32,000 bases of DNA from Alkanindiges illinoisensis DSM 15370 (GTDB taxonomy: Bacteria; Pseudomonadota; Gammaproteobacteria; Pseudomonadales; Moraxellaceae): the NCBI RefSeq assembly GCF_000619845.1, contig NZ_JHUX01000003.1, forward strand, positions 60,001 through 92,000. Direction: 5' to 3'. Shown here piece after piece: positions 1 to 32,000 of this stretch (its first letter is position 1; each line of letters starts with the position of its first letter). A program made the position numbers and the translations under genes. The notes under the pieces are model-generated. The model saw only the letters and a list, made by a program, of their open reading frames with translations. It made no database searches and was not told the origin of the DNA.

Positions 1-295
1 TTCAAGGCGTAAAACAGATCTTATCGTGATCCATTCTAAGCGCGCTGTTTGCAATAGCGCTATCTCACTATATTTTCATTTCTTGAGGCTTGTCAATGTG
101 ATTGTTTGTAGCCTAAGGTCGAATAGTCAAGTACGAAATTGACTACTCTAGGCCTAAGATATTTAGTAAAGCGATGGTTTGGAGAAATGACTGGCGAGTA
201 AACTTTTAATAAAGTGATTCAAGTATAATTTCTTAAGCAAGACTTAAAGCTGTTTGGTAATCCAATCCTGCTGCTGAACAGTAATAAAGCTTGTT

Positions 296-322
296 GAACC
301 GCCTTCGGGCGGTTCTTTGCTT
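296..322 (+). terminator. Rho-independent terminator-like hairpin with no annotated upstream gene
   Basis: Perfect 8-bp stem GAACCGCC (296-303) / GGCGGTTC (308-315) with a TTCG tetraloop, followed by TTTGCTTT. No ORF of 60 aa or more lies upstream on the + strand. Confidence 0.55.
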
Positions 323-558
323 TATAAAACAAGAGAATAATAAATAGAAAGATTTGAGAGCATTTAGTCTTTAATGTTCAGTAGTCCAGTTACTGCTTAA
401 TGTAAATTTATCATGTCAAGCCTTATAACAAGCGAATCTAAAGCCTTTTAACGCTATACCTCTTTGTTAGAAGTTTTAGGTTTTTCAAGTTGGCAAAGGA
501 ATTGCAATAAGTATTACAACAGGATTTCAATTCCAGATTTGGCAGGCTTGAGCGCATC

Positions 559-693
559 ATGAAAGCAATGATTACAGTCATTTTAATTGGAGCCGTACTC
601 TATTTTAGTTCTGAGTTTGGTATAGGAAAAGCAGTAGATATGTCGGCAAAAAACAGCAATTATCAGCAAAATGTTGATGAAAATTCACACTAA
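559..693 (+). CDS. Hypothetical small membrane protein (44 aa), below the ORF-track cutoff
   Basis: ATG at 559, TAA at 691-693. Translation is MKAMITVILIGAVLYFSSEFGIGKAVDMSAKNSNYQQNVDENSH: one hydrophobic helix and a polar tail. The RBS is weak and I recognise no homolog. Confidence 0.25.
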   Translation: MKAMITVILIGAVLYFSSEFGIGKAVDMSAKNSNYQQNVDENSH

Positions 694-799
694 CTGCCAT
701 TTTGGATCGAATAAATGCTATTTTTTGATTATTAAATGAGCAATTTTTTGCTGTTAGATGCATTCACAACTTAAAGTCGAGCCTGATGAGGGAACTTGG

Positions 800-1795
800 C
801 TAGGTCAATCCATGAAACAGAGGCTTGCCACTTAAGGCCATTGTTAGCTGCAATAATAGGTCTTTGCTATTTTCCTCGCTAAGTCCCTTGATGGCGGCAT
901 CGGTGCGTTGAAGCAAAGCAGGCCATTGCATGAGCTGTTTGCCGGAAATACGTTTTAATGCTTGCTGGTAATACCGGGTTTTGTTTTGCCAGATTCCCAG
1001 TTTCTGGTATTGACCCGGTTGCTCAAATAGTTGCATGAGTAAGCGCATTTCGCGGGACAGTGCCCATAAAATCAGGCTGTCGGCTTCTCCGGATTCCAGC
1101 AAAAAGCCAAGAATCTTAACGGCCTGTAATGCATTGCCCTGTAAGGCAGCATCCGCCAAGTCAAAGCTGCTAAAGCGTGATTGTTCTGTCAGGCCTGCTT
1201 GTAAGTCTTCAAGGCCAATCACATGGTCAGACTGATATAAATCACTCAGGCGTAACAGGCTTTGCTGTGCGGCAAACAGATTATTTTCAGTCTGGGCCAA
1301 TAACAATTCCCAGGCATCACGCGCCAGTTGAACGCCAAGCTGGTGTGCTTCATCCTGCAAAATGGCCAGACGTTCCTGCATGTTTTGCAGGCTAAGCTGA
1401 ACCACAACACTATTGGCATCAATGCTTTGGTAAAATTTGGTTTTTTGTGCCGCCTGATCCTGCCTTGGCATAATAATAACCAGGGTATTATCTGCAGGTG
1501 ACTGAATAAATTGTTGGAGTTGTTCAAGTCCGGCAGCATCTGGCTTGATATTGCCATGCGCTTCTATGGCTAGTTTTTCAGAAAATAATGACAGGCTATT
1601 TAGTGAATTAAACACATCACGCCAGTCGTTGACGGTATTGATTTCAAAGCGCTGACGTTCAATGTGCTGGGATTGCCAGTGTTGGCGCAGGGCGTTCAGC
1701 AGGTTTTGCTCAAGCAGCGGCTCGTTACCGTGCAGAAGCCAGACGCCACTGGCTTGGGCAACTCGTCCCATCGCACCCCGATAATCCAGCCGCAT
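800..1795 (-). CDS. holA: DNA polymerase III delta subunit
   Basis: 331 aa, ATG start. It lies 6 bp downstream of lptE in the conserved leuS-lptE-holA arrangement. Length and the N-terminal region (VWLLHGNEPLL) fit HolA. Confidence 0.85.
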   Translation of the reverse strand: MRLDYRGAMGRVAQASGVWLLHGNEPLLEQNLLNALRQHWQSQHIERQRFEINTVNDWRDVFNSLNSLSLFSEKLAIEAHGNIKPDAAGLEQLQQFIQSPADNTLVIIMPRQDQAAQKTKFYQSIDANSVVVQLSLQNMQERLAILQDEAHQLGVQLARDAWELLLAQTENNLFAAQQSLLRLSDLYQSDHVIGLEDLQAGLTEQSRFSSFDLADAALQGNALQAVKILGFLLESGEADSLILWALSREMRLLMQLFEQPGQYQKLGIWQNKTRYYQQALKRISGKQLMQWPALLQRTDAAIKGLSEENSKDLLLQLTMALSGKPLFHGLT

Positions 1796-1801
1796 AATAA
1801 A

Positions 1802-2356
1802 CTAGGGCGCAGTTGTTTTATCATTAGCAGTGGCGTACTGCATACGGCCTGCATGCAACTGGCGCGCAATCTGCATGGCGGCATCCAGATTCATTTCTTC
1901 AATCAGGTGCGCTTCTTCCTGATTTTCAGTATTTACCGTTGCAATATCATACTGATAACTGCGGCGTGAATATACACTGTAATCAATGGTTAATGGCTCG
2001 CCCAAACTACTTTCAATGTGGTAGGTAATCGCCAGACGCAGTTGTACTTCGGTCAGGCGGCCACTCAGTAGCTGACGGGTTTGCTGATAATCAGTAATCT
2101 TGATGATAGGCGCGCTTTTGTCCTGATTGACTATCGCACCTAATGATTGCAGATAAACGGTGAGTGGTTCACGCAGGGCTTCGGCCTGCTTGGGTAAATC
2201 CACCTGAACATTTTTATAGGCCATAGGAATAGCAGCAGCCTGGGTGCCACGCAAGTGAAAACCACAGCCACTCATGCTTACGGCTGCTAACCCCAAAGCC
2301 AGACTTAAACTCAAGTGGCGCAAGGTTATTCCTGTCAGTATTGGTGGTTTTTTCAT
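1802..2356 (-). CDS. lptE: LPS-assembly lipoprotein LptE (RlpB)
   Basis: 184 aa. Signal peptide with lipobox ...VSMSGC followed by GFHLRG, matching the E. coli LptE GCGWHLR start of the mature protein. It sits between leuS and holA. Confidence 0.9.
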   Translation of the reverse strand: MKKPPILTGITLRHLSLSLALGLAAVSMSGCGFHLRGTQAAAIPMAYKNVQVDLPKQAEALREPLTVYLQSLGAIVNQDKSAPIIKITDYQQTRQLLSGRLTEVQLRLAITYHIESSLGEPLTIDYSVYSRRSYQYDIATVNTENQEEAHLIEEMNLDAAMQIARQLHAGRMQYATANDKTTAP

Positions 2357-2418
2357 GCCTATTGTTCCTCTATAAAGCCTATAGCCAGTTTATAGTCGAT
2401 CAAAGTAAATCCTGTGGC

Positions 2419-5130
<2,712 letters not shown>

Positions 5131-5219
5131 TCAACAACATCGTTATTTTTTACCAATTTTTTAAATGGATGTAGGCCTGTTAAAAAATATTGAAGCAGCC
5201 ATCCTGTTTTTATTAACAG

Positions 5220-5675
5220 CTATTTGCAACCATTGGCAATATTCTGCTGATAGGTCTGGATTTGCTGGGCCCGGCGTTCCTCAGTGATATAGGAACGTTC
5301 CCCACCAGCATCTTTTTCATAGAGACGACGTCCGGTTTGCAGTAACGCCAGATTGTCCTGCATGGCTTTACAGTCACTAGTACTGAGTTTCGGTGCCTGC
5401 TTGCTTGCATTTGCTGGTGCTTTGTTATCTGTGTTGGGCGCAGCGTTTCCTGTGGCTACTTTTTGGCCATTAACAGCCGGAACAGACGTTGGCCGTTCCT
5501 TGATATTGACTGCCTGAGCATAGCGTGCAGGCGGCGGGGTCTGCGTATAATGCAGCCTTCCTTTTTCATCCTTCCATTTATACACTTGCTGGGCTTGTGT
5601 CGTCGTAGCCAGCAGAGTGGTGATACTAATCAATAATCCAATTTTGAGTGTTTGAGTAATTGCAGGCATGGTCAT
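5220..5675 (-). CDS. DUF4124-like secreted protein
   Basis: 151 aa. N-terminal signal peptide (…LLATTTQAQQ) followed by VYKWKDEKGRLHYTQTPPP, the typical DUF4124 motif. The C-terminal region contains two Cys. Confidence 0.7.
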   Translation of the reverse strand: MTMPAITQTLKIGLLISITTLLATTTQAQQVYKWKDEKGRLHYTQTPPPARYAQAVNIKERPTSVPAVNGQKVATGNAAPNTDNKAPANASKQAPKLSTSDCKAMQDNLALLQTGRRLYEKDAGGERSYITEERRAQQIQTYQQNIANGCK

Positions 5676-5718
5676 CTACTTATGGATTCATTGATAAACT
5701 AAATTTTCCCTTAAGCCA

Positions 5719-6252
5719 TTAACGTTCGCTAAACGCTGGTCTGGTTTGATCCTGTGTTGGAACAATCAGGCGATTGGCTGGTGGCGGGGTAATCGGAGTA
5801 ATGACTGGTTGAGGTTGTGGCGCTGTGGTGGTCTGAGGAGCTTGCTGCTGACCATTAGTATTGGGAACAGATCCATTGGTTGCAGCATTGGCCAACTGGT
5901 TGGCATCCATAACGCTGGTAGCGTTGCCACTATTTGAATTGCCATTGGTAGTGCCAGTATTTGCATTGCTATTACTGTTTTCAGTATTGGCGGGGGCTAC
6001 CGGGGTTGGCGGGGCCAGATCATCAATATAGACTTTTTTGGCAGACTTGGCGCTATTTTTACCGGGTGGCGTCTGGGTATAGTGCGTAGAGCCGGCTTTA
6101 TCAACCCACTTGTAAAAAGTTTCTGCACTTGCGGATTGCGCCAAGACCAGTGTAGTTAAACTTGCAGTAAATAAAAAAAACCTTGATAAGCTACGGAGCA
6201 AACCAGTGGACGATAAAGCTAAAGGTCTAAATACTGGACTATTTTTTAACAT
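5719..6252 (-). CDS. DUF4124-like secreted protein with an N/S/T/P/Q-rich low-complexity tail
   Basis: Signal peptide ending ...AQSASA, then FYKWVDKAGSTHYTQTPPGK. The ATG at 6252 is preceded by GGGAG 9 nt upstream; the track start at 6279 is a TTG. This is a paralog of the adjacent gene. Confidence 0.65.
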   Translation of the reverse strand: MLKNSPVFRPLALSSTGLLRSLSRFFLFTASLTTLVLAQSASAETFYKWVDKAGSTHYTQTPPGKNSAKSAKKVYIDDLAPPTPVAPANTENSNSNANTGTTNGNSNSGNATSVMDANQLANAATNGSVPNTNGQQQAPQTTTAPQPQPVITPITPPPANRLIVPTQDQTRPAFSER

Positions 6253-6432
6253 ACGATGGAACTCCCTACCACATCGCAATAATTTAGTGCAAAGTAGCTA
6301 AATTCGGTTTGTTTCGCAAGTAATATTACTATATGTGGTAGCAGGTTTAGGCTCTACGGCGTTCTCGTAAAGAGAGCCGTTTTTAATCGCTAAAAACTTG
6401 CGGTAATCGTGCAAGAAAATTGCAGGTTTTCC

Positions 6433-6462
6433 TTGACATCACTGGCTTAAAATAAAACAATA
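6433..6462 (+). promoter_or_regulatory. Candidate sigma70 promoter for the ilvIHC operon
   Basis: Perfect -35 TTGACA at 6433-6438. Only a weak -10 (AACAAT/ACAATA) at 17-18 bp spacing. It lies about 330 nt upstream of the ilvI start. Confidence 0.25.
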
Positions 6463-6490
6463 GCTCTCTTTTTAAATTTGAACGATTTGT

Positions 6491-6655
6491 GCCGATCACC
6501 CTTCGGCGGCAGACGTTTTGCTTTGGTAGACATCAGACCCCACTCGGGTGTGTTTGGCTCATAGCAGGTACTTTACCATCCCAAAAAGTATCTGACGCGG
6601 TACAGCAGTCACAACAAATGCTGTAAAAAGGTTTTCCGTCATCTTCCTACCAAAG
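6491..6655 (+). promoter_or_regulatory. Structured 5' leader upstream of ilvI (nested inverted repeats)
   Basis: Perfect 9-bp long-range pair CTTTGGTAG (6521-6529) / CTACCAAAG (6647-6655). It encloses the hairpin TACAGCA (6601-6607) / TGCTGTA (6619-6625). A further upstream hairpin is GCCGA (6491-6495) / TCGGC (6503-6507). Confidence 0.3.
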
Positions 6656-6764
6656 TCGCAGTGGTATTTTGTCATATTGACTGTTTAATTGAGTCGGTAT
6701 GGCGTTGTGTCAAATTCAAGGATTAGTGATTCCTTTCATTAGTCAGCATACAGGGTGAGTCATT

Positions 6765-8489
6765 TTGGAACTTTTATCTGGTGGAGAAATGCTCATTCGC
6801 GCGTTAGCGGATGAGGGTGTTGAGCACGTTTTCGGGTATCCGGGCGGCGCCGTTTTACATATTTATGATGCCTTGTTTCAGCAGGACAAAGTGCAACATG
6901 TACTGGTGCGTCACGAGCAGGCAGCAGGGCACATGGCCGATGCCTATTCACGCTCAACCGGCAGAACCGGCGTGGTACTGGTCACAAGTGGCCCCGGTGC
7001 AACCAACACTGTCACACCAATTGCAACAGCCTATATGGATTCCATTCCGATGGTCATCATTTCCGGTCAGGTGGCAACCCATCTGATTGGTGAAGATGCA
7101 TTCCAGGAAACGGACATGGTGGGTATTTCCCGTCCTATCGTGAAGCACAGTTTTCAAGTGCGTCATGCCAGTGAAATCCCGGCAATCATCAAAAAAGCAT
7201 TTTATATTGCAGCCAGTGGCCGGCCTGGCCCGGTTGTTGTGGACATTCCTAAGGATGCCACCAACCCGGCTGAAAAATTTGCCTATGAATATCCAGAGAA
7301 GGTCAAGCTGCGTTCCTATCAGCCGCCTGCGCGTGGACATTCTGGCCAGATTCGTAAAGCGATTGATGAGCTGGTGGTTGCCAAGCGTCCGGTTATTTAT
7401 AGTGGTGGCGGTGTTATTCAGGGCAATGCAGCCAGCCTGCTGACCGAGCTTGGTCATCGTCTGGGCTTCCCGGTTACCAACACACTGATGGGACTGGGCG
7501 GCTTTCCTGGTTCTGACCCGCAGTTTATTGGCATGCTGGGTATGCATGGTACCTACGAAGCCAATATGGCCATGCACCATGCTGATCTGATTTTGTGCGT
7601 TGGCGCGCGTTTTGATGACCGGGTGACCAATAATCCGGCCAAATTCTGCCCGGATGCCAAAGTTATTCATATTGATATCGATCCGGCAACCATTTCCAAA
7701 ACCATTACCGCCCATATTCCAATCGTTGGCGCGGTTGAGCCGGTACTGGCCGAAATGCTGGTCCAGCTTAAGCAAATGGGTATTGAAAAGCCAAATGCTG
7801 AAGCTATTGATCAGTGGTGGGTACAAATCAATGAATGGCGCAAGCGTCATGGCCTGCGTTACGAGCCTGCCAGTCCGGGTGAAATGAAACCGCAGGAAGT
7901 GGTTGAAGCGCTCTATAAAATCACTGACGGCAAAGCCATCATTACGTCTGACGTGGGCCAGCACCAGATGTTTGGCGCGTTATACTATAAGTATGATGAG
8001 CCACGCCAGTGGATCAATTCCGGTGGTCTTGGCACCATGGGTGTTGGCTTGCCATACGCAATGGCATGCAAGCTGGCTTTCCCGGAAAAACAGGTAGTTT
8101 GTATTACTGGTGAAGCTTCGATCCAGATGTGTATTCAGGAGCTGTCTACCTGTACGCAGTATGGTATTTCAGTGAAAATCCTGTGCCTGAACAACCGTGC
8201 ATTGGGCATGGTGAAACAGTGGCAGGACATGAACTATGAAGGCCGTCATTCCAGCTCCTATATGGAATCACTGCCAGATTTCACTAAACTGATGGAATCC
8301 TATGGCCATGTTGGCATCCAGATCAATCATCAGGATGAGCTGGAAAGCAAACTGGCGGAAGCAATGGCCATTACCGATAAATGCGTATTTATCAATGTGA
8401 TGGTTGATCCAAAAGAACACGTTTACCCAATGCAGATTGCGGGCCAGTCCATGCGTGACATGTGGTTAGCAAAAGGAGAGCGGACATGA
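6765..8489 (+). CDS. ilvI: Acetolactate synthase (AHAS) large subunit
   Basis: 574 aa. The TTG start gives [14 protein letters not shown]..., which aligns with the E. coli IlvI N-terminus MEMLSGAEMVV. ThDP-enzyme motifs are present (GYPGGA, GLGTMG). It is followed by ilvH and ilvC. Confidence 0.95.
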
Positions 8490-8980
8490 ACCGCCACATC
8501 ATTTCCGTACTGGTTGAAAACGAAGCCGGGGCATTGTCACGTCTAGTAGGCTTGTTTAGCCAGCGCGGTTATAACATCGAAACACTCAATGTTGCGCCGA
8601 CTGAAGATGAAACCCTGTCCCGCCTGACCCTAACCACTTATGGCGATGAGCACAAGATTGAGCAAATCACCAAGCAACTGAACAAGCTGATTGAAGTGGT
8701 TAAGGTGGTTGATCTGTCAGAAGGTGCGCATATTGAGCGTGAACTCATGCTAATCAAGCTTAAGGCATTAGGCGCTGCACGTGCAGAAATCAAGCGGACT
8801 GCTGACATTTTCCGTGCGCAGATTGTTGATGTAACGCCAACAACTTACACGATCCAAATTGCTGGTACCACTGACAAGCTGGATGGCTTTATTGAAGCGC
8901 TGTCTGAAAACACCATTCTGGAAGTGGTTCGTTCCGGTGTGTCAGGCATTGCACGCGGTGAAAAAGTTTTAACCGTTTAA
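8486..8980 (+). CDS. ilvH: Acetolactate synthase small (regulatory) subunit
   Basis: The ATG at 8486 overlaps the ilvI stop (ATGA) and has the RBS AAAGGAGAG upstream. [32 protein letters not shown] is a typical ACT-domain N-terminus of IlvH/IlvN. Confidence 0.93.
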
Positions 8981-8992
8981 GTTTTAAGGCCA

Positions 8993-9027
8993 CTCCAGCT
9001 TTTCTTTAATTTATTAAAGGGCTGGAG
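8993..9027 (+). other. Intercistronic two-tier stem-loop between ilvH and ilvC
   Basis: Outer pair CTCCAGC (8993-8999) / GCTGGAG (9021-9027), inner pair CTTTAA / TTAAAG. No U-tract follows it. Confidence 0.5.
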
Positions 9028-9048
9028 CAGGTGATACCCAATATTTAA

Positions 9049-10092
<1,044 letters not shown>

Positions 10093-10125
10093 GATTTAAT
10101 CTTAGCGTTTCACTTAGCGTTATTC

Positions 10126-10157
10126 AAAACCCCTGCTAGCAATAGTGGGGGTTTTTT
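10126..10157 (+). terminator. Rho-independent terminator of the ilv operon
   Basis: 9-bp stem CCCCUGCUA (10130-10138) / UAGUGGGGG (10143-10151), including two G-U pairs, with a GCAA tetraloop, followed by TTTTTT (10152-10157). Confidence 0.85.
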
Positions 10158-10179
10158 AAATTAACAGAGAATTGAGTAG

Positions 10180-10671
10180 ATGTGGAAAAATTTATCAGGA
10201 ACAGCAATCTGCATAATTATAGCAGGCTGTGCCAATAGTAATGGTTATGTGCAGATGTACAAAGGCGCTGCATTGCCACCAACCCAAAAGTCTACAATTC
10301 AGGGTTCTAATAACTATCGTCGGGGCACTTTAGCCAATGAGATGATCCGCATTGTGGCGGTAGATGGCGTAGATGTTCCAAGGCAGTGGGGCGTGGGAGA
10401 AGGGGCAAATTCAGTTGCATTATTGCCAGGGTTCCATATTGTTAAAATATTTTATGTGCATGGTTCGCCCGAAGGAATTGATTATTACACGTATGATTCT
10501 GTGCCGATTCAGGCGGTTGCAAATTGTACCTATCAGATAGTAGCATATACCAGCTCTAAAAATAATGCGATGGGTTTCTCTTTTATTGGTTATTCAAGTT
10601 CACAAGCCAATGATCAGGACTGCGGGCAAGGCGTTGTTGATTTAGAGAAAAATAAGCCAATTAGCATTTAG
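10180..10671 (+). CDS. Hypothetical lipoprotein
   Basis: 163 aa. Lipobox IIAGC at residues 13-17. The beta-rich body (IRIVAVDGVDV...LLPGFHIVKIFY) resembles DUF2846-like lipoproteins. That family assignment is not verified. Confidence 0.6.
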   Translation: MWKNLSGTAICIIIAGCANSNGYVQMYKGAALPPTQKSTIQGSNNYRRGTLANEMIRIVAVDGVDVPRQWGVGEGANSVALLPGFHIVKIFYVHGSPEGIDYYTYDSVPIQAVANCTYQIVAYTSSKNNAMGFSFIGYSSSQANDQDCGQGVVDLEKNKPISI

Positions 10672-10758
10672 TTTTATTAAGTACAAAAGGTTAATTCTTA
10701 AATTAAGTAAACATGACGTGCATCATGTCTTTTGAATGTTTAGCTTTCTTCAATGAGT

Positions 10759-10788
10759 TAAAACGCACTCCCTGTCAGTGCGTTTTTT
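10759..10788. terminator. Terminator hairpin between convergent genes
   Basis: 7-bp stem ACGCACT (10763-10769) / AGTGCGT (10777-10783) with a 7-nt loop. The T-run at 10783-10788 serves the + strand. An A-run upstream gives a shorter U-tract for the - strand. Confidence 0.8.
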
Positions 10789-10793
10789 AAATC

Positions 10794-11153
10794 TTAGTCA
10801 ATGGCTTTAATCTGAAAATCCCGGCCTTTAACTAGTTCAATCGCTTGTGGGTTTAAACCAATAGTCACGGTATTGTTTTCGCCATTAATGCTAAAAGAAG
10901 TGATAAATGGAATGCCGTCTTCTTCATTGGTTTCGCTGTGCAGTACTACATAAGTTTGAGTCAGGTCAGCAATGGCTTCGAGATGAGTGGTCGTTGACGC
11001 AATATTGTCCCGAAAGACCTGCTTAAGCTCAAATAAGTGGTACTGAATCTGATTATTAATTACGTGCCCTTCAACAATTTTAGCCAGTAAGTTATTAATT
11101 AAGAGCTGGGCTGAAAAGTAAAGATTGGGTTTATCAATTATTTGAAGCGACAT
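10794..11153 (-). CDS. Hypothetical protein (119 aa), no recognised family
   Basis: Complete ORF with an ATG start and a terminator downstream. Soluble-looking sequence with no motif I recognise, in an AT-rich region. Confidence 0.55.
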   Translation of the reverse strand: MSLQIIDKPNLYFSAQLLINNLLAKIVEGHVINNQIQYHLFELKQVFRDNIASTTTHLEAIADLTQTYVVLHSETNEEDGIPFITSFSINGENNTVTIGLNPQAIELVKGRDFQIKAID

Positions 11154-11529
11154 TTGATTTTTCCTGTTTAGTAAAAGTGGTTATTCTAATTTATTAAGCG
11201 AAACTTAAATTCTCCACTTTTTCTTGTAAAATCAAGTAATTTTTAGCAAGTAGCTCTCCTTAATATCCCCTATTTTTTTCATACTTTAATAGTTAAAGAC
11301 CAAATAGTTTTTATAAAAATATAACAGAGCACCGACGCTATGATTAAGTTTTAAAAAGGTTTTTATGAAATCAACTACTCGTATTCATGTATGGGCATCA
11401 TGCTAGTGCAGGTATGATTAAACGCTTGCTGTACAAGACTTTGCTATTTTCATACCGTAAAAAACCAGCTACATAAAGTTGAACGATTTGCATTTACTAT
11501 GGGTGCTGTTCTTAAGATTCAGGCAAAGC

Positions 11530-12024
11530 ATGATCACCCAACAAATTACCGCTGTGGCTTTAAAGCTGATTGCAATCTGGCTGGTGTTACAGATGTTCCT
11601 AAACATTCCCAGTTTAGTAATGCTGTTTACTAATCTGGAGCAATATCAGCAAAAAGCTATTCCTGCTGTAATTTACTTTTGGATGATTACTTGCTTTCTA
11701 GTAATTGGCCTTGTCGCTGCTTATTTGGTATTTAAAACTGCCGCATCTGTGTTAACTACTGCCAAGACAGAAACAACGCTGGCACTCGGTGAAGATTCGC
11801 AAAAAGTATTGTTTCAGTTTGCAGGGATTTATTTTGTTGTGCGTTCACTGGCCCAGTTACCGGCGTCACTAGCATTTATCCCTGTTACACCAGCACTGGA
11901 TATGGCCAGTATTCTGGGGCTTACAGGAATTGTGGTGCAATTAATCGCAGGTTTATGGCTGGTGATTTATCCTGGCTTTTGGCTCAGGTTATGTCAGAAA
12001 TTGAGACATACGTCGCAGCACTAA
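11530..12024 (+). CDS. Hypothetical integral membrane protein (about 4 TM helices)
   Basis: An ATG at 11530 gives MITQQITAVALKLIAIWLVLQ.... I see four hydrophobic segments. The track start at 11479 is a TTG with a non-membrane-like extension. Confidence 0.55.
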   Translation: MITQQITAVALKLIAIWLVLQMFLNIPSLVMLFTNLEQYQQKAIPAVIYFWMITCFLVIGLVAAYLVFKTAASVLTTAKTETTLALGEDSQKVLFQFAGIYFVVRSLAQLPASLAFIPVTPALDMASILGLTGIVVQLIAGLWLVIYPGFWLRLCQKLRHTSQH

Positions 12025-12416
12025 TAATTAACAAATAGATTTAAAACGATTGAGTGGATCAACAAGTTGCTATTACAGCCGACGATTATAGTGTGTGTTT
12101 TAGCAGCATGACTGGCATATTGCCGCCTACTAAATAGTCTTACAATACTGTGGGAAAATAAGCATAAACCAATCTGAACATTAATTTTTAATCTCAGATT
12201 AGCGCATGGTGATAGCTTTATTATTGTGATTGGTTAAAGTTAAGCTCATGTTTACAAAAGCTTCTAACTCAACAGTAAAAATTACAAATAGTAGCTAATT
12301 ATCCTTGATTATTCAAAAATTTTACAGAAAAGTAGCATTGAAAATAACATAGAGTTTCAGCAGTTTAGATCTATAGACTTTACTTTTTAGGTCATCTGCT
12401 GACAAAGGAGTCGGCC

Positions 12417-12734
12417 ATGAATCTCCCCAACCGTTATCTTTATGTGCAGCACGATTTTTATAGTGAGTTCAGCCATCTGGTGTACTGGCGTTTGCTGTAC
12501 CGGACAGGGTTACTGTGCGCTGCGGTATTTGCCATTGTTAGTCTAATCCAGCAAAACTGGCTACAGCAGGCTAGTTATTTCAGCATCATCGATATTACTG
12601 CGCTCATCATTATTCCGTGGCTTATGGCCGAGCTTATTTTAAGGCGAGATCAATATTCTAATAAACGCTGGAACCACATGATTCTGCTGGCCAGCTTGAT
12701 TATCGGCTTATCGGCATTAGGCATTTTTTACTAA
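12417..12734 (+). CDS. Hypothetical small membrane protein (105 aa, about 3 TM helices)
   Basis: Strong RBS AAGGAG 6 nt upstream of the ATG at 12417. Three hydrophobic segments. Confidence 0.6.
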   Translation: MNLPNRYLYVQHDFYSEFSHLVYWRLLYRTGLLCAAVFAIVSLIQQNWLQQASYFSIIDITALIIIPWLMAELILRRDQYSNKRWNHMILLASLIIGLSALGIFY

Positions 12735-12770
12735 AGTAATAACTAGCCTCACCACAACAGAACATGAATA

Positions 12771-12794
12771 TTAGAATGTTAGAATGTTAGAAGC
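12771..12794. repeat. 8-bp tandem repeat TTAGAATG (two perfect copies and one partial)
   Basis: The sequence reads ttagaatg ttagaatg ttagaagc, in the intergenic region upstream of the cysH-like gene. It is followed by the inverted repeat ATTACAG-16 nt-CTGTAAT. Confidence 0.8.
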
Positions 12795-12854
12795 AGTATT
12801 ACAGTAAATGTGCTGGCAGCCTGTAATGCAATGCCGGATAAGGGTGAATAAAGA

Positions 12855-13475
12855 ATGAATTTTGATCTTGACGTTATAAATCAGAAATATGGGAAAAATC
12901 CCCAGCAATTAATTACGTGGGCATTGGGATTAGGCAAGCCTGCAATTTGTACCACCAATTTTAGGCCGTATGAAGCGGTAATGCTGCATATGCTGACACA
13001 GGTGAAGCCGGACATTCCTGTGATCTGGATGGACAGTGGCTATAATACTGAGGCAACTTACTGCTTTGCTGATGAAGTCACCAAACGCTTAAACCTTAAC
13101 TTGAAAATTTACCTGCCAAAACGCTCACGTGCACATCGTGAAGCGCTGGAAGGCGCAGTCCCGGCGCTTGATGACCCGCGTCATGCCGCCTTTACTGAAG
13201 AAGTGAAATTGGAGCCTTTTGCCCGGGCCTTACAAGAAACTGCGCCACAAGTGTGGTTTACCGCATTAAGGGCCAGTGACACGGCTGAACGGGGACAAAT
13301 GCAGCCTGTCAGTATCAACCCGGATGGTCTGATTAAGGTTGCACCTTTACTACATTGGTCATCGCGCGATATGTATGAATATTTAACAGCGCATCAGCTA
13401 CCTGATAATGTGGATTATTATGATCCCACCAAGGGAGAAGAAAAGCGCGAATGTGGCTTACATTTAAGCCATTAG
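12855..13475 (+). CDS. cysH: Phosphoadenosine phosphosulfate (PAPS) reductase family protein, CysH-like
   Basis: KPDIPVIWMDSGYNTEATYCFADEVTKRLNLNLKIY aligns with E. coli CysH [36 protein letters not shown]. The C-terminal catalytic motif KRECGLH is present. There is no CC...CXXC Fe-S cysteine set. Confidence 0.8.
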   Translation: MNFDLDVINQKYGKNPQQLITWALGLGKPAICTTNFRPYEAVMLHMLTQVKPDIPVIWMDSGYNTEATYCFADEVTKRLNLNLKIYLPKRSRAHREALEGAVPALDDPRHAAFTEEVKLEPFARALQETAPQVWFTALRASDTAERGQMQPVSINPDGLIKVAPLLHWSSRDMYEYLTAHQLPDNVDYYDPTKGEEKRECGLHLSH

Positions 13476-13516
13476 TAGTCGAATACAGGGTTTGAGCCCA
13501 TTCAAGTAATCTGTGT

Positions 13517-14581
13517 CTATTCAAGCAATCGAAGCTGGGCCTGTTGCTGTTGTAGTGCCAGTTCACCCACGCCCACGCCAGCCAGCCGGAACATGAGTTG
13601 ATGATTAAGTTCAGGGGTCAGGCGCTCAATCATAAGCAATACAGCTGCCTGAAATTCAGTATAATGTGGAATATGGCTGGAGTAGGTGACTGAGCGGGTA
13701 ATGGTTTTAAACTGACTGGTTTTGAGCTTAATCGTGACTGTGCGTGCGCTCATCTGTTTTTTCTGCATTTGCTCCCATACTTGATGCGCCAGATGGTGCC
13801 AGTGCTCGCCCAGCTCAGGCAGAAACTTGTCCTCACTAAAGGTGGTTTCCTTGGAAATTTGCTGTCGCTCACGGCTAGCATTCACCGGACGTTCATCAAT
13901 GCCGCGTGCCAGATCATAGAGCCGATAGCCATAGCGGCCAAAATGATGTGCCAGCTCTGCCTGGCTATGCTGCGCCAGCTCACCCACGGTTTGAATATTT
14001 AGTATCTGCATTCTTTGCAGGGTAACCTGACCCACACCCGGAATTTTTCCTACTGGTAAGTTTGGTAAAAACTGCGTAACCTGACTGGGTTTAATCACAC
14101 ATAACCCATTGGGCTTGTTCCAGTCTGAAGCAATTTTGGCTAAAAACTTGTTGGGAGCAACACCGGCTGAGGCGGTCAGACGGGTTTGTGCAAAAATTTC
14201 GGCACGAATGGCCTGCGCCACATCGGTAGCAGTAGGCAGGTTTTTAAAATTGCGGGTTACATCCAGATAGGCTTCATCCAGAGATAAGGGTTCAATCAGA
14301 TCAGTATACTGATGAAAAATGTCGTGAACTTGCCGGGATACCTCACGGTATTTATCAAAACTGGGCGTAATATAAATGGCATGTGGACAAAGCTGCTTGG
14401 CTCTGGCGACTGACATGGCAGAGCGTAGCCCAAACTGGCGTGCTTCATAAGAGGCAGCACAAATTACTGAGCGTGGGCCATCCCAGGCAACCACCACAGG
14501 CTGACCGCGTAGGTCTGGCTGGTCGCGAATTTCTACAGAAGCATAAAACGCATCCATATCAATATGCACAATTTTACGCAC
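13517..14581 (-). CDS. dinB: DNA polymerase IV (Y-family)
   Basis: MRKIVHIDMDAFYASVEIRD... and SLDEAYLDV are canonical DinB/UmuC-family motifs. 354 aa. Confidence 0.95.
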   Translation of the reverse strand: MRKIVHIDMDAFYASVEIRDQPDLRGQPVVVAWDGPRSVICAASYEARQFGLRSAMSVARAKQLCPHAIYITPSFDKYREVSRQVHDIFHQYTDLIEPLSLDEAYLDVTRNFKNLPTATDVAQAIRAEIFAQTRLTASAGVAPNKFLAKIASDWNKPNGLCVIKPSQVTQFLPNLPVGKIPGVGQVTLQRMQILNIQTVGELAQHSQAELAHHFGRYGYRLYDLARGIDERPVNASRERQQISKETTFSEDKFLPELGEHWHHLAHQVWEQMQKKQMSARTVTIKLKTSQFKTITRSVTYSSHIPHYTEFQAAVLLMIERLTPELNHQLMFRLAGVGVGELALQQQQAQLRLLE

Positions 14582-14704
14582 ACATCATCCTGACTTTGGT
14601 AATTAGGTGAAATTTAATATAACTATTAAAACAATCAGCGGGTTGGGTCGAAGTAAACTCTATTGTTTAAATAAACACACTAACTGTCCCGATTGAATAA
14701 CAAT

Positions 14705-14720
14705 ATGATTTTAAAATCAT
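14705..14720. promoter_or_regulatory. Perfect 16-bp palindrome ATGATTTTAAAATCAT (candidate operator)
   Basis: Read directly from the sequence. It lies in the divergent intergenic region between dinB (start 14581) and the HD-family gene (start 14919). A second AT-rich palindrome, TGTTTA-AA-TAAACA, is at 14664-14677. Confidence 0.3.
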
Positions 14721-14918
14721 GTGAATTTTACGTTAAATCACATCTTGGCAGACAGAAATTTTTTTGTAAGCCCATACTCATGCTGCCAAAACTGATATTG
14801 CCGAACTAACAGGAAGGCTGTTTTAACCAAAGCCAACAGTTTTTTGATGAAATGCGCTATAAAAAGGAAAAGCATCCCTCTAATGACGCAATATTTAATA
14901 CGCCATGAGAAAACCAGT

Positions 14919-15677
14919 ATGTTAGCTACGCCACAAATCAAGTTGTATGAAGAACTGCTTAAGAGATCATGGCAGCGACTTTGCCAGCAATTAGACCTGC
15001 CTGCTGATCAGGCCTTTGTGACACAGGTTTATCAGGAATTACTGGCGAGCTATGCTGAACCGCATCGTGCCTATCATAGTGTGCAGCATCTTGCTGAGTG
15101 CATTAGCCTGTTTGAGCAGGTTAGCCATCTGGCCGTAGAGCCTACGCTGTTAGAAATTGCCTTATGGTTTCATGATGCTATTTATAAAACCCATCCATTG
15201 CCTAAGCAGTCAACTCATAAACAGGCTAATAATGCGCAACCTAACAGTAAGCAGCTTAATAATGAGCAAATAAGCAATGAACACTTAAGTAACGAGCAAA
15301 AAAGTGCAAATTGGGCAGCGCAATTCCTGAAGCGTTGCAAAGTTAACCCAATAATCATTCAACAAGTGAACCAGCTGATCATGGCAACCCAGCATCATCA
15401 GGCCAGCAATAATGAGGACAAACTGATGGTGGATATTGACCTCGCCATCTTAGGCGCTATGCCTGCACGCTTTGCCGAATATCAGCAGCAAATCAGGGAA
15501 GAATATGATTTTGTGGCACTAGCACTATTCAATATCAAGCGCAGGGAAGTGCTGGCTGGGTTTTATCAGCGACCACGCATTTATCAGACAGATTATTTTT
15601 ACAGCCGCTATGAAAAGCAAGCGCGTGAAAATTTGCAGGCAGCACTAGCAAATGATAATAAGGACTTTACAGGCTAA
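14919..15677 (+). CDS. HD-superfamily metal-dependent phosphohydrolase-like protein (COG4339-like)
   Basis: HRAYHSVQHL...LWFHDAIY matches the H...HD motif. The likely start is the ATG at 14919 (MLATPQIKLYEELL). An N/Q/S-rich insertion follows the HD motif. Confidence 0.7.
   Translation: MLATPQIKLYEELLKRSWQRLCQQLDLPADQAFVTQVYQELLASYAEPHRAYHSVQHLAECISLFEQVSHLAVEPTLLEIALWFHDAIYKTHPLPKQSTHKQANNAQPNSKQLNNEQISNEHLSNEQKSANWAAQFLKRCKVNPIIIQQVNQLIMATQHHQASNNEDKLMVDIDLAILGAMPARFAEYQQQIREEYDFVALALFNIKRREVLAGFYQRPRIYQTDYFYSRYEKQARENLQAALANDNKDFTG
15255..15299 (+). repeat. In-frame 15-bp tandem repeat x3 encoding [L/I]-[N/S]-N-E-[Q/H]
   Basis: cttaataatgagcaa / ataagcaatgaacac / ttaagtaacgagcaa encode LNNEQ-ISNEH-LSNEQ inside the HD-family CDS. 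Confidence 0.7.
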
Positions 15678-15704
15678 CATTCATAATTTGTATGGGTTCA
15701 GGCA

Positions 15705-15866
15705 TAAAAAAGCCCGACAATATTCATCCTGAATGGTCGGGCATTCCTTTAGCATCCTGCTGTACATCCTGTTCTCGATACATCCCATCGAGCCTTGCGA
15801 TTGTTGCCAACCTTTCAGCTAGCGCTATCCTTATGGCTAATCCGTGCCATGTCATCCTTGATTCGC
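15705..15866 (-). ncRNA. Candidate Csr/Rsm-family CsrA(RsmA)-sequestering sRNA
   Basis: The minus strand carries 8 GGA motifs in about 135 nt. Three are CAGGATG (15725-31, 15753-59, 15765-71) and one is AAGGATG (15853-59). GGA motifs fall in the loops of predicted hairpins at 15774-15792, 15833-15850 and 15751-15761, and in the terminator loop. A strong terminator sits at the 3' end and a GacA box upstream. The 5' end is approximate. Confidence 0.6.
15706..15742 (-). terminator. Rho-independent terminator of the candidate sRNA
   Basis: Stem GCCCGAC (15712-15718) / GTCGGGC (15736-15742) with inner pairing ATTCA/TGAAT. On the minus strand it is followed by UUUUUU (15706-15711). Confidence 0.8.
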
Positions 15867-15922
15867 TAAACACATCATCTCGCATTTGACCCCGCCAAAA
15901 CAGACGCCACAACCCCAATTGA

Positions 15923-15940
15923 TGTACGCCAATGCTTACA
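15923..15940 (-). promoter_or_regulatory. GacA/UvrY-box-like upstream activating sequence
   Basis: The minus strand reads TGTAAG-CATTGG-CGTACA. The Pseudomonas consensus is TGTAAG-N6-CTTACA, so this is 11/12 of the specified positions. Its centre is about 75 nt upstream of the first GGA motif. Confidence 0.5.
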
Positions 15941-16072
15941 AAAGTTAACATACCCTTGAGTGGTTAACGTCTCGACTGACATAAAATAAAGTTCAAAGAT
16001 GTATTAGGCAGGATTGTTGTACAATAACCCTGTAGTATCGTTAAATGGATTTGTAGGATTAGCTTAACAATA

Positions 16073-16897
16073 ATGAAAATTCATCATTTAAATTGCGGAA
16101 CTTTTTGCCCCAGTTGTCAACGGTTACTCGAAGGCAAGGGAAGCTGGCTGCAACCTGCCACTATGTGCTGCCATTGTCTGGCCATTGAAACCAGTGAGGG
16201 CCTAATTCTGGTGGATACAGGGCTTGGGGTACAGGATGTACTAACACCAAAGCATCTAGGGCATACGTTCAGGAACCTGATGCGACCAAAACTGGAGCTG
16301 GAAGAAACAGCGCTGTTTCAACTGGATCAGATGGGCTTTAATCGCCGTGAGGTGCGACATATTGTGCTCACGCATCTGGATCTGGATCATGCAGGTGGCA
16401 TTGCTGATTTTCCGGCAGCAAAAATTCATGCGTGTAGTACCGAAATTGAAGCCGCGCTACGGCCACACTGGCGTGACAAGCTGCGCTACCGGGCCAAGCA
16501 GTTTGAGTTTAATCCCAAATGGGCAGCGACAATTAATACCACGGATACCTGGTTTGGCTTTGAAAATATTCAGCGGCTAAAAGGTATTAAGGAAGAAATT
16601 ATACTGGTGCCATTACATGGACATACCCGTGGTCATTGTGGTGTTGCAGTGAAACAATCCAGTGGTAAGTGGCTTTTTCATGTGGGTGACCTGTATATGG
16701 ATCGCCGCAGTTTATATGGCAAGGCTCCGGCTGCCATGAAGCAATGTGAAAATCTGTTAGCTGTGGATAATAAACAGCGACTTGGTTATGTCAAACGAGT
16801 GCGTCAATTGATTGATGAGCATAGTGATGCGGTTGAAGTGTTCTGCGCGCATGACATGAGTGAACTCAATTATTATCGTGAGCAGCAACTCGACTAA
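16073..16897 (+). CDS. MBL-fold metallo-hydrolase
   Basis: 274 aa. LTHLDLDHAGG (an HxHxDH-type metal motif) and a downstream HGHTRGH. The substrate is unknown. Confidence 0.85.
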   Translation: MKIHHLNCGTFCPSCQRLLEGKGSWLQPATMCCHCLAIETSEGLILVDTGLGVQDVLTPKHLGHTFRNLMRPKLELEETALFQLDQMGFNRREVRHIVLTHLDLDHAGGIADFPAAKIHACSTEIEAALRPHWRDKLRYRAKQFEFNPKWAATINTTDTWFGFENIQRLKGIKEEIILVPLHGHTRGHCGVAVKQSSGKWLFHVGDLYMDRRSLYGKAPAAMKQCENLLAVDNKQRLGYVKRVRQLIDEHSDAVEVFCAHDMSELNYYREQQLD

Positions 16898-16940
16898 GCC
16901 ATAAAGACGCTTTTTCAACAATCTGAATATCGTTTATTTA

Positions 16941-16972
16941 AAAAAACCAGCTCACGAAGAACTGGTTTTTTT
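16941..16972. terminator. Bidirectional terminator shared by the MBL gene and the RND permease gene
   Basis: AAAAAAACCAG-ctcacgaagaa-CTGGTTTTTTT. The A-run and T-run extend the stem. The hairpin overlaps the RND stop codon (16952-16954). Confidence 0.7.
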
Positions 16973-19900
16973 GTATTTATGCACCTGACGAACCGTCCAG
17001 TTTTTCATGTCATCCAGATAGGTGTAAATCACTGGAACAACCACCAGCGTGAGTAGGGTAGAGGTTAATACCCCGCCAATAATGGCATGAGCCATAGGGG
17101 CACGCTGTTCGGCACCTTCACCCAAACCAAGTGCCAGCGGCACCATGCCCATCACCATTGCGCTGGTCGTCATCAAAATGGGACGCAAGCGGGTTTGCCC
17201 GGCCTGAATAATGGCCTGCTCACGCGATACTCCCTCTTCGACGGCCTGATTAATAAAATCAATGAGCAAAATGGCATTCTTGGTCACCAGACCCATCAGC
17301 ATGATAATGCCAATGATGGAAAACATATTGAGGGTACTTTGAAACAGGAACAAGGCCAGGAACACCCCAATCAGCGATAAGGGCAGGGATGCCATAATGG
17401 TGAGTGGATGCAGGAAACTATTAAACTGTGATCCCAGTACCATATAAATAAACAGCACAGCCAGAATCAGTGCTGTAGTGGCATAACCAATGGACTCTTC
17501 CATATTCTTATTACCGCCAAGCGTCTGGAATTTATAACCGGGTGGTAGCTTCATGTCCTGCTGGATGCGCTTGATATCTTCGCCAATATCACCTGCCGGA
17601 CGTCCGGAAGTGTTGGCATCGATCAGTACTTCGCGGAACAAGTTGCGCCGGTTAATCTGTGAAGCGCCCAGCATTTGTTCAAAGGTAGCCACCTGTGACA
17701 GGGGAATCAGGCTGGGCTGCCGGGTTTGGCTTAAATTGCTGGAAGTAAAATACAGGTTCTGCAATTGGTTCAGGTTTTGCCGGCCACTTTCTGGCAAGCG
17801 GACATTGACATCATAGTTTTCGCCATGCGGATCCTGCCATGTCGTGATGTTATCACCGGCCAATAAAGGGCGCAGGGCCTGTCCAATTTGTCCGACTGAC
17901 AGTCCCAGGTCACTGGCGGCTTCACGGTTCAGTTGTACTGCCAGCGTAGGTTTGGGTTCGGCTAATGAGGAACGCAAATCCACAATACCAGGCACAGTTT
18001 TAACCTTGGCCATAAACTGGTCAGATAGCTTTTGTAATTCATTAAGTTCGGGGCCAGTAATTGACACCATAATGGGTTTTAAGCCACCGGAAATGCTGTC
18101 ATCATCGGCTGAAATGGACGTTACTTTAATACCGGCAACGGCCTGCAATTCCTGCCGGATATCATTGACCAGTATCTTAAGGCCACGTTCACGCTCACTT
18201 TTGGGTTTAAGACTCACCCGCAATGTCGCACGGTTGCGACCACGACTTCCCGTTGAGTTAATCGAGCCATAGGTGGTAACCACTTCCGGGAAATCACGCA
18301 AAATACGGTCAACCTGTTTCACTTTGGCTTCAGTGTATTGCAGGGTGGAATCCACCGGCGTTTCAAACTGAACCTTAAGCTCGCCCAAATCTGGTGTTGG
18401 CACAAATTCCTTACCAATCAGGCTAGCCAGCATAAATGCAATCACTAGCGATAATAGCGCGCCACCCAGCGTGAGTAAGCGGAAACGCAGGCAAAATTTT
18501 AAAATATGGGTATAAACGCCATTTAATCGGTCAATTTGCCGGGTACAGCTATCCAAAAAGCGCTGAAACCAGTTTTTATTCTGATCAATTTCCGGTTTTT
18601 CCGGCCAGATGGCCGACAGCATGGGATCAAGCGTCAAACTGACAAACATGGATAGCAGCACGGCAGCACTTACCGCCACGCCAAACTGGTAAAAGAAGCG
18701 ACCAATAATCCCGCCCATAAAAGCAACCGGCAAAAACACCGCTACAATAGTGAGGGTGGTTGCCAGTACGGCAAGGCCAATTTCCCGGGTGCCGTCCAGT
18801 GCTGCCTGTTTATGATCCTTGCCCATGGCTGCATGGCGTACAATGTTTTCACGCACCACAATGGCATCATCAATCAGCAGACCAATACACAGCGCCATTG
18901 CCATCAGGGTCATCAGGTTAATACTAAAACCAAACGCCCAGATGACAGCCAGTGTGCCAAACAGTGAAATAGGCAGGGTTAGCCCGGTAATAATGGTTGA
19001 GCGCCACGACCCCAAAAACAGCAATACAATAAAGATGGCCAGCACGCCGCCTTCAATCAGGGTTCTGACCACATCTGAAATAGACGCCCGGATGGATTTG
19101 GCCCGATCCGAACTTAAGGTAAAAGTCACTCCGGCAGGCAGTTGCTGCTTAATGTCATTCAGCACCGCCTTACTCTGGTCAACGACTTTAATAACGTTAG
19201 CCTCAGAGGTTTTTAAAATATCCAGACTGACGGCATTATTGCCATTAAAGTAGGCACCCGTATCAGCTTCGGCCTGACTATCAACCACATTGGCCACTTG
19301 CGACAAATAAATCGGGGTCTGGTTACGCCGTGCCACGATCAGGCGGTTAAAATCTACCGGATTCTGTAGCCGTCCCTTGACTTCAACCACTAACTCCTGA
19401 TTGCCATGTTTGAGTGTGCCACTGGGCAGTTGCAGGTTTTCCGTACGCAACACGTCAATAATTTGGTTAATACTGACTCCCAGCGCCTGCATTTGTTCCG
19501 GCAGCACTTCAATCCGGATCTGGCGCTGTACATCCCCCAGCATATTGACATTACCCACGCCAGAAATTGTGCGCAGCTGTGGAATAATGCGTTGATCCAG
19601 ATAGTTACTGAGGTCACGCATGGGCATATTGTTGGAGCGGAAAATCACCGACAGCACTGGAGCATCGCTGGGGTTATAGCGTTCAATGAGCGGGTCTTCC
19701 ACCTCATCACGCAATTGAGGCTGCACAATGGCAATCTTGTCGCGCACATCTTGCGCAGCTAGCGTTGAGGGTACATCCAGATTAAATTCCACAATCACTG
19801 TGGACAAGCCTTCGCTGGAAGATGAAATAACCTGCTTTACACCCGAAATGGTATTAATGGAATCCTCAAGCTTTTTGGTGACATCGGATTCCACCATTTC

Positions 19901-20068
19901 AGGCGATGCACCCGGATAGGTGGTGTAAACCACCACATAGGGAAAATCAATATCCGGGAATTCTTCAACGGTCATGCGCTGCCATGAAGCCAGACCCGTC
20001 ACCATTAATGCCAGCATCAGCATGGCTGTAAATACAGGATTATTGACACTAATTCGGGTGAGCCACAT
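16952..20068 (-). CDS. RND efflux transporter permease subunit (AcrB/AcrD/AcrF family)
   Basis: 1038 aa. The layout is typical 12-TM RND with two large periplasmic loops. It lies immediately downstream of an adaptor gene. Confidence 0.95.
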
Positions 20069-20137
20069 ATTTTTACCTTATTATCGACGTTGCCAGTCCA
20101 TGTGTATTCAAACAATAAAAAAACAAAAGGGCAGGGC

Positions 20138-21250
20138 TTAGCTGACCTTGACAGGGCTTCCATTGGCCTGTTCAGAAAATTTAACCAGACTCACGACATC
20201 ATCGGGTTGAATGCCTTTAACCAGTACGCTGTTACTGGCCTGATCCTGTATCACGACTTCAACATTTACTTTATGCAATCGGTTCTGGCGAACAACCCAC
20301 ACATACATCTGATGCGCACTATCGTGTTGAATGGCCTGCGCTGGCAATACCAGACCGGACTGGCTATTATTGAGCTGAATAGATCCCTCAACATAATTGC
20401 CAATGGCAAGGCTGGATGCCGGACTAGTAACGGTGGCATAAAACTGCACCGCGCGGCTGGCCGCATCAGTCACCGGATTAATACGGGAAATACGTGCTGT
20501 AAAGACAGGCTGGCTTTGTCCGGCAAGCTGGAACTGGACAGCCTGGCCGACCTGAATACTGTTTTGCGTATCCGGTGCTGAACCCTGCAATTCAAGTGAT
20601 GTAGAATCCACAATTTCAAACAGGGTTTGACCCGGAGCCACAGTCTGGCCAACCTGTACCTGACGATTTGACACAACACCCGAAATCGGTGCGCTCACCA
20701 CTGCATCACTTACCGCTTTTTGTGCAATAGTGACCAGCGCCTGCTGTGCTGCCATATTTTCACGCTGGGCACGGGCATCTACCTTGCTACGCTCATATTC
20801 AATTTCAGAAATAAATCCCTGCTTGAACAAACGCTGGTTACGTTCAGCAAGGTTCTGGCTTAGATCGGCCTGTGCCTTGGTTGCGGTATAGTTTGCCCTG
20901 GCCTGAAGCAAGCGGGCTTGATCATCCTGATTGTTTAAGCGAAGCAAGGTTTGTCCTTTTTGTACCTGATTGCCATTATCAGCGTAGACCTGAGTAATTG
21001 TGCCTGAGGTTTGCGCCTGAACAGAAGTCCGCTGACGCGCCTGCAGGGTGCCTGTAAACCTGATCTGGCTTGACAGGCTACGATACTGGGGTTTTATCAG
21101 GTCAGTTCCAATCAGCTCAAGCTGACGAGGTGCTGAGGATTCAGAAGTGGACGGGGTAGAGGGGGTCTCGGTTTTTTGACAGCCCCATAACATGACACAA
21201 AAGGTACAGGCAAGGCATAGCCGTACTGATAACACGCTTAAAATTTTCAT
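20138..21250 (-). CDS. RND efflux periplasmic adaptor (membrane fusion protein), lipoprotein
   Basis: 370 aa. Lipobox LWGC. HlyD/AcrA-like coiled-coil hairpin (…QARLLQARANYTATKAQADL…) and beta-barrel region. It lies 69 bp upstream of the permease gene. Confidence 0.9.
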   Translation of the reverse strand: MKILSVLSVRLCLACTFCVMLWGCQKTETPSTPSTSESSAPRQLELIGTDLIKPQYRSLSSQIRFTGTLQARQRTSVQAQTSGTITQVYADNGNQVQKGQTLLRLNNQDDQARLLQARANYTATKAQADLSQNLAERNQRLFKQGFISEIEYERSKVDARAQRENMAAQQALVTIAQKAVSDAVVSAPISGVVSNRQVQVGQTVAPGQTLFEIVDSTSLELQGSAPDTQNSIQVGQAVQFQLAGQSQPVFTARISRINPVTDAASRAVQFYATVTSPASSLAIGNYVEGSIQLNNSQSGLVLPAQAIQHDSAHQMYVWVVRQNRLHKVNVEVVIQDQASNSVLVKGIQPDDVVSLVKFSEQANGSPVKVS

Positions 21251-21437
21251 AAAATCAAATCCAGATTTTATATAAAGTTACATGGCGATTTAACGAAAAA
21301 TGCAGGATTTTCTACAAAATTCGCTGTAATTTTAATGGCTTATAGGTTTTATAACGTCCGTGACAGTAAATCAAAGCCCGCGCTATCATAGCAAAAGCTT
21401 TAAATTTGAGCATTATTTAGTTTGAGGTTTATGAGAA

Positions 21438-22160
21438 TTACATCGTTTTTAAACGGCGAATAATATCGTCATATTGCTGAATGACCTGTTGCTGGCGCTC
21501 ATTAATGGCCTGAATGTTTTGCTGGGCTTCCAATACATTCTTCTTATTGTCTGTAATGCTTTTTTGCAGCATTGCCGGTACAGGCTTGCTTTGACGCTCA
21601 TAGGTTGCAGCCTGGGCAATATCCTTGCTCAGCATGCGTTGCAAACCAGCGAGCTGGGTTTGTAGGTAGCTCTTGCGTGAAGCCATATCGGCCAGCATTT
21701 GATTACGCTTGGCAACCGCTTGGGTTGCCGAACCATAGGTCCTGCGCAGGTTCATATCAGCCTGACGCTTGGCAGCTTCAGCATCACGCTTGGCCTTTTG
21801 GCGGGCATAGCTTTCTGTTGAATAGGGAGGAACCCGCTTGATCACCTGCATATTGCGGTCAAGCGCTTCATAGCCATATTTCAGGTGCTGATCGGTAATG
21901 GTACTGCTTAGGCTTGGCTGGCCACTACCATTATAATAACGATACCAGCGAATAATGGGCTGAGGGTTATTAGCGCCGGATGAGTAGCTTGAGTAATCAT
22001 AGGCATCAGCAAAGACAGGGGTTGCATAGAAGGACGTCATACAGGCGAGCATGCTGTTAATCACAGCAACTCGAACAGAGGCCATATTTGTTTTCAGCAG
22101 TGATGACGCATTGCAAAAAGACTGGCTCATATCCGTATCCTGATTAGAGAATGAGTACAT
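21438..22160 (-). CDS. Hypothetical secreted protein with a C-terminal coiled-coil
   Basis: The ATG at 22160 has the RBS AGGAAG 5 nt upstream. Signal-like segment ...MLACMTSFYATPVFA|DAYDY. The C-terminal half is rich in K/R/Q/A heptad-like sequence. It is divergent from pilG. Confidence 0.6.
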   Translation of the reverse strand: MYSFSNQDTDMSQSFCNASSLLKTNMASVRVAVINSMLACMTSFYATPVFADAYDYSSYSSGANNPQPIIRWYRYYNGSGQPSLSSTITDQHLKYGYEALDRNMQVIKRVPPYSTESYARQKAKRDAEAAKRQADMNLRRTYGSATQAVAKRNQMLADMASRKSYLQTQLAGLQRMLSKDIAQAATYERQSKPVPAMLQKSITDNKKNVLEAQQNIQAINERQQQVIQQYDDIIRRLKTM

Positions 22161-22335
22161 TCTAACTTCCTGTCTACCATTGTAGAAAAGCACTTTAATA
22201 AGGGCAACGACTTTTCAATGAAATTAAAAACGCATTTCTGTCCATTTAATGTCTTAATAGGTATAAAACTGATTATTACAACATCTAAATACAAAAAATA
22301 GTGAACCTATGGTTCAAACCCTGGCATTTCTGCAT

Positions 22336-22351
22336 TGGCAAAACTGCTGCA
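22336..22351 (+). promoter_or_regulatory. Candidate sigma54 (-24/-12) promoter upstream of pilG
   Basis: TGGCAAAACTGCTGCA against the consensus TGGCACG-N4-TTGCA. The GG and GC dinucleotides have exact consensus spacing. It lies 98 nt upstream of the pilG ATG. Confidence 0.3.
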
Positions 22352-22448
22352 GGTATGCTAAAAAGTGAGTAGCAAATGGGGGAAGCAAGTGATGGTGAAT
22401 AAACACCCATATAACTTGCGCTCAAGATAACACGGGAAGACGAAACCA

Positions 22449-22832
22449 ATGGAAGAAAATTTTTCTGGCTTAAAGGTAATGGTAATTGACGATTCTAAAA
22501 CGATTCGTAGAACTGCTGAAACACTGCTGCAAAAAGTAGGCTGTACCGTATTTACAGCAGTTGATGGCTTTGATGCACTGGCCAAGATTGCCGATTCAAA
22601 TCCTGATATTATCTTTGTGGATATCATGATGCCGCGTCTTGATGGCTACCAGACCTGCGCCCTGATTAAAAATAATCAGACCTTCCAAAAGACTCCTGTC
22701 ATCATGCTCTCCAGTAAGGATGGCCTGTTTGATAAGGCAAAAGGCCGAATTGTTGGCTCAGATGAATATCTGACAAAACCATTTAGTAAAGAAGAATTAT
22801 TTAGTGCCATTCGCCAGCACGTCAATATTTAA
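22449..22832 (+). CDS. pilG: Twitching-motility CheY-like response regulator PilG
   Basis: 127-aa single receiver domain (VMVIDDS...DIMMPRLDG...LTKPF). It is the first gene of a pilGHIJK-chpA-ordered cluster. Confidence 0.9.
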   Translation: MEENFSGLKVMVIDDSKTIRRTAETLLQKVGCTVFTAVDGFDALAKIADSNPDIIFVDIMMPRLDGYQTCALIKNNQTFQKTPVIMLSSKDGLFDKAKGRIVGSDEYLTKPFSKEELFSAIRQHVNI

Positions 22833-22843
22833 GGAGCAGCAGG

Positions 22844-23212
22844 ATGGCTCGTATTTTAGTAATTGATGATTCTCCAACTGAAACTTACCGGTTTCGCGAG
22901 ATTCTGCAACGTAACGGACATGAAGTGCTTGAGGCAGCTAACGGTGCTGATGGCATTAGCGTAGCACGTGCCGAATTGCCAGACTTGATCCTGATGGATG
23001 TGGTTATGCCTGGCATTAACGGCTTTCAAGCGACACGACAACTGACTCGTGGTGCGGAAACCAAGCATATCCCGATTGTTATTGTCAGTACCAAGGATCA
23101 GGAAACTGACCGGGTATGGGGAAAAAGACAGGGTGCACGTGATTACCTGACCAAACCAATTGAAGAAACTTCCCTGATAAGAGTTATTCATCAACTTCTC
23201 TCGGCAGTTTAA
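22844..23212 (+). CDS. pilH: Twitching-motility CheY-like response regulator PilH
   Basis: 122-aa receiver domain (ILVIDDS...MDVVMPGING...LTKP). Second position in the cluster. Confidence 0.9.
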   Translation: MARILVIDDSPTETYRFREILQRNGHEVLEAANGADGISVARAELPDLILMDVVMPGINGFQATRQLTRGAETKHIPIVIVSTKDQETDRVWGKRQGARDYLTKPIEETSLIRVIHQLLSAV

Positions 23213-23214
23213 TC

Positions 23215-23742
23215 ATGGCAGCCCGTGGATTTATTGAGCTTTTGCGCCTGGCCGACTATGGACGGCAACGGCAACAGGGTGGGCAGGAAAACCAGAATAC
23301 CCGCTGGTCAGGCATTGCCTTTCGATTCGCAGGCTATCAGTTTGTAGCACCACTGGGCGAGGTAGCTGAAGTTGTACCGGTTCCCGGTAGTACCACCATC
23401 CCAAGTGCAAAAAGCTGGATGCGTGGTTTAGCCAATGTGCGCGGACGTTTACTTCCCCTGACAGACCTTGCAATGTTTCTGGACTTGCCAGAAACCGAAA
23501 TTACCAGACTGAGCAAAGTGATGATTATTGATCGGCCCAACAATTATGGGGGCATTATTGTTGATCAGGTCATGGGGATCCATCACTTTAACAAGCACAG
23601 TTATTTTAGTTCAAATGCGCAGTTGCCGGATGCACTGGCGCAGTACACCAGCGGCTATTTCGAACGTCATGGACAGCAATGGCATGTTTTTTTATTTAGT
23701 AAGCTTATACAGGATCAGGCTTATTTGAATGCTTCTGCCTAA
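23215..23742 (+). CDS. pilI: CheW-like coupling protein PilI
   Basis: 175 aa. CheW-like core (…VAPLGEVAEVV…GLANVRGRLLPLTDL…). It starts 2 bp after the pilH stop. Confidence 0.85.
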   Translation: MAARGFIELLRLADYGRQRQQGGQENQNTRWSGIAFRFAGYQFVAPLGEVAEVVPVPGSTTIPSAKSWMRGLANVRGRLLPLTDLAMFLDLPETEITRLSKVMIIDRPNNYGGIIVDQVMGIHHFNKHSYFSSNAQLPDALAQYTSGYFERHGQQWHVFLFSKLIQDQAYLNASA

Positions 23743-23789
23743 TAAAAGTTTATGGGGTCGGAGAGATAAAGAATTAGGGAGTTTTGGGA

Positions 23790-25883
23790 ATGAGTTTAAA
23801 ATTGGGCGAGAAAAAGATGCCTTTTTCGTTGCGGGGTGGCAATACGGGAACACCAAAGTGGCTTAAATATATTCAAGCCTACTGGGATACCACGGCCTCT
23901 ATTTTTGGTGACCCAAAACAAGCTAAGCCTTTATTGTGGCTGGGAATGGCGGGCCTGATTGTTACGCTGATCTCCATGGTTTACCTATTTGTCAATGTAC
24001 CCAATGCCAATAACCTAACACGTGACATCGGTGAATTACGCCTGCTATCACAGCAGATTTCCCGTTATGCCACTGAAGCTGCAGTGTCTGGTAATGTCAA
24101 GGCAGCGCAGAACCTTAAAGTGTCTCAGGATGAGTTTAACGAGCGCCTGTCAGACGTGCATGATATTTATGGCACAAGCTCTGCATCTATTCAGGAAGTG
24201 GATAAGCAGTGGGGTAGCATCAATGACGGTGTCACCCTGATTTTATCGCAGCAGGAAACTGTTAACTCTCTCAATGATATTGGCACCAGTATTGCTGAAG
24301 CAATTCCTGATGTTCAGGCTGAATATAATGTCGTTGTTGATGGTCTGGTCCGGGAAAATGCACCCAATAGTCAGGTTGCACTTGCTAAAAACCAGGTTTG
24401 GCTGGCAGAGCGTATTTTACGTTCGGTAAACTCGGTATTAACGGGTGATGAAGCTTCTGTGGCGTCTGCTGATGACTTTAGTACTGACGCTGAAGATTTT
24501 GGACGTTATCTAAATGGCCAGTTGCGTGGTGATGCAGAGTTGGGGGTTGAGCGTATTACCAACGCTTCCCTGCGTAGTTCCCTGCAATCTATTCAGGAAA
24601 CCTATAACGATGTTATTCAGATCGCTGCATCCAAGGTTTTGGTGAACTCACCGAAAATTACCCAGGTGCGTAATGCGGCAGGACAGGTATTTACCCAGTC
24701 TGACAGCATGCTGAAAAAACTGGATGGACTGTCTGATAGTGTAAATGCCCGTTATAACAACTTTATTCCCGGATTTATTCTTCTGTTGTCACTGGGTCTA
24801 ATTGCTTATGCCCTGAACCGCTTGTTTAGCTTGCGTTCAAGAATTGACCTTGACCGTGCTCACAAGATTCAGGAAGAAAACGATCAGAACCAGACTGCGA
24901 TTTTACGCTTACTGGATGAGCTGGGTGACCTGGCTGAAGGTGATTTAACCACCAATGCCACTGTATCTGAAGATTTTACCGGGGCGATTGCAGACTCGAT
25001 TAACTTTGCGATTGACCAGTTACGTACGCTGGTATCGCGTATTAATTCGACGTCTGCACAGGTAGCAGACTATTCGCAGGAAACCCAGTCGATTGCCATG
25101 CAACTTGCAGATGCATCCGAACATCAGGCTCAGGAAATTGCAGGAGCTTCTGCGGCAATCAATGAAATGGCCGTATCTATTGACCAGGTATCTGCCAATG
25201 CGATGGAATCTGCGGCTGTAGCAGAACGTTCGGTAGACATTGCCTATACAGGTGCTGATGTGGTACAGCGCACCATTGAAGGTATGGATGTTATTCGTGA
25301 ACAGATTCAGGAAACGTCCAAGCGTATTAAACGTCTGGGTGAATCCTCACAGGAAATTGGTGACATTGTATCGCTGATTAACGACATTGCTGACCAAACC
25401 AACATTCTGGCATTGAACGCTGCAATTCAGGCGTCGATGGCGGGTGAGGCGGGTCGTGGTTTTGCGGTGGTAGCTGATGAAGTACAGCGCCTTGCTGAAC
25501 GTTCTGCGGCAGCAACCAAGCAGATTGAAGGCCTGGTTAAAACCATTCAAAGTGATACCAATGAAGCGGTTATTTCCATGGAACAAACCACGAGTGAGGT
25601 TGTTCGTGGTGCGCACCTAGCTAAGGACGCAGGTATTGCACTTGATCAGGTGCAAACTGTATCGCGTACATTGGCAGACTTGATTCAGAACATTTCTGAT
25701 GCAGCACGTCAGCAGGCAGCCTCAGCAGGTCATATTTCAAATACCATGAATATTATTCATGATATTACAACCCAAACCACGACAGGTACGATCAACACTG
25801 CTAAGTCGGTGGGTGATCTGGCTGAAATGGCTGTTGAGTTGCGTGCTTCTGTTTCTGACTTCAAGTTACCAGAAGATCATTAA
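23790..25883 (+). CDS. pilJ: Methyl-accepting chemotaxis protein PilJ
   Basis: Highly conserved MCP signalling hairpin [40 protein letters not shown]. Two TM segments flank a large periplasmic domain. The ATG at 23790 has GGGAG upstream; the track start at 23784 is a TTG. Confidence 0.93.
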
Positions 25884-25908
25884 GACTTGTTTGTTTGAGA
25901 GTGTCGTC

Positions 25909-26724
25909 ATGGATGAATTGGCACAAGATGGCTTTAAGTCTTTAATGGGTAATGAGCTGGCTACATTGTGGCGCTCACTGATTGAGTCGCGTATTGGCAT
26001 GGTGTTGCCAGCGCGACAGCATCAGCTGTTCGAGCAACGCATTGTTAAAAACATGGCTCAATATGCATTGGATGCAATCAGCTATTATCAACTGGTTTGC
26101 AAAGACAAGGCAGAATGGCAACGTCTGGCTGAGTCTTTAGTTGTACATGAAACCTCTTTTTTTCGTCACTCCCCCTCTTTTGAGCTGGTTGAGCAGTACC
26201 TGGTTAAAGCCAATAAAATTGTCAAACTGTGGAGTGTCGGCTGTTCCACAGGGGAAGAAGCGTGGTCGCTGGCCATGCTTGGTGATCGGTTTGCCATGTA
26301 TGGTTATGAAGTGCTAGCCACCGATATAAGTCAGCAGGTATTACTGACTGCTAAAGAAGGGGTTTATCTGGCACGCAAGGCCGAACAAATTCCAGCCCGT
26401 TTTCGTTCTAACTATGGTTCTGCGCTAGGCCAGCATTATTGGCAAATTGCAGAACATTTAAAGTCAAAAGTTTTTTTTCGGCAGTTTAACCTGATGAATG
26501 TGGTTGGATTGCCGTTTAGAAAACTGGACATTATCTACTGCCAAAACGTTTTGATTTATTTTAAGAAATTTGACCGTCGTGATATCTTGAATGCCTTGGT
26601 CAAGTGTCTGGATATTGGTGGGATACTGGTATTGGGTCCTGGTGAAGTACTTGAGTGGCGTCACCCGCAATTGAAAAAAATTGAATGGTCAGGGACGCTG
26701 GCATATGAAAAAGTTTGCATCTGA
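25909..26724 (+). CDS. pilK: CheR-like MCP methyltransferase PilK
   Basis: An ATG at 25909 gives MDELAQDGF.... CheR motifs are ETSFFRH, the SAM-binding LWSVGCSTGEEAWSLAM and CQNVLIYF. The upstream extension to 25759 in the track overlaps pilJ in another frame. Confidence 0.85.
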   Translation: MDELAQDGFKSLMGNELATLWRSLIESRIGMVLPARQHQLFEQRIVKNMAQYALDAISYYQLVCKDKAEWQRLAESLVVHETSFFRHSPSFELVEQYLVKANKIVKLWSVGCSTGEEAWSLAMLGDRFAMYGYEVLATDISQQVLLTAKEGVYLARKAEQIPARFRSNYGSALGQHYWQIAEHLKSKVFFRQFNLMNVVGLPFRKLDIIYCQNVLIYFKKFDRRDILNALVKCLDIGGILVLGPGEVLEWRHPQLKKIEWSGTLAYEKVCI

Positions 26725-29700
26725 ATTGGATAATATGAGCACTTCGCACAAAGAAACCACACAGCAATCTGCCATGGCATTAGGCTGGGTCATTGATTCA
26801 CTAGAAGAAACGCTGCAAAACGCCCAGGATATCGTTCAGACTGCCAAGCAAGCTGTACAATTAACAGAGGCTGCGGAGTTACTGCATCAGGTCAGTGGTA
26901 CTCTCACCATGACTGAATTGCTTGATCCACTCATTTTATCCGAGAGCCTTGAGCAACTGGCAGAAGCCATAGCAGCCAATAGTATTGATTTTAGCCAGCA
27001 ACTGGTTTTATTGGGTGGAATTCAAACCTTAAGCCGCGAACTCAAGCTGTTGCATCAAACCAAACGTTTGCAGCCGTTAAATATTTATCGCACTGTTAAA
27101 GAAATTCGTTCGTTATTACAGGCACAAAAGCTGTCGACCAGCACCGCCTATCCAAAACTTGATTATAATTTATTGGTTGAACCCAATCAGGTGCAGTCAG
27201 TTTTAGATGACGATACGTGGAAAAAAACAACATTAATTTATCGTCACTTGCTCAATGAATTTTTATTAAATCCAAAGCAGCAGGATAATCTTGAAAATCT
27301 GGTCAAGGTTGCCCGTTTTTTTGCAGCAGGTGCCAATAATCTGCAAAATGCAGCGCTATGGCAAGTCTTAACCCGTCTGCATCAGGCCATGTATGAAGGT
27401 AAAGTTGATTTAAGCTCAATTGCCTTAAAGCATAGCTTGGTACGTTTAGAGCGTATGCTGGCTCAGGAACAGTATGATGAAAGCATGCTGTTTGAATTAT
27501 TGGAGCTGTTTGAACAGTTTAATCTTGAGCATGAATTTGCCTTGCATCAGCAGGCCATAAATGCCGCAATGGATGACCGCAGTATTACCTCGCCATTGGT
27601 ACTGGACAAGATTCTGGCACTGGTTCAGGACGCGCGGGCTAAACTGTCACAACCTGCCAAACTGGACAATATGCAGGTTAAGCGCTTATTGTCTGAAGCT
27701 GTACGCTTACTGGAACTTACGGGCTGGCGTGATATTAGTACAGGACTTGAACAGCTCACTCAGCAGTTCAATAACACTGGGCGCTTGCAAACCGCAGAGT
27801 TGCTGGATCATTTAAATGATATTGAGCAGCAGCTGAATCATCTGGTACAGGCATTTGAAACCCAGTCCAATAGCGCAACGCAGCTCAATGACCAGAAAAT
27901 TATTAGTGATGCGCATAATGCTGTAGTGCGTGAGTCCAGAGTAGCTCTGGAATCCATTAAAAATCAGTTTTTTAATTATAGTTCTTCAAAACGTGATGCC
28001 GAGTTGCTTAAAGATTTACCGCAACGTTTTAATGAGCTAAAAGGCATTTTTGTCCTGTTAAATTTGAATCGGGCAGCGTCACTGGTTAACCAGTTAGTTG
28101 AAACTCTGAACCAGACTTTACTGCAAAACCAGTATACGACCAGTCGCGGGCAAATTGATCTGATTGCACAGGTAATTGCTTCACTGGAATATTATCTGGA
28201 TCAGTTGGCCGCACATTTCCATGATGAGAAAGTGCTGGACAAGCTGGAACAGGTCTTGCAGCAGGTTTCTTCCTCGCAGGAAGATACTTCGGTTGAACCC
28301 GTAGGCGGCGAAAAAATATTTCACGATCAAACTCCACTGGAGTTACTGTCATCAATAGAAGGGGAAGCAATGTCTAAGCCCTCACAGGAACAGTCCAAGC
28401 CTGTTGTTAAGCCTCAGGTTCCACAGGCCTATTTTGATATCACATTGCCGGAAGATGATTTTTCCGAAGACGATGATATTCGTGAAATTTTTGTTGAGGA
28501 AGCGACTGAGGTGCTGGAAAGCCTGCAGGAAAACTTTCCAAAATGGTCTGCCCAGCCACAGGACTTTGCCACCCTTAAGGAAGTTCGCCGCTCATTTCAT
28601 ACCCTGAAAGGTTCGGGCCGTATGGTCGGGGCCAAGGCCTCAGGTGAACTGGCTTGGTCTATTGAAAATATGCTCAACCGGGTGCTGGATAACACCATTG
28701 AAGTGACACCGGTCATGATTGAGCTGATTTCAACCGTGTTGTCAATTTATCCTGAACTGGTAGAGAATTTTGCAGCCAAACAGGAAATTGCTATTGAGTT
28801 GCGCGCTTATATTGCCGTTGCTAACTTGTTAAGCAAGGGACAGTCCGTTACCGCTGACCAGTTGCCCTGGACACAGGCGGAAACTGCGCTTGCCGAAGCA
28901 CAAGCGGAAACTGCTAAAGATACTGAAATTGCTGAAAATCAGGCTGATGCCATTGAACCTACAGTATTGGCGTCAGTGAATGAAGATATGATGGCAGACC
29001 AGGAAGGTCTGAATATTTTTGTTGAGGAAGCCGAAGAACATATTGATGCACTGCATGCCTTTATTGCTGATGAAGATGCACATGAAGAAGTGCCAGATCA
29101 TGTTATTCGGGCGCTGCATACCCTGCGCGGTAGTGCGGCCATGTCTCATGTGGATTCCATTTATCGTTTGGCGGGTGCACTGGAAGAAGAGTTTAAACGT
29201 CTTATCCGCATGCATTTGCCTGTTTCAGCCACGCATATTGGCTTTTTAGAGCGGTTTGTACAATGTGTGGGAAGCCATCTGGAGGCGCTGGAAAGTGGTC
29301 AGACTCTAGAACTGGAAGCACATGATCTGGAATTAATTGAACAGGTTAATCAGGTTACCCAGCAGGCTGCTCAGGAAGAAAGTGAAGCCATTGCAGGTGG
29401 TGCACCCTCTAATGCGGGCATTGTATCGCAACTGTTGACTTTGCCACTGAATGAACTTCTGGATGCAGAGTATGAACTGGAAGAGCATTTGGGCAGTGCA
29501 GATATTAAAGACTATCTAAACACCCTGACTGAGCAAAGCCAGCAATTGCATGCCGCTGCGCTGGCCACACCGATTACTCCGTTACAGCAACTTACCCAGT
29601 ATCTGGCCAATGTTTATTACAAGCTAAAAGATGTTCCGCCCAAAGCAATTGAACAAAATCATGTTGAATGTCTGTTAAGTGCCCATTATGCCCTGACGGA

Positions 29701-32000
29701 AATTTTTGATGCACTGGCTGCCACTCAAAAACCAACACTGGACATGCAGCTTATTGATGAACTCAGCGATATTCTGGCGCATGATTTCAATCCAGCATGC
29801 CTAGCTGTGGTGGAAGAAGAAGTAACCGAAATTGCAGAAGAAACAGAACAGGCTGAGTCTACAGAATCTATAGCTGAAAGCATTGTTGCTCAGGAAGCTG
29901 AAACTACAGAAGCTCAACCGTCAGAAATACAGGGTCAGGATATTGAACTGTCTGCATCGCTGGAGCAGTCTTCTGTTGCTGTGCCAAGCCCGGTAGCGTC
30001 GGTGATCGACGATCAGGTTGATGCCGAGTTACTTGAAATCTTCATGGAAGAGGCCGAGGAGCTGGTTAATGAAATTGACCAAAGCTTTGTAGTATGGCAA
30101 CACAATCCTTCTGATATTGAACCGTTGAAAGTCCTGCAACGCCATTTACATACCTTAAAAGGCGGCGCAAGGATGGCACAGGTTAGCAGTCTGGGTGATT
30201 TTGGCCACGAGCTGGAAACGGTATATGAGCGACTGGTCAATGGGACATTACAGTCAACACCGGCATTGATTCAGTTTATGCGTCATGCACAGGATATTGT
30301 GGCCGAGCAGGTTGAACAGCTACAACTGCAGGGTACTTCTTTCTATGCCCAAACCGAGCTGGACTTGCTGCGTACTTACTTGCATACAGGTAACGACAGT
30401 ATTCTGGTTCAGGGAATTAATACTGTATCGGCAACGTCGGCAATTGCCACGCCTGATATCTCTGCAGCAACAACACAAAAACCGGATGCCAGTCAAAGCG
30501 CCAATAATCTGGCACAATTGGCTGATCAGGGTGAAATTACCAAAGCACCTGTTGCCACAGAAACGACGCAGCCTGTGCCAGAGCAAGCCAAGCCAGAACA
30601 GCAGGTATTACCGCAGCAAATTATTACAAGTAGCCCTATAGGCGGGGCACGCGGTTCGTATGCCAGCGCGCAGGAATGGAATGATGAAGACCGTCCTGAT
30701 GCGGACATGTTGAGCCTGTTCCTTGAGGAAGCTCAGGAGCAGGTTGAACACAGTAATCAGTTATTGCAGCAATGGCTCAAAGACAGCAAAGACAAGCGTG
30801 CCTTGCTGGAACTGCAACGGAGCCTGCATACCATGAAAGGTGGTGCCCGCATGGCAGGCATTACCAGCGTGGCCAACTTTGCGCATGAACTTGAATTCGT
30901 GTATGAAGATCTGGCTACTGTGCAAAAAACGGTACCCGCACTGGTTGGTAGTCTGCTGCAACTATGCCATGACTGGCTGAATGATGCGATTACTGTACTG
31001 GAACATAACCAGCAACCACTTGAGCCTGTTGCCCTGATCCAGACCTTACAACTGTTCCGTAAGGATGCTGACAGTCTCACCAGTCTGCCACGCTTTGATG
31101 AGGCAAATCAGCAGTTCCGTCAGGATTATGCAGGACAAACCCTGTTTGAGCAGGAAAGCATTACTGAGGTACATGGCGATGGTACTGAGCCGCCTTCCAT
31201 GTTTGGTTTATTTAATAGCCAGAATACTGAGCAGGCATCCAGCAATGAGATGATTCGTGTTTCCGCCAGTCTGATGGAAAAAATGATTAACCTTGCTGGT
31301 GAAAATGCGATCAATCGTGGCCGCATTGAAATGGGTGTCAATAACATTGGCTTTGTGCTTGATGAGATGGGGCTGACCATTGCCCGTCTGGCTGAACAGC
31401 TGCGCCGCATGGAAGGCGAGCTTGAGTCACAGATTCTGGCCCGTCACGAGCAGGAACGTGGGCAATATACTGACTTTGACCCACTGGAAATGGATCAATA
31501 TTCTTCGCTTAACCAGTTGTCAAAATCGCTGGCAGAATCTGCTTCTGACCTTGTGGATTTTAAAAATACCCTGACAGATAAAATCCGTGATACTGAAAAC
31601 CTTTTACTGCAGCAATCACGTATTCAGTCCGAGTTGCAAGATGGCCTGATGAATTCCCGTCTGGTTCCATTTTCCAGAATGTTACCCCGTCTACAGCGGG
31701 TAGTGCGTCAGACCTCAGGCGAGCTAAACAAGCCTGCTGAACTGATCATTAATAATGCTGAGGGCGAACTGGATCGTACTATTCTGGATCGTATGGTGGC
31801 ACCACTTGAGCATATGTTGCGTAATGCGGTGGATCATGGTCTGGAAACTCCGGAGCAGCGTCAGGAAGCCGGCAAGCTGGCCGTTGGCCAGATTGAATTA
31901 AATATTGAACGGCAGGGTAATGAAATTATCCTGACGCTTGAAGATGATGGCAAAGGCATTAATATTCAGGCAGTGCGTCAAAAAGCAGTTGAGCGTGGCC
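26705..32000 (+). CDS. chpA: ChpA hybrid histidine kinase (CheA-like, multi-Hpt), 3'-truncated by the window edge
   Basis: Hand-translated frame with no stop from 26675 to 32000; absent from the ORF track. Four canonical Hpt motifs have their His codons at 28598 (SFHTLKGSGRM), 29117 (ALHTLRGSAAM), 30149 (HLHTLKGGARM) and 30827 (SLHTMKGGARM). The CheA dimerisation region begins at about 31250. The HATPase N-box HMLRNAVDHGLE is at 31811. The start is ATG 26705 (AGGGA RBS, 20-nt overlap with pilK) or ATG 26735. Confidence 0.92.
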   Translation, partial: MKKFASELDNMSTSHKETTQQSAMALGWVIDSLEETLQNAQDIVQTAKQAVQLTEAAELLHQVSGTLTMTELLDPLILSESLEQLAEAIAANSIDFSQQLVLLGGIQTLSRELKLLHQTKRLQPLNIYRTVKEIRSLLQAQKLSTSTAYPKLDYNLLVEPNQVQSVLDDDTWKKTTLIYRHLLNEFLLNPKQQDNLENLVKVARFFAAGANNLQNAALWQVLTRLHQAMYEGKVDLSSIALKHSLVRLERMLAQEQYDESMLFELLELFEQFNLEHEFALHQQAINAAMDDRSITSPLVLDKILALVQDARAKLSQPAKLDNMQVKRLLSEAVRLLELTGWRDISTGLEQLTQQFNNTGRLQTAELLDHLNDIEQQLNHLVQAFETQSNSATQLNDQKIISDAHNAVVRESRVALESIKNQFFNYSSSKRDAELLKDLPQRFNELKGIFVLLNLNRAASLVNQLVETLNQTLLQNQYTTSRGQIDLIAQVIASLEYYLDQLAAHFHDEKVLDKLEQVLQQVSSSQEDTSVEPVGGEKIFHDQTPLELLSSIEGEAMSKPSQEQSKPVVKPQVPQAYFDITLPEDDFSEDDDIREIFVEEATEVLESLQENFPKWSAQPQDFATLKEVRRSFHTLKGSGRMVGAKASGELAWSIENMLNRVLDNTIEVTPVMIELISTVLSIYPELVENFAAKQEIAIELRAYIAVANLLSKGQSVTADQLPWTQAETALAEAQAETAKDTEIAENQADAIEPTVLASVNEDMMADQEGLNIFVEEAEEHIDALHAFIADEDAHEEVPDHVIRALHTLRGSAAMSHVDSIYRLAGALEEEFKRLIRMHLPVSATHIGFLERFVQCVGSHLEALESGQTLELEAHDLELIEQVNQVTQQAAQEESEAIAGGAPSNAGIVSQLLTLPLNELLDAEYELEEHLGSADIKDYLNTLTEQSQQLHAAALATPITPLQQLTQYLANVYYKLKDVPPKAIEQNHVECLLSAHYALTEIFDALAATQKPTLDMQLIDELSDILAHDFNPACLAVVEEEVTEIAEETEQAESTESIAESIVAQEAETTEAQPSEIQGQDIELSASLEQSSVAVPSPVASVIDDQVDAELLEIFMEEAEELVNEIDQSFVVWQHNPSDIEPLKVLQRHLHTLKGGARMAQVSSLGDFGHELETVYERLVNGTLQSTPALIQFMRHAQDIVAEQVEQLQLQGTSFYAQTELDLLRTYLHTGNDSILVQGINTVSATSAIATPDISAATTQKPDASQSANNLAQLADQGEITKAPVATETTQPVPEQAKPEQQVLPQQIITSSPIGGARGSYASAQEWNDEDRPDADMLSLFLEEAQEQVEHSNQLLQQWLKDSKDKRALLELQRSLHTMKGGARMAGITSVANFAHELEFVYEDLATVQKTVPALVGSLLQLCHDWLNDAITVLEHNQQPLEPVALIQTLQLFRKDADSLTSLPRFDEANQQFRQDYAGQTLFEQESITEVHGDGTEPPSMFGLFNSQNTEQASSNEMIRVSASLMEKMINLAGENAINRGRIEMGVNNIGFVLDEMGLTIARLAEQLRRMEGELESQILARHEQERGQYTDFDPLEMDQYSSLNQLSKSLAESASDLVDFKNTLTDKIRDTENLLLQQSRIQSELQDGLMNSRLVPFSRMLPRLQRVVRQTSGELNKPAELIINNAEGELDRTILDRMVAPLEHMLRNAVDHGLETPEQRQEAGKLAVGQIELNIERQGNEIILTLEDDGKGINIQAVRQKAVERG

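Follow-up and report, generated by a model that had tools for sequence, protein, structure and literature searches.

The 395-bp intergenic gap between an HD-domain gene and an MBL-fold hydrolase gene of Alkanindiges most likely contains an independently transcribed gene for a non-coding small RNA (sRNA) of the Csr/Rsm (CsrA-sponge) class, and we put the probability of this reading at roughly 85%. The predicted RNA would be read from the minus strand of the window, as we call the whole 32-kb stretch of DNA that was analysed (G+C content 45.8%). The region combines GGA motifs of the type recognised by CsrA, an intrinsic terminator, and an 18-bp inverted repeat upstream that resembles the binding site of GacA and UvrY (Table 1). 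That the RNA forms a transcription unit of its own is supported by the strong, invariant sequence of the terminator and by the genes downstream of it, which differ between the two loci at which the element is found.

The RNA gene and its overlapping reading frames

Both proteins encoded next to the gap are 100% identical to A. illinoisensis proteins, with the HD protein corresponding to the NCBI entry 'HD domain-containing protein [Alkanindiges illinoisensis]'. Therefore, the window comes from the genus Alkanindiges (Moraxellaceae) and not from Acinetobacter, to which the preliminary description had referred. Neither the HD nor the MBL protein has an Acinetobacter-labelled protein in its top 120 matches.

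Two open reading frames overlap the predicted RNA gene, one of 75 codons on the minus strand and one of 65 codons antisense to it. The idea that one of them encodes a small protein has in its favour that both frames exist in the window and that the 75-codon frame stays open in both A. hydrocarboniclasticus copies of the region. However, frameshifts or stops break the 75-codon frame in 8 of 11 homologues, among them another A. illinoisensis strain. The alignment has indels of 1, 11-12, and 19 nt, and the frame would begin within the promoter region, upstream of the predicted transcription start. Open stretches on the reverse strand likewise shift in frame and length among the homologues. What conservation across the region tracks is the RNA stems and the GGA motifs rather than codons. 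A coding reading of the gap was rejected because the frame is not conserved, leaving a small protein with a practically negligible chance, and the earlier statement that the gap holds no credible coding sequence stands. Annotation centred on proteins would overlook the RNA gene or place a spurious ORF over it.

The 5' end of the RNA is placed at the A of an invariant AGCG, 7 nt past the candidate -10 hexamer, and the spacing from this hexamer suggests that transcription starts at ~15867. In an alignment of 12 sequences, conservation begins abruptly at this AGCG and stops at the T-run that follows the terminator stem.

Table 1. Features of the predicted sRNA gene and its surroundings in the window
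Feature	Position	Strand	Remarks
HD-domain protein gene	14844..15677	+	Convergent with RNA gene; RNA terminator abuts HD stop codon
65-codon antisense ORF	15692..15889	+	Judged spurious
Predicted small RNA, ~162 nt	15706..15867	-	5' end predicted; 3' end is the U-run
Intrinsic terminator	15706..15742	-	Outer stem GCCCGAC / GUCGGGC, inner stem AUUCA / UGAAU, then U6; inner loop CAGGAUG holds GGA site 7 (15727-15729), 10/12 homologues, UGA in two Logan sequences
75-codon ORF	15724..15951	-	Overlaps RNA gene; judged spurious
Eighth GGA (AAAGGAAUG)	15745..15747	-	1/12 homologues (window only); paired with U-tail
ACAGGAUGU (GGA site 5, 15767-15769) and mini-hairpin GCAGGAUGC (GGA site 6, 15755-15757)	15751..15771	-	Unpaired in consensus; site 5 in 9/12, site 6 in 10/12 homologues; segment missing from shorter homologues
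Stem-loop 3, CUCGAUG / UAUCGAG, loop with GGA site 4 (15783-15785)	15774..15792	-	Three compensatory pairs; site 4 in 11/12 homologues
Stem-loop 2, variable spacer hairpin	15806..15823	-	No conserved GGA; compensatory changes in 5/7 pairs
GGA site 3, single-stranded, after stem-loop 1	15828-15830	-	12/12 homologues
Stem-loop 1, AUGGC / GCCAU, loop with GGA site 2 (15841-15843)	15833..15850	-	Stem paired in 100% of cells; site 2 in 11/12 homologues
Mini-hairpin UCA-AGGA-UGA, GGA site 1 (15855-15857)	15852..15861	-	Helix 2, paired in 83% of cells; site 1 in 12/12 homologues
Closing helix (AGCG/CGCU-type)	5'/internal	-	RNAalifold consensus and window MFE fold
Candidate -10 hexamer GATGAT	15874..15879	-	Predicted; weak; CATTAT or GATTAT in distant homologues
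18-bp inverted repeat TGTAAGCATTGGCGTACA, candidate GacA/UvrY-type binding site	15923..15940	-	Consensus match and conservation
MBL-fold hydrolase gene	16073..16897	+	Divergent from RNA promoter; Pfam Lactamase_B

GGA motifs, fold, and covariation

Eight GGA motifs lie on the minus strand of the gap, with their first G at 15857, 15843, 15830, 15785, 15769, 15757, 15747, and 15729, and no other stretch of the 32-kb window, on either strand, is as dense in GGA. The preliminary description had counted the same eight motifs and had set them against roughly two expected by chance; the count is right, but when the window is simulated with a first-order Markov model, 32% of the runs reach eight GGA motifs in 140 nt as the maximum of a scan. 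The bare GGA count, taken alone, is without significance. In contrast, the extended, CsrA-type motifs are significantly enriched: four AGGATG or five GGATG within 140 nt occurred in none of 300 Markov simulations, and six AGGA in 1 of 300. The minus strand has one AAGGATG and, at start positions 15771, 15759, and 15731, three exact CAGGATG heptamers, as had been described. We took the class criteria for Csr/Rsm CsrA-sequestering sRNAs from Kulkarni et al. (2006; PMC1488887). Among these is an intergenic stretch rich in AGGA/ARGGA, and within 140 nt the gap has AGGA six times, GGATG five times, and AGGATG four times. A second criterion concerns GGAs exposed in an RNA with several stem-loops, and here the consensus structure leaves all seven conserved GGAs unpaired. 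The third is a Rho-independent terminator ending an independent non-coding unit, which the region presents as a 7-bp GC-rich stem followed by U6.

Homologues were found through contigs that encode relatives of the two flanking proteins and by scanning a collection of 185,579 species, each represented by one genome. Of the eight GGA motifs, seven occupy the same alignment column in 9 to 12 of 12 sequences, mostly in a CA-GGA-UG context, and the upstream box is kept as well. The preliminary description had named conservation of the GGAs and of the palindrome in related genomes, in advance, as the property on which its proposal depended. The GGA at 15747 is specific to the window and pairs with the U-tail, so the conserved set numbers seven, and we judged the eighth motif to be incidental.

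The minimum free energy (MFE) of the predicted RNA is -45.3 kcal/mol (z = -1.9), making it modestly more stable than shuffled sequences. The MFE fold leaves all but one of the eight GGAs fully unpaired and places four to five within hairpin loops, including the loop of the terminator, which agrees with the earlier expectation of at least four. The RNAalifold consensus and the MFE fold of the window sequence agree on the order of the structural elements. The terminator noted before (GCCCGAC/GTCGGGC plus T6) occupies 15742-15706 of the minus strand (GCCCGACCATTCAGGATGAATATTGTCGGGCTTTTTT) and is nearly invariant in sequence across all homologues.

In the alignment, which was fitted with a covariance model (R1), standard base pairs fill 92.8% of cells at paired positions, compared with 27-46% for slid controls. 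Compensatory changes occur at twelve base pairs, a number reached by 0 of 500 shuffles, although these counts are somewhat inflated because the structure was derived from one member, the window sequence, and the alignment was fitted to it. The covariance model retrieves 13 distinct homologues with scores of 109-192 bits. The variable regions show how the fold tolerates change. In Alkanindiges sp. WGS2144, stem-loop 2 is deleted from copy 1, while in copy 2 the stem of stem-loop 3 is wholly swapped (CCAUUUG / CAAAUGG) and the GGA in its loop is retained.

The 5' hairpin (AUGGC...GCCAU) and the terminator are invariant in sequence, beyond structure alone, and these parts could contain base-pairing seeds or the site of another protein partner. 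The RNA would then be a structured sRNA that acts otherwise, for example as an Hfq-dependent base-pairing regulator, with GGAs that do not serve as CsrA sites; the lack of a match to any Rfam Csr/Rsm model would fit this possibility. However, the combination of a GacA-type box with seven conserved, unpaired GGAs set within CA-GGA-UG amounts to a specific CsrA-sponge signature by the criteria of Kulkarni et al. (PMC1488887), and the variable regions change freely provided that the GGAs remain exposed. We consider a different mode of action improbable.

Upstream repeat, promoter, and proposed mechanism

The inverted repeat lies immediately upstream of the GGA cluster, with its centre ~64.5 bp upstream of the predicted RNA start. 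As the preliminary description had noted, the palindrome at 15940-15923 is one mismatch away from the Pseudomonas GacA consensus TGTAAG-N6-CTTACA, and it is the sole site in the 32-kb window within one mismatch of that sequence, for a chance expectation of 0.09 per window. Position, spacing, and dyad symmetry of the box are retained in all of the homologues compared (12 aligned; 13 including L032, a homologue on a Logan contig). [quoted passage not shown] Binding of UvrY to an 18-nt inverted repeat of this type was demonstrated by footprinting (PMC4682653), and rsmX, rsmY, and rsmZ genes that depend on a GacA box are known (PMC7911923, PMC4353343). Thus, at the level of sequence, the region also carries the conserved 18-bp GacA/UvrY-type upstream repeat that belongs to the class criteria.

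The promoter is predicted to have a weak -10. In the 12-sequence alignment, the A and T positions of the -10 hexamer are invariant and a -35 element is not recognisable, which fits a promoter that depends on an activator. A simple sigma-70 promoter scan called no full promoter on the minus strand, and the combined promoter/terminator scan overlooked the minus-strand promoter and terminator alike, the former because there is no -35 and the latter because a hairpin is nested inside the terminator loop.

The box is not uniform among the homologues. Most Alkanindiges copies read CGTACA instead of CTTACA in the right half-site, the repeat of one lineage is TGTACG-N6-CGTACG, and TGTAAT occurs in two copies. 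These departures, along with the existence of GacA-independent Rsm RNAs such as RsmV and RsmW of Pseudomonas aeruginosa (PMC7911923), could indicate that the RNA is a CsrA-binding sponge transcribed independently of GacA, with the repeat bound by another regulator or by none. In contrast, the position and dyad symmetry of the repeat are kept in all 13 homologues, and the most distant of these, in the metagenome-assembled genome (MAG) OH_PBrB_6 (L018), has the perfect Pseudomonas consensus, TGTAAGTTAAAGCTTACA. The similarity to the experimentally GacA-dependent rsmY UAS and the need for an activator implied by the missing -35 also speak for GacA, so that a GacA-independent sponge has, in our estimate, only a small chance of being correct. 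Neither this explanation nor that of a base-pairing sRNA accounts as well for the combination of CA-GGA-UG motifs and a GacA-type box.

In the proposed mechanism for a GacA-controlled CsrA sponge, phosphorylated GacA, the regulator of a BarA/UvrY-GacS/GacA-type system, would bind the 18-bp repeat ~65 bp upstream of the start and activate the promoter with its weak -10 and no -35. The resulting RNA of ~162 nt would fold into a closing helix (5'/internal), a series of four to five short stem-loops, and the terminator, exposing the seven conserved GGAs, mostly CA-GGA-UG, on hairpin loops or single-stranded linkers. With two GGA sites occupied per CsrA dimer, one RNA could hold roughly three dimers, and CsrA would be titrated off the ribosome-binding sites of its mRNA targets. 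The paralogous second copy of the gene could provide redundancy or dosage.

The model assumes that the Alkanindiges genome encodes CsrA and a two-component system of the GacS/GacA type, which the class criteria also call for, as do the genomes of Acinetobacter and Psychrobacter. A tblastn search with Escherichia coli CsrA gave no match in the window and the other loci retrieved, ~110 kb of the organism's DNA, a coverage that makes the result uninformative. Across the loci retrieved, tblastn for CsrA and GacA together gave nothing beyond a generic receiver domain, which belongs to a CheW-MCP-CheR cluster.

Homologues at two loci and relation to known Csr/Rsm systems

In several relatives, the element occupies the corresponding place between the two flanking genes; the MBL and HD proteins of these relatives share 73-78% and 45-67% identity, respectively, with those of the window. 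It occurs in A. illinoisensis NFYY, A. hydrocarboniclasticus, Alkanindiges sp. WGS2144, the MAGs PMG_235 and OH_PBrB_6, and several Logan contigs. The species scan with the invariant 3' module, CCCGACCATTCA-N-GA-N(3-10)-GTCGGG, retrieved only Alkanindiges-type genomes and seven chance matches in unrelated phyla; none of the Acinetobacter species among the 185,579 covered has the module. A metagenome scan with the same module gave only two chance matches, both within a coding region, and a distant BLAST search of the plasmid collection yielded no match.

Two conserved loci per genome are present in NFYY, A. hydrocarboniclasticus, WGS2144, and PMG_235, that is, in 4 of 4 Alkanindiges-type genomes found. 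Copy 1, the locus of the window, has the order dinB-(HD)-RNA-MBL-RND, and copy 2 the order CoA-transferase III-(alpha/beta hydrolase)-RNA-(SSF symporter)-sulfite reductase. The MBL gene is the constant neighbour of copy 1 in every genome that carries the RNA. OH_PBrB_6 has a single copy, at the copy-1 locus, and lacks the HD gene; the retention of the RNA there indicates that the HD gene is functionally unlinked to it. L032 is a further homologue of copy 2 (110.8 bits) with one base altered in the 3' module. The related MAG L004 has neither the HD gene nor the RNA, and the RNA is absent from the cysI locus of the JGI relative L033. In Acinetobacter baumannii, the neighbourhood from the CoA-transferase to cysI is conserved, with OprB and a PQQ dehydrogenase filling the space and no RNA there.

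Several properties of these loci could suggest that the region is a cis element, whether as the leader or attenuator of a gene downstream, as a bidirectional terminator for the HD gene, or as a REP- or MITE-like intergenic repeat with no function in trans. Copy 2 of A. illinoisensis and of PMG_235 has the same orientation as cysI and precedes it by 140-190 nt, there are two repeats per genome that are 94-97% identical, and in the window the terminator abuts the stop codon of the HD gene. However, the gene downstream of the RNA in the window is on the opposite strand, and the downstream neighbour varies with locus and genome, being HD (opposite strand), dinB, cysI, or the SSF symporter (opposite strand). 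The element has its own conserved promoter region and strong terminator, occurs in just two copies per genome at conserved loci without terminal repeats or target duplications, and persists in OH_PBrB_6 where there is no HD gene to terminate. The leader and REP-element readings were rejected on the variable downstream context and the restriction to only two fixed loci, and we regard a cis element of any of these kinds as very improbable.

For the sRNA gene favoured here, two features of the homologues raise the question of whether the RNA does more than passively bind CsrA. The sequences of its 5' hairpin and CAGGAUG-loop terminator are invariant across lineages in which the flanking proteins are only 50-75% identical, and the two copies within a genome are closer to each other (94-97% identical) than are orthologues between species. 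A second sequence-specific partner, or a coupling of CsrA binding to termination or turnover, might explain this pattern; we consider such an additional role unlikely. Candidate partners include another RNA-binding protein, a CsrD-type RNase adaptor, and a base-pairing target. Gene conversion could maintain the near-identical pair, alongside a coupling of CsrA to termination or turnover.

Rfam did not recognise the RNA. No Csr/Rsm family matched anywhere in the window at the gathering threshold, and the search proposed in the preliminary description with the CsrB, RsmX, RsmY, and PrrB_RsmZ models, extended to CsrC, came up empty even at E<=10, for positions 15600-16100 as well as for the divergent homologues L018 and L021. 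The lack of an Rfam match and the absence of the 3' module from Acinetobacter genomes together point to a sequence family that is new, in a functional class that is already known. By its sequence features, the RNA is assigned to the Csr/Rsm class and lies outside the CsrB, CsrC, RsmX, RsmY, and PrrB_RsmZ sequence families. The 13-member alignment and covariance model could seed a new Rfam family. No link of Alkanindiges to CsrA, GacA, or sRNAs was found in the literature searched, and it appears that no small RNA of this genus has been described there. With the predicted RNA, the Gac-Csr cascade of Alkanindiges, a hydrocarbon-degrading member of the Moraxellaceae, would gain the RNA component that it has lacked so far. 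Understanding of the system itself is unchanged, and specialists would expect such RNAs in any gammaproteobacterium with GacA and CsrA.

Compared with RsmX, RsmY, and RsmZ of Pseudomonas, which are 118-133 nt long and have eight GGAs in P. fluorescens SS101 (PMC4353343), the Alkanindiges RNA is of a similar size class, at ~162 nt with seven conserved GGAs. The RNAs are alike in presenting GGAs in hairpin loops and linkers, in ending at a Rho-independent terminator, in having several paralogues per genome, and in the 18-bp TGTAAG-N6-CTTACA-type site near the promoter. They differ in that the Alkanindiges RNA matches no Rfam model, has mostly CGTACA as the right half-site, has a GGA inside the terminator hairpin itself, and occurs in Moraxellaceae.

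CsrB and CsrC of E. coli and CsrB1-B4 of Vibrionaceae sequester CsrA through multiple GGA motifs, the role proposed here for the Alkanindiges RNA. They are activated by the GacA orthologue (UvrY/VarA) via an 18-nt inverted repeat (PMC4682653). In E. coli this repeat lies ~180 bp upstream of the start, whereas the Alkanindiges repeat is ~65 bp upstream. Paralogous copies are typical of the class, as with CsrB1/B2 and RsmX-1/X-2 (PMC1488887, PMC7911923). The CsrB1 and CsrB2 paralogues of Vibrio fischeri are 88% identical, and Alkanindiges also has two near-identical copies, but the V. fischeri RNAs are far longer, at 416-420 nt with 21 CsrA-binding motifs (PMC1488887).

A further comparison is within the Moraxellaceae, where relatives of Alkanindiges carry CsrA, GacA, and CsrA-binding sponge RNAs (PMC13643297, PMC13516227, PMC12455638). 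A. baumannii is reported to have three sponge RNAs, CsrB, CsrC, and CsrD (Singh et al., mBio 2025, e04058-24, as described in PMC13516227 and PMC13643297), of which CsrB co-precipitates with CsrA (PMC13643297), and the phenotype of gacA in Acinetobacter baylyi requires csrA (PMC12455638). Kulkarni et al. (2006; PMC1488887) predicted genes for rsmX, rsmY, and rsmZ in Psychrobacter arcticum and in Acinetobacter sp. ADP1. CsrB/C/D of Acinetobacter and rsmX/Y/Z of ADP1 come from the same bacterial family as the Alkanindiges RNA, share its proposed role as a CsrA sponge, and occur in several copies per genome, with ADP1 rsmX also showing the gene orientation pattern (-> <- ->) seen at the window locus. 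Comparison of the Alkanindiges RNA with the Acinetobacter sRNAs was indirect, by its 3' module, synteny, and flanking proteins, and came out negative on all three. The RNA would offer a second, apparently sequence-distinct set of CsrA sponges in the Moraxellaceae for comparison with CsrB, CsrC, and CsrD of A. baumannii.

Near-identical copies of the RNA

The two copies of the predicted Csr/Rsm-class sRNA, copy 1 at the dinB-MBL locus of the window and copy 2 near cysI, are 94% identical in A. illinoisensis and 97% identical in A. hydrocarboniclasticus, promoter counted in. The copy-1 orthologues of these two species share 88% identity, less than the paralogues within each genome, and this pattern in the sequences suggests gene conversion between the copies in both species. 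In Alkanindiges sp. WGS2144, the likeness between the two copies is a mere 56%. These values come from comparing the copies at L016:6741-6903(-), L020:1829-1988(+), L023:7415-7576(+), and L021:2314-2478(+) with those in the window and at L011, L015, L017, and L019 (loci from relatives).

Across the RNA gene, the window (15700-15955) diverges by ~5% from the GTDB representative of the species, strain NFYY 23406 (L011:3040-3296), and therefore comes from another strain. One of the differences is a 1-nt indel, which breaks the spurious 75-codon ORF overlapping the RNA.

DNA upstream of cysI and of the GacA-type box

On one Logan contig (L031), whose cysI is near-identical to that of A. illinoisensis, the first base falls inside the RNA terminator (TTCAGGATGAATATTGTCGGGCTTTTTT, L031:1-28); this looks like an assembly break caused by the two near-identical RNA copies. 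The region upstream of cysI common to A. baumannii and Alkanindiges (TTATCAATAAAACCGTTAT...TTTTATTGATGAA) contains an inverted repeat, and is probably a cysI regulatory site with no relation to the RNA. Upstream of the box, the motif TTTTATGTNAG is kept at copy-1 loci only and may form part of the divergent, plus-strand promoter of the MBL gene.

Coordinates of features flanking the RNA, at related loci, and elsewhere in the window
Feature	Position	Strand	Remark
HD gene	window 14844-15677	+	
Motif TTTTATGTNAG	window 15976-15989		minus strand reads TTATTTTATGTCAG; ~35 nt upstream of box
MBL gene	window 16073-16897	+	adjoins RNA promoter
Receiver domain, CheW, MCP, CheR cluster	window 22844-26724	+	
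Conserved cysI upstream region	L029:4830-5005; L031:100-222		
dinB directly adjoining MBL gene	L004:2695-3001		related MAG

Neighboring genes

In a related MAG (L004) whose MBL protein is 72% identical, neither the HD gene nor the RNA is present, and a search of the locus with R1, the covariance model built for the RNA, gave no match; the missing pair reflects either lineage-specific loss or the ancestral state. The HD protein, with orthologues of 217 to 296 aa, carries a low-complexity insert rich in Q/N/S (…KQANNAQPNSKQLNNEQISNEHLSNEQKS…) and matched no Pfam or NCBIfam model, despite its NCBI name of HD domain protein. AiiA, AttM, and AidB are models of quorum-quenching AHL lactonases, to which the MBL-fold protein scores weakly (43-66 bits; cut-offs 360-390), a sequence similarity too low for it to be classed as a lactonase. 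Elsewhere in the window, one start codon of a 699-aa and 321-aa ORF pair was probably called too early, because the two overlap by ~125 nt; their gene cluster resembles a Pil-Chp chemosensory system.
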